Shown: positions 1 through 63,439, counted from the first letter of the stretch. The stretch: DNA of 63,439 nucleotides from a virus (IMGVR_UViG_3300036466_000234:1-63439), one strand, 5' to 3'. Notes: generated from the letters alone by a model not told the origin. A program made the numbers and translations.

Positions 1-10
1 GACAATAAAA

Positions 11-34
11 AAAGACAGAAATTAATCTGTCTTT
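11..34. terminator. Probable intrinsic terminator hairpin (AAAGACAGA-loop-TCTGTCTTT) ending the minus-strand operon
   Basis: Inverted repeat flanked by an A-tract (U-tract on the minus strand) just past the stop of ORF 44..259. Confidence 0.55.
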
Positions 35-43
35 AAAAATATG

Positions 44-259
44 TTACCCATTTGTGCCACACAACTCCATATCATCTATCCACACTTCATCATATTTACA
101 CAACTCTCTGTTACATCTAATGTTGTCTTGAGATAGATATATCAATCTTCCATCCTTTATATGAAACTCTTTAATCAATTCCCCCTCAATACAACTTTTA
201 CCATCAACAGTTTTAAATGTTACTAATTTATACATCCTACACTTCCTCCCAATACCCAT
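44..259 (-). CDS. Hypothetical phage protein (true start probably MYKL at about 235)
   Basis: ORF with GGGAGG RBS; no recognisable motif. Confidence 0.5.
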   Translation of the reverse strand: MGIGRKCRMYKLVTFKTVDGKSCIEGELIKEFHIKDGRLIYLSQDNIRCNRELCKYDEVWIDDMELCGTNG

Positions 260-525
260 TATATGTCATCCCTGTGACTTCTATACACCTATCATAACAA
301 TCCACTATCTTACCATCACAAAAAGCACATTCATCTTGACAGTCAGCCATGTTAGGCTTTTCTATCCACACATACTTCACGCCATCTCTTACAACCTCCA
401 TAACACTCATCTCCTTATTTATATAGTCGTGGCACACTCTGTGTAAAGTTCCATACAATTCTTGCTCATGCTTATTGCAATAATACTCATTTCTGTATAC
501 ACATGTACCACAATATTCTACAGTT
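237..525 (-). pseudogene. Cys-rich hypothetical gene truncated at its 5' end by the IS605-type element
   Basis: The frame stays open (TVEYCGTCVYRNEYYCNKHEQELYGTLH...) right up to the element's TCAC end at 526. Confidence 0.55.
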
Positions 526-640
526 GTGACATACTCTCACCACCTAGACTAACGTCTTGAGGGGGGAGCTTCTTGGGTAATAAGTACTTGTACTAGCTAC
601 CTAAGTTTACCAAGCTAACAGGGAATGCCCTTCCCTTTTT
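510..640 (-). ncRNA. Predicted TnpB omegaRNA (reRNA): scaffold overlapping the tnpB 3' end and right end, with a guide from flanking DNA (AACTGTAGAATATTGT)
   Basis: Established IS605 architecture; GGGCAT...ATGTC pseudoknot complementarity, subterminal hairpin, TCAC terminus at 526; boundaries approximate. Confidence 0.65.
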
Positions 641-1766
641 ATGTTGATAGACGCATTTACATCTCTATCGACTGTGTAACCACAATCACAAGAGAATGTA
701 CGGTCTGATAATTTCAGATTTGATTTTAGAGCACCACAAGAGGAACAAGTCTTAGAAGATGGATACCATTTATCAATCTTTATTACTTGCTTTCCTTCTA
801 GTTTAACTTTGTACTCAAGGAATGTGGTAAACATACCCCATCCATTATCAGATACAGACTTTCCAAAGTTAAGAGCCTGTGACATACCTTTCATATTAAG
901 GTCTTCAATGGCTATTGCCCCATACGTAGAAACAAGTTCTCTTGATTTCTTATGTAGAAAGTCTTTTCTCTGATTAGCTACCTTTTCGTGTAGCTTTGCG
1001 ACAATTAATCTTTGCTTATGGTAGTTATTAGAGCCTTTAACCCTCTTAGAGAGTTTTCTCTGTGCTCTAGCTAGTTTCTTTTCCATAGCTCTGTAATATC
1101 TTGGGAAATTGGCTTTCTTTCCATCTGATGATACATACAGTTCTTTCATAGAAAAGTCTAACCCTACCATATTGTCACTAGGTTGCTTTATTATCTCTAT
1201 TTGATACTCTGTAAGGATAGATATATAATACTTTCCTGTTGAAGTTCTAGAGATAGTGGCTGATTTGATTTTGTGATCTTGAGGTATAAGTCTATGGTTT
1301 ACAAAAGTAACTAATCCAAGCTTAGGAAGTTTGACCTTGTTTCCTTCAATTCTAATCGAGTTATTAACTGAATTGGTAGAATAAGACCTCTTAGGGTGTT
1401 TCTTACTCTTGAATTTAGGGAACTGTGCTCTTTTTTGAAAGAAGTTAGTAAAAGCTTTCTTCATATTCATTTGAGCATTAGCAAGAGCAAGGCTATCAAC
1501 TTCCTTTAACCAAGGAAACTCTTTCTTATACATAGCAGGAGTAAATATTTTACTCTTTCCAGTAGTTTCATAGTGAGCTTTACTATCAGCCAGCAATTTA
1601 TTGTAAATAAATCTAGCTGAACCAAAAGTTCTCTCTATAAGATTTCTTTGCTCTTGATTTGGTTTTAACCTAAATTTGTAAGCTTTGTTTAGTTTTTCCA
1701 TAGACTTTCACCTCCTTACTTTCTTTGATTTTGGATATATTGTTTAATAATTTCTATTGGAGCACG
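526..1766 (-). mobile_element. Non-autonomous IS200/IS605-family element: tnpA C-terminal remnant, tnpB and right end
   Basis: TnpA-like tail APIEIIKQYIQNQRK* directly upstream of tnpB; right end reads ...GAAGCTCCCCCCT...AGGTGGTGAGAGTATGTCAC. Confidence 0.85.
607..1701 (-). CDS. tnpB: RNA-guided endonuclease TnpB
   Basis: N-terminal KAYKFRLKPN HTH, RuvC motifs GLDFS / IEDLN / DRDVNAS, Zn ribbon SSKTCSSCG...CDCG. Confidence 0.96.
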   Translation of the reverse strand: MEKLNKAYKFRLKPNQEQRNLIERTFGSARFIYNKLLADSKAHYETTGKSKIFTPAMYKKEFPWLKEVDSLALANAQMNMKKAFTNFFQKRAQFPKFKSKKHPKRSYSTNSVNNSIRIEGNKVKLPKLGLVTFVNHRLIPQDHKIKSATISRTSTGKYYISILTEYQIEIIKQPSDNMVGLDFSMKELYVSSDGKKANFPRYYRAMEKKLARAQRKLSKRVKGSNNYHKQRLIVAKLHEKVANQRKDFLHKKSRELVSTYGAIAIEDLNMKGMSQALNFGKSVSDNGWGMFTTFLEYKVKLEGKQVIKIDKWYPSSKTCSSCGALKSNLKLSDRTFSCDCGYTVDRDVNASINIKREGHSLLAW

Positions 1767-1820
1767 ACACCCAATTAAAACTAACAACGCTACACATAGA
1801 ACATATTTAACTCCATTCAT
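1716..1820 (-). pseudogene. Chimeric 34-aa ORF: lipoprotein signal peptide (MNGVKYVLCVALLVLIGC) fused to a TnpA C-terminal remnant
   Basis: Manual translation; LIGC lipobox followed by RAPIEIIKQYIQNQRK, which includes the Y1 catalytic-helix motif YIxNQ. Confidence 0.7.
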
Positions 1821-2199
1821 CCATAACACGCCTAATTCTGCCTTTATCTAATCCTAAAATTTGTATATTCCTACCTGCTAATTTATAGTCTATACTATTA
1901 GCATCTGTGTCTTTCAGCATCTGTATGCACCACAATACATCTTCATCATTATTCTTAAATGTACCAAGTTTTAAATTACCGCACACCTTTGGAAAGAGTT
2001 TGCAACGCTCTATGAATAAATTTTGACTACCACCTGCTATTTTTGATCTAATTATACTAATAATCCCTTTATGCACATTAAACTCTATACTTATTTCAGT
2101 AAGAGATTTGCTCATGGCATATTCTTTGAATTTGTCCATATCTCCATCAAATCTATCATTCAGCACAGCATATAATTTTCCACCACTTCTAAGTTTCAT
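1807..2199 (-). CDS. Hypothetical protein (start MKLRSGG)
   Basis: ORF in a tightly packed operon. Confidence 0.55.
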   Translation of the reverse strand: MKLRSGGKLYAVLNDRFDGDMDKFKEYAMSKSLTEISIEFNVHKGIISIIRSKIAGGSQNLFIERCKLFPKVCGNLKLGTFKNNDEDVLWCIQMLKDTDANSIDYKLAGRNIQILGLDKGRIRRVMDEWS

Positions 2200-2200
2200 C

Positions 2201-2398
2201 TTACACCACCCTATAAAGATATTCTTTATGATTGTGTGAAGCTTTGAATGTACCATCATATAGCCAAAGATATACATGTTCGGGGTTTATGGATTCACAT
2301 CTCAACCAATAATACAACTCTTCTGCATAGCTCTCACTATCCATTAATAGCTGAGGCTCTCTGTTGAAATCACTAACATGGCTATAATTATATATCAT
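2201..2398 (-). CDS. Hypothetical protein
   Basis: ORF overlapping the stop of the upstream gene. Confidence 0.5.
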   Translation of the reverse strand: MIYNYSHVSDFNREPQLLMDSESYAEELYYWLRCESINPEHVYLWLYDGTFKASHNHKEYLYRVV

Positions 2399-2601
2399 TC
2401 AACATCGCCACAATACGATTTAACTAAACTTATAATCTTATCAGTCTCGGCTAATGTAACATCTCTTTGCAATACAGTTCTAATAGCAGTGGGGTATTGG
2501 TATCCTTCGCTCTCTGCTAATCCTTTAATTCTTTTTAAATCTTCAATAAATTTAATTTTCATTATTTGAGTCCCCCTAATTTTCATCTCTATATCTGTCA
2601 A
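2395..2601 (-). CDS. Hypothetical protein
   Basis: ORF in operon; start uncertain. Confidence 0.5.
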   Translation of the reverse strand: MTDIEMKIRGTQIMKIKFIEDLKRIKGLAESEGYQYPTAIRTVLQRDVTLAETDKIISLVKSYCGDVE

Positions 2602-2716
2602 TTTCCATATCTATCTCAATTTGACATCCTTCACAATATCCCATAGTTAATTCCTCCGTATAGAACCACCTACCACATCTAGCACAAGTCTGTTCATTAG
2701 TATCCAAGTCTACCAA

Positions 2717-2917
2717 TTATAATACCTCCTTAATAGATATTTTATCATCGCTAGACATAAAAACATTCTCGTCACTAATGCAAGGTGTGAAATATATTCC
2801 TTTGTCGCAATAACTATCAGCAATGCTTGGTATCAAATCCTTTAATGTGCCCTTTTCTACATTTAATTCTAACACAATCTCACCAGTATAATTATCTGTC
2901 ACCTCAAATTTTCTCAT
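2717..2917 (-). CDS. Hypothetical protein
   Basis: GGAGG RBS; first gene after the promoter at 2946-2974. Confidence 0.6.
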   Translation of the reverse strand: MRKFEVTDNYTGEIVLELNVEKGTLKDLIPSIADSYCDKGIYFTPCISDENVFMSSDDKISIKEVL

Positions 2918-2945
2918 AACTACCTCCGTTTATTTGATATGATTA

Positions 2946-2974
2946 ATTATAACACATTCAATACAATACGTCAA
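2946..2974 (-). promoter_or_regulatory. Sigma70-type promoter TTGACG-17-TATAAT with extended -10
   Basis: Consensus match; drives the operon that includes tnpB. Confidence 0.75.
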
Positions 2975-3137
2975 CACTTTTATTTTTTATTTTAGCAAAG
3001 AGTCGAGGTGGCGTATGTTTCCACGCTACCCGACAATATTATTTTATTATTTAAATTACTATTATATTATTATTAGCAAAAAAGTCGCCTCGCTTAATCC
3101 CTGTATAATACCAACCTAATGAGTGATTGCATATGTA

Positions 3138-3199
3138 ATTAGGGTGCAAACCGAGACGATTAGGGTGCAAACCGAGACGATTAGGGTGCAAACCGAGAC
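3138..3199. repeat. Three tandem 21-bp iteron-like repeats ATTAGGGTGCAAACCGAGAC(G)
   Basis: Copies at 3138, 3159 and 3180, abutting the stop of a Rep_3-like gene; AT-rich tract at about 3035-3075. Confidence 0.9.
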
Positions 3200-3202
3200 A
3201 GT

Positions 3203-3943
3203 CTAACTTTTGTCATAAAATTCTATTTTATGTATACGCCTCTCATTATTATCCTTGTATATTTTCTCAAAATCCATATCTAGCCCCATATTTTTATTAA
3301 CTCTTGGAATAGCTTTTGAAATCTCTCTTATTATAACCTTAGTGCTTGTGCCTTTACCTATCAAAGCTCTAAAATTTTCAATGGTAATTTCAAAGTTTAC
3401 ATATTCAGAATTTATCCATTTAGAAAATAAAACATACAATACTATCTCATAGACCGTATTGCATTCACTCATGTTCTGCAAATCTAGAATTGTAAACTCT
3501 CTTAAATTAGTTATTGCATTTATTGCCTCATCTGTAAATAATAAATCTAAAATATATATATCGTCTTTGCTATAACTTACTTTTTCTAGTATATTAAAAT
3601 GAGTTATCTTTCTATTTTTTATATAAGTACATTTAGCAGATAGCATTTTCTTGGCAACGGTATCTCTATATTGCTTTTTAGTGAAATTTTCTGGATAATC
3701 TCTTATATCCACACTTATATTCTTCTCATATATTATCTTATCTGCATTTATAGATTGCAATACACTTAATAGATAATATACTAATTTATAATCCATTACT
3801 TGGGATTTTAATGTTAACCCCGTTTCTTCTTTATATTGCTCTTTATTTATGTGTATACTCTCCTCTCCTCTTTTTAATCTTATAAATTTTTTATCTATTT
3901 TACCCAATTTCTTCCACATCCTCCATATACATACAAAAATCAA
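3203..3943 (-). CDS. Plasmid-type replication initiator (Rep_3/RepB-like); start uncertain
   Basis: FTILDLQNMSECNTVYEIVLY...FEITIENFRALIG...ISKAIPRVNK...IHKIEF pattern typical of Rep_3 winged-helix initiators; adjacent iterons. Confidence 0.75.
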   Translation of the reverse strand: MIFVCIWRMWKKLGKIDKKFIRLKRGEESIHINKEQYKEETGLTLKSQVMDYKLVYYLLSVLQSINADKIIYEKNISVDIRDYPENFTKKQYRDTVAKKMLSAKCTYIKNRKITHFNILEKVSYSKDDIYILDLLFTDEAINAITNLREFTILDLQNMSECNTVYEIVLYVLFSKWINSEYVNFEITIENFRALIGKGTSTKVIIREISKAIPRVNKNMGLDMDFEKIYKDNNERRIHKIEFYDKS

Positions 3944-4097
3944 ACCCTTGTAGCCTTATCATTTTTCCTCTAACTTCTCTTACAATATAAACCTTACCAC
4001 CATTCTCTAATATCCAATTATAAAACTCTGTATCGGGGAATAAGCCACCTATCTCATTAACAGTTTTAATTCTAACTTTGCTATCTACCTTAATCAT
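3900..4097 (-). CDS. Small SH3/KOW-like hypothetical protein
   Basis: KVDSKVRIK...GKVYIVREV pattern; GGGAGG RBS. Confidence 0.5.
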   Translation of the reverse strand: MIKVDSKVRIKTVNEIGGLFPDTEFYNWILENGGKVYIVREVRGKMIRLQGFDFCMYMEDVEEIG

Positions 4098-4126
4098 TAT
4101 ACCTCCCTATAAAAAGAGAGAAGGAT

Positions 4127-4600
4127 TTAACCCTCTCTCAATGCTAATTCTAATTCACGCTCCGCAAACCATATTATTTTATTTAAATCTCTAACCCTAT
4201 CAGAATGATCGCAATTCCCTAGTCTATAGCAAGCTTTCAGAATATTACCAAGACTAAAATTCATATCTTTATACTCTATTAAATCTTGTATATCTTTTGC
4301 ACCTTTAGGTAGAGCATAATATGAAGTGCTACCACCGTTGTCAACGGATTGCGGTTTTGAATCTTCCTTATCCATTTCTGTCGACCCTTCAATCATTTCA
4401 TCGCTCCAACTCCACTTGCCACCATCTAAGTTGATACGGTATCTGTTACCCTCCTTAAATATGATCTCACATTCCCTTCCTTTATATTTTGACATATCAT
4501 CTACAACATCAAAAATACGACCTACATGTTCATTTAAATCCTCTCTAATTCTAACTTTATCCCCAATTTCATATTTCATTTCTCTCCTCCATATAATCAA
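4127..4600 (-). CDS. DUF3310-like protein with N-terminal SH3-like domain
   Basis: GGSTSYY...MNFSLGNILKACYRLG...RDLNKIIWF motif. Confidence 0.65.
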   Translation of the reverse strand: MIIWRREMKYEIGDKVRIREDLNEHVGRIFDVVDDMSKYKGRECEIIFKEGNRYRINLDGGKWSWSDEMIEGSTEMDKEDSKPQSVDNGGSTSYYALPKGAKDIQDLIEYKDMNFSLGNILKACYRLGNCDHSDRVRDLNKIIWFAERELELALREG

Positions 4601-4781
4601 TTTCTATACTGACTTCTCTCATTAGCTTTGTGTATTTGTGATTTTGATTCTCTAAATATATCACATATCCTAGCGAACTAAACATAGTACATTTACTCAG
4701 TTTGTTATTAATATCTATTAATTTATGTTGATAATATAGTTCAACACTACGTAATCTTTTATATAAATTATAATTTATCAT
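4569..4781 (-). CDS. Hypothetical protein
   Basis: ORF with RBS. Confidence 0.5.
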   Translation of the reverse strand: MINYNLYKRLRSVELYYQHKLIDINNKLSKCTMFSSLGYVIYLENQNHKYTKLMREVSIEIDYMEERNEI

Positions 4782-4790
4782 ATATCACCC

Positions 4791-5330
4791 TTATTTCTTT
4801 ATAGCGTCATACACAACAGTTCTACGACTCCATCCGTAAATAAATGCCTTATTTTTATCCCTAGCTTCTGTAATTTCAACATATCTAGCAATCTTTAGCA
4901 TTTCAAATAACACTTTTATTCTATCTACATCTTTATATTCATTCACAATTTCTATAGTATTTTTTCCTATCATGCCATCCTCAGCTAATACATCTTTTTT
5001 ATAAGCCCAATTAGTAGCCTTTTGCAATAGCCTAGCAGATGTTTTTATGCCACAATTTACCCCACAGTCATACACCATATAGCTTAATTCTTCATCGTAG
5101 ATATCATCCAACCTAAGAGTTTTCCAATATTCATTATAATATATTTCTACTGCCATTTCATAACTAAGATCGCGCATATCTCCATTATAACCATTTGCTC
5201 TAGCCACAGATTCTGTAATTCCCATAGAGGTGCAACCACCACTATCATTTATGTGATTAGAATACCCACCTTCTAGTTTAATAGTTTTTTCAATACTTTT
5301 TTTCGCCAACAAACTAATATTTGTTTTCAT
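4791..5330 (-). CDS. Endolysin, glycoside hydrolase family 108 with peptidoglycan-binding domain
   Basis: EGGYSNHINDSGGCTSMGIT catalytic motif, DGMIGKNT, FIYGWSRR; GGAGG RBS upstream of MKTN. Confidence 0.9.
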   Translation of the reverse strand: MKTNISLLAKKSIEKTIKLEGGYSNHINDSGGCTSMGITESVARANGYNGDMRDLSYEMAVEIYYNEYWKTLRLDDIYDEELSYMVYDCGVNCGIKTSARLLQKATNWAYKKDVLAEDGMIGKNTIEIVNEYKDVDRIKVLFEMLKIARYVEITEARDKNKAFIYGWSRRTVVYDAIKK

Positions 5331-5364
5331 AAATAACATTCCTCCAATTATTAAAAAAATAAAC

Positions 5365-5556
5365 TTATTTGTATTTTTTTTCATTAAAATATACCTCTTT
5401 AAAACATTCCAAATATCCTCCAAATTTATTTTTTGGAATATATTTATTGCGTCTATTTATATTATGATATTCAACTTCTAAATTTATAGCATTATATAAA
5501 TCAGTATCTATTAAATCTAATATTTTAAAATTATACCCATTAACATTTCTATAATA
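5365..5556 (-). pseudogene. C-terminal remnant of a GIY-YIG-like homing endonuclease
   Basis: Manual translation ...AINLEVEYHNINRRNKYIPKNKFGGYLECFK...*; no start codon, upstream in-frame TAG. Confidence 0.5.
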
Positions 5557-5590
5557 CTAACATTATCTATCATTACCACACCACCCATAT

Positions 5591-5680
5591 AAAATTGTAT
5601 CGCTTTTTACCACTAAATTGTATCGCAAAATTGTATCGCTTTTTGAAAATTGAGATTTTTGTAACTTGTGATACAATTTT
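5591..5680. repeat. AAATTGTATCGC direct repeats (x3) plus one partial inverted copy
   Basis: Copies at about 5591, 5615 and 5627; inverted GATACAATTTT at 5670. Confidence 0.75.
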
Positions 5681-5707
5681 TACATCTCATATAGTCATAT
5701 AAAGCCG

Positions 5708-5788
5708 TGAGAGAGCCATAGAATCATTTTAAATCACTTTAGGTAATCTAATTAGGATTGAATTTAAAATAGCTCATATGGACTCTCA
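5708..5788. other. Long imperfect palindrome; candidate single-strand origin/priming signal
   Basis: Nested pairs TGAGAG/CTCTCA, CCATA/TATGG, ATTTTAAAT/ATTTAAAAT. Confidence 0.45.
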
Positions 5789-5800
5789 GAACCTCATAGC

Positions 5801-6079
5801 CTATTCTTCTATTTTTTCTAATACTATATTTTTAATATTACCTTCTATTCTACTAATATATTTTAACAGATCGGAAAGAGTTTGTGCTTCATCGCATGAT
5901 TCATTTATATATTCCTTAGATATTCTAGTAGCTATGCCATCTAAATCTCTGAAATATCCTCTAAATGTCCATGCCACTTTTTCCTCTCCATCTTTCTCTG
6001 TAATAGATTTTTCTGATAACACAATATTTAAATTATCCTTTCTGTCAATTTTCCACTTATCAAATAATATTACCGACAT
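5801..6079 (-). CDS. Hypothetical phage protein
   Basis: W..RGYF motif common in phage proteins; GGGGGAG RBS. Confidence 0.6.
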   Translation of the reverse strand: MSVILFDKWKIDRKDNLNIVLSEKSITEKDGEEKVAWTFRGYFRDLDGIATRISKEYINESCDEAQTLSDLLKYISRIEGNIKNIVLEKIEE

Positions 6080-6233
6080 TTATACTCCCCCTTTAAATTT
6101 ATCGCACGCTGGATGTTCTAATGTATTTTGCATATCCTTTTCCACATGATTATAATAACACAATTCATAATGTTTGCAATCTCCACAGCAATTTCCTACT
6201 TTAATTGCATCACCGTAAAACCATCTTAGAAAT

Positions 6234-6620
6234 TTATTCATTAAACCTCCTAAATTCATTAGTTTCTATATCCAGCACCTTAGCCATAGCAAAGAATTTC
6301 TCATTGTGACCTTGATTCTTATCATTCAATATTTCAGTAGCTATGTGTACAATTTCATGCTCTATCACACTCCTAAGTAGCATTTCATCGTCTAATTGTA
6401 TTGTAGCTATATTAATTTCTAATATAATACCAACAACTATATTCTTATATCTATGAAATCCTGTCCTAGCTGTGATATTTTTAGGCAACTCTTTCACAGA
6501 TATATTCACTATACTTACCACATCCTCTCCTAAATGCTCTATTACAATATTCTCAGCATATGCAATTTCTTTAGAATACATATTTATCGCTTTGAAATAA
6601 TCTGAATGTATAATAACCAT
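6234..6620 (-). CDS. SprT-like zinc metalloprotease
   Basis: VIEHEIVH (HExxH) followed by GHNEKF. Confidence 0.75.
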   Translation of the reverse strand: MVIIHSDYFKAINMYSKEIAYAENIVIEHLGEDVVSIVNISVKELPKNITARTGFHRYKNIVVGIILEINIATIQLDDEMLLRSVIEHEIVHIATEILNDKNQGHNEKFFAMAKVLDIETNEFRRFNE

Positions 6621-6996
6621 GCTTTGTTTCTAATAGATTAACATTATATAAATTTTTAAAATAACCTATTGCATTATCAATCTCACGCTCTGTATATCCA
6701 AAAGATTTAATTAAAAATTCTCTTGGCGATACATCTACATTTGGAATTTCATTGAAATCTATGTTATCTCTTTTACAATCATACACCTTCTTCATAAAGG
6801 AATATTTATGGCATAGGAGTTTATATGCCGACTCTCTTTTCCCTTTTCTATGTATCGTATTCTTAGATGTGCCTGTTGGGTGCTTCTTTGCTCTGCCATT
6901 GAGTTTCATATCTCTATAGCTGTACTTAACTCCTCCATGCAAACTGCCTTTTGTGATAATTATACTCAATATGTCGATGTATTTTTCTTTACTCAT
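6571..6996 (-). CDS. Hypothetical protein
   Basis: ORF with GGAGGGG RBS after a promoter at 7026-7054. Confidence 0.55.
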   Translation of the reverse strand: MSKEKYIDILSIIITKGSLHGGVKYSYRDMKLNGRAKKHPTGTSKNTIHRKGKRESAYKLLCHKYSFMKKVYDCKRDNIDFNEIPNVDVSPREFLIKSFGYTEREIDNAIGYFKNLYNVNLLETKHGYYTFRLFQSDKYVF

Positions 6997-7090
6997 AAAT
7001 CCCCTCCGTTTTCTATTATGTAATAATTATAACACGTTATAAAATAAAATGCAAGGACTTTTTTTGAATCCTTGCATAATTTTTTATTGA

Positions 7091-8353
7091 TTACATATCA
7101 GCAAATATTTTACTAGCTTCACTTCTAACATCTTCTTCTAACACTACACATGAAACTAAATCCAACCCTTTAGATATGTCTATAAAATGGACTAGACCAT
7201 TATTATTCAAATAGGCACGTTCAGACTGAGAGTAGTCTCCAGAGAATATAATTTCTGAATTTTCTCCTATTCTAGAGCCTAGCAATTTTAATGTTTTTAT
7301 AGTTAAATCCTCAGCTTCGTCTACCACCATAGTAGTATTTTTCAAACTTCTACCTTTTGCATGTAATGGAATCATCAATTCTAGTTTGCCTTGATCCATT
7401 TTCTTCATAAATTCAACCTCTCCACCTTCTAGATTATCAACTATAGGCATAAAGTAAGGCATAAGCTTTGTTAGTAAATCCCCTTTTAAGAATCCCACAT
7501 CGGCAGAGTCTGTATCTCCCATTGGATTCCTAACAAACATAATTTTCTTTCCACTAAATCCTATTGACTCATACCACGCATATTGCGTTGCCAAGAAGCT
7601 TTTCCCTGAACCAAACCCGCCCGCTATAATCTTAATTGGAGACTCTTTATTTAACATCATATCTATAGCAAAAGCTTGTTGCATATTCTTTGGTAACATT
7701 CTATCGGAAGTTTGCAATTTAACAATTCTTTTCTTTTTAGAATCCCATCTACCTAGACTAGAACCTTTCGTTCCTTCTATACAAATATATTCATTGGGAT
7801 ATAATTCAAACACATTCTCATTAAAATTCTGATTTGATATATTGGCATAGTGTTTTGTTATCTTTTGATCTACATCTTCACTCTCACCATATCTAAATAT
7901 CCTATATCCTTTAAATTCTGAGTTAAGAATTTTCTGTCCACCAATACGTTCTATTTCAATTCTAACATATTCATTTTTTAGATTGTGATTTCTGCAATAT
8001 ATAACTAAATCTTTATCGGCAGTTAGCAATGTGGATTCACCAAATAACTTTCTATACCTCAATGCTATCTCAAATATAACACCATCATTATCTATTCCTA
8101 TACTATATGATTTAATATTGTAGTGGTCTTTCTCACCATATATCTCAAAATTAGGCTCATATATCCACTTCTCTGCTATTAGATTTAAAACTTCTCTAGA
8201 CAATCTGCTAGAGTCTAAATAACCTTTCTTTAAGTTTGTTAATTCTAAGAATACAGTGTGAGGAATAATAACCTTATCTTCTTTGTTTTCCATTTTTTCT
8301 TCTACTAAGCTTGGGTTAGATAATAATGCACATGTATCAAAAATGTAATTCAT
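7091..8353 (-). CDS. phoH: PIN-PhoH (PhoH2-like) ATPase/ribonuclease
   Basis: N-terminal PIN FDTCAL...NDGVI...TADKDL; Walker A GGFGSGKS, KGRSL, VDEAED, SRIGENS, GDYSQ. Confidence 0.9.
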   Translation of the reverse strand: MNYIFDTCALLSNPSLVEEKMENKEDKVIIPHTVFLELTNLKKGYLDSSRLSREVLNLIAEKWIYEPNFEIYGEKDHYNIKSYSIGIDNDGVIFEIALRYRKLFGESTLLTADKDLVIYCRNHNLKNEYVRIEIERIGGQKILNSEFKGYRIFRYGESEDVDQKITKHYANISNQNFNENVFELYPNEYICIEGTKGSSLGRWDSKKKRIVKLQTSDRMLPKNMQQAFAIDMMLNKESPIKIIAGGFGSGKSFLATQYAWYESIGFSGKKIMFVRNPMGDTDSADVGFLKGDLLTKLMPYFMPIVDNLEGGEVEFMKKMDQGKLELMIPLHAKGRSLKNTTMVVDEAEDLTIKTLKLLGSRIGENSEIIFSGDYSQSERAYLNNNGLVHFIDISKGLDLVSCVVLEEDVRSEASKIFADM

Positions 8354-8376
8354 ATTGCCCCCTCGGTATATTTATT

Positions 8377-9606
8377 TTATCTGCAATCTACTATAATGCC
8401 ATGTATATCTTTTCCGACTATAAACATATTTTGTGATACAGAAGAGAACGATATATTTAATTTTTTATCAGAGTAGCTATTCTCTCCACATAGACTTGAG
8501 CTTCTCGCATAGTCACTAGTTATTAATGGGGAATGAATGTGTCCAAGCATAGCGTAGTCCGCCCATATTCCACTATATGTGAACCATCTTTCTTTAACTG
8601 ATTTGATTTCTCGATCTAGATTTGAATGTTTTATATTGTTACCATGAAGTATGATAATCTCATGTCCGTTTACATGAATCATATCTTCTAATTTATCACA
8701 ATCATTTATAAATGTAATATAGTTTTTATATTTTCTCTTTAACATTTGATATACCATATAATCTAAATTGTCTTTAGCAACATCATCTACGTTAGACATA
8801 TGTTCGTGACCTTTCATCCTAGATTCATTGCCTACAATCCCAGCCATACTTATCTCATATCCTTTATTTAATAAATACTCAACTATCTCACAATATAAAT
8901 CGAACGCCCTTAAAAATGATTCTGCTCTAGTATATTGATTGGTCAAGAGTTGATCTAATCTATCATCTAAATTCAATCCATCTCCTACCCACAAAACTGT
9001 TATGTTAGATATGTTCATAGATTTGGCATATTCTAAGGATTTATTTACATACTTAAACAATCTTTGTCTGGCGACATCCATATTAAATTCATTAGTTGGT
9101 AACGATATTTTTTGACCAAGATGGTGGTCACCAAAACATAGAATCATTTGCTTTTGTAGGTTTTCATCAATGGGCTTAATTCTGCATGGGGTGTAGTTGT
9201 CGCATCTATTATCTACATAATCCATTAATGAATCTATAAAATTAGAATATACTTCATTATTTCTATACATAGACCTGTCATCTTTTCTAAGTATTCTCAA
9301 ATCATCTCTAGACTTTTGTAGTTGTTTTCTAAGTTTTGCGTTCTCTTTTTCCAATGACTCATCTATCTCAACCTCTTCCTCTGCATAATAGTTAGGCTTA
9401 ATTTCACCCTTCCTAATTACATTTCCATCACTAATAGTTATACCTCCATCTTCAAATTGGCATAGATATTTTTTTGTACTTCTTCTACCCACCGAATGTA
9501 TACCTAGAACTTTAAATTTACCATGATAGTTGCTTTGAAATGTTTTGCCTATATACACATCTAAATCATTTTGACTAGGTATGATATTTTTATTTATTTT
9601 ATACAT
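8377..9606 (-). CDS. Calcineurin-like metallophosphoesterase with N-terminal accessory domain
   Basis: GDHHLG, VGDG, GNE, LHGN, GHIH motifs. Confidence 0.8.
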   Translation of the reverse strand: MYKINKNIIPSQNDLDVYIGKTFQSNYHGKFKVLGIHSVGRRSTKKYLCQFEDGGITISDGNVIRKGEIKPNYYAEEEVEIDESLEKENAKLRKQLQKSRDDLRILRKDDRSMYRNNEVYSNFIDSLMDYVDNRCDNYTPCRIKPIDENLQKQMILCFGDHHLGQKISLPTNEFNMDVARQRLFKYVNKSLEYAKSMNISNITVLWVGDGLNLDDRLDQLLTNQYTRAESFLRAFDLYCEIVEYLLNKGYEISMAGIVGNESRMKGHEHMSNVDDVAKDNLDYMVYQMLKRKYKNYITFINDCDKLEDMIHVNGHEIIILHGNNIKHSNLDREIKSVKERWFTYSGIWADYAMLGHIHSPLITSDYARSSSLCGENSYSDKKLNISFSSVSQNMFIVGKDIHGIIVDCR

Positions 9607-9806
9607 CTCGCCTCCCTATATTTGGATAAACTTCTGACTTTATACTATTTCAAACATTTTTTTTCTTAACTCTTGATTGCATTTTACTTTTTTAATACTT
9701 TTTTTTGTCACACTTTTTTATAGTGCCATCTTTATATAAAACCTTAGCATTAACATCTAACCACTCCCGATAAATTCATCACTTTATATAAACTTAGCTA
9801 CGGAAA

Positions 9807-10172
9807 TTAATCCGCAACTAAATCTATTTTTACATCTACACCTAACTCTGTAATTATCTCACCATGTAATTCTAAATCCCACGCTACAACATCTACAGTT
9901 TCATTAAATTTTCCATCTTCTAACCATACGGATGCTACTTCATATAAGCTATTCGGCATATAAAGAATGGTTGCATCTCTATTTTCTCTTTTCTTTAATC
10001 CATCTATAACATCTTTAATCTTGGCTTTAATGCTTAGATGTTTTACACCAATAATCTCCTTCTTTTTTTGTTTTCTCCTAGCGTGTTGCAACTCTCTAGA
10101 TTTCTTTTTCTTCTCTTGTTGTATTATAACCTTAGCTTCATTTCTTCTTTTCTGTCTACTTGAACTCATCAA
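9807..10172 (-). CDS. Basic hypothetical protein
   Basis: ORF with GGAGG RBS after the promoter at 10200-10228. Confidence 0.55.
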   Translation of the reverse strand: MMSSSRQKRRNEAKVIIQQEKKKKSRELQHARRKQKKKEIIGVKHLSIKAKIKDVIDGLKKRENRDATILYMPNSLYEVASVWLEDGKFNETVDVVAWDLELHGEIITELGVDVKIDLVAD

Positions 10173-10199
10173 TTCCTCCTAGTAATTTAATATACACCT

Positions 10200-10228
10200 A
10201 TTATAACACAATCAATTTTTAAAGTCAA
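10200..10228 (-). promoter_or_regulatory. Sigma70-type promoter TTGACT-17-TATAAT
   Basis: Consensus match with TG extension. Confidence 0.7.
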
Positions 10229-10236
10229 CACTTTTT

Positions 10237-13200
10237 TTATATCTTCACTACACTCATCGACTCTATAAAGCTATGGAACATACCCGTTTTCTGCCATTTG
10301 CCATCCACTAACATGCTTCCTTCTTTTTCTTCTGTTGCATTAACTAATATTAATTGATCTTTCTCTGCAATCATATTATCTTTTTTAACTTTATAAGTTT
10401 TAATCTCACCCGTTTTAAGGGAGAAGGTTTTAACTATATAAGTAGAGTATGGCTTTTTTCTGTCTAGTATATACATAAACTCATTTTCCATGCTAGGGAA
10501 TATCTTGCTAGTGTGACCTAGAATTTGTAATTCATTTACAGATTTTTGTATTTCTGGCAAATCTTCATTGCTTGACTCAATTTCTGCAACTATATTATAC
10601 AATTCTGACAACACTCCAACCTTTATATCAACTTCCTCATTTAACTTAAAGTATAAGTTGTCCATGTCTACTATATTAGCAACGTGGTTATATAATGCCT
10701 CTCTCTTGGTCATTCTAAGCTCTTCCGATTTAACAGATGTGTATTTTACTGCACTCTTAGTTCCTAGAGCCAATGAGAGGATATCAGACAGTTCAGATTC
10801 TGTTATACCTAACTCTATAACTCCAATCTTAGCTAAGAATTTAATATCAGTAGCAGAGATTTTTAGTTTATTATCTTTGATATAAATTATCATATCTATA
10901 ATGTTGTTAATTGTAGAATTATTCAACTCATTTAATTCCGATCTTAATCCATCATATTTTTCAACAGCTTTTGTAATGCTGCCGCTTTTGTATGATAATT
11001 TACTCTCTGAGCTAACAGTCAATTCTGCAATATCTAGCAATGCTTTTTGGTTTCCAAACTCTTTAAAAAAGTCTAGCTTGATTAAGATTGAAATATCAGA
11101 TGAAGACAATTTTATATCATTATCTTTCATATAAATGAGTAATTCAAAGAATGAATTAAACTGCATATTGTCTATTTTATTCAACTCTTGCTCTGTATTT
11201 TTAGACAACCCCTTAGCTCCATATAATCCTTCATAGATAATGTCCCTTTCTTTGTCGTATGAATATTCCATAGTAGCCTTGCCAAATCTTGGTGGCTCTA
11301 TTTTGAGGTTGGTATGCTGTTTAATGTAGTTGAATATCTCCTTCATTTTATCAGTCTTATCTTTAAACTCATTTAGATTAGCTGTGATAAATTCTTTTTC
11401 ATGGTAAGTTCTAAGCCATCCACATATAAATCCTGTTATAGAGTATGTTATAGCATGGTTATATGAAAATGAATAGTCTGAGGCTAGTTCAACTATCTCT
11501 AAAAATCCATTTACTAATTTATCACACTCGTCTCCGCTCACATTGTATTTTTGACTAAAATTATTCTTAAATCCAATCCTTATATCATTTATTAATGAGC
11601 GAGTATCTCCTTTTTTGGCCACAGCTCTTCTAACTACGTCCGCCATAGCTTCACTATAACCACAAAATTGTGTTAAGAATGATATTAAATCTTCTTGATA
11701 TATGATATACCCCGAATTGCCTTTATAAAATTCATTTATGGCTTCATGTCCGTTGTCGTACTTTTTTCCCGATAGGTAATCCTTCCTTATTGATGCTCCC
11801 GAAGGGCGTATACATCCAGAAACAAAACTCATGACCTTTATTAATTCAGTGCCACGTATATTATCTATAGCTTGTGCTAATTGTTCATGTGACTTCTCAG
11901 CTTCAAATTGAAAGATCCCAACAGGACTTTTTTTAATATTGTTCCATACATTCATATCTGTAAAGTCACAAGTTTGAGGATTCAATCTTTCCATGCCTAT
12001 ATATTCAAAAGTCTTATTTATAACGCCTATATTGGCTAATCCTAAGGCATCCGCCTTTACATACCCTAATTCTTCCAACTCTTTCATATTAAGCTGTGAG
12101 GCAGTCCTATAACCCTTCTCTGTGGTTTTATCCGTAATAGTAATCAATCCTATTTCTTTCTCTATATCTAAGTCTGAAACCAATACTCCAGCAGGGTGTC
12201 TACCTATCTTAGTAGTAGTGTCTATGGTTATATCTACATACTTAAAGAAGTCAGTATATTTTTCATCTTTTCTTGAGTCCGACACATTATTTTTAATATT
12301 CTCCACTTCTCTTAATGGTAAGTTAAAACCTCTACCCATCATATCAATAGCACCCGCTTCTTGTTCTGTGCCGAATGTTATTATGTCACTACAGTTTAAT
12401 CCATTCACACCATAAAACCATTCTTTAGCCCTATCTCTTTCGTTGGGGGCTATATCAACATCTATATCCGCCAAACTCACACGATGTTCATTCATAAATC
12501 TACTAAAACTGGTCTTAAACATTATTGGGTCTATCTCTGTAATCCCTAATAAGTACGATACGATACTTCCCGAACTTGAACCTCTGCTGTAGCCAACGTG
12601 AATCCCATCATCTTTTAATCCTCTTATCCAATCTGAGAATAACAACATATATGATTCTGCACCCATAACTCTATACACTTCTAATTCTTGAATTAATCTA
12701 TCTGCATATTCTTTATTTCCGACAAATCCTTTATTTTTAAATTCCTCTAAACATCTATCTGTCATCATCTTGATAGGATTGTCATATAGATTAGGGTATT
12801 TAAATGACTTGTCCACCTCATATTCCTCAGCCATATCATATAATACATTAGTATTAGCTAGAGACTCTTTTGCTATACTTTCATCTATCCCTTGCTTAAT
12901 ATACCCCAACAACATCTCATCATATGATTTTAATGAAAGATCAAAACTATCCTCATCTGTAAAGTTCATACCTTTAGATTGTTGCATTTTAGTTCTAACT
13001 TCACCTGTAAATTTATCTGTATAATGCACATCATTAGATGCTATCAATTTATAGCCATGCTGTTTTGATAATTCTATTAACTTCTTATTATATTCAATTT
13101 GTTCTGCATAATCATGTGGTTGAATTTCTAAGAAAAATTTATCTTTATTCTCTAACCCCCATGCTAACAACTTCTGTGCAACCTCACCTTCTATATCCCT

Positions 13201-13620
13201 AGCCAATGCAGAGGCAAGGCAAGCTGTTGCTATTGCTATATTCTCACATTCTAATACATCATCTATCATCATACGAGGTCTACGATAGAATGACCTATCC
13301 CTCTTATAAGCATTAGATATGAGTTGGTTTATTTCTCTTCTACCTTCATTGTTTAGTCCATATATGCAGAGATGAAATGAGTTATCCGCCTCCCTTGAGC
13401 TTGTTACATAACCTTCACAAGCAAATACATATTTCATTCCATTCTTCTCTAATTCATTCTTTTTCTTTAGCCAAGACAGAGCGTTTCCATGTTCTGTTAT
13501 TATTAATCCTTTCATCCCTAACTCTTTAGCACGAGCTATATAATCACTATAGCTACATGGTGAATCTGTCAATATGCTGTTACTTAAATCTGTATGTGTA
13601 TGACATGAAATCCAATTCAA
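10237..13620 (-). CDS. dnaE: DNA polymerase III alpha subunit (C-family) with PHP domain
   Basis: PHP HTHTDLS/TEHGN/NDVHY; SRGSSSGS, ADIDVD, HPAG, KADALGL, GIFQFE, YSFSYNHA. Confidence 0.96.
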   Translation of the reverse strand: MNWISCHTHTDLSNSILTDSPCSYSDYIARAKELGMKGLIITEHGNALSWLKKKNELEKNGMKYVFACEGYVTSSREADNSFHLCIYGLNNEGRREINQLISNAYKRDRSFYRRPRMMIDDVLECENIAIATACLASALARDIEGEVAQKLLAWGLENKDKFFLEIQPHDYAEQIEYNKKLIELSKQHGYKLIASNDVHYTDKFTGEVRTKMQQSKGMNFTDEDSFDLSLKSYDEMLLGYIKQGIDESIAKESLANTNVLYDMAEEYEVDKSFKYPNLYDNPIKMMTDRCLEEFKNKGFVGNKEYADRLIQELEVYRVMGAESYMLLFSDWIRGLKDDGIHVGYSRGSSSGSIVSYLLGITEIDPIMFKTSFSRFMNEHRVSLADIDVDIAPNERDRAKEWFYGVNGLNCSDIITFGTEQEAGAIDMMGRGFNLPLREVENIKNNVSDSRKDEKYTDFFKYVDITIDTTTKIGRHPAGVLVSDLDIEKEIGLITITDKTTEKGYRTASQLNMKELEELGYVKADALGLANIGVINKTFEYIGMERLNPQTCDFTDMNVWNNIKKSPVGIFQFEAEKSHEQLAQAIDNIRGTELIKVMSFVSGCIRPSGASIRKDYLSGKKYDNGHEAINEFYKGNSGYIIYQEDLISFLTQFCGYSEAMADVVRRAVAKKGDTRSLINDIRIGFKNNFSQKYNVSGDECDKLVNGFLEIVELASDYSFSYNHAITYSITGFICGWLRTYHEKEFITANLNEFKDKTDKMKEIFNYIKQHTNLKIEPPRFGKATMEYSYDKERDIIYEGLYGAKGLSKNTEQELNKIDNMQFNSFFELLIYMKDNDIKLSSSDISILIKLDFFKEFGNQKALLDIAELTVSSESKLSYKSGSITKAVEKYDGLRSELNELNNSTINNIIDMIIYIKDNKLKISATDIKFLAKIGVIELGITESELSDILSLALGTKSAVKYTSVKSEELRMTKREALYNHVANIVDMDNLYFKLNEEVDIKVGVLSELYNIVAEIESSNEDLPEIQKSVNELQILGHTSKIFPSMENEFMYILDRKKPYSTYIVKTFSLKTGEIKTYKVKKDNMIAEKDQLILVNATEEKEGSMLVDGKWQKTGMFHSFIESMSVVKI

Positions 13621-13667
13621 TACTTTATCCCCCTTATAACATAGAAGGTTGAATTAACAACCCTCTA

Positions 13668-14885
13668 TTAAAATAAATTACACCCTTCATCTTTAAATCT
13701 CTCTATCTCTTCTTTTAATTTAGCCTTAGTTGTGCCTAGAAATTCAGCTAAGCATTTTAAACACATTCTAGCATTAGTTTCCCTTCCTAACAACTTCATG
13801 TTTAACGCAATCATATCTCCACTCAATCCTTTACCACAATCACATCTGTTTTGCTTAAAGTATTTACTAGCTTTTTCATATGTGATATTCATATAATCTG
13901 CAAATTCTAAAATTACCTCATCGGTCGGAACTTCTCTTACAACACCAGCTCTCCAGTCCCCATCTAAAAATTCTTGCACCGTACAATTTTTATATATCCA
14001 TTGTTTAGTGTCTTTAAAATATTGAATTAATATCTTTTTCCATTCTTTATCATATTTAGGTAGAAAATATTTATTTAATTTTAGTTCATAATCATTCCTG
14101 TATGGACAATTAGTACACCCTACTCTACCATATCCGAATTTATATAATTGATTATATTCTATATTATTTGCTATGAGATATGACCATATATCTAAATCAT
14201 TAAATTCTATAATAGGCAAATACATATCCCAATTTTCCTGTGCCATTTTTTCTTTCCATTTACCTTTTCTGACTTGTTTATATTCACTTCTAGTCTTACT
14301 CTCATCTCTTCTCATACCTAAAATATGAAGTGTTGTAATAGTAGGGTTGAGATATTCACCTATATTCCCCTCTTTAAATACACTACAGCAAGCCCTGCCG
14401 AATCTAGTAGGTATAAATTTATTTCTCTTGCACCATTGATAGAAGCCTTCGGATGGGTTCGCTATCTCTAATTTACCACCATATGTCTTTTTAACATATT
14501 GATATGTGAAGTGTGTCTCATTTGATGTATTACCAAATAATATTCTATAATCAATACCTAATTCATCTAATGCTTGCATAGATATTTCACCACATACAGT
14601 AGAGTCTTTTCCGCCACTTACAGATATTACATATTCCTCATAATTATTACTTAATAGATACTCTTTAAATTTGTCTTTTTCATACTCAACTTTATCTTTA
14701 ATATTTTTATCATAATATATATCACAAAATTTATTATGCGTAATTAGGTTAGATATGTCTTGTGGTAACTTCTCTAAACTTCTGCCATATTTAATCATAT
14801 TCATATCTTTATCAAATCCACGATATGCCCGTTTGTCTACCCATAATAAGTTTTCATATTTACTATCAATTCCTAAAAAATCCAT
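13668..14885 (-). CDS. Phosphoadenosine-phosphosulfate reductase family protein with C-terminal Zn finger
   Basis: PP-loop SGGKDS, RACC, GMRRDESKTR, RVGCTNCP. Confidence 0.85.
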   Translation of the reverse strand: MDFLGIDSKYENLLWVDKRAYRGFDKDMNMIKYGRSLEKLPQDISNLITHNKFCDIYYDKNIKDKVEYEKDKFKEYLLSNNYEEYVISVSGGKDSTVCGEISMQALDELGIDYRILFGNTSNETHFTYQYVKKTYGGKLEIANPSEGFYQWCKRNKFIPTRFGRACCSVFKEGNIGEYLNPTITTLHILGMRRDESKTRSEYKQVRKGKWKEKMAQENWDMYLPIIEFNDLDIWSYLIANNIEYNQLYKFGYGRVGCTNCPYRNDYELKLNKYFLPKYDKEWKKILIQYFKDTKQWIYKNCTVQEFLDGDWRAGVVREVPTDEVILEFADYMNITYEKASKYFKQNRCDCGKGLSGDMIALNMKLLGRETNARMCLKCLAEFLGTTKAKLKEEIERFKDEGCNLF

Positions 14886-14970
14886 TTCTTCTTTAAATAC
14901 AGGCTTAATATAAATCTCCTCCTCTATATATAATATCTATTATAACACAAGGGATTGCATTATGCAACCC

Positions 14971-15540
14971 CTATTTTCCACTACTACCTAATTTTCCTTC
15001 TCCTCTTTCAGTTTTATCTGCCAATACCTCTTCAACCGACACTTCTGTCATTTTAACTTTAGGCACAGGCAATATTAGAAATTGTGCTATACCTTTAGAT
15101 ACAGGGTAGTCTATATACTTTTCATGTGTCTTATTTTTTAAATATTCCACATTAGTTTTAATAAATTCGTCTTTATCATCATATATTATAATTGGGCTAT
15201 CACTACAATTCGTGATAACAATATTATATACTCCCCTATACGATGAATCTATTACCCCACTCCCATATTTCATAGCTTTGACCCCTGTAGAGCCTCTCTC
15301 TTGAATTTGAGCATAGTAGCCACTATCAATTACAGTCCTTAGCCCTGTAGGAATCATAACAGTTTCCAATGAATTAATTACTAAATATCCATCATGCTCT
15401 TCTCTAATCCATTTAGGGTCGGCATATATATCGAATCCGCAATCCCCTTCCCTTCTAGTTGGAATAGGCACTTTATTGTGTTCTCTTGCAAATTTTACCT
15501 CTGTGTCATATTTTATTATCTCATCCGTATTAATCAACAT
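14971..15540 (-). CDS. dut: Trimeric dUTPase
   Basis: GFDIY, IPTG, ERGS, GVIDSSYRG, IAQFL, RGEGKLGSSG. Confidence 0.93.
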   Translation of the reverse strand: MLINTDEIIKYDTEVKFAREHNKVPIPTRREGDCGFDIYADPKWIREEHDGYLVINSLETVMIPTGLRTVIDSGYYAQIQERGSTGVKAMKYGSGVIDSSYRGVYNIVITNCSDSPIIIYDDKDEFIKTNVEYLKNKTHEKYIDYPVSKGIAQFLILPVPKVKMTEVSVEEVLADKTERGEGKLGSSGK

Positions 15541-15721
15541 TCTCTCCTTTTTTTTCTAGTAAGTTATCTTCTATTATTTCCGCATACTCATATTCTGTAT
15601 TGCAGTGCACACATCTGTACTTTTTAGTTTCCTCTTTTATTTTTACTTGTCTCATACAAGTTATACATCTAACTATTTTCATATCTCACCTCTCTCTGTA
15701 AGTTCAGATAAATTTCTGAAT

Positions 15722-15853
15722 TTATACAGGTATTTTTAATTCTTTGCAGATCTCTTTATAGTTCATTTCATCCATTAAAAATTTATACAATTTAGGGTGC
15801 GTTTGCTTAAGCTTAATCATTCTGTTTTCATCGGCACCTTCATAGCAACCTCC
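15722..15853 (-). pseudogene. C-terminal fragment of a second PAPS-reductase-like phage gene
   Basis: Manual translation GCYEGADENRMIKLKQTHPKLYKFLMDEMNYKEICKELKIPV*. Confidence 0.45.
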
Positions 15854-16149
15854 TACGCTACATCATAATGTGGGTTTCTTTGAATATCCATATTATATGT
15901 ATCAATATATCTATTTAATTCTATAGCAAAAGCCATATCTAAAAATGCCTTTTTAATATCTTCTACAATTTTATCTAGTGGTAAATTTGCATCAACAAAA
16001 ACATCATAATCTTGATTTACATAAAACAAGGATATTTCTATAAAAGATTCATCGCATTTATTGTAAATATTATATTCTATATTTTTACAACCCATAAACT
16101 CTAGCCCGATTCTCGTAAGGCTTTCCACGTTTTTTAATAATCTTTTCAT
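15853..16149 (-). CDS. Hypothetical protein
   Basis: ORF with GGAGG RBS. Confidence 0.55.
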   Translation of the reverse strand: MKRLLKNVESLTRIGLEFMGCKNIEYNIYNKCDESFIEISLFYVNQDYDVFVDANLPLDKIVEDIKKAFLDMAFAIELNRYIDTYNMDIQRNPHYDVA

Positions 16150-16158
16150 CTTAACCTC

Positions 16159-16491
16159 CTACATATACCTCTCTACAGCTTTAGCTAGCTTAGGTAACTG
16201 AATTGCTATCCAATCTATCAATTCTTCATTCCTAGCGTAGTCATTGCAAACATTCAATCCAGATTCATACATAAAAGCATGAGCAATCTCATGCCTTACA
16301 ACATGCCTATAATAAGAATTTATATCATTAAAGGCTAATGGAGAGTCGGTTTCATACAATTTGACCATTATATCTTTAGTGGTAAAATCGCAATATCCAT
16401 CACACTCTAGCAATGCCAAATCCTCTTCTTGGGTTTTATATTTTATTGTATACTCCGTACCTAACACATTCACTTTTTCTTTCTTAGCCAT
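16159..16491 (-). CDS. Conserved phage protein with HExxH motif
   Basis: DGYCD...VVRHEIAHAFMYESGL...NEELIDWIA. Confidence 0.7.
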   Translation of the reverse strand: MAKKEKVNVLGTEYTIKYKTQEEDLALLECDGYCDFTTKDIMVKLYETDSPLAFNDINSYYRHVVRHEIAHAFMYESGLNVCNDYARNEELIDWIAIQLPKLAKAVERYM

Positions 16492-17227
16492 TTATTCCTC
16501 CTAAGCAAAATTCTTTAAAGTATGGTAATGTTTCACACCAATCGCAAAATATACTCCAATCCTCAAGCTTGTGCGATTTACGCTGATTATAAATAGTTCT
16601 AAGTTGTAAATAATTAGTTGATATTCTCATAGTTTGCTCTAATCCCATAGGAGTATTAGATATTATTTTCATAAATATTTCATGCTTTGTGTATTCTTTT
16701 TTATTGTCCATCCAAACGCCCTCGCCATATTTTTCATCAAACATGCCATTATATGCAAAAGCTGAAAAATCTTGCCATTGTTCACATTGACACATCCATC
16801 CATCTGCAACTACAACCTTGTCTATATCTTTAGGAAATCCATTATAAATCTCAATCCAATGTCGCAAAATCATAATAACTTCTTCATCTACATATTTATT
16901 ACACATTTCATCAATATCCATTTTAATCAATTTGTGCATTTTAGACGTAGATGATACTATGTCTATAAAGTTATATCTTTGGAGTTGCGGTGTAAAATAA
17001 TTGGGATACTTCAAATCAAATTGTACTATAATACCCTTCAAATAATTTGAGTGTCCTGAACCTTGTGGTGTATTTCCTAACTTTATAGCTCTATTAATGT
17101 CCTTTTCTGTAATTAAATCCTCAGCGTAATCATCCCATTCACTTATTTCTTCTGCCATCATCGGATACCCACTTGATATTATACTCTCCTCTAATCCATA
17201 TACTCTAGTATTATTTATTTCTAACAT
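16484..17227 (-). CDS. ThyX-like (flavin-dependent thymidylate synthase-related) phage protein
   Basis: GHSNYLKGI...QLQRY...SSTSKMHKL...NYLQLRTIYNQRKSHKLEDW; canonical RHRxxxxxxxS motif is divergent. Confidence 0.55.
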   Translation of the reverse strand: MLEINNTRVYGLEESIISSGYPMMAEEISEWDDYAEDLITEKDINRAIKLGNTPQGSGHSNYLKGIIVQFDLKYPNYFTPQLQRYNFIDIVSSTSKMHKLIKMDIDEMCNKYVDEEVIMILRHWIEIYNGFPKDIDKVVVADGWMCQCEQWQDFSAFAYNGMFDEKYGEGVWMDNKKEYTKHEIFMKIISNTPMGLEQTMRISTNYLQLRTIYNQRKSHKLEDWSIFCDWCETLPYFKEFCLGGING

Positions 17228-17260
17228 AACCCCTCCTAAACTGTTATTTGATATGTAATA

Positions 17261-17289
17261 ATTATATCATACTTTATACTTTATGTCAA
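17261..17289 (-). promoter_or_regulatory. Sigma70-type promoter TTGACA-17-TATAAT
   Basis: Perfect consensus. Confidence 0.75.
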
Positions 17290-18044
17290 TCAATTTTATA
17301 GTATTTCTTTAAATGGCTCATTCCTATAAGTATTGCCTCAGCTTCATCTTCCACAACATCCAACCCCATCACATCTCTAACATATTCAATAGCCATGATC
17401 TTACTCTGCTCTCTGTTATGTTTGCCTTTAAAGAAGGATGATCTCCACTCATTAGGCATTGTGAGATGATATTTATACCCATCCACTATCAATCTATCAA
17501 CTATTGCACCTTGAATATTTGACAAGGCTTTATAAGACGTTACGCCTACATTGTTATGTCCCGACAGAAATATATCCTCTATGACGACTACATCCACCTT
17601 ATGTTGTTTAATACGAAACATAACCTCATTAAGCATATCATTAATTCTAATAAATTTGTCTTTATTTGACTTAGATATAACTCCCGACTCTATATAATTC
17701 ACATTATGAAAGACTGCATAACCCGTTGTACTAGTTGCCAAATCTAATGCAAATATTCCCACATTTCCACACAATTCAATCTTATTTTTATCTAGCAATG
17801 CGGTTTTAGGTTTTGACTTTGGTTTTGGTTTTCCTCTTGGTTTTGTGAATGAAAAGGTTACAGCATTATTTTTAATTTGGTTATAATCTACAACCTTAAC
17901 TTTTCCATTCACAGCAAACCTAATTCTATATTTATGTTTGGAGGATTTTATACCTAAATATTCCTCCACTACGTATATTTCTCCTGTCTTTGCCTTATGT
18001 ACGGTTTTAACAAACCCTTGATAATTAATTGCCATCGTCAACAC
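17286..18044 (-). CDS. ruvC: RuvC-like Holliday junction resolvase with N-terminal extension
   Basis: FALDLATSTTGYA, VVIEDI, PNEWRS, EDEAEAILIG. Confidence 0.8.
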   Translation of the reverse strand: MLTMAINYQGFVKTVHKAKTGEIYVVEEYLGIKSSKHKYRIRFAVNGKVKVVDYNQIKNNAVTFSFTKPRGKPKPKSKPKTALLDKNKIELCGNVGIFALDLATSTTGYAVFHNVNYIESGVISKSNKDKFIRINDMLNEVMFRIKQHKVDVVVIEDIFLSGHNNVGVTSYKALSNIQGAIVDRLIVDGYKYHLTMPNEWRSSFFKGKHNREQSKIMAIEYVRDVMGLDVVEDEAEAILIGMSHLKKYYKID

Positions 18045-18726
18045 TCCAAACTATTGCCATCATTCTAGCATATATTTCCTTCATGCATCCAATAGCCTTA
18101 TAGTCATCTATTCTACTTCCTCTTAGGTACTTGTCAGATATGTTGAAATTCTTTATTCTATTTGAGCTAGATTTGAAATATAATAACAGGTTCCTTTCAT
18201 CTTCATCTAAAGGACACCATTCCATAAAATCATTTAAACCTCTAGCTGTCCTATACTTTCTATCGGTCTTAAATATTATAGATGAGATTTCTTTTTTATA
18301 CCAAGAACGATTGGGTCTTTTGTTGGAATCCATTGTGTGATTTATATTTAATTGATCCAACATCCTAACTCTTTCTAGGAAAAACGTAGCCAATCTCTTT
18401 TGGAAGTCTGTATAGTGCAATTCTTTCATTTTAATTAATTCATACTCTGTAAAATAACTATCAATATTTTCTATTCCAGTATTCTTTTTCTTATATACCC
18501 TATACACCCTTCTAAATCTATTCAGTATTGCAATTTTAGCACCATTCTCATTCTGTATTTTATCTAACCTCTTACAATTATCTTCTATGAAGTACACATA
18601 ACAGTCTGCTATAATGTCATCTCTGCTAATTCCTGTTTTCATATTAGACAAGTCATTTACAAATTTACTTATATAAGGTTCGTTGCATCTGTCTATTAAT
18701 AAATACCAAAATTCTTCTCTAGTCAT
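18025..18726 (-). CDS. Hypothetical protein, possibly sigma-factor-like
   Basis: SRDDIIADCYVYF resembles sigma region 2; weak. Confidence 0.35.
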   Translation of the reverse strand: MTREEFWYLLIDRCNEPYISKFVNDLSNMKTGISRDDIIADCYVYFIEDNCKRLDKIQNENGAKIAILNRFRRVYRVYKKKNTGIENIDSYFTEYELIKMKELHYTDFQKRLATFFLERVRMLDQLNINHTMDSNKRPNRSWYKKEISSIIFKTDRKYRTARGLNDFMEWCPLDEDERNLLLYFKSSSNRIKNFNISDKYLRGSRIDDYKAIGCMKEIYARMMAIVWSVDDGN

Positions 18727-18751
18727 AATTCCCCCTAATAAAAAGGAGGGA

Positions 18752-19036
18752 CTACTCCCCTCCTAGCACTTTCTTGACTTTTAGCACATGCTCTCTTTTG
18801 TTGTTTAACTCCATCTTTCTATCTACCCATTCACTTCTAGATTTATTTATTGAATCTTCTATTTCTATAATTTTCAATTCATTCCTTCTTTGATTAGCTT
18901 CGTATAACTCTTCCTCTTTATTAATGGTTTTCAATAATTTCCCATTCATTTTATCAAAGGCTCGTTCTAACCTAATTATACTTCTAGCTAATAAATCTAA
19001 TTGCATATTCTCAATCCATAGTTTTAATCTATTCAT
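18752..19036 (-). CDS. Coiled-coil hypothetical protein
   Basis: ORF overlapping the upstream stop; start MNRLK. Confidence 0.5.
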   Translation of the reverse strand: MNRLKLWIENMQLDLLARSIIRLERAFDKMNGKLLKTINKEEELYEANQRRNELKIIEIEDSINKSRSEWVDRKMELNNKREHVLKVKKVLGGE

Positions 19037-19331
19037 ACACAATCCCTTCCACAGTATCATATATAACCTCTTGATCTGTAATATCGTACTTAGGGTCATT
19101 GTTATGCAATTCCATTATCATAACCTCTAATGCCTCTGCCATAATACTATTCATTCTATTCTTTATCATATCTATATCGTTATTACCATTGCCAAATCTA
19201 CAGACAAGCTCTCTTATGTTCCCCTCTATGCAGACTTCTAAATCTTCCATTAAATCCAAGTCCATTTCTATACCATTGTATTTTAATACGTGATGAAGTC
19301 TACCCTTCTTAACTATATCTCTTGCATCCAT
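19029..19331 (-). CDS. Hypothetical protein
   Basis: ORF with AAGGAG RBS. Confidence 0.55.
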   Translation of the reverse strand: MDARDIVKKGRLHHVLKYNGIEMDLDLMEDLEVCIEGNIRELVCRFGNGNNDIDMIKNRMNSIMAEALEVMIMELHNNDPKYDITDQEVIYDTVEGIVYE

Positions 19332-19388
19332 ATACTCTCCTTAATTTAATTTTATTGTGGTGGGAATTGCACCCACCTATGTTCTCAA

Positions 19389-20326
19389 CTATTCGCACCT
19401 CGAAAAACCACATTGGCACGACCAACATCCACCTTGAGGCATTAGCTCTGCACCACACTCTGGACAAGTAGTTTTGGATATTGGTACAGCAATTTTATCC
19501 AAATTGTTTTCAGCATCTACATTTTTTACTATAATAGTATTATCTGAATTATTTTTTAATTCATCTTCTGTTTTTATAATCTCCTTAACCATAGCAGATG
19601 GACAATTTCTACCTTCTGAAACTTGAACACCTCTAAGTCTAGCTCCGTAATAACTGGCACAAGTATCAATGCCATCAATAGTTTTTTGCACTTCTCTTAT
19701 ATCCCCACCAACTCTAAGTATCTGAGAAATCAATATAAGTTGAGATGTAATATTTTTTTGACACCCACCATTCATTTTAGCTATATTATAAACGTCTACT
19801 ATTTTATTCTCGGAAGGTGAAAATCCTATAAATAAATGCGTAGTTCCACATCCATGTGTTATTTTTCTTTTCACATAAAATGTATCGCTTGGTATTTCAG
19901 ACATCATAACTTTAGACGTTTTTTCTTTTTTATCGGAATCTCCAAATAATATTTGTGATCTATTACATCCATCTCTAAATATTGTAATTCCTTTTAGTCC
20001 TTTTTCCCACGCATATAGATATAATTGCTCGACCTCTTCTTGCCTTATTTCATTTTTTAAATTGACGGTTGATGAGATGGCTGTGTCTGTATGTTTTTGA
20101 ATAATAGATTGTATATCAACCCTATCTTTCCAGTCTATATCCATAGCTGTTATGAAATACGGTGGTAATTTGTCTGTTTTATTAATCTCCATATACTCTT
20201 TTGCCGACTCTATAAATACTTTATATTCTACTTCTTTATCTTTATGTAGAGATTCAGTTTTTCTATTATATGAAATCATAAATGCAGGCTCTATCCCATT
20301 TGTAACATTTAATAAAGTTCCGATTG
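19389..20326 (-). CDS. nrdJ: Class II (B12-dependent) ribonucleotide reductase, exon 2
   Basis: After splicing reads APSG|SIGTLLNVTNGIEPAF; DTAISSTVN, KGLKGITIFRDG, C-terminal CPECG...CWSCQCG. Confidence 0.92.
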
Positions 20327-21319
20327 CATATGTTCACCTAGACTCGCAACTTTCTAAGCAGTTCTCTTATGAACTTCTATATGTTTCCATATAGTTCAGA
20401 CTATATCTTCTAAGACTTGCGTTTCCCTTTAATTAAAAGTTAATTAAACCCATAAGCTTGGCGGTACTTCTCGCGTGTGCGAACCTTAGTCGTTGAAATA
20501 CATATCTAATCTTTTGTTTCTCAATTCTTCTATCCACTGTTCAGCTTCTTTATATACAGTAAAAGTTTTACTATATTGTACTCCTTTGATGCTAATGCAT
20601 GCTCTGATTTTTCCACTTTTAGTATCATATATATTTTTTGACTTTTTAACATGTTCTTTATTCACAGCTTGCATTAAATCAGTCGCCCATCTTACATTAT
20701 TAATACAGTAATTGCCATTATTATCTATTCTATCCAAACTGTACTTTCCAACTGGCTTTGGATTTTCATCATACCAAGCACAAGCTTCTTCTAAAGTCCA
20801 TTCACATTTTATTCCTCTTCCGCCATATCTTTTATAATTTGAATCGGTATCGTTATTACACCTTTTATATCCACCGAGCCAAGTTACATACATTGGATGA
20901 TTAGTTAAATTATGTTTTGATAATAATGTCTTATTTCTATATACCAACATTTCCGATATATTGCAACCGCAAGATTTAGTATGACCAGTTTTTAATTTAT
21001 TTTGATCTACTATTGTTTCTTTTCCACATTCACAAGAGCATACAACATAATATCTTTTTCTTTTTATTTCATATTTAAATCCAATAACAGTGAGTTTTCC
21101 AAATTTTTTACCGATTAGTTTTTCTCTTTTTAGTTTAGCACTTTCAGAACTCATTATAATTCCTCCAAGTGGCTACACTATTTAGATATGCATCTGCTGA
21201 TTGCCCAATTCTATATATTTTAAAACATTCACGCTTACCATTTCTAGTTACGTTGTAGTTATATAGACTCTAAGGGTATTCCAGCAATTAACAAGTTTTA
21301 TAGTGAGCCAATATATTTA
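20327..21319 (-). mobile_element. Group I intron in nrdJ (993 nt)
   Basis: 5' exon ends AGTGGGT and pairs with IGS GCTCACT (U-G at the splice site); R/S elements CAACGACTAAG and AAGATATAGTCTG; terminal G; splicing restores the frame. Confidence 0.92.
20486..21154 (-). CDS. Intron-encoded HNH-type homing endonuclease with AP2-like C-terminus
   Basis: GKKFGKLTV..CSCECG..TKSCGC, YGGRGI, SLDRIDNNGNYCINNVRWAT. Confidence 0.9.
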   Translation of the reverse strand: MSSESAKLKREKLIGKKFGKLTVIGFKYEIKRKRYYVVCSCECGKETIVDQNKLKTGHTKSCGCNISEMLVYRNKTLLSKHNLTNHPMYVTWLGGYKRCNNDTDSNYKRYGGRGIKCEWTLEEACAWYDENPKPVGKYSLDRIDNNGNYCINNVRWATDLMQAVNKEHVKKSKNIYDTKSGKIRACISIKGVQYSKTFTVYKEAEQWIEELRNKRLDMYFND

Positions 21320-22634
21320 ACCCACTTGGAGCAACCGATAGTAATGAGCAATTTCTAAGCCCATTTACTTTCAAAATCTCTATTTCATTTTCATCAAAAT
21401 GATATTTAATTATATCAGAATCTAATACCTCACTCCTATATTTTGGGAAAGACCCATATTCTTTAGCTAATTCGTTACTAGAGAAAATCGCTTCTCTAAA
21501 CATAATATCCATAATTTCCCCTGTTATAGATTTAGATTCTATGCTACCATACTTTATACCTAATTTGAAAAACATATCCCCTAACCCCATAATGCCCAAT
21601 CCAGTATTTCTATAATTCATGGCTACATCTCTTTGTTCTTGTAGGGCGTGCAAGTTCATGCCATCCGTTATTACACTATCTAAACCTCTTATTGCAATCC
21701 TAACAGACTTTTTAAACTCTTCATAATTGAATTTTGCATCACTTGTGAATGGTTTATCTATAAACACAGATAAATTAATTGAGCCTAAATTGCAAGCTCC
21801 ATCTTTAGGTAATGGCTGTTCCCCGCATGGGTTCCCTGTAATTATTTCATATTCGTCTATATATTGCATAAGATTATAATTTCTAAATCTTTCAATATAT
21901 ATAATCCCTGGTTCAGCGTTATCCCACGCCATATACATCATTTTCTTATAAATAGCTATTGGGTCTACTGTATAATTAATCACTTCGCCATTTTCACATA
22001 CAAATTCATTATGTATGGTTGTATATCCTTCTCCATTATAATATTTTTTTATGCTATTCATAAATCTATCATCCACTTCAACTGACAAATTAGCTTTATT
22101 TATTTTGTTTGAATCGGACTTAACATTGATAAATTCTTCAATTTCTTTATGCCACACATCTAGCGATAACATCAAAGCTCCCTTTCTTGAGCCACCTTGA
22201 GATATAGAGGAAGTCACTTGATTAAATACTTCCATAAAAGGTATTATTCCATCAGATGTAAACCCATGTTTGCCAACAGGAGAGCCTTTAGGTCTAACCT
22301 TAGACATTGATATACCTTGTCCACCTTCTGACTTATACGTTAACGCAATTCTTTTAGACAGCTCTAGCATCCCCTCTACTGAATCTGGTGCATATCCACT
22401 ACTATAGCAATTAGAAAATGATGAATTATTCCCAGTTCCTCTATTGCTAAGAGTTCTACCGCCAAATAAAAACTTCTTTTCCTCTATCAACCTACTAACT
22501 TCTTTATCTCCGCCAGACACTCTTTCTAACCACTCATTAAAACTCTCACCATTAAACCTATATTTATTATTCCAAATATCATAACTTAATTGATTTCCAT
22601 TCAACCAATCCATTGCTTTTTGTTCTACCATCAA
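21320..22634 (-). CDS. nrdJ: Class II ribonucleotide reductase, exon 1
   Basis: FLFGGR, SNCY, GGQG, QGGSRKGA, NPCGEQPL thiyl-radical motif, ACNLGSINL. Confidence 0.93.
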
Positions 22635-22664
22635 TTCCTCCTTAGCTGTTATTTAATATAGCTT

Positions 22665-22693
22665 ATTATAACATATTACATTAATTTTGTCAA
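22665..22693 (-). promoter_or_regulatory. Sigma70-type promoter TTGACA-17-TATAAT upstream of nrdJ
   Basis: Perfect consensus with TG extension. Confidence 0.7.
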
Positions 22694-23686
22694 ACACTTT
22701 TTAAGTAATTCATTAAACACATTCTCACCTAAATCTACAGGCGAACACTTACTGCCTTTCTTCAAATATTCATTCTTCTTGTCATATAACATATAAACAT
22801 CCACACTTGGCAACCACTCTTTAATTTTAGATGCTGTATTGACATAATGCAGATATTCAACACCTTCATCAAAAGCTAATACAATCTTCTTCACACCACA
22901 ACCCTTTAATAACATGAGTTGTTCTTTTTTCATAGCAGAACATCCTAATGACACTGCATTTCTAACATTAAAACTAGCACATTGCATTGTGGATTTCTCT
23001 GCCTCAAACACAAATACTATCCCATCGTGCCTTATATTGAATTGATTTTCATATAATCCAAATAGGAAATTACCTTTGCTAAATTGTAATAAACTAATAT
23101 ACTTATATTTATAGTCATCACTAAAATCATAATTCGATCTAGCGTTGCAACCTACTACATTTCCCTCTAAGTCTTTCCACAATATGACAATCCTATCTGT
23201 ATTTTTATCATATCTAATATCAAATTCATGTTGGGTAAATATATTGATTCCCTCTTGCCTAAATGTTGTAGATATGATAGGCGTGAATCTTTCTATCTCC
23301 CTCTGCGTATATATTTTCTCTCCACGCAATTCATCTATGTGACCAAATAATCCATTGAATATCTCAGATTGCTTTTTTACATCAATTTTAGTCATGCTAC
23401 ACATTTCATCTGATATTCCTAAATAACACCTTAACTCAGACAAGACTTCTTTGAAAGATAGCCCTGTCTTGAGCATTATGGCTGTAATTATATCACCCGA
23501 ATCACCTGTAGACCACCTGTTGAAGTGTAGCGTCTCTGTGTTGAGTTTACAACTGCCTGTGGATTCATCATCGAAAGCAAACGACAGATATTCACTTCCA
23601 GAGAAATTGCAGAATCCATATTTTTCTAGTAATTCTATTATCAATTCTTTATTATTGCTCAATTTCATCTTAACAATATCTGCCAT
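22676..23686 (-). CDS. dnaG: DNA primase (Toprim)
   Basis: VVGCNAR, LFGLYEN, VFEAEKS, VLAFDEG; adjacent to the helicase. Confidence 0.82.
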   Translation of the reverse strand: MADIVKMKLSNNKELIIELLEKYGFCNFSGSEYLSFAFDDESTGSCKLNTETLHFNRWSTGDSGDIITAIMLKTGLSFKEVLSELRCYLGISDEMCSMTKIDVKKQSEIFNGLFGHIDELRGEKIYTQREIERFTPIISTTFRQEGINIFTQHEFDIRYDKNTDRIVILWKDLEGNVVGCNARSNYDFSDDYKYKYISLLQFSKGNFLFGLYENQFNIRHDGIVFVFEAEKSTMQCASFNVRNAVSLGCSAMKKEQLMLLKGCGVKKIVLAFDEGVEYLHYVNTASKIKEWLPSVDVYMLYDKKNEYLKKGSKCSPVDLGENVFNELLKKCLTKLM

Positions 23687-23695
23687 TTACCCTCC

Positions 23696-26197
23696 TTAGT
23701 CTGAATGTATTCCACACTGCCCTACCTCTTTTAATAATCCCCATGTATAATTCATTTCATATAGCACAGCAACGCTCTTCTCCCCATACCTACTCTTAGC
23801 GATGTTCATAACTAGATATTTCTTAGTTGGGTCTAATGTAATATACTCTTGATGATACCCCTTCCCATCATCATTCAGTTTCCACTTATAAGGCTTAACG
23901 TCATATTTTTCACCTGTATATTCGTTGTCATATAACTGTCTACAAGCTAAGATAATGTCTAATACCTCTGCAATAGATTTAGCCTCAGATAGAATCGACT
24001 CATCCAATCCTCTCTTCTGCACTTCCTTATGCCTAAGGGCTGTTTGATATGTAGCGAAGCAATTTATATCCAATGTCCTGCAAGTTTCATATATCCTTCT
24101 AGAACTGTCTATCAACTCTCCTCTAACATTATCACTAGATGGGTTCTCGGATTTGTACGTGTCTAGAAATACGTGCCTAACCCCTCTGTAAGCATATCTA
24201 CGCACTATAGATAAGAACTCACTAACTGTATACTTATTAGCCTTTTTGAATAATATTTTATCTTTATAATGCTCATCAATATATTGCCTAGCTTTTTCTA
24301 TCATAATTTCCTGTTCGGGACTAAATTCTCCCTTAGATAAATCATTTCTGTTCAACTTCCAATAATTAAATTTTAAACATAGCGTTCTGACTAGTAGAAG
24401 CTCTTGTATTTGATGCTCTTCTGATTCATTACAATATAATAGCACAGGTTCACCTAAATCAACAAAACTCATGGCTATTTGATTAAACATTATGGTAGAA
24501 TTATGAGTTACAATAAAGTCATCTGTAATGTATAATCCACTAGGATTTGTTGTTTCTATACATTGCATTTCTACATCGTACCCTAGATCAATTATCTCTT
24601 TAAAATGATGCCTTTGCTCTAAATATTTATTGGATTCTTTATATCTACTTGTATGTTTTGGACTAGTAAAAAATCTATCTTGTCCAGCAACATGCTTTAT
24701 TGATATATTATAACATACACCCGATGTGTATTTTTTACTTCTAGGGTCAACTCCATATTTAACACTATACCCCAAACTTCTACATAACCATATCATATCA
24801 TCTTTTAATCTAGTTGATGTTGTTGTATACATTAGATTCGATATAGTTTTGCTTGCACACCCATCGCAATCAAACAAACCTCTCAATAATTCTAATCTAT
24901 CTTCCTTGCTTGCATATAAATATTCTTTAGGGATAAATTTATCATAACTCTTTACTTTTAATCCCATTGCTTTAATATGCTGATTTAATATATTTTTATT
25001 TCTTAAATGATCGTTATGTTTTATAGAATACCTATAATTGTCACCTTTTTGTTTTTTTACATGGTAATCTTCGGGTATTAAACTTTTAACTTTATTTACT
25101 ATATATTCTTCATCGGTACTAAAAGTCACTGTATTGCCACTTAGATGCCCATCTGCTATTAATACTCCTAATAGATATGGAGGAATAGGCAACTCTTTCT
25201 TGTCAAATTCAATAGGGTTATTTTTCTGTATATATCTATTCGTATACTTAATATTCATTATATCCCTTAATTCACGAGTTTGATATTTTTTACGTTTACT
25301 ATCGCTTACATTCCACAGATGTTTATCATTGCATATAGTTTCCGCTCCATCTGAGAATTTAACTTTAAATGCCCTTAGCCTCCCCTGTGGCATTATGTTT
25401 TTAACTTTATATAACTTACCGTCTTCACCATATATCTCAGTTCCAACTTTTAACTCCCTCATCTCTTTGAAGCCATCTCTAGTTAAAACTTTTGCATCTA
25501 ATGGTTGTGCTTTTCCAGAGTTAGTTACTGATGTCAACAGGGAAAAGTTACTCATGTGCAATCCTAGAGTTGTATTAGAAATCATCCTTAGTCCATCATA
25601 TGGAGTTCCCAATTTTTTCTTTTCTCTTAAATCTTGCAGAAACTGATCGGTAATGGATATGGATTGCACGCCTGTATCCGACACATTATTCTTTCTGATC
25701 TCATTAACTTTGAAGTCAACATATGAAGATAATTCGTCTTGGCTCATAATTACTGACATATTCTCCAACTTCTCTTGCAACTCTATTGTCAATTTATATG
25801 TATCTAGTGCAGAATTGCTTGTAGAAAAGTCTGACAGATATGTATTGAAGTTTGTAGGATTAATCTCTTTCTCTAAATTCTTAATGGTTTGATACCCATT
25901 GCATTTAATAAACTCCCCTCTTAGTATTTGTGAGTTAGACAATACCGTATCTATAATAGATAAATCTACCTCACTAGCACCTTTTTCATACACTTTATGC
26001 AATACTTCGAATAAAACCTTGCCCTCATCTGTAAGCATACTACTAGCCTTGATTCCCGAACAATTTAGAAATAGAGATAAATCACTAGCCAAACAACCTA
26101 TCAATTTACCTTCTATATTAGCTCTGTTGGAAGTTAAATTTTCGGGATATGTTTTTAACTCCCCCTTTGTTGTTATGAAATTATAACTCATTCGCAC
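23696..26197 (-). CDS. dnaB: Replicative DnaB-like helicase containing an intein
   Basis: Walker A TNSGK|ST split by the intein; Walker B VFLDT, TYQ, IAKSRYGE. Confidence 0.88.
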   Translation of the reverse strand: MRMSYNFITTKGELKTYPENLTSNRANIEGKLIGCLASDLSLFLNCSGIKASSMLTDEGKVLFEVLHKVYEKGASEVDLSIIDTVLSNSQILRGEFIKCNGYQTIKNLEKEINPTNFNTYLSDFSTSNSALDTYKLTIELQEKLENMSVIMSQDELSSYVDFKVNEIRKNNVSDTGVQSISITDQFLQDLREKKKLGTPYDGLRMISNTTLGLHMSNFSLLTSVTNSGKAQPLDAKVLTRDGFKEMRELKVGTEIYGEDGKLYKVKNIMPQGRLRAFKVKFSDGAETICNDKHLWNVSDSKRKKYQTRELRDIMNIKYTNRYIQKNNPIEFDKKELPIPPYLLGVLIADGHLSGNTVTFSTDEEYIVNKVKSLIPEDYHVKKQKGDNYRYSIKHNDHLRNKNILNQHIKAMGLKVKSYDKFIPKEYLYASKEDRLELLRGLFDCDGCASKTISNLMYTTTSTRLKDDMIWLCRSLGYSVKYGVDPRSKKYTSGVCYNISIKHVAGQDRFFTSPKHTSRYKESNKYLEQRHHFKEIIDLGYDVEMQCIETTNPSGLYITDDFIVTHNSTIMFNQIAMSFVDLGEPVLLYCNESEEHQIQELLLVRTLCLKFNYWKLNRNDLSKGEFSPEQEIMIEKARQYIDEHYKDKILFKKANKYTVSEFLSIVRRYAYRGVRHVFLDTYKSENPSSDNVRGELIDSSRRIYETCRTLDINCFATYQTALRHKEVQKRGLDESILSEAKSIAEVLDIILACRQLYDNEYTGEKYDVKPYKWKLNDDGKGYHQEYITLDPTKKYLVMNIAKSRYGEKSVAVLYEMNYTWGLLKEVGQCGIHSD
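24500..25510 (-). mobile_element. 337-aa intein with LAGLIDADG endonuclease; Ala start, class 3 signature
   Basis: AQPLDAKVLT...CNDKHLW...YLLGVLIADG...LLRGLFDCDG...EMQCIE...VTHN|S. Confidence 0.93.
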
Positions 26198-26895
26198 TCA
26201 CCTTTATATATGAATAATTTTTCTACACCTTTTTTAGCACCTGTGTTTTTAGTCAAGCTACTAACTATTTCTTTTTGCCACACACATTCAAAATCATCGG
26301 GTGCATTATATTCACTTATGAACACTTGATGGCCTTCTTTGGACTTAACTCTGCACCACTCCCAAAACTCATCATGGTTAAAGCTATCTTTGTATTTAGT
26401 AGTATTGGCATATGGTGGATCGCAATATATAATAGAATTATTAGGGATGTCTAATTCGTTATATTCACTATGAACAAATTCTACACCTTGTAATAATTCG
26501 GATTGTTTTGTGGCACTTCTGTAAGCCTCTGCTACATAATCTCTCTTCCCTTTTTTATCTCTACGCCATCCACCAAACCATTTCCCTCCATAAGACAAAG
26601 CAAATCCATAATATCCTTTTAATGCCTTATTATTACTATTTTTAGCAAATTTATATTCTAATTCATTAGTTTCAGTATTATCTTTAGGAATGATTGTAAT
26701 ATTATCCCTAATCAATTTTAACGCCTCTATTAAATATTCATTACAATCAGCACCTATTCTATTTTCTTCAACCTTATCAATCATATTAGCACCACCAACA
26801 AAAGGTTCTACATACCATTGACCTTCTTTTCTATCTTTTAATATAATCGGTAAAATATGTCTTGCTATTCTATTCTTACTCCCCATGTATTTCAC
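26188..26895 (-). CDS. Dam-like N6-adenine DNA methyltransferase
   Basis: YMGSK, EPFVGG, YCDPPY, FISEY. Confidence 0.9.
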   Translation of the reverse strand: MKYMGSKNRIARHILPIILKDRKEGQWYVEPFVGGANMIDKVEENRIGADCNEYLIEALKLIRDNITIIPKDNTETNELEYKFAKNSNNKALKGYYGFALSYGGKWFGGWRRDKKGKRDYVAEAYRSATKQSELLQGVEFVHSEYNELDIPNNSIIYCDPPYANTTKYKDSFNHDEFWEWCRVKSKEGHQVFISEYNAPDDFECVWQKEIVSSLTKNTGAKKGVEKLFIYKGECE

Positions 26896-27410
26896 TCAAT
26901 CTCCCCCATTTTTCTTAATATCTCACTTATATCACTTTTACCTCTTCTCTTTACATATGGCATAGAATATTCAACATTTTCATTATATTCCACATTCTTA
27001 TTTTTCTTATTATTCCTCATCATCTTAACACCATCATCAACGTGCCTATCTAGGACAGCAATGGCATATTTGATTCTATCATTCCCATTAATAATACAAT
27101 TCTCGTCTATTAAATCCATTATTAATTTCATGCAAGATTTAATTGTGTTATATAATACCTCATTACTACCATATTTATTAACAATTTTTTTATTCAAGCT
27201 ATTAATCAGTATAGTAGATTGGGTTGATAATTTCTTTAATCCGCTAATATCTAACATTAAATCCATTGTGAGTGTCTTATAGCCATTCTCAGCCATTACA
27301 ACCTCATACTCCGACTCATTACAGTAGTAAGAGTTCCTGCCTTTCTCTACGACCTTATAAGCCTCGTCACGTTCTATTTTCTCTCCACAAGCTCTACATT
27401 TTACTTTCAT
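26892..27410 (-). CDS. Hypothetical Zn-finger protein
   Basis: CRACG...YYCN N-terminus. Confidence 0.55.
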   Translation of the reverse strand: MKVKCRACGEKIERDEAYKVVEKGRNSYYCNESEYEVVMAENGYKTLTMDLMLDISGLKKLSTQSTILINSLNKKIVNKYGSNEVLYNTIKSCMKLIMDLIDENCIINGNDRIKYAIAVLDRHVDDGVKMMRNNKKNKNVEYNENVEYSMPYVKRRGKSDISEILRKMGEIE

Positions 27411-27427
27411 TTAACACCTCCGAAAGT

Positions 27428-27456
27428 ATTATAACATAATTATTGTGTTATGTCAA
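27428..27456 (-). promoter_or_regulatory. Sigma70-type promoter TTGACA-17-TATAAT
   Basis: Perfect consensus with TG extension. Confidence 0.75.
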
Positions 27457-27497
27457 TTTTTTAGTAAAAGAAAGAGAGGTTTTTACACCTCTCATCT

Positions 27498-27710
27498 TTA
27501 GTTTAATAATACATTCTCAGACTTATTCATGATGTTTAAATATTCTCCCAATTCTAAATATAATTTAGATATGGCTATGCAACTATCGTGAGTATAAGTG
27601 TCTTCGAATTCCTCAATTTGAACTATCACGTCCTCAACTCTACTACTCAATTCACTTTCACTTAACATTTCCATGTCAACTATTTCTAATTGTACAAGCT
27701 TAGTTTCCAT
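27498..27710 (-). CDS. Hypothetical protein
   Basis: ORF overlapping the upstream stop. Confidence 0.5.
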   Translation of the reverse strand: METKLVQLEIVDMEMLSESELSSRVEDVIVQIEEFEDTYTHDSCIAISKLYLELGEYLNIMNKSENVLLN

Positions 27711-28848
27711 TCACATCATATCCTAGATATGTCATAATTTGACCTATAGTTCCCATATCAGAAGCCTTAATTGCCTCTTGGTATGATGGTTTTAAATCAT
27801 TTAACCATTGCACAGCAGAATCATCCATTCTAGTTATGCTAGACTCTATCCAAGCAATCAGCTTAGACTTGATAATATTATCCTCAGACTGAGCATCTTC
27901 TTGCTTTAGTGACTCGATCTTAACTTCTTCTTTCTTTTTATGCTCTGTAATTTGTTCAACCTTCTTTGCTTCTAATACTACGTCATCTTTTATCCCCGAT
28001 GCAGATTTGACTGCTTTCTTAAATATATTAATAAATATCTCTGCTGTTTCATTGGCACTACTTCCTGCCTTAAACTCATTCGGAACATCTTGAAATCTAG
28101 CCTTTGCCCCCTTAAATTCTTCGTCATTTCTAAGTTTAATAACTCTATCTCCAACCACTTCTTGTTTATTAATTATAGTTCTTTCAAGTGCATATGCCAA
28201 TGAGAAATCGCAATCATCCAATATAACAGAATCAAAACCTTCTCCTGTCGCAGAGCCTACATATGAATATTCTTCCCCTGTAGTTCTAGTTTTCTTTTGT
28301 TTAGTTCTAGAGTGAGAAATATAATATGGTATAAAACCTGCATTTCTAAGCTTATCTATAATGTCTTCAGTTAGCATGGCTTTGAGTTTAGAGTGTCCAG
28401 CTCCATAGCCTCCATATGTGGCATTAAAGTTCTTCCGAACGCCTGTTTCGTTAAGGTGAATATTCTCAACTTCCTTCATTCCATACTTCTCTAGTCTAGT
28501 AGTCGTATCTATTCCTACTATTTTAATAGGAAAGTTAGGGTCTTGCTTTTTAGCCATAACTAAAGTGTCTACAGCTTGTTTAACTTCTTTCCAACTTGTA
28601 AGAGTGTCTTTCTTTAGACCCGTTTTTGGATCGGTTAATTTAAATATATTCAACCCATTTAGAGAAGTATATCCTAATTCTAATGGTAATAATATTCCTA
28701 TGTTTTTATTTCCTGTTTCTTTTGCAAACTCTGTAACCAATGAATGGAACAGAGAAGTCTTTCCAACTCCCGCCTCACCCATTATCCTAATTGAGTAGTC
28801 AAACAAATCTAGCGATGTTTCATTTGTCTCCATAAAATCAAATTGCAT
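27700..28848 (-). CDS. AAA-family ATPase (Sak4/AAA_24-like recombination protein)
   Basis: GEAGVGKT, ELGY, IVGIDT, GGYGAG, ISHS, AKARF. Confidence 0.8.
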   Translation of the reverse strand: MQFDFMETNETSLDLFDYSIRIMGEAGVGKTSLFHSLVTEFAKETGNKNIGILLPLELGYTSLNGLNIFKLTDPKTGLKKDTLTSWKEVKQAVDTLVMAKKQDPNFPIKIVGIDTTTRLEKYGMKEVENIHLNETGVRKNFNATYGGYGAGHSKLKAMLTEDIIDKLRNAGFIPYYISHSRTKQKKTRTTGEEYSYVGSATGEGFDSVILDDCDFSLAYALERTIINKQEVVGDRVIKLRNDEEFKGAKARFQDVPNEFKAGSSANETAEIFINIFKKAVKSASGIKDDVVLEAKKVEQITEHKKKEEVKIESLKQEDAQSEDNIIKSKLIAWIESSITRMDDSAVQWLNDLKPSYQEAIKASDMGTIGQIMTYLGYDVNGN

Positions 28849-28875
28849 TGTATCATCTCCCTTTATATATATTAA

Positions 28876-29488
28876 TTATGATTTGTGTGCTTCTAATTTT
28901 CCATTCTTATATCTAACATATTTTTTTATTTCGTTATTATTATTTATAATAAAACCTTCAACCTTTCTTTGCTCTGAATCACAATACCATTCATATATTT
29001 CATCTAATTCTTTTACATTAGGATACTGCTCTAATTCTCCTATGATAGTAACCATATTCATATATGATGGAAATACTTGCTCTGTAAAAGCATATTTAAG
29101 AAACTCTGTTTTATATACTATATTAAAAATCTCTATATCATCATTTATTCTAGCCTTTGCAAATACATGAAATCTATTTTCGAGATTAGGATATCCTATC
29201 TTACCCATACCTATCCATTCACCAAACACTCCACTATTTTCATATAACTGTGATAATAAATCTTCTCTATTTTCTGTTAGCCATCCATATAATCCTTTAT
29301 ATAATTCCTTAGAATTTAAAGTTTGAATTTCATCAAAGTAAAAATAATAATTCCTTTGTGCTACTAGCAATCTTCCATTATGATTAAAGAATCCTAAATT
29401 AGAACCATCTAATTTTTCAGTTAATATAATTTTACTTTTTTCTTTTTGCTATTCTTTTAGTTTTTGGATATAATGTTTTTTTATTCAT
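28876..29488 (-). pseudogene. Rnl2-like RNA ligase with a +1 frameshift near 29440
   Basis: MNKKTLYPKTKRIA in one frame; KIILTEKLDGSN (motif I) continues in the next frame into FGEW...VEGFII...KYV. Confidence 0.75.
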
Positions 29489-29560
29489 TCATTCCTCCCC
29501 TTATATATTAGTGTTACATTTGAGGATTAGACGAATCTAACCCCCCATATCTAATACTAA

Positions 29561-30790
29561 TTATTTAAAAAATTGCGACATATCTATTCCCATCTTAGGT
29601 GGGGTAGGTGGTGTTGCCATAGTAGGTGTAGGAGCTGGAATCCTTACCATTCCTTGTGCTTGTTCTAATGTGATAGTTTTAGGTGCAGACACTTTTGAAC
29701 CAAATATATCAGAAGGTTGCACTGTATCTTCTTTAATTCCACCAACAAATAATGGTTGAATCATATAGTTTTTAGTAGTCTTAGGTCTAATACCCCTAGT
29801 CTTTTTAATCTCATCTAGTGAATACTTTACAGGGTCTATTTGATTAAGGAACTTCTCTTGAACTGTTAATGAGTCCACAGTTAACTCCCCACCAACTTGC
29901 TCTCCTTTTACTCTACATACAAATTCAGAAGTGTAATACTTCATAGGTTGCAACTCTTCACCTGTTGGGGTAGAGTTTAATAATGTTTCTACTGTACTAT
30001 AAATTTGTGGATTAGTAACGACATCTAGATCGAGGCTAAACAAATCTTTTGTCTTTACAATCTTATTTATATACTCATTCGCATCATTTCTCTCTTGAAC
30101 AGGAACGAATATGTTAAATGGTATCTTCTTCACAGGTTGGGTAATGAATTTATCATAATCAATAAACTCAGCGGAGTTTTTAATGAAATGTGTTGCTATT
30201 CTTATTTCAAGTTTTTCCTCTTCATTTTCATATGAAGGTCTTATATAAGATGGAGTGAAATTCATTCCAACTTTATCTTTTCCACTATAGTAATTCACAC
30301 TTCCATTAATTGTAAATGTCTTTCCTTTTAATATTTCCATATTCTCTATCATCTTATTCATATAATGAGCATCTGATAGAGTTGCAAAAACTTCTTTTCC
30401 ATCGAATGTAATTTTTCTTTTTAGAAACTCTGCACACCCTTCAACTATCTTAGGGTCAGATGCTAATGATTCATCAATTCTAGATGTTGCAGAGTCATTA
30501 ATGCCTTTATACAGCACAGTTGCCTTTCTATCTACAGAAGCATATGATCTAATCTTGAGATACTCTCTAGCACCATCTGCTTCAACATACATGTTTAGAG
30601 TCGTCTCAGTTCTGTTAGGCTGTCCATCTTTATATGTAACAACTTTCCTAGCATAACCAAAATCAGTTATCTTTTGTGTATTGCCAAAATAATCAGCAGT
30701 TGTTTCCTTTGGTTCTGGTAGTGCATCGTTGAATCCTATCTTTCCCACAAAACTAAAGTTTGAATATAATTTTTCCATTTGAACCTCCAT
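29561..30790 (-). CDS. Putative single-stranded DNA-binding protein
   Basis: FSFVGKI, FTINGSVNY OB-like strands; location in the recombination cluster; low-complexity tail ending FFK. Confidence 0.5.
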   Translation of the reverse strand: MEVQMEKLYSNFSFVGKIGFNDALPEPKETTADYFGNTQKITDFGYARKVVTYKDGQPNRTETTLNMYVEADGAREYLKIRSYASVDRKATVLYKGINDSATSRIDESLASDPKIVEGCAEFLKRKITFDGKEVFATLSDAHYMNKMIENMEILKGKTFTINGSVNYYSGKDKVGMNFTPSYIRPSYENEEEKLEIRIATHFIKNSAEFIDYDKFITQPVKKIPFNIFVPVQERNDANEYINKIVKTKDLFSLDLDVVTNPQIYSTVETLLNSTPTGEELQPMKYYTSEFVCRVKGEQVGGELTVDSLTVQEKFLNQIDPVKYSLDEIKKTRGIRPKTTKNYMIQPLFVGGIKEDTVQPSDIFGSKVSAPKTITLEQAQGMVRIPAPTPTMATPPTPPKMGIDMSQFFK

Positions 30791-30821
30791 TTATTTTTAT
30801 ATATTTATTTCGAACAAGGTA

Positions 30822-30850
30822 ATTATAACACACTCACAATATTATGTCAA
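30822..30850 (-). promoter_or_regulatory. Sigma70-type promoter TTGACA-17-TATAAT
   Basis: Perfect consensus with TG extension. Confidence 0.75.
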
Positions 30851-31318
30851 CTATTTTTTAATTAAATCTCTCACTACTACGAAAATTCCTACAATACCTA
30901 TTGTTGCAATTAGTAATACAATGGGAATCCACATTGGGCTTAATACCCACCACCAAGACCATGTAATATATCCTGTTAGTTTTAATCCTATAAATAATAC
31001 TGTTAATAAACTAGTAAAAATTCTACTCGCACCATTTGATTTGTTTTCTATACCATTCTCCTTTTTTGCATCATCCAATACACATAATAAATCATCCAAA
31101 CTTGCAATACATTTATTTAATTCACCTTTCGTGGCAACTAAGAATTGCAAATACTCCCCTTGAGCCCCTTCCATGCAACTATCTATTTGTGCAACTAATT
31201 CAATATTAATATCCAATTCTGCCTCATATTTTTCTATTTGATAATTACGATAAGACTTTGAATATTTTACTAAAAAAGCACCAACCCACGATTTAATCCA
31301 TACTTTAAACTTGCCCAT
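30851..31318 (-). CDS. Membrane protein
   Basis: LFIGLKLTGYITWSWWWVLSPMWIP motif common in phage membrane proteins. Confidence 0.7.
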   Translation of the reverse strand: MGKFKVWIKSWVGAFLVKYSKSYRNYQIEKYEAELDINIELVAQIDSCMEGAQGEYLQFLVATKGELNKCIASLDDLLCVLDDAKKENGIENKSNGASRIFTSLLTVLFIGLKLTGYITWSWWWVLSPMWIPIVLLIATIGIVGIFVVVRDLIKK

Positions 31319-31329
31319 TATTCCTCCTA

Positions 31330-32616
31330 TTATAAATTTAATTTAACATTAACATACTGCTTATAGTGCTTACATCCATCTTTTTGTCCACAGAGATTCG
31401 TGCAGTAAAAACCCCCATCATTCATTATATCCATAGGCTTATACATAACTTCGGGTTGACCATCTTTACTCTCAATTAATCCCACAGTATCAATTACGTA
31501 ATTTTCCATTTCAGCAAAGATTTCATCTGTCAGTTCATATTTTTCATAATATGGTTGCACATCAAATCCTAAAGCTCTCAGCTCTGTTTTAACGTCATCT
31601 GACAACTTAGACCATAAATTATGTGACTTAAATTCTTCTATGACCTCCTCAGACACATTAGCACCCTTAAAATGCCTTTCCATCTTACTACCTACATCTT
31701 TTCTATCATAAACTATCTTCTTAGGTGTGTCATCAAAACCATACTTTGCTAATATTTGCTCTTTATATTGTAATCCCATTTCAACTAGCTCTGCCTTTTT
31801 TATTCCTTTTAATTCTTTCTCATCAATACCAAATTCTATAAATGCAGATTTGATTTCTTTTGCTGTTAAACTAGAAAACTCTTTATGCCAATTTGAGGGT
31901 AATGTACATTCCACATACTTCATCATATTCCATTGCACATACTTCACAGATACACCTGTTAGTTTAGTATACATATGAGCATAAATTGCTAATTGCCTAC
32001 CATATTTTAATAAATCTTTAGCTTTGAATTTGCTAGATGATTTGTGGTCGGATATTACCACATAAGGATTGCCATTTTCATCTTTATAGCAATATACCTC
32101 ATCTATAAAACCTTGCATGAATATCTTATTTTGTTCTCCACCAAAAACACCGCAAACAAACATTTCTGTTATAATTTTATCAACTTTAGGCAATTCGTAG
32201 TCTTGAAAAAAGCACTCTAGATTGGCAATATATGTAGACTCAATTTTATCACTAGGAAATTTCAACCCTGCTAATTTAGCCTTGTCATAAGCCTTTTTGA
32301 ATTTGGGTAACATTTCTTCTCTAGTTATATTGCCATTTGTATATTCTTCTAATACATCATGGGATATTCCGCCTAAAAAACTATACACATTATCTTTTCC
32401 ACGTTCTCTCAATACATAATTCTTATAATATTCATATTCACATTGATGGATAGAGCCTAGTCTACTATATGAATAACAAATTTTTCCCATATCCTTTGCT
32501 ATATTCTTAAAATCTTTTTCTAATTCACTCCTAACCCTCTTATTCTTTTCCTCTACAACAATAGGTGTAATTGGAATTTGAATAGGTGGGATAGGAGGTA
32601 TAATTATATTATTCAA
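31330..32616 (-). CDS. PD-(D/E)XK exonuclease (RecB/Cas4-like)
   Basis: YSYSRL..C, GGISHDVLE, QGFID, DHKSS, QLAIY, C-terminal C..LC...C. Confidence 0.82.
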   Translation of the reverse strand: MNNIIIPPIPPIQIPITPIVVEEKNKRVRSELEKDFKNIAKDMGKICYSYSRLGSIHQCEYEYYKNYVLRERGKDNVYSFLGGISHDVLEEYTNGNITREEMLPKFKKAYDKAKLAGLKFPSDKIESTYIANLECFFQDYELPKVDKIITEMFVCGVFGGEQNKIFMQGFIDEVYCYKDENGNPYVVISDHKSSSKFKAKDLLKYGRQLAIYAHMYTKLTGVSVKYVQWNMMKYVECTLPSNWHKEFSSLTAKEIKSAFIEFGIDEKELKGIKKAELVEMGLQYKEQILAKYGFDDTPKKIVYDRKDVGSKMERHFKGANVSEEVIEEFKSHNLWSKLSDDVKTELRALGFDVQPYYEKYELTDEIFAEMENYVIDTVGLIESKDGQPEVMYKPMDIMNDGGFYCTNLCGQKDGCKHYKQYVNVKLNL

Positions 32617-32636
32617 AACATACCCCCTTATAAAAA

Positions 32637-32876
32637 CTATATTGTCAATTCATATCTTTCAACATTATCTCCGCAAGTGTCACATCTACCTAAATCTTCA
32701 TATTCGCCATTCATTTCAACTATGCTTGAGATTATAAAAAACAACGTACATCCGTCTACACTATCAATTAATTTATGCAATATTTCTTTTTGTTCGTTAA
32801 AATTGTAATCACAAAGTTCCTTTCCATCAATTTCTAAACTATCATTCATGCAACCTTCAACTCTGACTAATTTCAT
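32637..32876 (-). CDS. Hypothetical protein with CxxC
   Basis: GRCDTCGD; GGGAGG RBS. Confidence 0.55.
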   Translation of the reverse strand: MKLVRVEGCMNDSLEIDGKELCDYNFNEQKEILHKLIDSVDGCTLFFIISSIVEMNGEYEDLGRCDTCGDNVERYELTI

Positions 32877-32904
32877 TTCTACCTCCCCTTATAAATTCCA
32901 AAAT

Positions 32905-33249
32905 TTATAAGCTTTTCAACAGTTCTTCATTTTCGTGAATGTTACCTATAACTTTACAATCCCCTTTTATAAAATCTTTGTAATCTAATCTTCTAGATGT
33001 TTTTATATCGAACGTGACAAACTGTTCATCAAAAATTACTTCACAAATAGCTCCTGTATCAGTTATTAATATATCTCCTTCATATATCTCATTATCATTG
33101 CTATCTTTAATACCTGTATATTGTTCTAAAACATCATCATCTTTAGCGTTGCCATAATATAGGTGACCATTTTCACCTATGTTGTAATAAGGCATTTTAG
33201 AATATTTTTGCATACCAATATCCCACACCCTAAACTTAAATTCCCTCAT
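32905..33249 (-). CDS. YopX family protein
   Basis: MREFKFRVWD, QYTGIKD...EIYEGDI, VIGNIHEN. Confidence 0.9.
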   Translation of the reverse strand: MREFKFRVWDIGMQKYSKMPYYNIGENGHLYYGNAKDDDVLEQYTGIKDSNDNEIYEGDILITDTGAICEVIFDEQFVTFDIKTSRRLDYKDFIKGDCKVIGNIHENEELLKSL

Positions 33250-33285
33250 ATTTTATACCTCCTATATTTGGATCAATTTCTGACT

Positions 33286-33585
33286 TTATACGATCTCAAC
33301 TTTTTCATAAGTCTTTTCAAAAATTTCTGGTTTGCATGGGTATATTTCACCATTCACACCTTTAATTATATAGTCGCCATAGTCGCCTTTCATAATTCCT
33401 TCAAGGGTTTTTATCAAACAGTATGTAGGTCTAAACTCAAAAGGATTCAAACCTCTCTCTGGCATATTATCCGAAAACCTTGTTTCTATATTACACTTAG
33501 TAACTTCATCTTGAAACCAGTCCGGTCTATTTTCTACACCCATTATAAAAGCTTCTACCACTATCGGTTTTTTTCTGTATTTCAC
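33286..33585 (-). CDS. Conserved phage protein (PGDYG-like)
   Basis: YRKKPIVVEA...IKTLEG...GDYIIKGVNGEIYPCKPEIFEKTYE. Confidence 0.8.
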   Translation of the reverse strand: MKYRKKPIVVEAFIMGVENRPDWFQDEVTKCNIETRFSDNMPERGLNPFEFRPTYCLIKTLEGIMKGDYGDYIIKGVNGEIYPCKPEIFEKTYEKVEIV

Positions 33586-33613
33586 AAAACTACCTCCTTA
33601 TAAATTTATCAGT

Positions 33614-34561
33614 TTATCTAACTATACTAATTATACTATCTGACTCTGCATCATAATTGGGATGATTTCTCTTTGCCTCTATTTCATCACTTTCTACTTG
33701 CCAATCATAGCCTTGATCGGGTGTCATACTCATAAAATAATTCACAGCATTGTAAATTTGAACATTTAATCTAACCCCATCAACTTCTATAATCTTACCT
33801 TCCATATCTAGCGTAGCAATTCTACCTTTTTCCGTTACGGTTGTAGGCAGAGCCTTTTCCTCTCTTTTCTGTGGAACTACAATCCCCTTTGCCTTCATTT
33901 CTTCTTGAATAGTTGCATATACAGGGATACTCTCATCTACCACAGGCTTTGATGGAGTTGCAGGAATACCTATGCCTAATTGCTCTAATAAGAAGCTTCT
34001 GTTTTGTGAATGACCAGGATTGTAAATTCCCTCTTCTAACCCTTCATCATCTACTTGAGGTGGGACAACTTCTTGTGTAGGTGTATTTGAGAATATTTCT
34101 TCTTCCTCTTTAGTTAAAACTGTCTCTTCTTTTACTATAATAGGTGCAACTTCTTCTTTATAACCTTGCTCCATTTCCTTTTTCTCTTTTAATAGCTTTT
34201 CCATATCTAGAGTTTTCAATACCTCAATAATTTTATTATCCAAGTCAACTAAAAACTCTTCATATACTTTATCAGATATGCCTTTAATTTGCTTTTTAAT
34301 TTCCTCCATTCTATTAGAATCTCCCGTTTGAAGTGACCTAAAATAATCAACCATGAGCTGTTCTTTGTTTCTTATAACCTCTTCTAAGGCTTCTGATTTA
34401 CTAAGGCACTCTTTATCTATCAAATCATCTACATCCACCTTAGAATCGACCACAGGTTCTTGTGTTACCTTCTCATACACCTCTACACCTTGCTTTTGTA
34501 CCATATAGTTGAAATCTGCATTAAGTTGATCTCCAACTTCTCTCTTTACTCTAATTTCCAT
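33614..34561 (-). CDS. Acidic hypothetical protein
   Basis: Long ORF with GGAGGGG RBS. Confidence 0.6.
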   Translation of the reverse strand: MEIRVKREVGDQLNADFNYMVQKQGVEVYEKVTQEPVVDSKVDVDDLIDKECLSKSEALEEVIRNKEQLMVDYFRSLQTGDSNRMEEIKKQIKGISDKVYEEFLVDLDNKIIEVLKTLDMEKLLKEKKEMEQGYKEEVAPIIVKEETVLTKEEEEIFSNTPTQEVVPPQVDDEGLEEGIYNPGHSQNRSFLLEQLGIGIPATPSKPVVDESIPVYATIQEEMKAKGIVVPQKREEKALPTTVTEKGRIATLDMEGKIIEVDGVRLNVQIYNAVNYFMSMTPDQGYDWQVESDEIEAKRNHPNYDAESDSIISIVR

Positions 34562-34628
34562 TTTTTACCCCTCCGTTTAATTAATTTATATATAGAGAGA
34601 AATAAATTCTCCCTACAATATCAACTAA

Positions 34629-34883
34629 CTAAATCTCAAATTTAGAACCTCTTGCAAATTTAATAACTTCCTTTTGAGGTGTTATAATTTCCTTTCCATT
34701 TAATACACATCTTCTTTCAGCTTGTGTGTCTTTGTAGAATTTACCAAAGCCTGCAAATGCAACTTCCTCGTCTTTGGATACTGCTACAATTAGATTTAGA
34801 ATATTATCTAAATATTGTTTTGCATCCTTTTTAGCTCCACCAAACACCTTTACATACTCGTCAACAAAATCCTTCTTAATCAT
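34629..34883 (-). CDS. hup: HU-family DNA-binding protein
   Basis: VAFAGFGKF...ERR...NGKEIITP...IKF. Confidence 0.85.
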   Translation of the reverse strand: MIKKDFVDEYVKVFGGAKKDAKQYLDNILNLIVAVSKDEEVAFAGFGKFYKDTQAERRCVLNGKEIITPQKEVIKFARGSKFEI

Positions 34884-34915
34884 TTATTCCTCCCTAGTTT
34901 TATTGTTATGAATGT

Positions 34916-34944
34916 ATTATATCATAGTTGTGAAAGTTTGTCAA
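34916..34944 (-). promoter_or_regulatory. Sigma70-type promoter TTGACA-17-TATAAT
   Basis: Perfect consensus. Confidence 0.7.
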
Positions 34945-36663
34945 TTACTTTTTAATGTATTGTAAATCTACTAATAAATCATATATAAATTTCTTACCTT
35001 TTTCTGTCCATTGAGTATTCTTATATAAAGTTCCTATATCATTGGCATAGCTTTTTTCTTTGGTGTATCCAAGTCCCACATATGGTGCAGTCAATACCCA
35101 TTGTCCACCAACCTTATATAAAACTTTCGCATCTTTTAATATTCTATTTAAAGACGTGGCAGATGAAATTCCTAAGCTTTTAGCAACTTGAGTTGTTGTC
35201 ATAGAGCCATTATAATCTAATACTTCATTATAATACTCAACCTTGGGCTTTTGAATTTCCAATGTATCTTCTGCTAATTTCTTTTCTATTGCAATCCTCT
35301 TATTTTCTAATTCTAATTTTCTTCTTTCTTCACGCTCTTCTTTTAATTTTGTAGCAACTTGAATCAATAAGTCTGGATTATTTAATAATTCATCCGTTGC
35401 GTACATACCATTCTTTCTGATATCCTTTAAAATTGATTTAACTTGCTTTTTAAATTGTTTTGCTATCGACTTCCTACTTGACATTAACACTTCATACAAA
35501 CCTTCTTCTGTCAAAAACCACATTTCACGATTTTGACCTGAGTGCGATACTATCGCCTTCAGCTTTTCATCTTCATCAACGTTATTTATTAATTCAGATG
35601 ATTTGTTGTGTTCTATCCACTCAGATACATCTTTTGCTAAGAATAATGGATTTTCCACATCACCATAAATTTTAAAATCCTTACCTAGCACTTCTCTTTG
35701 TTCTATTATCGTTAATTCCATCTGTTCCTCCTCATTTATATTATTAATCTTTTCTTTGATTTCTACACTAATATCTTCTTTTTTAATAAGCCTTTCCCTT
35801 TCTGTTTTTATTAATTCTTTATTCCTATGTTTAAAGTCATAAATATAATTACCATAATGCTTATCTATTATTTCAAAAACTCCATATATATTAATAAGTT
35901 TAGTTTTTTGAGTTTGCCTGTTTTTTACTTTAGTGTGGCACTCATATATATTATCTTTAGAAACTACACTTCTTAAATTCGTAGTTGAATTCCTTGAGTA
36001 ACCAAAAATTGTACAAATATCTGGCGTGTTGTACCATTTATTATTATTTATAGTATACGTCATGATATCCACGTCAAATAATTTTGTTATATTATAATCA
36101 TATACTTCTTTAATGCTTTCCTCTTCGCCATTACTAATAATACCTTCTTTCTCATAATCGCACTCATCTTTGCCCGAAAGCACAGCTTTGAAGAATCTCT
36201 TATTGTTTGGATCATTTGGATTGTATATATCCGCCTCAATCTCTCCGCCTCTAATTTTTTTTATGTTTTCTAGTGAATATTTAATAGGATCGATTTTATA
36301 CATCATTTCTTCTTGGAATGTTAATTCCATTCTGTTGTTTAATAACCGTTCCCTCTCTAGCTCTATTAACATTTTATTATATTTTCTAAAATTAAAAATA
36401 TCCCATCCTTCATAATAGTCTACCAATTCAAATATCCCTTCATTATTTATAAGCGTTAATATCATACCTTTCTCTTTTTTATTTACCGATACTTTTTTCT
36501 TTATCGTGTTGATATTTGAAATTTTGCTACTCACATAAGTAACGTTTACAGATTTCATTCCTAGATTTTCACAAATATCTTTAAGCTTATACCATCTCTT
36601 ACCATTCATTTCATAATATTCTACACATTTGTCAAATAATTCTGTTTTTCCCATTAATTCCAT
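34945..36663 (-). CDS. Multi-BRO-domain antirepressor with C-terminal KilAC (ANT) domain
   Basis: PLFLAKDV...MWFLTEEGLYE...IRKNGMY; PKVEYY...TTQVAK...TQWTEKGKKFI. Confidence 0.85.
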   Translation of the reverse strand: MELMGKTELFDKCVEYYEMNGKRWYKLKDICENLGMKSVNVTYVSSKISNINTIKKKVSVNKKEKGMILTLINNEGIFELVDYYEGWDIFNFRKYNKMLIELERERLLNNRMELTFQEEMMYKIDPIKYSLENIKKIRGGEIEADIYNPNDPNNKRFFKAVLSGKDECDYEKEGIISNGEEESIKEVYDYNITKLFDVDIMTYTINNNKWYNTPDICTIFGYSRNSTTNLRSVVSKDNIYECHTKVKNRQTQKTKLINIYGVFEIIDKHYGNYIYDFKHRNKELIKTERERLIKKEDISVEIKEKINNINEEEQMELTIIEQREVLGKDFKIYGDVENPLFLAKDVSEWIEHNKSSELINNVDEDEKLKAIVSHSGQNREMWFLTEEGLYEVLMSSRKSIAKQFKKQVKSILKDIRKNGMYATDELLNNPDLLIQVATKLKEEREERRKLELENKRIAIEKKLAEDTLEIQKPKVEYYNEVLDYNGSMTTTQVAKSLGISSATSLNRILKDAKVLYKVGGQWVLTAPYVGLGYTKEKSYANDIGTLYKNTQWTEKGKKFIYDLLVDLQYIKK

Positions 36664-36745
36664 TCTACCAACTCCCTTATACTAATTCGTCTACGTCACA
36701 AAATTTAATTAAAAATTTAGTCAAGTGTTTATTTAATCTATAACT

Positions 36746-36774
36746 ATTATACACAATCTATTCCACCTTGTCAA
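36746..36774 (-). promoter_or_regulatory. Sigma70-type promoter TTGACA-17-TATAAT
   Basis: Perfect consensus. Confidence 0.7.
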
Positions 36775-37119
36775 CTATATTTCTCCTAAATATATAAATT
36801 CAATTCCATTAGCTATGCAAAACTCTTCTAACAATCCTACTAATATATTCCTATGGCAGAATTTACCTAGATCACAGTAACAAGCTAATGACACTACATT
36901 TCTATTGCACAATTCTAGCCATACTTGTTTATTATCTATCATACTTTGTTTCATCTTATTAATGTATAGATATGCAAATTCCTCTTCTGTTATAATATTC
37001 ATTTTTTTATTCCATACCATTTGCCATGTAGGGGAGAATCGTTCATCTCCACTCTTAATCGTAACATCTTTATATCCATTGGCTGTATAATTGAATATGT
37101 GGGTTGTGTAGACTAGCAT
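36775..37119 (-). CDS. DUF488-like protein
   Basis: FSPTW...LACYC...FCHRNIL. Confidence 0.65.
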   Translation of the reverse strand: MLVYTTHIFNYTANGYKDVTIKSGDERFSPTWQMVWNKKMNIITEEEFAYLYINKMKQSMIDNKQVWLELCNRNVVSLACYCDLGKFCHRNILVGLLEEFCIANGIEFIYLGEI

Positions 37120-37131
37120 TTCATTCCTCCT

Positions 37132-37458
37132 TTAAAATGGGAACTCTTCATCATTTCCATATCTATTAGTTTCATAATTATATTTAGATTCATTCTCAGC
37201 CAAGATATCTTCTTCTGATTGTGGTTGTTTATACTCGGCTAATGCTAACTTTAGTATCTTATTACTCACATCCTTAGTCATAAATACGTGTGGTATATAT
37301 TTATCTTCAAGTTTATAGGATGGCGGTGCTATAAAATAATTACCCTTTTTACTTTTCATTAGTGAGAAATTATTGACAGAAAAACCACTTTCTATATTGA
37401 GTGAGAATTTTGCTATGATGTAGCCTTTGTTGATTAATTTGAAGAATTGTATTTTCAT
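37132..37458 (-). CDS. SpoVG-like nucleic-acid-binding protein with acidic EEFPF tail
   Basis: FSVNNFSLMKSKKGNYFIAPPS. Confidence 0.6.
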   Translation of the reverse strand: MKIQFFKLINKGYIIAKFSLNIESGFSVNNFSLMKSKKGNYFIAPPSYKLEDKYIPHVFMTKDVSNKILKLALAEYKQPQSEEDILAENESKYNYETNRYGNDEEFPF

Positions 37459-37825
37459 TTCTTTCCTCCTGTAAGTTATTTTTCATATTTTGCAAATAAT
37501 TCGCCATTTTATCAACGCTACTAAATTCAATACTATCATCTAAACTTACACCATAGGCTGAACAATAAGATTGCACAAGGCTTTTTGGTAGCTTTCTATT
37601 ACTTTTCTTATTGTGCTTTTTCATATGGCATTTTCTACACAAAGTTTGTAAATCTTCCATTTGTTCATCACTTTGATTATCATAGTTCAAATGATGGATT
37701 TGCAATTCTTCATTACTACCACACATTTCACATACAGGATTAAATTTCAATTTTTCCTCTCTCTTGCTTTGCCAATGATCTGATTTTAAATATATATTTC
37801 TGTACCACTTTTGTCTGTCGGTCAT
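37370..37825 (-). CDS. HNH endonuclease
   Basis: YLKSDHW..KR...CEMCG...QIHHLNY...LQTLCRKCH. Confidence 0.85.
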   Translation of the reverse strand: MTDRQKWYRNIYLKSDHWQSKREEKLKFNPVCEMCGSNEELQIHHLNYDNQSDEQMEDLQTLCRKCHMKKHNKKSNRKLPKSLVQSYCSAYGVSLDDSIEFSSVDKMANYLQNMKNNLQEERNENTILQINQQRLHHSKILTQYRKWFFCQ

Positions 37826-37826
37826 G

Positions 37827-38618
37827 CTATTTTACTCCCCCTTTTAATACTTCGAATTTAATTATATATTTATATTTTCCATCTATTTTTTTAGAAGCTC
37901 TGGTTTGTTCAATCTCTACATTTAATATATTTCTATCCTTTAATTTCGTGATTGCATTATCTAATGCACCAATTCTAAATGCTCCCATATTTTTATATGA
38001 TACATCAAAAAAATTTTGAATATATTCATAACCTACAGCACAAGTATTGTTATTTCCTCTCCATAAATAATATAATTCATATAATCTAATTTGATGCCTA
38101 GTTAAATTATATCTTTTCCCATATATCCAAGGTGGTATAAATACAACACTACCATCTTTTTTGTTTTCTATATCTATTATTGCACTTTTTATTAATGGTG
38201 CATCAATCAAAATATCAATATATTCTTTCTCATATTTATATTTTATTGTAGATAACACTAAGGCTTTAGTACATTCTTTTTCATCATCGTGATATTTAAT
38301 CCAAGCTTCACTTTGAATTTTATTAATAGCATCATCAATATTATTAAAGTTTTTTGTATAATTTGGGTTATCGTGCATATATTCAAAAACCTCTTCTATT
38401 GAACATCTTATACCTAAAACTTCTTGTTCTTTACCAAGCAATACCATTTTAGTTTCTATAAAATCATGAGACTTATTTGCTAAAGCCAATTCCCTGTTTT
38501 TATAGAATTTATCTAATACAAAGATTCCATATCTAACCTCTAATGGGTTTAGCTTTACCGACCTATCTAAAATTGCATCTTTTTTAAATGGTATTGTATC
38601 ATATTTTTTTTTAGCCAT
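37827..38618 (-). CDS. Second Rep_3-like replication initiator
   Basis: HQIRLYELY...YIQNFFDVSYKNMGAFRIGALDNAITKL...IKFEV; iteron-like repeats directly upstream. Confidence 0.7.
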   Translation of the reverse strand: MAKKKYDTIPFKKDAILDRSVKLNPLEVRYGIFVLDKFYKNRELALANKSHDFIETKMVLLGKEQEVLGIRCSIEEVFEYMHDNPNYTKNFNNIDDAINKIQSEAWIKYHDDEKECTKALVLSTIKYKYEKEYIDILIDAPLIKSAIIDIENKKDGSVVFIPPWIYGKRYNLTRHQIRLYELYYLWRGNNNTCAVGYEYIQNFFDVSYKNMGAFRIGALDNAITKLKDRNILNVEIEQTRASKKIDGKYKYIIKFEVLKGGVK

Positions 38619-38648
38619 ATTTTCCTCCTTAAAAATTAACATATTGCT

Positions 38649-38677
38649 ATTATAACACAATCACAAATGAAAGTCAA
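38649..38677 (-). promoter_or_regulatory. Promoter of the second rep gene, TTGACT-17-TATAAT
   Basis: Consensus; lies next to the repeat array. Confidence 0.75.
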
Positions 38678-38940
38678 CTACTTTCTACTTTACTTTACCT
38701 TCGTAGAAACACCTTTACTTTCATTACTAGAAACACCTTTACTTTGAAGCTGACTTTACCTTTACTTTCCACTAAAAACACCTTTACTTTCCTTTTAATA
38801 AATTTACACTCTTATGTATGCGGATTACAGGCTTCTAGCCATACAGGAAAATTCCTTAATATACTCTTTAGCATACTTAAACCTTTTAATATACTTAAAC
38901 CTTTTTTAACATATATCGTATATTATATAAATATAATATA
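38678..38940. repeat. Iteron-like array (core ACCTTTACTTT x4, 22-24 bp spacing) followed by ATACTTAAACCTTTT repeats and an AT-rich tract; candidate origin
   Basis: Cores at 38711, 38735, 38758 and 38780; located at the switch of coding strand. Confidence 0.8.
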
Positions 38941-38994
38941 CTCTTGTCTAGCGACCCCCCGACCAAACCCCTTTTGCTAATTTGAATTTTACAC

Positions 38995-39023
38995 TTGACA
39001 TTTCCTCACAGCTATGATACTAT
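38995..39023 (+). promoter_or_regulatory. Rightward promoter TTGACA-17-TACTAT
   Basis: Consensus -35 and extended -10; start of the plus-strand arm. Confidence 0.6.
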
Positions 39024-39205
39024 ACTGACAGGTAGATGAATATGGTTAGACAAGTATACCGTTCTACGAATATTCTGAAAATATGATGTAGTGTTAGAAA
39101 TAAGCAATTTAATAGTCTGAGTGGTATAAGTTATAGCAAAGTTGTTTGAAATGTCTCTGTGGAAACGTGAGGGGTATCAGAATTGATATTAGAGGAGAGT
39201 GAAGG

Positions 39206-39841
39206 ATGAAACAAATAATTAAGTTTTTTGAAAGTAAGGATATTGAATTTAGAGATGAAAATGGCGAGGTATATATGAGGGCTAACAGCGTAGCAGATAG
39301 TAAAACTATTGAAAACTGGAAAGCAAGCCCTAATACTAAGAGGTATATTGAGGCATTAATAAACTCCCTAGATTCTAGTGAGTATGTAAAAACGCTTGAA
39401 AATTCTAGCAAAAAAAGATATCCTATAGAATTTGTAATTGTTCAAGAAGGTAGAAATGGTGGAACATGGATTCATGAAAAACTAATATTAAATTTTGCAA
39501 AATGGATTTCGGTTGATTTTGAAATATGGGTTGATAATGTAATTAAAAAAATCCTACAGGATGGATATTATATTTCCAAAGATATAAATGAAAAACAAAT
39601 TGAGAAATTAAAGCAAACCCTAAATTCTATGGAGTTAGAATTATTAAGAACGAAAAGCTCTCTTCAAACTATATATAGGCAAAAAGAAGAATACAGAATT
39701 AGAATGGAAAAAACGAAAGAGTACAAAGCTGACTATTATTCATTTGAGAGAGAATTGCGTGATAGAAATGAAATTATTCAAAAGCAAAATACAATGTTAG
39801 CACAAGCTAGATTGGAAATTAAAGAAATGGAGGGTGAGTAA
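39206..39841 (+). CDS. KilA-N domain protein
   Basis: IENWKASPNTKRYI...GGTWIHEKLILNFAKWISVDFEIW. Confidence 0.88.
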   Translation: MKQIIKFFESKDIEFRDENGEVYMRANSVADSKTIENWKASPNTKRYIEALINSLDSSEYVKTLENSSKKRYPIEFVIVQEGRNGGTWIHEKLILNFAKWISVDFEIWVDNVIKKILQDGYYISKDINEKQIEKLKQTLNSMELELLRTKSSLQTIYRQKEEYRIRMEKTKEYKADYYSFERELRDRNEIIQKQNTMLAQARLEIKEMEGE

Positions 39842-39967
39842 TGGAATTTATATTACTAGCAATGTGTTGTTTTATAGCTTTTATGCTTGGCAAATCACAT
39901 GGAGGATTTGAAGGCTATACAGAAGGATATAAGGATGGCAAAGAATTAGGTAAACTTATAGGTAGGC

Positions 39968-40261
39968 ATGAAGAAAAGTATGGTGAGAAATATGAATAAT
40001 GCTAGAAATAAATTAATTAAACTCGTGAAGCAATTAGATATTAATGGCAAAGTATATGTTGTTAATAGTGGTACATATAACGAATACGAACAGACAATAT
40101 TATTAGTGGCAAAGTCTTTTGAAATTGCGGAGAGATATTGTAAGCACTTAGCAAAGCCTAAAAGTGGAAATTGGACTTTTAATAAATATAAAAGAATAGA
40201 TGAAAACACGTGGGAATGTGGCTATAATTATATAGCTATTGAAGAATTTAAATTATATTAG
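39968..40261 (+). CDS. Hypothetical protein
   Basis: KVYVV...IEEFKL small phage protein pattern. Confidence 0.5.
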   Translation: MKKSMVRNMNNARNKLIKLVKQLDINGKVYVVNSGTYNEYEQTILLVAKSFEIAERYCKHLAKPKSGNWTFNKYKRIDENTWECGYNYIAIEEFKLY

Positions 40262-40328
40262 AGGTAAAATTATGATAACATTGATTAAACATCTATTAAA
40301 TATTAAAATTAAATATGGGAGGTAGGAA

Positions 40329-40538
40329 ATGTATTTAGTAACTAATAGAGATGACGAAAAAGTTTGTGAGACAATACCTACGTATGAAAAAAATTATAAT
40401 GAATATAAGGATATTATATTAAATATGGACTACAAACTATTTGAATTTCAAACTAGAGATGGAAATGAAGCTATATTTTATATTACGCCCGATAGATTAA
40501 CTTTTAAAGGCTGTATAGGTGTGATAGTAGATGAATAG
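40329..40538 (+). CDS. Hypothetical protein
   Basis: GGGAGG RBS. Confidence 0.55.
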   Translation: MYLVTNRDDEKVCETIPTYEKNYNEYKDIILNMDYKLFEFQTRDGNEAIFYITPDRLTFKGCIGVIVDE

Positions 40539-40559
40539 AAATGAATTGTTAGGATTTAT

Positions 40560-40605
40560 CGAAGTTAGCCGTAAATCCCCTGCCTTTAGGCATGGGGAGT
40601 GTCAA
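40560..40605 (+). mobile_element. 46-bp IS200/IS605-derived miniature element (PATE-like)
   Basis: Inserted after TTTAT; CCCCTGCCTTTAGGCATGGGG hairpin; ends GTGTCAA; removal restores ORF 40531-40675. Confidence 0.8.
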
Positions 40606-40684
40606 ATATGAATTATTGGCAAGTCATTCTCGTGGTGAGAATCAGTTAATGTTTAGATTTGGGTATGAAATATAAGGAGGACTA

Positions 40685-40898
40685 TATGATAGAAAAATTA
40701 TATTTTCACAGAGGTAAAGATGAGAATTGGGATATAATAGACAAGGCTGAGGAGTTAGAATATGAATGTGCTAACAATTTATCATATCTAGGCTATGAGA
40801 TAGGCATGAAAGTTGAAATCAGCCCTAATGGAAAAGTTAAAATATTGCAATTAGAGGGTGTAGATATTTCAGATAAAGAAATTTATATGAATGTATAG
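40685..40898 (+). CDS. Hypothetical protein (start near MIEKLYF; coordinate approximate)
   Basis: AAGGAGG RBS. Confidence 0.55.
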
Positions 40899-40906
40899 GA
40901 GGCATT

Positions 40907-41194
40907 ATGAGTAAAAAAATAAAAGATTTTTGTTTGCATACTCTCTACTTGAATAATTTAGATCATAAAGATATCAAATTGAGAATAACAGAAATGGGTG
41001 TTGGAAATATAGTCCAACACCTTGAGGATTCAGACTATTTCGTATTTTGTTATAGATATTATGATGGTGAATTGGTTGAAATATTTAGAAGGGGCAATCA
41101 TTATTTTAGAAGAATTAATCATTATGAGTGGACAATTTGTGATAGCCATGATATAATATGGGAGTGTAGAGAGGTATTGAGAAATGTGGAATAA
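40907..41194 (+). CDS. Hypothetical protein
   Basis: AGGAGG RBS. Confidence 0.55.
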   Translation: MSKKIKDFCLHTLYLNNLDHKDIKLRITEMGVGNIVQHLEDSDYFVFCYRYYDGELVEIFRRGNHYFRRINHYEWTICDSHDIIWECREVLRNVE

Positions 41195-41358
41195 AAAACA
41201 AAAGAAAATGTATAATGAATATATTAAGTGGGAAGATGAAGAATTACTGACTGTGTATAAATCTTTAATATCCGACTTGGAGTATAATTATTCTACATCT
41301 CTTAGCAAAGAATTGGATGTTGTTGAAAAAATAATATTGAATAGAATGGAGGGGTAAA

Positions 41359-41616
41359 ATGGAAAGAGTGAGTGTAGAAATGAAAGCAATGCCATATGTT
41401 ATGGAAGAATTTGATGCAAGGGAATATGAACCTATTGAGACAATTTCATCTATATATTTAGGTGACAAGATAGCTGTGTTACATGCAGATGTTAAGGATT
41501 GTAAGATATATTTAAATGGTGAGTTAATATCATATGACGAATTTATGGATATGTATAATGAATATCTAAATAACATACCATTGCCTAATATGGGATTAGG
41601 ATTAGGTGGAATGTAA
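41359..41616 (+). CDS. Hypothetical protein
   Basis: GGAGGGG RBS. Confidence 0.55.
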   Translation: MERVSVEMKAMPYVMEEFDAREYEPIETISSIYLGDKIAVLHADVKDCKIYLNGELISYDEFMDMYNEYLNNIPLPNMGLGLGGM

Positions 41617-41711
41617 TGAAAATTAAAAAACCTAAACTCAAAGATAGGAAATATAAAAAGAAATTTGCATTTTTACCAGTAGATGTTGGAGATAATAATC
41701 ATTAAATAGGG

Positions 41712-43202
41712 GTGGGTATGAATAAGTATACTGATGAACAATTAGCAATAATAAATAGCAATGAACCTGTTATAATCGGAGAAGCGGTAAGTGGAAGCGG
41801 TAAATCTAGCACTGCTATTGGGTTTGCAGAGGTTAGAAAAGATAAAAAAATATTATATTGTGTATTCAATTCTAGTATGAAAAAAGAGGCAGAGTGTGAT
41901 TTTAAACATCTTCCCAACGTAACTGTAAAAACCACACATGGTTTAGCATATGCTAAATTTGGGAATAAATATAAAAATAAATTATTAAGAGGAAATTATA
42001 GAGTTGCAGATGTTATAAGTGATTTAAGATTAGGAAAGAAAGATTTTGAGTTTGCTAGTCAAATATTGGAAATATATGAGTATTATTTAACTTCCGATTT
42101 TCATTCGCTAGACGAAGCGGTGGATTCTAGGTATAAAAATGACACCACCATGAAGAAGAATTTAATAAAATATGCTAATAAGTTATGGAAGAAGAAAGAA
42201 GATGTGAATAGTGGTGTGGGGATTGAGCATAACTTTTATCTCAAGTTGTACCATTTGTCCAAACCAAACTTAGGTGACGTATATGACGTTCTTATCGCAG
42301 ATGAGTCACAAGATCTGAATCGGTTGTCTATCAATTTGATTGAAAATGCTACATGTAAACAGAAACTCGTAACTGGGGATTCTCGCCAACAAATTTATTC
42401 TTGGAATGGTGCAAAGAACGCACTTAACAGAATTGAAGGTGTTAGATATGCTTTATCTAACTCATTCAGAGTGGGACAGAGAACTGCTGAAATTTGCAAC
42501 TATATCTATAAAGAATTTCTCAATGAGGATTTAGATATGAAAGGCTTGAATGAAAATCACAACATATACTCTCACAAAAGCCTTGACATCCATTCTAAGA
42601 GTGGTATAACAGTCATCTGTAGGAGAAACTCAACTGTGCTTGCAAATGCTCTAGAATCGGCTGAGAGAGGTCGTAGAATCTATTTTATAGGTGGCATTAG
42701 AGGATATAAATTAGATTTATATAGATCGGCATATTATTTTATGGTGACAGGAAAAACAAAAGAGCCAATGCTATCTAAATTCTCATCATGGAGGGAGATG
42801 GTGGAATGTGCAGACGAAACAGATGATGTTGAATTAAATACTTTAATTAATATTGTCAAAACTTATAATAAGAAAATCCCCGATGGTGTGGAAAAAATTA
42901 AAGAATATACTGTCAATAAAATGAGTGAAGCGGACATTATACTCACCACAGCTCATAAGTCTAAAGGCTTGACTATTATGGGAGAGGGCGTGGTATTAGA
43001 AAAAGATTTAATTAACCTATGTGAGTTAAAGGAGGCTATCACATCTATGGCATATAGTGGCGATTTAGAAAATGCCATGAAATATCTTGAAAGCCATAGA
43101 GAAGAGTTAAATTTACTATATGTAGCACTTACTAGGTCAAAGACAAATCTGTATTTAAATGATGATATTATACAATATTTAAGGGGGGTAAAATGGAGCT
43201 AA
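41712..43202 (+). CDS. Superfamily 1 (UvrD-like) DNA helicase
   Basis: AVSGSGKS, VFN, ADESQD, GDSRQQIY, SFR, TAHKSKGL, LLYVALTR. Confidence 0.92.
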   Translation: MGMNKYTDEQLAIINSNEPVIIGEAVSGSGKSSTAIGFAEVRKDKKILYCVFNSSMKKEAECDFKHLPNVTVKTTHGLAYAKFGNKYKNKLLRGNYRVADVISDLRLGKKDFEFASQILEIYEYYLTSDFHSLDEAVDSRYKNDTTMKKNLIKYANKLWKKKEDVNSGVGIEHNFYLKLYHLSKPNLGDVYDVLIADESQDLNRLSINLIENATCKQKLVTGDSRQQIYSWNGAKNALNRIEGVRYALSNSFRVGQRTAEICNYIYKEFLNEDLDMKGLNENHNIYSHKSLDIHSKSGITVICRRNSTVLANALESAERGRRIYFIGGIRGYKLDLYRSAYYFMVTGKTKEPMLSKFSSWREMVECADETDDVELNTLINIVKTYNKKIPDGVEKIKEYTVNKMSEADIILTTAHKSKGLTIMGEGVVLEKDLINLCELKEAITSMAYSGDLENAMKYLESHREELNLLYVALTRSKTNLYLNDDIIQYLRGVKWS

Positions 43203-43933
43203 TAAAAGTTGAAATAAATGAAAAAGGTGAACAGTTAGTCAGCGGAAGAGAATTGCATAAATTTTTAGAAAATACCGAAAGGTTTAGTTCTTGGTTTAAC
43301 AGACAATTAGCATATGGCTTTGAAGAAGATGTGGATTATGTAGGGTGTAAAACTTTTAACACCCTTGCAAATACTGAACTACAGGACTATATTATTAAAA
43401 TTAGTATGGCTAAAGAAATATCTATGATACAAAGAAATGAGAAAGGCAAGCTCGCTAGAAAATATTTCATTGATTGTGAAAGGCGATTGTTAGAAGTGGA
43501 TAAAAAGAAAATGCTGTTAGCAGACTTATTCGATGATGACAAAATGGTGGTTGTAAATGCTCATAAGAAATTAGTTGAAATAGAAAAGCAACCCTTATTG
43601 GATAAAATTGAAATAGATAAACCTAGAGTTGAATTTGCAGAAACTATAGAGAGGTCATCCGATAGTATTTTAGTAAGAGACGTGTCTAAAATATTAGCAA
43701 ATGAGGGGATTAAATTTGGTGAGAAGAAATTATATGCTTGGCTTAGAGAAAATAGTTTAATTGAAAAGTGTAAAAATATTCCTACTCAAAAAGGAATAGA
43801 TTTGGGGTTGTTTGTTGTCATAGAGAGTGTATACAATACTGCATACGGAAAGAAGATATCATTCACACCTAAAGTTACAGGCAAAGGTCAAGTGTATATC
43901 GTTCAAAGAATAAAAAAGGAGTTTCAAGCATAA
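43193..43933 (+). CDS. AntA/AntB antirepressor with KilAC domain
   Basis: VSGRELHKFL...MAKEISMIQRNEKGKLARKYF; KVTGKGQVY. Confidence 0.9.
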   Translation: MELIKVEINEKGEQLVSGRELHKFLENTERFSSWFNRQLAYGFEEDVDYVGCKTFNTLANTELQDYIIKISMAKEISMIQRNEKGKLARKYFIDCERRLLEVDKKKMLLADLFDDDKMVVVNAHKKLVEIEKQPLLDKIEIDKPRVEFAETIERSSDSILVRDVSKILANEGIKFGEKKLYAWLRENSLIEKCKNIPTQKGIDLGLFVVIESVYNTAYGKKISFTPKVTGKGQVYIVQRIKKEFQA

Positions 43934-44133
43934 AATTGTATTTATTTTGTTATATTATACAACATTTGAGGGATTGAGTTTTGTCACTACTGAATCGGTA
44001 TCTATATATGTGAGTCGACTGAGTTGACTCCTCATCTCTCTTTTTCATATATCCTTTTTAAATCGCTTGGGGTAGCTAGCGTAAAAAGGATTTGTATATT
44101 CTAGCTACCCACCCCTTAAAAAATAATTTTTAC

Positions 44134-44162
44134 TTGACTTTTTTTCATTAACATGTTATAAT
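44134..44162 (+). promoter_or_regulatory. Promoter of the ncRNA island, TTGACT-17-TATAAT
   Basis: Consensus with TG extension. Confidence 0.75.
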
Positions 44163-44250
44163 TAATTTGTTCATTTGAATCACCTCCTAATATATATAGT
44201 TGCTCCATTTAAGGGATGATGGAGGGTAAAATTGGCATCCCTTTTCATAT

Positions 44251-44328
44251 AGGTGAGTTACCCAAATGGCAGGGTTCAGATAAAATTGATTATCTGTGGT
44301 GGAGGTTCGATTCCTTCCTCGCCTTTCA
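44251..44328 (+). tRNA. tRNA-like element with aberrant anticodon loop (identity unassignable)
   Basis: Acceptor AGGTGAG/CTCGCCT, D arm ACCC/GGGT, T arm GGAGG-TTCGATT-CCTTC, 10-nt anticodon loop, TCA 3' end. Confidence 0.6.
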
Positions 44329-44344
44329 TTAAAATCATATAGTG

Positions 44345-44697
44345 GTTATTTGTAATATGGTAGGGGAATTAATCCTTACGCCCACTTGTGAGTATAAGTT
44401 GTCACTGTAGGGAATATTGCAACTATAAATAAGTATATGTCAGACTCAAGTCGCCTGTAACAAGGAACTCCCTCATAGAAAGACTTTGTGGTAACAAAAG
44501 ATAACTTGGTGAGAGTATGTCACGTAACCGACCACCAACGAAATGCTATTCGGATGGTTAAAGCACCCTCCTGTGGGCGTTAAAAAATATAACAGGAAAA
44601 TGCTCAAGGCAAAGAGTGAAAAATAAGTCCAACCATCAATATTAACATAATAATCGAATACAGGAGTAATGGCTGAGTTTATTGCTCAGTCTTTTTT
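44345..44697 (+). ncRNA. Large structured non-coding RNA of about 350 nt; family unassigned
   Basis: Several long-range complementary segments in a locally GC-richer non-coding tract, closed by an intrinsic terminator. Confidence 0.6.
44671..44697 (+). terminator. Intrinsic terminator GGCTGAG-loop-CTCAGTC-TTTTTT
   Basis: Hairpin plus U-tract. Confidence 0.75.
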
Positions 44698-44719
44698 ATT
44701 ACACTATAAAGGAGGATAT

Positions 44720-45475
44720 ATGGGAAAGTTAAGCAGTAGCAGAGCATCGGAAAGGAAATATCAGAGGTTTTATTTAAGCAAGGATGAAGTTCCATTAAAT
44801 AATGTAGCACCATTAATAATTTATGAGAAGCCCGACAATCCATTAACTATCAATAGTTTGAGGGGAATTAACTACCAAGCTGTATCAAAAGAAAAGTTGG
44901 CACACAATCTAATATTTCAATGGCATGTGGAAGAATCTCTAAGAAGGGAAATGGCACACGAGAGGATTCGTAGCAATATCCTAGCTAGAAGAATGATCGA
45001 GAATGGATTAAATGCAGAGTTAGAAATTGATGAAATTAAAGAATATGAACAATCTTTTGCTACATCAATAAAGGATAGCATAGATATGGTTATGGAAAAT
45101 GCTCCTAGAGATATTCGTGAAGAAATTCTCACAAGAGTGAAAAATGAAATGGCTAAAGTATCTATGGAAATAAAGCAAGACTATGAATATAACTTATTCA
45201 GAATTGATACTCAATTAGCATACCTAGATTCGCTTATGGCAGATGTTGTTAGTTCTCAAGACAGAAGGATTCCATTAAAGGAGAAGACTAGCATAATGCA
45301 GAGACTTGCTAAAGAGCAAAGAGAAGCTATTAAAATGAAGAAGGAAATATTGCAAGATATGGGTGTAAATTTGAAAGAGTTGGGCAAAAGCCAAGAGATT
45401 AAGGATGATAGAATTGGAGGAGAGGAAGTTAGGAAGTATGGAAAGGTGAACTTATCTTCTCTTAGAGGTGATTAA
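44720..45475 (+). CDS. Putative terminase small subunit
   Basis: Helical protein directly upstream of terL; AAGGAGG RBS; positional inference. Confidence 0.5.
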   Translation: MGKLSSSRASERKYQRFYLSKDEVPLNNVAPLIIYEKPDNPLTINSLRGINYQAVSKEKLAHNLIFQWHVEESLRREMAHERIRSNILARRMIENGLNAELEIDEIKEYEQSFATSIKDSIDMVMENAPRDIREEILTRVKNEMAKVSMEIKQDYEYNLFRIDTQLAYLDSLMADVVSSQDRRIPLKEKTSIMQRLAKEQREAIKMKKEILQDMGVNLKELGKSQEIKDDRIGGEEVRKYGKVNLSSLRGD

Positions 45476-45477
45476 TA

Positions 45478-46233
45478 ATGTTGGATTTATCACTATCACG
45501 AGAGGAAATAGAACAGCTCAAATCTATTGAGGTATTGATAGAAGAAGTCAAAACCACAGAAGATGCAGATGAGCTAATAAAAATATTAGCTAGTAAACAT
45601 AATGTAGTAAAGTCATATCTGAGTGATCTAAGATTGAGCAATATGCCAGAGAAAGATGTTGAATATGTAAAGAGTGTCAACTCTAGAGTGTGGGGGATAT
45701 TAGAGCCTATCTATAATCATTTAGTTATAATGGCTAAGGAGCATATGAATCAATGGTATAAGAGGATTAAGAGAGAAAGTGGAGCTATAGACCCTAAGCT
45801 ATATGACTATCAAGAGGATTTAGCAAACTTTCTATTAGAAGCTATAATTAAGAATGAACTTACAGATACGATATATACATTGGTATTGAGTAGAGGAAGT
45901 GGAAAAACGTACACCCTGTCCGTTGTTGGAACATTCATTACGTTACATCACGATTCTTATATATTACACAATTCTAATACTGATTTTGTTATGATAATAT
46001 CAGCTCCTACTCAAAAGCAATTATCGGGATTCTATGATAATATATCAGATTTTATGAGTGTATCAAAAACTGTAGGTATTATATCAGATAAGAAATCCGA
46101 AACCTCAGAACTCAATCTAGTTCAAATTAAGGATAACGTGAGTGAAACTCAATTAATAACCTCTAATGGTGCAAGATTCGCCACCATCTTCTATAGGTTG
46201 GGAGCGGATTCAATAGAGGGATTACATTGTAAT
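45478..46233 (+). CDS. terL: Terminase large subunit, exon 1
   Basis: LYDYQ adenine-binding motif, Walker A LSRGSGKT, SAPTQKQ, IEGLHCN. Confidence 0.88.
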
Positions 46234-47621
46234 TAAAATAATAGTTACGTAACTTGGTGAACCTATAAATATAGGGTGTCATGTATGCACATGGCTAACG
46301 GTTTCCCCTTCGGTAACGATGATTGCTATGGCGACATAGTGGGATGTAAGCGAGCCTAAGTCCTACGGGATATGGTAATACCGTGCTGTTAATCTATTTG
46401 ACAATATTATAAAAATATGTTATAATGTGTCAATAGAGGAAGAGTGTAACGACTAAATTATATCAATATAGAATGATATAGAGACCGACAGGATGAAATG
46501 CCTGTTGGGTAGTGCCAAGTAACTCCCTCTAAAATATAATTTGGAGGTAATTATGGATAGATTTACAAAAAGGTGTTTATTGTATTAAAAATATAAAAAA
46601 TAATAAGGTGTATATAGGCTCTTCGAAAACATGCATTAGGGCTAGATGGATTAAACACAAATCTAAATTAAAGAATAATATACACCACTGTTTGTCAATG
46701 CAAGATGATTATAATAAAAATGGAATAAATATATTAGAGTTCGTTTTATTAAAAGATATGACTGACAGCAAATATTCCAATGATGACATATTAGATTTAG
46801 AACAGGATTATATAAATAAATACGAATCTTATAATTCTAAATATGGATATAATAATGCCCCTACATCAAGAGGTGGTAATTCTAATAATTGGAAAGTTGG
46901 CGTTTATAACAATAAAGGCGAGTTGATTGAAGTCCTTACAAGTCGTAGACAAGCTACAATAAAATATGATTATACTGGCACTACTAAAAATATAGAATAT
47001 AACCTTGATGGGCATATTAAAAAAATTTCTAATATAGGATATGTTTTTGTTGGCTATTATAAAGACGATAAGGTTATTAAGAATATCTTAGTAGAAGATG
47101 AAAGTGTGAATGATGTTTATTTGTACGATATATTAAATGATTGTGTTATTAAAAGGATTGGAAATAATATAGAATATAAAAATTTTTTAGAGGAAAATGG
47201 GAAGTCGAGAGATAATTCAAGACAAGCACTTGTTAATAATAGTGTTATTAAAGGCACAAACGGTTTAACGTATGTAGAAAAAAAGAATTTTCACATAGTT
47301 AGAAAAAATAATAAAGACTTAATGTGTTTGTGTTGTTTTGATTTAAATGGAAATTTACTTTCTATTGATTTATCTAAAAGTTTTTCTGGTGAGAAATTAG
47401 GATTGTTGCCAGACTCTATCAATTCTTGTTCGCAATCAAATAATTTAAAAAAATATAAAAGAAAAATGAGAACCTATAAAAGCTATATATTCCAACATTT
47501 TAAATTATCTGAAATTCCAAATAAAATAAACCCTTTAAATGGAAACATAATAGAGTTAAAGAGATAGTCTAGTCCGACTCTTAAATGAGTGTTAAAGTAT
47601 TGCGAAAGCAACGGTATTTCG
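46234..47621 (+). mobile_element. Group I intron in terL (1388 nt)
   Basis: Exon TGTAAT pairs with IGS GTTACG; P7 GACTA (46451)/TAGTC (47566); terminal G; splicing gives EGLHCN|LLMADEAKF (Walker B). Confidence 0.9.
46553..47567 (+). CDS. Intron-encoded GIY-YIG homing endonuclease with a +1 frameshift just after the start
   Basis: KGVYCIKNIKNNKVYIGSS...RWIKH...LEQDYI...GYN; the GGAGG-ATG at 46553 is out of frame with the GVY-YIG motif. Confidence 0.8.
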
Positions 47622-48818
47622 TTATTGATGGCGGATGAGGCTAAATTCCTGTCGAGAAGGGCAATCACACAGAATATGCTACCTACCACAACTACTAGGT
47701 CGGGTGTATTCCTTATGTTGTCATCTGCAAATGATAAATGGTGTGAGTTCCAAGATTATTGCTTTAAAAATAGAGAATTAGATACAATAGATCACGATGA
47801 AAAAGGTTTTAAATTAAGAACTAAAGGTTCGGATGAAACTAAAAATCTATACTTCTATGGTAGACGACATTATCAAAATCATTGGGAATATATGGTAAAA
47901 TCCGACCCTAAATATATGATGGCGATTTCTACACATCTAAATGCAGTAGGTAATAATAGAGAGGACATATCTTTTGCTACACAGAGAGATAATTTATTCC
48001 TGTCTAAGAAAACCTCCTCATTCTTTGATATGAATGAATTGAATGATATAGGTATATTCCAATATTATAATCCACATCAATTTATCAATAATCCTAGATT
48101 TGTTATAGTAGCAGGACTTGATGTAGCAGTTTCGGGCGATATTTCGGATTTAACAATCAAAGCTATTGAGAATGGATATGGAATGGATAGAAAGTCATAC
48201 TTATTATTTCGAATGGTGATGAATCCTACTAAATCTAAACAGTCTGATTCTGTGTATAATCAAATGAAATCTGTATTTCAATGGATAAGAATCTATGGCG
48301 TGTCCGCTATCGCAATAGATGAGACAGGGGTAGGTAAGAGTGCAGGGGACTATCTCATAGAGAATATGAGAGCTGTGAGGTACACCAAACTGCACGAGAA
48401 GAACATCTTTCCTGTTGTATTTAATAACAAAAATAGATTTGAAATATTGGAGCATTATTACAATAGAATACAATCGGGATTAGAAATTATGCCACAAATT
48501 CAAGATGAGTATAAAAATGATGAACAGCTTAGAAATATGTATATCAAGAATAAAGACAAGTTTGATGAAGAATCTAATTGGATTAGATTTGTACATGAAC
48601 ATGCAAAATTTGGTAGAAATGAAATTAAAGATAGCAATGATATGATTAAGGTTGAATACAGACAGACTAATGAAAAATACTTAAATGACGACTCGGTGTT
48701 CGCATCGGCTCTTTCGTCTGCTTGTCTGTTACTTAATCCAAATGTTCACACTACAGGTGAAAAAGCTTTAACATCAAAAAGAGACAATTCTAGATTTAAA
48801 AGAAGTTGGAAGAGATAA
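47622..48818 (+). CDS. terL: Terminase large subunit, exon 2
   Basis: Walker B LLMADEA; nuclease domain AGLDVA, IDETGVG, DDSVFASAL. Confidence 0.88.
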   Translation, partial: LLMADEAKFLSRRAITQNMLPTTTTRSGVFLMLSSANDKWCEFQDYCFKNRELDTIDHDEKGFKLRTKGSDETKNLYFYGRRHYQNHWEYMVKSDPKYMMAISTHLNAVGNNREDISFATQRDNLFLSKKTSSFFDMNELNDIGIFQYYNPHQFINNPRFVIVAGLDVAVSGDISDLTIKAIENGYGMDRKSYLLFRMVMNPTKSKQSDSVYNQMKSVFQWIRIYGVSAIAIDETGVGKSAGDYLIENMRAVRYTKLHEKNIFPVVFNNKNRFEILEHYYNRIQSGLEIMPQIQDEYKNDEQLRNMYIKNKDKFDEESNWIRFVHEHAKFGRNEIKDSNDMIKVEYRQTNEKYLNDDSVFASALSSACLLLNPNVHTTGEKALTSKRDNSRFKRSWKR

Positions 48819-49258
48819 TTATTCTCTTCCTCTTTTTTTGTCACTACTTAAATGGTATCTATTATGGTGAGGTGAATGAGTTGACTAGTTATCATGTATT
48901 TGATGCAAAAGTAAAATTCTTCAATCACAAAATTGGGGAATGGGAATATGTGTTTATAAAAAATATATACGACTTCTACTATGATAAAGAAAGGTGTGAG
49001 TTGGCTGTCAAATATATCACAGACACAGAAATCCACATAAACTCATCTTATAAAGTGTCTAATGTCCAAGAGGAAAGTTTTTCTTGTGGCGTTATAACTA
49101 AAGAGCAATATAGAACTTATAATTTAAATCTGATGGATGATGGAATGATCTTAAAGAGGATGGAGAAGTTTTCAAATTCTAAAAGAGCTTATTCTAGCAA
49201 AAAGTTATTCAAATCAAACAAATATAGAAGAAAGAGGGGTGTGGAAGATAAAGATTAA
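48806..49258 (+). CDS. Hypothetical protein (true start probably about 48870)
   Basis: ORF between terL and the portal gene. Confidence 0.5.
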   Translation: MEEIIILFLFFCHYLNGIYYGEVNELTSYHVFDAKVKFFNHKIGEWEYVFIKNIYDFYYDKERCELAVKYITDTEIHINSSYKVSNVQEESFSCGVITKEQYRTYNLNLMDDGMILKRMEKFSNSKRAYSSKKLFKSNKYRRKRGVEDKD

Positions 49259-50663
49259 TGGCGAGACTCTAAGAGAAAAACCTATTCATAAATTAATTAA
49301 ATTGAACAAAGATTTGTACAATCCAGACGTATACAAGAGATTTGAAAGATTCTCTGAAAGATTTATTGATGATAAGTTATCTGATAATGAGAAATTGCCT
49401 ATTGATGCTTATTATCCTACTCAAGACTTTCACGATATTATTACAGAGTTGACAGCACAAATACCATCTGAATTTTCATCAACAGGTACTGAATCAGATT
49501 TCATTAGAAAGTCATTAATAGAAGGTTCTCATTTGAAGCAGATTCTACACAAGATATATATGGAAAACTTGTTAGGGATAAATGCCTACGTTATATTAAG
49601 ACCTAAACTATCTAGCGATGTAGATAAATTTGTTATATTTGATATGGACATTATACCATCTGAAAATGTGTGGGTTGAATATGATATATTTACAGATAAT
49701 GTAAAGAAGATAACTACCCAAGAAAAAAGAACTACATATATTAATGGCGATGAGGAAGTCAAGTATCTGTATACAAGAGTCTACACTATAGATAAGATTG
49801 AAACTTACTTTAGAGCTATATCGGGTGAAAGATTGCCAGATATGGTAGACAGAATAGAAGAGAATCCTTTTGAAAAATATGGAATGTTGCCTATCGTAGA
49901 GTTTAAAGGATATTCTGAAAATGAAAAACCTTTAGCTAGTAAATTAGTCGAGCCACAACTACAGTTAGACAACCTTAACACTAATATTGAAAATCTAATC
50001 AATATGCACTCCAATCCAGTTTATGTTATACAGAACACTATGAGAGATTGGTCAGATGCTACATTTGGTGCAGGTGAGATTGTAGGATTAGAAGGGGATG
50101 AGGAATTTAAACCCACCACTGCTGATATGCAATTACAATACTTGGATAACCATAGGAATTATAAAAGAGATGACATATATAAGACAGGCGGATTGACTAC
50201 ACCTACATTGAGAGAACGGATGTATGGTACGGATTCCTCTGCTGTTACAAAAGTGGCATCTTCTGAATTTATAGCAACTGCTAGAATTATAACAGCATAT
50301 GCTAAAAAATCACTAAATAAAATAGCAAAGTTATTGTTAGAGATAAATGGAAAAGAATTAACAGACGAATCACTCATACCACCTGTAGAAATTTTACCTT
50401 ATGACCTAGAAAAAGTATTTAATACTGGAACTTTAGGATTGAATCTTGGTCTTATAGATGATGAATGGATATGGAGTAGGTATATGCCAGAATTGTCAAA
50501 CAGAGAAAAAGAGAAAATAAGAAACTTTTTTGCAAGTAGGCAAGATTTGACAGAGGACAATACAAACGTAAATAATAATGCTTTACAAACAAAAGCAATA
50601 GGAAATAAAGAACAGTTAAATACTAGCAAGGAGGATATAGATGGAAAAGTTACAAAATCATAA
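49239..50663 (+). CDS. Portal protein (SPP1-like)
   Basis: ENPFEKYGMLPIVEF, MHSNPVYVI; size and position. Confidence 0.75.
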   Translation: MWKIKINGETLREKPIHKLIKLNKDLYNPDVYKRFERFSERFIDDKLSDNEKLPIDAYYPTQDFHDIITELTAQIPSEFSSTGTESDFIRKSLIEGSHLKQILHKIYMENLLGINAYVILRPKLSSDVDKFVIFDMDIIPSENVWVEYDIFTDNVKKITTQEKRTTYINGDEEVKYLYTRVYTIDKIETYFRAISGERLPDMVDRIEENPFEKYGMLPIVEFKGYSENEKPLASKLVEPQLQLDNLNTNIENLINMHSNPVYVIQNTMRDWSDATFGAGEIVGLEGDEEFKPTTADMQLQYLDNHRNYKRDDIYKTGGLTTPTLRERMYGTDSSAVTKVASSEFIATARIITAYAKKSLNKIAKLLLEINGKELTDESLIPPVEILPYDLEKVFNTGTLGLNLGLIDDEWIWSRYMPELSNREKEKIRNFFASRQDLTEDNTNVNNNALQTKAIGNKEQLNTSKEDIDGKVTKS

Positions 50664-51207
50664 ATTTTATTATCTTAATGAGGAGATAGAGGAAAAAGAA
50701 GAAGAGGTAATCGAAAAGAAAGAGGAAAAGATAGACGTAGCAACACTTGTATCTGAGGAGGTTAGAAAAACCTTAGAGCAGTTAAACATAAAAGAACAGA
50801 TTAAATTAGCTTTAGGCGAGGCAATGGAGATTAAAAAAGAGGTCAAAGAAGAAATAAAACCTAATAAAATTGAAGATTCCATTGAGTCAATTAGAAAAAA
50901 ATTAGAACTACAAGAGCAAGAAGTTATTGCTTCTAAAAAAGAAGAGGTAGTCAGAAAGTACGGAATTGACATGGAAGATTTAGAGAATTTCAAAGACGTT
51001 GCTTCTATTGAGAAGTTGATCGAAAAAGTGTCCTCTAAGGCTAAGGAAAGACTAATCAAGGATGATGGGTATATCAAAAAAGATGATAGAGATAAAATAG
51101 CAAAAGCTATGCTAACTCTGAATGAATCAGAAGAATACATCAAACTTGAGGATAAGAAAAAATCTGAAACATTATCAACGTTCAGAAATTTATTTAAAAA
51201 AAAATAA
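50641..51207 (+). CDS. Putative capsid scaffolding protein
   Basis: Highly charged coiled coil between portal and capsid genes. Confidence 0.55.
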   Translation: MEKLQNHKFYYLNEEIEEKEEEVIEKKEEKIDVATLVSEEVRKTLEQLNIKEQIKLALGEAMEIKKEVKEEIKPNKIEDSIESIRKKLELQEQEVIASKKEEVVRKYGIDMEDLENFKDVASIEKLIEKVSSKAKERLIKDDGYIKKDDRDKIAKAMLTLNESEEYIKLEDKKKSETLSTFRNLFKKK

Positions 51208-51221
51208 TATAGGAGGTAGAA

Positions 51222-51647
51222 ATGGCTAAGCTAAGTATAATTTCAGTTTCACATGAAGCTGGTTGGTTTGAAGGTGTTATGGGACAAGGTATACCTATCG
51301 TGTCTGCTGTAGCACTAGAAAGAGGTGAGGTAGTTACTGCTGGAGGTGCAAAAGCATCGTCTGCGGATGGTACTCTTCCACCTGTAGGATATGTTGGATT
51401 TGCAACAGGAGAGTATGCTAAAGTTGATGCAAATCAAACTTTCAGAGCAGTTAGAGATGCACTTGTGTATATGGACACTGCAAAAGCTCCAGGAACACCA
51501 ATTTATCTGTCTGATACAGCAGGAGAGCTTTCAGATGTCGCTGGTACAGTTAAGTATGTTGTTGGTTATTATGTTGCTGATTCAGTAGCCAATAAGTCTT
51601 TATCTAACATGGCTTGTCTTGTAATAAGACCGCTAATTAATGCGTAA
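51222..51647 (+). CDS. Capsid decoration/cement protein
   Basis: Gly/Ala-rich; PGTPIYLSDTAGELS motif; directly upstream of the capsid gene. Confidence 0.6.
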   Translation: MAKLSIISVSHEAGWFEGVMGQGIPIVSAVALERGEVVTAGGAKASSADGTLPPVGYVGFATGEYAKVDANQTFRAVRDALVYMDTAKAPGTPIYLSDTAGELSDVAGTVKYVVGYYVADSVANKSLSNMACLVIRPLINA

Positions 51648-51675
51648 TTAAAATACATTGAATAAGGAGGAATAA

Positions 51676-52743
51676 ATGGCATTTAAATATTCATTATCAC
51701 ACAGAGTATTAGAAGATTTAACAGCAGATGCTCCAGTGATGCAAGAACTAGGTATGGCAACATTTAATGATCTACAAGCGTGGTTTGAGGCTTTAGATTT
51801 ATTCGAAAAGATAGACGTAATGATGATTGCAATAAATAACCTTGAAACTCTAGACCCACTATTCTCAATGGTAACTAGAAGAGGTTCGGATGCAACTCAT
51901 GTAGAAATGTACTCAAGAGCAAGCTTCAAAAAAGGTGCATGGGACACAATGGGTAAATCATTCAAACCTATACTACAAGAATTTACTATTCCATATGACG
52001 ACTACGATTGTGCTGTGGAAGTAGACAGAAAAATGTTTAAGAAAAATAAAGAAATGATAGTAGATAAAATCATATCAGATGTTTATGATGCTTATAAGAA
52101 ATTACTAAGAGGGTTAGCTTTAGATGCACTTATCACACTACCTACAGATGAATCAAAGCACACACCTTCATTTTGGAGAGACACTTCTGCATTTGCTACA
52201 GCTAACCAACTAGTTCCATATCCAAATGGGCTTAAAACATTCACTAATGCTGAAACTCACTACATCGGTAAGACAGCAATGGATGACCAAATCATCAAAG
52301 AAATAACTAAAAAAGTAAGATCGAAAGGTTACGGTAGAAATGGACTCGTAGTTGTTGCCAATGAAAATACTTGGTCTGACTATGAAGATCAATTCACGTA
52401 TGATGAAGTTAGAAAGAATGAGCTTATTGAAGTTTCTAGTGAGTTTGCTCCAAAAATTGGTAGCACGACTTATGTAACAATACCAGAAACTGACTTTCCA
52501 GATAACTATGTTCTTTGCTTTGACCCTACAGTATTCTTCTTATATCACAAAGAAGCAGAAAAGGAAGATATGAGAGGACTTATCAGAGAGTTTAACAACT
52601 TTGAAGTAGTTAGAACAAACAATAGAGCCGAATTTATGGTATATGAAACAGGAATGGGTATAGTTGAAAAAGGTGCAGGTGCAGTAATGTACATCGGTAA
52701 TGCAACTTACCAAAATCCAGACCTATCTACAATACTAGGCTAA
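51676..52743 (+). CDS. Major capsid protein
   Basis: 355 aa, strong RBS, high-expression codon usage, position, downstream hairpin. Confidence 0.75.
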   Translation: MAFKYSLSHRVLEDLTADAPVMQELGMATFNDLQAWFEALDLFEKIDVMMIAINNLETLDPLFSMVTRRGSDATHVEMYSRASFKKGAWDTMGKSFKPILQEFTIPYDDYDCAVEVDRKMFKKNKEMIVDKIISDVYDAYKKLLRGLALDALITLPTDESKHTPSFWRDTSAFATANQLVPYPNGLKTFTNAETHYIGKTAMDDQIIKEITKKVRSKGYGRNGLVVVANENTWSDYEDQFTYDEVRKNELIEVSSEFAPKIGSTTYVTIPETDFPDNYVLCFDPTVFFLYHKEAEKEDMRGLIREFNNFEVVRTNNRAEFMVYETGMGIVEKGAGAVMYIGNATYQNPDLSTILG

Positions 52744-52750
52744 CATAATA

Positions 52751-52780
52751 AGGGGAGGAGTTTTCTCCTTCCCTAATTTT
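52751..52780 (+). terminator. Hairpin after the major capsid gene
   Basis: AGGGGAGGAG-TTTT-CTCCTTCCCT followed by AATTTTT. Confidence 0.55.
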
Positions 52781-52791
52781 TAGGAGGATAT

Positions 52792-53508
52792 ATGGCAAGA
52801 AAAGATGACCTTATTGCAGAGGCTACTAAACTAGGTATAGAAATGGATGGTAGTGAAACTATTGCAATATTAGAAGAAAAAATAAAGGCGACAGAAGAGG
52901 ATGTTGCCAATCTCCCCTTTGAAATATTGGTAGATAAGATTGGTGAATTTCAGTCTGAGATAGATAAAAAAGAATCTAGAAATAAAACTCTAGAGCAATT
53001 AAATAAGAATAGAAGTGCTGAAATAGAAGTTATAAAAAAGAAAACTGTACTAAAGCAATCAGATGAAGAGAAGTCTGAAATAAAAGAAAAGAATAAAATA
53101 ATCAATGAAAATAATAGACAAATATCTAAGAATATGTCTGAAATAATGGATTTGAAATCTAAAATTGATGAGTTGGATAGAGAAAGGTCTTTAAGAATTC
53201 CAGAGATAGTAAATTCGTATGCTATTGAATATATAAAGGCTAAGTGTTCGAAAGAATATATTTGTGATGAAATAATCTCAAAAATAACTGAACTTAGAGA
53301 AGAGCAAGAGAGATTGGAATTGATAGAAATAGAAAAGAGGAATGAATTAAATTCCGTCTTAGCTAAATACAATGTAGGGGATATCTCTGCTGATATGCTT
53401 AGATTAGAAGCTGACTTAGATATTAATAAATCTAATTTAAGTCAAAAGTTAAGAAGTTATGTTAGAGCCTACTCTAAGAAGATAACTCAATTTAGAAAAA
53501 AAGTATAG
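52792..53508 (+). CDS. Coiled-coil protein with N-terminal HeH/Rho-N-like motif
   Basis: KDDLIAEATKLGIE...LEEKI. Confidence 0.55.
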   Translation: MARKDDLIAEATKLGIEMDGSETIAILEEKIKATEEDVANLPFEILVDKIGEFQSEIDKKESRNKTLEQLNKNRSAEIEVIKKKTVLKQSDEEKSEIKEKNKIINENNRQISKNMSEIMDLKSKIDELDRERSLRIPEIVNSYAIEYIKAKCSKEYICDEIISKITELREEQERLELIEIEKRNELNSVLAKYNVGDISADMLRLEADLDINKSNLSQKLRSYVRAYSKKITQFRKKV

Positions 53509-53518
53509 GAGGTGTTAA

Positions 53519-53743
53519 ATGGCTAGGACTGTTGAAGAGATACAGTTGAATATTGAAGAAATAAAAATAGCAATAGCCTCTCCATTACAAAGTGTAAAGA
53601 TAGATGACATGCAAAAGACCTTCAAAGGTGCAACTGAGCTATATGAGGCTCTGAGGATGCTAGAAAGGGAATTGTTAGAGGTCGAAACTGGAGAAAAGCC
53701 TAAGAAGTTTTTTTCTAGTAAAAGGCGTGGGTTTAATGGATAG
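53519..53743 (+). CDS. Head-tail joining protein (gpW-like)
   Basis: EIKIAIASPLQSVKIDD...TF...EL pattern and size. Confidence 0.6.
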   Translation: MARTVEEIQLNIEEIKIAIASPLQSVKIDDMQKTFKGATELYEALRMLERELLEVETGEKPKKFFSSKRRGFNG

Positions 53744-54167
53744 TGTTACAGTTGAGATTACAGATGACCAAAGCAAGTTAAACGAAATATTAGCTATGGG
53801 AGATATTGTTGAAATTGAAATAGCCACAGGGTTGTTTAGAGATTTAGACCCCGAAGCTACTCTAAAGGGAATTTATAATGAATTGCCTAATCCTAGAGTG
53901 CCATCAAGACCATTTGTAGAACCTACCTATATTGACAATGAGAAATGGATGCAAAGACAAGTCATTGCTAACTTAAAAAGAGGGAATGACCCTAATATAT
54001 TCATGGTAGATATGATGAATCAGATGGTAGACAAAATCAAACATAGAATTAATATGGGTAGATTTGTAAAGCTTGCAGATTCTACGATTGCTAAAAAGGG
54101 TCATGCTTTACCACTCAAAGACACTATGGAAATGTATAACGCTATCAAATCTAGGAGGTTGAAATAA
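53727..54167 (+). CDS. Neck/tail completion protein
   Basis: VPSRPF...LADSTIAKKGH..PLKDT..MYNAI. Confidence 0.75.
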   Translation: MGLMDSVTVEITDDQSKLNEILAMGDIVEIEIATGLFRDLDPEATLKGIYNELPNPRVPSRPFVEPTYIDNEKWMQRQVIANLKRGNDPNIFMVDMMNQMVDKIKHRINMGRFVKLADSTIAKKGHALPLKDTMEMYNAIKSRRLK

Positions 54168-54511
54168 TGGAATTTAATATGGCAACTTTACTAGATGAGA
54201 CTAAGGTTGGATATACTATATATAGAAGTTCTCAATCAATAGTAAGCGGTATCCCTGTCAATGTAGATTCAAGTTTCACCACATATTTAACTGTTACCAA
54301 TGCAAAAAAAGAAGATATGGATAGTGTTGGAATTGGAAATTCATTGGGAGGATTATTAAAAATTAGAATATTAGACAAAGAGGAAAATCAAATTGGGATT
54401 GGAGACAAGTTTGACTTTGATGGTGATAGATATGAAATCACTAGAAAAAGACCATACCAAAATGGACTGACCGACTTTAGAATATTCTATGCTGGACTAG
54501 AGGTGAGTTAA
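54167..54511 (+). CDS. Putative head closure protein
   Basis: GDKFDFDGDRYEI; position. Confidence 0.55.
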   Translation: MEFNMATLLDETKVGYTIYRSSQSIVSGIPVNVDSSFTTYLTVTNAKKEDMDSVGIGNSLGGLLKIRILDKEENQIGIGDKFDFDGDRYEITRKRPYQNGLTDFRIFYAGLEVS

Positions 54512-55038
54512 TGATAGATATAAATGAACTTAGCGTAAACTTTTACAATGAATTAGTAGACAAGGTTGGAATTTCAGACACTCAAATATTAGCCGAACAC
54601 ACCCTTTATAGTATAAAACAAGAAAATCTATCCTTTCCTAGAATCATTCATGGCGTAGTGGGTTATTCTGATAATGAATATAATTATGCAAGTGATTATG
54701 AGTATAGGGATGACTTAGACCTTTTAGAAAGACAAATTGAGATCATTCCTAGAGTTGTATATAGATTTAGTATATTTGCAGACAAAGATTCATCTTCTAA
54801 AATTTTCAATACAATTAATAAGATTCATAGATATTATTCTAATGATTATATAAAGCATTTAAATGGTGACATAGAAGTGGTGAGTTTATCTAGAATATTT
54901 CAAAGTATGATTGAAGAAAATGACAGAGCTGTGGTTGGTTGGTATTTCTCTATAGACTTCAACACTAGTGACATATTAATCTCTCAAACAGATTATGCAA
55001 CTTCGATTGATGGAATAAACTTAAATATAAATAATTAA
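54511..55038 (+). CDS. Putative tail terminator/neck protein
   Basis: Position immediately upstream of the sheath gene. Confidence 0.5.
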   Translation: MIDINELSVNFYNELVDKVGISDTQILAEHTLYSIKQENLSFPRIIHGVVGYSDNEYNYASDYEYRDDLDLLERQIEIIPRVVYRFSIFADKDSSSKIFNTINKIHRYYSNDYIKHLNGDIEVVSLSRIFQSMIEENDRAVVGWYFSIDFNTSDILISQTDYATSIDGINLNINN

Positions 55039-55052
55039 TAAGGGAGGAATAA

Positions 55053-56042
55053 ATGGCAGAAATAATCAAAATCAGTTTTGAGGATAGAACTACAGCTATT
55101 AGCCAAGTTGGTCTAAACAAAATACTGGTGTTTACGAAAGAAAAAGACATTGCCTATTCTGAGGGTGATGAAATGGCAACATTCTCATCTCTAGTATCAT
55201 CGGATGAGGCTTATAAATCCATATCAGCTATTTTAGCACAAGAAAGTCAAACTGTAGCACTATTCGGAGATTTAGAAACTTTAGATGTAGCAGGCTCTTT
55301 AGATACAGTAGCAGGAAGAGATTTCTTCTTTGTAGTACCTGTAGGGTTTACAACAGCAGAACTTATCTCAATCTCAACTTGGTGTGCTTCTAATGATAGA
55401 ATGTGTATATGTACACCTGCATACGACACTACTGTAGCAAATATAATATCAATGGCTCAAGGCATGGCTACAGAAAATACAGGAGTGTTTGCTCATAGAG
55501 GAACTGAGGCTAGGGCACAAGTATATCTAGCGAGTGGAATTTGTGGTTTAATGGCTCCAAAAGATGCAGGTTCGGCTACATGGGCTTTAAAAACTCCAGA
55601 TACTATAGTTGTGAATGAATACGATGGGGCAGACGAAACTTTACTACTAGCAGATTCTGTTAATATATTCACAGAAGAGTATGGTAGAGGTATAACTCAA
55701 CAAGGAACTGCTACAAATGGTGGCTACCTTGATATAACTAGAGCTAAATACTGGCTAAAATATAGACTTCAAGAAGAGCTTGCACTTCTATTTATGAATA
55801 GAGATAAAGTTCCATTTACTGCTATAGGACAAGGGTTGATTGCAAATGCAATCCAAACTGTCATAAATGTGGCGGACACTATGGGAATTCTAGTAGCGGA
55901 AGAAACTACTATAACAGTTCCATCGCCAGACGACCTTTTAACTAATGACAAAGCAAACAGAAAGTGGACTGGAATAGAAGTGGATGCGACTATACAGGGA
56001 GCTGTTCATAGCGTAGAAATCAGCTTTATACTATCGTTATAA
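55053..56042 (+). CDS. Tail sheath protein (DUF3383-like)
   Basis: GSATWALK, GGYLDITRAKYWL, KVPFT..G, QGAVHSVEI. Confidence 0.88.
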   Translation: MAEIIKISFEDRTTAISQVGLNKILVFTKEKDIAYSEGDEMATFSSLVSSDEAYKSISAILAQESQTVALFGDLETLDVAGSLDTVAGRDFFFVVPVGFTTAELISISTWCASNDRMCICTPAYDTTVANIISMAQGMATENTGVFAHRGTEARAQVYLASGICGLMAPKDAGSATWALKTPDTIVVNEYDGADETLLLADSVNIFTEEYGRGITQQGTATNGGYLDITRAKYWLKYRLQEELALLFMNRDKVPFTAIGQGLIANAIQTVINVADTMGILVAEETTITVPSPDDLLTNDKANRKWTGIEVDATIQGAVHSVEISFILSL

Positions 56043-56079
56043 TCAATGAATACAACAAGTAATGGAGGTGTTTTAAAAA

Positions 56080-56478
56080 TTGGCTAAAAATTATAATCCA
56101 AAAGAGATACTTTGCATAGTGAGTGGGTTACAAATAGAGGGATTCGGAACTGACACATTCGTAGAGTGTGCATTTGTAGAAGATAAGAACACATTGACAG
56201 TTTCAAATGATGGAATGGGAACTTTTAACGAAAATCCAAATGAAAGTGGAACTATAAAGTTTACATTAATGCACAACTCGGATTCAGTTGAAGTTTTAAG
56301 TGCATTGGCATTACAAAATAAAATACCATACGAGATTGCAATATTTGACCCCAATACATTAAATGGTAAAGCATTGGGAATAAATTGTAAACTAAAGAAA
56401 AAGCCAGACTTCACTAGAGCAAAAGAAGTCGGAACGGTAGAGTTTGAATACATATGTGAAAAACTAAGAATGTATTAA
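56080..56478 (+). CDS. Tail tube protein
   Basis: YNPKE...IEGF...SGTIKFTL..NS...KKPD. Confidence 0.82.
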   Translation: MAKNYNPKEILCIVSGLQIEGFGTDTFVECAFVEDKNTLTVSNDGMGTFNENPNESGTIKFTLMHNSDSVEVLSALALQNKIPYEIAIFDPNTLNGKALGINCKLKKKPDFTRAKEVGTVEFEYICEKLRMY

Positions 56479-56501
56479 AAAGGATGGAGGATATATAGAA
56501 T

Positions 56502-57032
56502 ATGGGAGTAGTTGCAAAATTAAAACTTAATGAGAAAAAGTATATGGACTTCATGGTGGGTACAAGCGAGCTTGCCATGAGAATCCCATCTACAAGAGAA
56601 ATAATTAAAATGGAATCAAAAAATACAACTCTAGATGGTGGAGTAGACATAGCTGGATATATAGGGGATATATGCAAGCTTATAATACCTCAAAATGATA
56701 TAAACAGCATCTGCAAAGTCCCATCTGAAATAGATATTGCAATAGGTGAAAGAAATATTACACTCAAAGGAATAACAGCAGAAAAGTCTTTACAAATAAT
56801 AGCTGAGTCGGCTAAGATTGAAAAAGACCCAAAAGATCCTTCAAATGTAATTCTAAGGCCTAATACAGAGGGTATGATAGACTCTATACTGGCTCTTTCA
56901 GAAGAGAAAATAGATATAGATGATCTAAAGTATAAAGAAGTTATGCAGATACCAGATCTCTTTCAAGAGAAGATTGAGGTGAGTACACTTATGGATGTGT
57001 ACAACTTCTTTCAAGAAAATTTCCAAGCCTAA
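56502..57032 (+). CDS. Tail assembly chaperone (gpG-like)
   Basis: Between tube and tape-measure genes; slippery heptamer near its end. Confidence 0.7.
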   Translation: MGVVAKLKLNEKKYMDFMVGTSELAMRIPSTREIIKMESKNTTLDGGVDIAGYIGDICKLIIPQNDINSICKVPSEIDIAIGERNITLKGITAEKSLQIIAESAKIEKDPKDPSNVILRPNTEGMIDSILALSEEKIDIDDLKYKEVMQIPDLFQEKIEVSTLMDVYNFFQENFQA

Positions 57033-57237
57033 GTATACCTTAAAAAATGGTTATGGTCAAGAGATTATTGATATTGATAGGTATAAGCACAATCTCAACA
57101 ATTCACCAGAGGAATTGATTATATATAGAGTTGGGGAGGCGTTTGGTTTAGACAAAGCTAATGAAATGTCTCCCGATGAATTATATGAAGCCTTTGCATA
57201 CATATTAATAACAAATGATAATAAGACAACAGAATAA
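57017..57237 (+). CDS. Tail assembly chaperone -1 frameshift extension (gpGT-like)
   Basis: A-AAT-TTC (X XXY YYZ) at 57017-57023 leads into the -1 ORF ending at 57237. Confidence 0.7.
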
Positions 57238-57281
57238 AGGGCAGAGATGCCCTTATTTTTTTAGAATAAAGGTGGTGAGTT

Positions 57282-59633
57282 ATGGCAGAAACTATAAGAG
57301 ACTTGGCATTTAAGGTAAGTTTGAATATGAATTTAGCTGGTCTTAAAAGTGCCAATAGTCAAGTTACTAACTTTAGAAATAATGTAACGAATATGGTTAG
57401 AAATGTTAGTAAGAATGTCAATATGGTTAATCAAAATTTAAATAGCATAAGAACTTTCAAAGCAGTAAGTAGAATAAATAAGATAGGCGAGGCTATCGAC
57501 AAAGTTAAAGCCAAATCCAAAGAGTCTGGAGTTGGAATGGCTAGTGCTCATGGAAGTGGCGTAGACCCTGCCTTTAAAGGTAAGAAAGGTAATGCAGTAT
57601 ATGGAACTTCCCCATACGGTTATCAAGTAAATAGACTAAATGCAATGGTGTTGACATCTACTAGACTTGTTGTAGCAGGAATACATGGATTACAGCTTAA
57701 ATCACTTCAATCTAAAGCTCAATCTTTAAAGTTGGATAAGGATATATTGTCAAACTTGACTAGGCAAAAGTCTGAACGTAAAGCTATGATCTCAAACCTT
57801 AAAGAAATACGGGATTTGCTAGGAAAGGCAAAATATAATGCTCTAGGCGGTGCAAAAGGTTTAGCAAATATGGCAAAGTCTGCTATTAGTTTATTTGCAA
57901 CGATGAGAATGGTTAGAGGTTTATTTGGTGTGGCTAATAAGTCTATTGATGAATATGAATATAAATTAGAAGGGCTTACCAGACAGGAAACATTCTTTGC
58001 TACTGCATTGAAATTTAGAGAAAAAACTGTGCAAGGTATGGCTAAGAGTGGTGCTAAAAGTTTTGATGAATTTAAACAAGCTAGTGCCAATTCTCTAGCA
58101 GAAGCGAGAAAAAATATCCAAGCTGTAACACAAGAAGGTGTTATATCTTCTAGGGCATTAGGCTTAGCTGTGGGTCAATTAGCCTCATTCCAAATTGATA
58201 CAGATGCTTGGTTTGGTGGGGAAAAAGGCAGAGCAAACTTAGAATCAATAGCTGACTTAGCTTCGGCTGTATATGGTCCTAAAGCAACAAAAGGTAATAT
58301 GATAAATATAGCTAACATGATTGGTAAGGCAGATGCACTAAGTTTATTTGGGCAGATGCAAAGATGGGGGATCGTCCTTACGGACGCACAAAAGAAAATT
58401 ATTAAGACAGGAAATGAAACAGAACGTCTAGGTGCTATCATGGAAGGATTAGAACAAAACGTAGGCGGATTAAATAAAGCTATGGGTAAAACTGTAAGTG
58501 GTGCTTATTATAAGCAATTAAATAAATATAATGAGCTTATGGCAGATTTGGGCGAAACTGCAATGAGAATTAAAACTGCATTTCTAAAACTTTATATTGC
58601 AATTTTTCCTCTCATAAGTGGCCCTATTGAAATACTAGGCCCTATACTAGCTGTAATTTCCGATGGTGTTGCGACTTTCTTTAATGCCATAAACAAATTA
58701 AATCCAGAACTATTAAAAATATTAGGAACTATTCTTGCAATGAGAGTTGCAATGCCAATGCTAGGAACTCTATTTAATGGACTGCTAGGCCCTATATTGA
58801 ACATGGTAGGGTTGGGAAATGTATTCACAAAGCAAGGTATGACTAAGATTGCATCGACTATGAACGGAGGAGTCCTTGCTATGTTTATTCCATTCAAAAA
58901 ATGGTTTGGTAAAATGCCTAAATTTATGAAAACTGGATTTGCTAAGATGTTGACACCTTTCAGATGGTTCTTTGGGGCTATTGGTAAAGTGTTAGCACTC
59001 TTTGGAATACAAGTCAACACAGCCTTTTGGCCAATCACAATAGCAGTATTGGCTATAGGATTAATAGTACAAGACTTATGGACTGTATTTCATGGTGGAA
59101 AGGGTATTACAGGTGGGTTAGTAAAGCAATTAAAAATATTATGGAAATCTACTAAGACTATTAGGGAAGAATTTATGAAGTTATTTAATGCAATAGGTGG
59201 GATGGATACTGTTAAAAATGTGTTTGCAGCATCAATGACAGCAATAATGTCCCCTATAATAATCACCATAAAAGCTATAGAATTGTTGATATGGACAATC
59301 AATAAGATGGTCGAAGGTGCAAAATGGCTGAGTGAGAGGTTTGGTGGAAAAAATAAAGGTATGCACATAGTCCATGATTTAAATGCAAGTCCTATGTATC
59401 AAGGTTCTGCTTTTAATATGGGTAGACCGAAGCCAACAAGTGCAAGTAGTAGTGAAGTTAAAAATTCTAAAGGTTTTAATAATTATTATGTAACTCAACA
59501 TATAGATGGGACTACAATAAAAGGAACTTACATTGACAAGAAAGCACTCAAAAAAGATATAGTTGAGGCAAACAATAAAAGTGTAAATAGAACTCTAGAC
59601 TTAGCCTTTATCTCAGAGGGAGGGATGATATGA
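57282..59633 (+). CDS. Tape measure protein
   Basis: MAETIRDL start; Ala/Gly/Met-rich helical protein with a hydrophobic segment; position. Confidence 0.85.
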   Translation: MAETIRDLAFKVSLNMNLAGLKSANSQVTNFRNNVTNMVRNVSKNVNMVNQNLNSIRTFKAVSRINKIGEAIDKVKAKSKESGVGMASAHGSGVDPAFKGKKGNAVYGTSPYGYQVNRLNAMVLTSTRLVVAGIHGLQLKSLQSKAQSLKLDKDILSNLTRQKSERKAMISNLKEIRDLLGKAKYNALGGAKGLANMAKSAISLFATMRMVRGLFGVANKSIDEYEYKLEGLTRQETFFATALKFREKTVQGMAKSGAKSFDEFKQASANSLAEARKNIQAVTQEGVISSRALGLAVGQLASFQIDTDAWFGGEKGRANLESIADLASAVYGPKATKGNMINIANMIGKADALSLFGQMQRWGIVLTDAQKKIIKTGNETERLGAIMEGLEQNVGGLNKAMGKTVSGAYYKQLNKYNELMADLGETAMRIKTAFLKLYIAIFPLISGPIEILGPILAVISDGVATFFNAINKLNPELLKILGTILAMRVAMPMLGTLFNGLLGPILNMVGLGNVFTKQGMTKIASTMNGGVLAMFIPFKKWFGKMPKFMKTGFAKMLTPFRWFFGAIGKVLALFGIQVNTAFWPITIAVLAIGLIVQDLWTVFHGGKGITGGLVKQLKILWKSTKTIREEFMKLFNAIGGMDTVKNVFAASMTAIMSPIIITIKAIELLIWTINKMVEGAKWLSERFGGKNKGMHIVHDLNASPMYQGSAFNMGRPKPTSASSSEVKNSKGFNNYYVTQHIDGTTIKGTYIDKKALKKDIVEANNKSVNRTLDLAFISEGGMI

Positions 59634-60244
59634 TAACCTTAAAAGCATACCAAAAAGATAGTGAAGGATTATCTTCTTCACTCATTTCCACCCTCTATTT
59701 GAGAGGTGTGAAAAGTTTGAATGTAGAAAGGCAAGCTAAAGCTTCAACTAGAAGGTCTGAGGTTGGATATGAATATACAGATAATATGAGCTTGCAATCA
59801 AATAAAGTTGCAATAAGTGGCTATGTTTCTGATATAAATAAAGATGATAATGGAAATTGGACAGCAGAAGAATCATATATAGATGGAATAGAGAATAGCC
59901 TCATATCTATATATGAAAATAAATACTTTTGTGATGTATATGATGGCAAACGTGGAAAGGTTTATTCAAATTATATAATACTAGACCTAAGCATATCTGA
60001 AAAATCTGAATCTACTAAAGGTTTTGAGTTTTCTATGAACTTGCAAGAGGTTAGATTTAGCACAATAGGAATAACAAAATACATAGTGAATACAGAAAAA
60101 GGTGGCCCATATTCTAGTGGAAATAATAAAAGTGGTTCTACTAAAGATGGCAAAACTATGGATGGGAAGACTTCTATCGCTGGTACTGCTGTTGGTGGCT
60201 CGGAAGGATTTCTCGGAAAATTTATTGTGGGGAGTAGTGATTAA
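59630..60244 (+). CDS. Baseplate/tail tube initiator protein
   Basis: EVGYEYTDN...ISGYVSD...FSMNLQEVR. Confidence 0.7.
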   Translation: MITLKAYQKDSEGLSSSLISTLYLRGVKSLNVERQAKASTRRSEVGYEYTDNMSLQSNKVAISGYVSDINKDDNGNWTAEESYIDGIENSLISIYENKYFCDVYDGKRGKVYSNYIILDLSISEKSESTKGFEFSMNLQEVRFSTIGITKYIVNTEKGGPYSSGNNKSGSTKDGKTMDGKTSIAGTAVGGSEGFLGKFIVGSSD

Positions 60245-60580
60245 ATGTACTATTTTGATTTTGGAGATACAGACAATTTAGAATTAGAATCAATTAAAAA
60301 AACCTTCACAACAGAAAGTGGCGTTACCCTCATATTGGAAATCTTTTATAACAATACTACAGGACACTTATATTTGAATGTATATAATGAAGATGGGGAG
60401 TCTGTGGCATTAGGGATAAAGTTGGTACAAGAGATTGATTTGTTTGCAAAATTTGCATATCTATTTAGCTCTGATATATATGCAATGATTCTCCCTAGCA
60501 CATCTGACTACGAATATGAGGAAGTTACTATAGATAACTTCAATAGTGGGGTGAAATTATTCTATTATGAAAGCGTATAA
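60245..60580 (+). CDS. Baseplate plug-like protein
   Basis: YN...LYLNVY...GIKLV...DL; position. Confidence 0.6.
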   Translation: MYYFDFGDTDNLELESIKKTFTTESGVTLILEIFYNNTTGHLYLNVYNEDGESVALGIKLVQEIDLFAKFAYLFSSDIYAMILPSTSDYEYEEVTIDNFNSGVKLFYYESV

Positions 60581-61451
60581 TCATATAAGAAAGATAGAAA
60601 CTGATACTAGACTATTAATAAGCTATCAAGATTTTGATATAAATTTTAATTGTCAATTTTCTGCTGACAGCACATCTAACCAATGCACAATAGATTTGTA
60701 CAACATCTCCAAATCGTCATTGGCTTATCTAAAGAATTGCAAATCTCTAACAATAGAGGCAGGATATGATGGATTTAGTGGTTATGTGTTTATCGGTAAA
60801 GTTGATGGCTTAACAGTAGAAAAGGAAGATGGGGGAGATGTTGTAACTAAGTTGCAATGCACCCCCGATGCAACATCATGGAATAGAAATTTTATATCTA
60901 AATCATATGCACAGAGAGTTTCTTATGCCTACGTTGCTGAGGATATAATTAAGACTGCTGGATGGAATGTAGGAAATTTATCTTTTCTAAACAGAACAGA
61001 TGGAGTTCCTTATAGATATATAGGTGGTAAGTATTTCCGAAAACCTGCTAGGGAATGCCTAGAAGAAATAGCAAAAGATGCAGGGTTAGTATTACACTTT
61101 AGCAACAATAGTGTGTATATGTACCCTAAAAACCAATTAGGCTATGAAGCTATTGTGGTATCTGCAACAGATGGTAGCTTGATTGACTCCCCTACAGAAG
61201 AAAAATCAGAGGAGGAGGATACTAAGAAATATAAGATCAAAACTGTGCTTAGATATGATTATGCAGAAGGTAGGCATATAATAGTGCAAGGCTCTGACTA
61301 TATAGATGAGTCCGAATATACAATAGTTTCTGGTAGTCATGTGGCTTCTGACAATGAGATGTACTCAGAATTGATAATAGAGCAATCAAAAAGCACAACA
61401 TTCGAGGTGTCTAATATATATGATAGCGAACATCATGTGACAGGGAGGTAG
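60567..61451 (+). CDS. Baseplate hub protein
   Basis: NQCTIDLYNI...IEAGY...FIG...LIDSP. Confidence 0.75.
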   Translation: MKAYNHIRKIETDTRLLISYQDFDINFNCQFSADSTSNQCTIDLYNISKSSLAYLKNCKSLTIEAGYDGFSGYVFIGKVDGLTVEKEDGGDVVTKLQCTPDATSWNRNFISKSYAQRVSYAYVAEDIIKTAGWNVGNLSFLNRTDGVPYRYIGGKYFRKPARECLEEIAKDAGLVLHFSNNSVYMYPKNQLGYEAIVVSATDGSLIDSPTEEKSEEEDTKKYKIKTVLRYDYAEGRHIIVQGSDYIDESEYTIVSGSHVASDNEMYSELIIEQSKSTTFEVSNIYDSEHHVTGR

Positions 61452-61453
61452 TT

Positions 61454-62125
61454 ATGACAAACATTGAAGCTAGAAAGATAATACAGTTAATAGATGCAAA
61501 GATAAGCAAAGCTTTGAGGGATGTCCACACTACAGCTCTTGGTAAGATAATATCATATGATGCCACGACTATGAGGGCAGAGGTGCAACTCTTAGAAAGT
61601 ATAGAATTTAATGGGGTGCATTATGCCTCGCCTATCATACCTAATTGCCTAGTATCTTATGAAAGAACGGGAGATTTCTATATTAGAATCCCATACAAAG
61701 TTGGAGATAAGGTTATAGTGGGCTTTTGTGAGTCCTCTATAGATAATGTATCTTACTATGGACAGGCTCAAAATCAAAGTGTGTATAGGAGGCACTCAGA
61801 GGATGATGCTATTGTATTAAGTGGTTGGAGAGCAGATGTAGAGTCAAAATTGTCTAGTGATAACACAGGGGATTATTTAATATATAATACAGCAAATAAT
61901 TCTAAGATTGTATTTAAGGCAAGCGGTGAAGTTGAGATAAATAATGGAACTAGCGTGGTGATAGGTACAGATGGCACTATAACTACAAATGCTACAACTA
62001 TTAATGCAACCAACGCCACTATAACTTGCACAGAGGCTGAAATAGGTGGCATACCCTTTACGACTCACACACATTTATATACCCATGCAAGTCCCGATGA
62101 CGGTACTACAAAGCCACCACAATAA
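61454..62125 (+). CDS. Baseplate spike (Gp138-like)
   Basis: VHT...IISYD...PYKVGD.V..GF.E..ID...RRH..DDA; C-terminal HTH iron-binding tip. Confidence 0.82.
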   Translation: MTNIEARKIIQLIDAKISKALRDVHTTALGKIISYDATTMRAEVQLLESIEFNGVHYASPIIPNCLVSYERTGDFYIRIPYKVGDKVIVGFCESSIDNVSYYGQAQNQSVYRRHSEDDAIVLSGWRADVESKLSSDNTGDYLIYNTANNSKIVFKASGEVEINNGTSVVIGTDGTITTNATTINATNATITCTEAEIGGIPFTTHTHLYTHASPDDGTTKPPQ

Positions 62126-62134
62126 GGAGGTAAT

Positions 62135-62623
62135 ATGAGAGGATTGCAAGCTTTCTTCGATTCTGATGGTAATATGGATATTTACCTAGAGAATGGTAGG
62201 GGTGTAATAATAAAAGATGATGACGAAATGATACAGGCTTTAAAATATGAATTAGAATCAAACTTGGGGCAATGGTATCTAGGAACGGATTTCGGTATAC
62301 CAATATTTCAAGACGATGGAAGTGGTTTGTTAGATGTTAAATTATCTAGCAATGCTGAATTTCAAAATGCAATATTAGATGTGGTTAGCAAAAGGTCTGA
62401 AATCGTCTCTGCTATTGTCAATAGTATAGCATATGGCACAGCGACAGAAACTATATCTAAAACTTTAGACACATTTATGGCAAATTACAATACTATGTCA
62501 AATTCTAGTTTTATGAAAAATTTGACTACCATAACATATGAATCGAAACCTCAAAGAAATTTAGAAATTGAAATAGAAATAAAAACTGAACGAGGGGTAA
62601 TTGACTTAACTATAAGTTTATAA
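62135..62623 (+). CDS. Baseplate wedge / sheath initiator protein
   Basis: QAL...L..NLGQWYLGTDFGIP. Confidence 0.7.
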   Translation: MRGLQAFFDSDGNMDIYLENGRGVIIKDDDEMIQALKYELESNLGQWYLGTDFGIPIFQDDGSGLLDVKLSSNAEFQNAILDVVSKRSEIVSAIVNSIAYGTATETISKTLDTFMANYNTMSNSSFMKNLTTITYESKPQRNLEIEIEIKTERGVIDLTISL

Positions 62624-62633
62624 GGAGGATTAA

Positions 62634-62891
62634 ATGATAACACAAAAGATCGAATTAGACTCAACGCCTGTTTTAATTGGATTAACAGAATCTGCAACTC
62701 TATTCAACAAATCTAATGTAGGAGTGAGAGGTGGCAAAGCTATTGCATTAGCTATAACAGATGGTAATGAGCCAGATAAAGATATCCACATAACTTTATT
62801 TGCAGATGAAGATAAATATTATGAATATGTAAGCGGTGAAAGTTTATATGCTTGGGCTATTAATGAAGTAGCTACATTAATTATAGGATAG
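62634..62891 (+). CDS. Hypothetical protein
   Basis: AAGGAGG RBS. Confidence 0.55.
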   Translation: MITQKIELDSTPVLIGLTESATLFNKSNVGVRGGKAIALAITDGNEPDKDIHITLFADEDKYYEYVSGESLYAWAINEVATLIIG

Positions 62892-62900
62892 GAGGGAAAG

Positions 62901-63439
62901 ATGAGTTTTATTTCAAAAGAAGTTTTAAATTTCAATACCGAAATACAGGATATAGTAGATGGATTGACCACACAAGTAGATGGAATGAATGACATTTTGC
63001 AAGAGTTTCAAGACAATGATAATTATTTAGAGAGAAATAAATTAAATACAGGATATGCACATCAAGGGGGCTTACTAGGTGTAACAAGTATAGCTAGTGT
63101 AGACTATCAATATTTAGCAGGGGATTCTAAATATTATAAATTAAAATCTGACACTACAGTTCCATACACACACGATGGTACTGACACGCCAAATACAACT
63201 TATTTTGAAGAAGTTTCTTATAGGATAACTTCGGATAAAGTAGAGAATTTACAAGAAGCTGTATTTAATACCGATAAGGTTTATGGTGTTGAGTTTAGTG
63301 GTAGTGATCCAATCGGCACTAGAATATTAGATGCAATAGATATGGTAGCAGAGGTCGGGCTTGACGATTCTACAGTTACAAATGATTTTGATAGCGTGAG
63401 TTTTTTTGACAGACCTATTTGCTGTGGAACTCATGACTC
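62901..63439 (+). CDS. 5' part of a structural or tail-fibre-like protein running off the window
   Basis: GGAGGG RBS, MSFISKEVLN..., frame open to the window end. Confidence 0.55.
   Translation, partial: MSFISKEVLNFNTEIQDIVDGLTTQVDGMNDILQEFQDNDNYLERNKLNTGYAHQGGLLGVTSIASVDYQYLAGDSKYYKLKSDTTVPYTHDGTDTPNTTYFEEVSYRITSDKVENLQEAVFNTDKVYGVEFSGSDPIGTRILDAIDMVAEVGLDDSTVTNDFDSVSFFDRPICCGTHD

Follow-up and report, generated by a model that had tools for sequence, protein, structure and literature searches.

The closest described systems to the locus reported here are the right ends of IS200/IS605 elements of the ISGst/ISDra2 type and the omegaRNAs that end in them. As outlined in the structural account of Nakagawa et al. 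(PMC10097598), an omegaRNA unites a crRNA-like and a tracrRNA-like part in one natural single guide. In the cryo-EM structure of the ISDra2 RNA given there, positions -5 to -3 pair with -103 to -105, the unit recognised by TnpB is a 116-nt core with the pseudoknot, and the deletable parts are only the 5′ region (-231 to -117) and stem 3b. Geobacillus relatives are described as having the TAM TTTAT and the transposon-encoded motif (TEM) TTCAC, and TnpA as able to choose alternative boundaries and to capture flanking DNA (Meers et al.). Palindrome-associated transposable elements (PATEs) are presented as protein-less IS200/IS605 derivatives whose omegaRNAs need TnpB in trans, and the use of these RNAs in trans is already discussed in print (Meers et al. 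2023). Domesticated TnpB proteins of prophages, such as TldR, are summarised in the literature as nuclease-dead, with a guide of fixed sequence encoded beside the gene. Titles and abstracts of this literature contain nothing specific on orphan or solo TnpB right ends in phages.

Here we describe an isolated copy of such a terminus in a phage genome. The window, that is, the whole stretch of DNA that was analysed, is one whole IMG/VR virus record of 63,439 bp with 32% G+C and a CheckV completeness of about 40%. The isolated copy, called the orphan below, shares with ISGst/ISDra2-type right ends their last 17 nt, including the TEM GTCAC, after which an unrelated flank follows; in an alternative allele of the locus (X4) the family TAM TTTAW lies beside that flank. 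It differs from these right ends in lacking both the 107-nt scaffold (P1, pseudoknot, P2, P3 and inner P4) and an adjacent tnpB. With PATEs, as they are described, it has in common a right end without its own tnpB, a TnpB elsewhere in the genome and, going by a single low-depth contig, an apparent indel polymorphism that ends at the TEM. However, PATEs keep left and right ends and a complete omegaRNA, whereas the orphan has no left end or TAM and its scaffold is degenerate. Solo or truncated IS ends, for example locus L288, in which the 5′ strand and loop of P4 are deleted, resemble it as partial right ends that retain the terminus; the orphan differs from them in its position downstream of a strong phage promoter, with predicted transcription, and adjoining a tRNA-like gene. 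TldR, on the published summaries, shares the phage context of a TnpB-family protein and the fixed-sequence guide, but here the RuvC motifs are kept and the orphan is remote from the gene and without a scaffold. We consider it probable that the orphan is a solo right-end stump of an IS200/IS605 element (ISGst/ISDra2-like, TnpB type), itself probably inert, in a variable tRNA cassette.

Terminus and RNA structure of the right-end family

Relatives of the phage element were gathered from 5 viral and 80 genome loci, the latter being the best 80 of 227, among which the top identity is 64% (Cetobacterium). At TnpB-linked loci, 65 genomic and 19 viral, the right ends share the terminus GTGG(T/C)GGG(AG)TA(G/T)(T/G)TCAC and diverge immediately after it. 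Written with its preceding positions, the conserved architecture of the family ends in ...ARGTGG(T/C)GGG(AG)TA(G/T)(T/G)TCAC, with unrelated sequence beyond. A degenerate pattern scan of IMG/VR returned 67 loci, 19 of them with an upstream TnpB match. The exact 17-mer was found at 68 metagenome loci, 22 with a TnpB match in the at most 800 nt of upstream sequence covered, and at about 32 of the 68 an AGAAGC-YCCCAC motif is visible by eye; at these metagenome loci the 17-mer stands behind many differing scaffolds. In viruses the exact scan gave two loci, one genuine right end and one S24-peptidase coding sequence, and the remaining matches of the scans are mostly chance or S24-peptidase genes, in which the 17-mer encodes GESMS. 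None of the three scans (viral, degenerate viral and metagenome) yielded a further orphan copy of the ACTTGGTGAGAG type. Judged from these comparisons, right ends of ISGst/ISDra2-like TnpB elements close with the 17-mer as a conserved terminus, corresponding to the 3′ end of the omegaRNA; it is the most conserved piece of the whole right-end family. Since this conservation is family-wide, the identity of the two copies in the phage implies, taken alone, neither a recent shared origin nor selection.

When RNAalifold was applied to the raw MAFFT alignment (A1), helix P2 alone was recovered. Alignment A2 comprises 37 TnpB-linked right ends, a length-homogeneous subset that was re-aligned and in which helices were annotated by hand. 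It contains five helices with 27 pairs, 17 of which show compensatory changes; 94% of the cells are paired, a level reached by none of 500 shuffles, and slid controls are 34-51% paired. The pseudoknot between the P1 loop and positions -5 to -3 covaries (CG 20, AU 15, other 2; n = 37) and agrees with the pairing reported from the ISDra2 cryo-EM structure (PMC10097598). It also covaries with the TEM variant, GTCAC occurring with GRC loops and TTCAC with GAA loops, so RNA structure, in addition to TnpA, limits the choice between GTCAC and TTCAC. In the family model the 17-mer constitutes most of the P4 3′ strand, the pseudoknot 3′ strand and the TEM. A covariance model, R1, was built from the 37 right ends of A2, with no sequence from the window, and was run over the whole window with filters off.

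Two other arrangements were observed in contigs. An IMG/VR contig rated 100% complete (G003; L173:1440-1516 and L234:1440-1516) carries two copies of a module of about 55 nt, CTTGC..GCAAGAATACTNCCGCCCTACRGCGGTGAGAGTATGTCAC, with differing downstream sequences, in a phage genome without a TnpB TNB domain; both are candidates for a minimal right-end-like module lacking a nuclease. In contig G004, which has two TNB-domain genes elsewhere, positions L195:1501-1540 form a perfect palindrome, GTGACATACTCCCACC-TCTTA-GGTGGTGGGAGTATGTCAC, in which a right-end terminus and its own reverse complement make one hairpin.

The tnpB element of the phage

The phage has one tnpB gene (Table 1), the product of which contains the Pfam domains OrfB_IS605, Cas12f1-like_TNB and HTH_OrfB_IS605. 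Its TNB domain (640-840) is the only one in the record, and the gene is 42 kb away from the orphan, which, as the initial annotation stated, has no tnpB beside it. R1 recovers the right end of this element at the score given in Table 1. Of tnpA, only the last approximately 13 codons are left, upstream of tnpB; the rest of the gene and the left end were not found by a left-end motif search or the left-end HMM. A 156-aa ORF without a Pfam family, at 1807-2277 on the minus strand, ends about 100 nt from the start of tnpB. Given the short tnpA tail and the proximity of this ORF, a deletion appears to have removed the left end of the IS. The same IS is present in three metagenome contigs (L240, L274 and L251), with TnpB 99-100% identical over the part covered, right ends identical to that of the window or different at a few positions, and other flanks. 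Because the flanks differ, the element is, or recently was, active elsewhere in a similar community. The copy in the phage is probably immobile, with TnpB and omegaRNA apparently intact as judged from their sequences.

Table 1. Features of the tnpB element and of the orphan locus in the window, with the pseudoknot of the family alignment.
Feature	Position	Strand	Evidence or remark
tnpB, 364 aa, RuvC motifs GLD, IEDL, DRD	607..1701	-	ISDra2 TnpB 8bf8, E 1.3e-69
Bona fide omegaRNA scaffold / right end	526..638	-	R1 80.9 bits, E 1e-15
Guide position of the omegaRNA of the tnpB element, flank AACTGTAGAATATTGT	510..525	-	
tnpA C-terminal remnant APIEIIKQYIQNQ	1725..1763	-	10/13 identical to L098 TnpA, E 0.001
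Lineage-specific cassette, ~535 nt	44112..44647		Variable hot spot between conserved hairpin and terminator
Cassette promoter	44134..44162	+	TTGACT, 17 nt, TG-TATAAT
tRNA-like gene	44251..44325	+	Rfam tRNA 37.5 bits (gathering score 29), E 3.8e-6
Segment of 247 nt without counterpart in X4 (TTAA instead)	44277..44523		From 3′ half of tRNA-like gene up to TCAC boundary
ACAAGGAACTCCC	44460..44472	+	Weak likeness to family CCNAGAAGCYCCC (P2 3′ strand and start of P4 5′)
Orphan right-end terminus copy	44507..44523	+	Exact 17/17 match to 526-542(-)
Transposon-encoded motif GTCAC of orphan	44519-44523	+	Family model
Putative 16-nt guide GTAACCGACCACCAAC	44524..44539	+	Best read as ordinary insertion-site flank
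Intrinsic terminator	44671..44697	+	Common to relatives L238 and L239
Pseudoknot covariation	Alignment A2 columns 10-12 with 113-115		

A second copy of the terminus

The 17-mer TGGTGAGAGTATGTCAC occurs exactly twice in the window, once at the end of the tnpB element and once at the orphan locus. A third site is absent at up to two mismatches, for which the expectation is 0.01 matches, and none of 100 shuffles contained two matches. Both the exact recurrence and its sharp end were noted in the initial annotation and are confirmed: identity ceases at TCAC, beyond which the tnpB copy continues with AACTG and the orphan with GTAAC. Similarities listed further upstream are at chance level. Apart from the 17-mer, the best blastn match between the two loci is a 12-mer (E 0.063), the likeness of ACTGTAGGGAATATTG (44404-44419, ACTGTAG...AATATTG) to the tnpB flank is equalled in 78 of 1000 shuffles, and that of CAAGGAACTCCC, at 10 of 13 positions, is alone not significant.

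The window contains about eight dispersed exact repeats of at least 17 nt, and the others among those listed are A+T-rich. One of them adjoins the orphan locus (44323-44340) and has its partner, at 12922, in protein-coding sequence; it is evidently due to chance. Since such repeats exist in this A+T-rich window, the case rests on the position, identity and end-point of the 17-mer and not on its length. A tandem array of three copies of a 21-nt unit, ATTAGGGTGCAAACCGAGACG, lies at 3138-3200. That the 17-mer itself recurs by chance in this A+T-rich genome is very improbable. Such repeats do exist in the window, the 17-mer also arises by chance in S24-peptidase genes and there is no statistical similarity beyond the 17 nt, but the 17-mer has 47% G+C in a window of 32%, hardly any match is expected even with two mismatches, and it ends exactly at the TEM, the point at which an independent contig, X4, breaks with the family TAM at the joint.

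The orphan lacks an omegaRNA scaffold

A covariance search for an omegaRNA, asked for beforehand as a check on the orphan, gave a score at noise level. Under R1 the orphan (44429-44523) receives 10.9 bits (E 1.3); it ranks third among 17 matches with E of at most 10, and an unrelated site at 56656 scores higher. The R1 alignment retains only ACAAGGAACTCCC and the 17-mer. Helices P1-P3 and the pseudoknot partner have no counterpart at the orphan in this alignment, and no P1-like hairpin with a GRC loop was found upstream by eye or by R1. ACAAGGAACTCCC matches the tnpB right end at 10 of 13 positions, which alone is not significant, and its CTCCC can pair over 5 bp with GG-T-GAG of the 17-mer. 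In terms of the family P4, which has 9 bp (CYCCCACYT / ARGTGG-T-GRG), the outer 5 bp are possible at the orphan (CTC-CC / GG-T-GAG) and neither strand retains its part of the inner four pairs. Predicted folding of the region is no stronger than that of shuffled sequences (z +0.44 over 220 nt, -0.99 over 531 nt). Rfam contains no match of an omegaRNA-type family at either locus, which is uninformative since the genuine right end was missed as well.

No TnpB coding remnant was detected in 43900-44760 (best E 0.43). A left-end HMM built from 16 left ends had no match in 44277-44523, its only match being the tnpB right end (E 0.003), and a pattern search for the left-end subterminal hairpin (CRAGAA..CYCCCACC..GGTGGTGAGATGAAT) gave one chance-level match, at 8974. 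Between 44276 and 44277, the left junction, the TAM TTTAW is missing. Two candidate remnants looked suggestive by eye and were rejected: a left end at 44363-44402, where the left-end HMM has no match, and a tnpA fragment, INKYMSDSSRL, at 44425-44457, with a tblastn E of 0.13 and no Pfam match.

A variable tRNA cassette

The orphan lies in a transcription unit whose promoter and terminator had both been predicted in the initial annotation, and both are present. The promoter matches the consensus at 11 of 12 positions and has an extended -10 TG, and the terminator stem (44671-44691) is followed by a T-run. Sites with the promoter motif TTGAC(N17)TGTTATAAT and conserved flanks recur in the window, at 2946, 10200, 22665, 30822, 38649, 44134, 46397 and other sites, and probably represent one temporal class of phage promoters. 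No ORF of note is found between promoter and terminator, and in the cassette Rfam has no family other than that of the tRNA-like match. No sequencing runs of RNA that contain the locus are listed.

The gene downstream has two relatives in IMG/VR, in L238 (89% amino acid identity) and L239 (82%). Both keep the terminator and a conserved hairpin, which ends at about 44111, and both lack the intervening cassette. In L238 its position is taken by about 67 nt (2851-2917). In L239 it is occupied (760-2960) by a similar promoter, tRNA-Cys, tRNA-Trp, a 6A RNA (Rfam motif, 46.7 bits), an antirepressor gene and one more gene; this cassette and that of the window are unrelated in sequence. On the comparison of these three sequences, the content of 44112-44647 is specific to this lineage and fills a hot spot prone to hold tRNA genes. 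Homologues of 44100-44720 were not found in the phage collection, at 80 loci of antirepressor relatives or in genomes G001 (a Cetobacterium MAG) and G002 (a Peptostreptococcaceae MAG). A 58-nt direct repeat (43979-44036 and 48836-48893, 78% identity) recurs in L238, where it precedes the conserved hairpin.

The tRNA-like gene of the cassette has perfect acceptor, D and T arms. It does not have the standard 5-bp anticodon stem, 7-nt loop and readable anticodon; the anticodon loop is 10 nt long, or else a 7-bp stem carries a 6-nt loop. ARAGORN reports nothing at default and 'tRNA-???' at relaxed settings. No similar host tRNA was found in 81 sampled genomes of the family of G001 or in 300 sampled genomes of the class of G002, and the 5′ half of the gene has no match in IMG/VR. 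It might act as a decoy or as a processing signal, or else be a pseudo-tRNA.

The initial annotation had also suggested that an RNA of this unit shares ancestry with omegaRNA or mimics it. Shared ancestry is borne out by the family-wide terminus and by TTTAA beside the flank in X4, and mimicry is not, there being no excess folding and no conservation. A promoter-to-terminator unit without an ORF of note would suit a conserved and structured ncRNA of the phage, acting as a mimic or sponge of omegaRNA. We regard such an RNA as extremely improbable, as Rfam gives the tRNA-like match alone, the folding energy is not in excess of that of shuffles and the sequence is not conserved in relatives.

Alternative alleles and the insertion motif TTTAA

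Among sequencing runs, the whole stretch was found only in its probable source sample. Contigs of three other runs, matched at 80% likeness, cover parts of the locus. Two of these, X3 and X4, are informative about the orphan; each is a single contig of low depth (3.5 and 2, respectively), and joints matched at 80% likeness may derive from other organisms. X3 has 242 nt, is homologous over 44452-44639 with 25 differences and 3 gaps, and spans the 44523/44524 boundary. It is the sole homologue keeping the region, and in it the 17-mer is not conserved: 6 of the 17 positions are changed, by three substitutions and three one-base deletions, and TCAC is destroyed. The following 16 nt, the proposed guide, differ at 2 positions, about the local background, with 8 listed differences in the next 100 nt.

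X4 (record 9) has 151 nt. It matches 44238-44276 (36/39), continues with TTAA and then matches 44524-44631 (107/108), so that its joint reads ...GGGTTTTAA/GTAACCGACC...; here ...GGGTT and TTAA are joined to position 44524, giving TTTAA/GTAACC. This sequence at the joint is the family insertion motif. In all 11 left ends found by regular expression at the 85 loci, TTTAA or TTTAT stands 9-11 nt upstream of the left-end CRAGAA, and the motif marks the start of identity among four element copies in one genome. Because the motif directly precedes the flank in X4, the 44523/44524 boundary is probably a true transposon junction, and the putative guide is then flank DNA. In its sequence, the X4 joint has the form of a donor joint or an empty site.

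The left side of the segment is less simple. The 247 nt missing from X4 include the 3′ half of the tRNA-like gene, the gap beginning inside its anticodon arm. Both halves of this gene clearly belong together, and the X4-like joined form is not a tRNA. A simple insertion followed by decay therefore needs a further event to account for X4. From the two sequences, X4 would be either a descendant of an excision via an upstream TAM-like site, or else the left side of the insertion in the window would have been remodelled later.

These data also bear on a PATE-like alternative, in which 44277-44523 would be a miniature non-autonomous element, still mobilisable or recently excised by TnpA in trans, and X4 its donor joint. 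The segment behaves as a discrete indel with the TEM as its right edge and an empty form with TTTAA at the joint, and the boundary choice of TnpA is described as flexible, with capture of flanking DNA (Meers et al.). Against it, neither a left-end hairpin nor a left-end guide was found by HMM or pattern search of 44277-44523, the window has no TAM at the left junction, the segment begins in the anticodon arm of a tRNA-like gene whose halves belong together, and scans of IMG/VR and the JGI metagenomes gave no second copy. We consider such an element unlikely.

Searches with the proposed guide sequence itself gave little. Within the window GTAACCGACCACCAAC matches only itself at up to three mismatches. 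In IMG/VR there are 12 exact 16-mer matches, most of them in contigs of 40-67% G+C, in line with chance expectation; none extends by more than 2 nt and no common TAM or other 5′ motif precedes them. A conserved flank 17-mer likewise has four chance matches in IMG/VR, in coding DNA. The only meaningful 'target' of GTAACCGACCACCAAC is the X4 allele.

Origin and possible roles of the orphan terminus

The solo-stump reading that we favour would involve a second insertion of an ISGst/ISDra2-like element at the cassette, with the 17-mer as its right terminus, followed by internal deletion. What would survive of the right end is its final 17 nt, perhaps together with 5 outer bp of P4; gone from the scaffold of about 107 nt would be P1, a hairpin that carries the pseudoknot partner, as well as long-range P2, P3 and the inner pairs of P4. 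The flank GTAACCGACC... would be the DNA 3′ of the insertion site, which is the origin of every omegaRNA guide. RNA across the stump would most likely be a by-product of transcription of the tRNA cassette, and loading onto TnpB is unlikely. We infer both this origin, by insertion and internal deletion, and the inertness of the stump. Several observations do not sit easily with the solo stump. The 17 nt are perfect and everything upstream is unalignable, which selection on a 'repeat-like' part could explain. A near-consensus phage promoter lies upstream, and the genome also codes for a TnpB that looks intact. A natural allele with matching TAM and target exists (X4), as a working homing guide needs. 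The left junction is non-canonical, with TTAA missing in the window and the left end undetected.

A rival reading is a second functional guide acting in trans, as the initial annotation had proposed. The cassette transcript would give a crRNA-like RNA consisting of the 17-mer and GTAACC.... This RNA would load TnpB in one of two ways, by means of a minimal stem of its own or paired to the tracr-like portion of the scaffold linked to tnpB, and the complex would cut the empty TTTAA/GTAACC... allele of competing phages, resulting in their exclusion or in homing of the cassette. The exact terminus carries the P4 3′ strand, the pseudoknot 3′ strand and the TEM, the promoter is strong, the RuvC motifs of TnpB are present and X4 provides an allele with a TAM beside a 16/16 target. 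Published views agree with the principle: omegaRNA as crRNA-like plus tracrRNA-like parts (Nakagawa et al., PMC10097598) and PATE-encoded omegaRNAs that must work in trans (Meers et al. 2023). However, the R1 score is at noise level, and the unit that ISDra2 TnpB is described as recognising is the 116-nt core with its pseudoknot (PMC10097598). If it paired with the tnpB scaffold, the orphan RNA would form 5 bp and another 3 bp in the pseudoknot, and the scaffold's own 3′ strand would compete for these positions. Moreover, the 17-mer is not conserved in the X3 homologue, the cassette is missing from both relatives found in IMG/VR, and no target in IMG/VR exceeds chance. The claim of a functional guide in trans is thus not upheld, and we rate it as quite unlikely.

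A more elaborate version would combine the two loci: the immobilised IS, which has lost its left end and tnpA with TnpB and omegaRNA intact, would be kept as a weapon or drive, and the orphan would be a crRNA-like second guide against the empty TTTAA/GTAACCGACCACCAAC site of sister phages. In co-infection TnpB would cut the rival genome, and recombination would then copy the tRNA cassette into it. We give this version little credence. If true, it would make this a case of RNA-guided homing from phage to phage, and the arrangement would be a living intermediate linking omegaRNAs with a fixed guide to systems in which tracr and crRNA are split.

For the family, the solo stump carries a caution: a guide RNA cannot be claimed on the strength of perfect identity to the 17 nt that are most conserved in an omegaRNA, and a structure-aware model is needed. 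As it stands, the orphan would be a decayed transposon end, a product of ordinary genome wear. An active orphan RNA, on the other hand, would bear on the origin of split crRNA/tracrRNA systems from omegaRNAs. As the phage combines an immobilised IS whose TnpB looks intact with a second right-end junction, and as a natural sister allele has the matching TAM and target, the locus offers a cheap test of whether a phage TnpB may bias inheritance between competitors.
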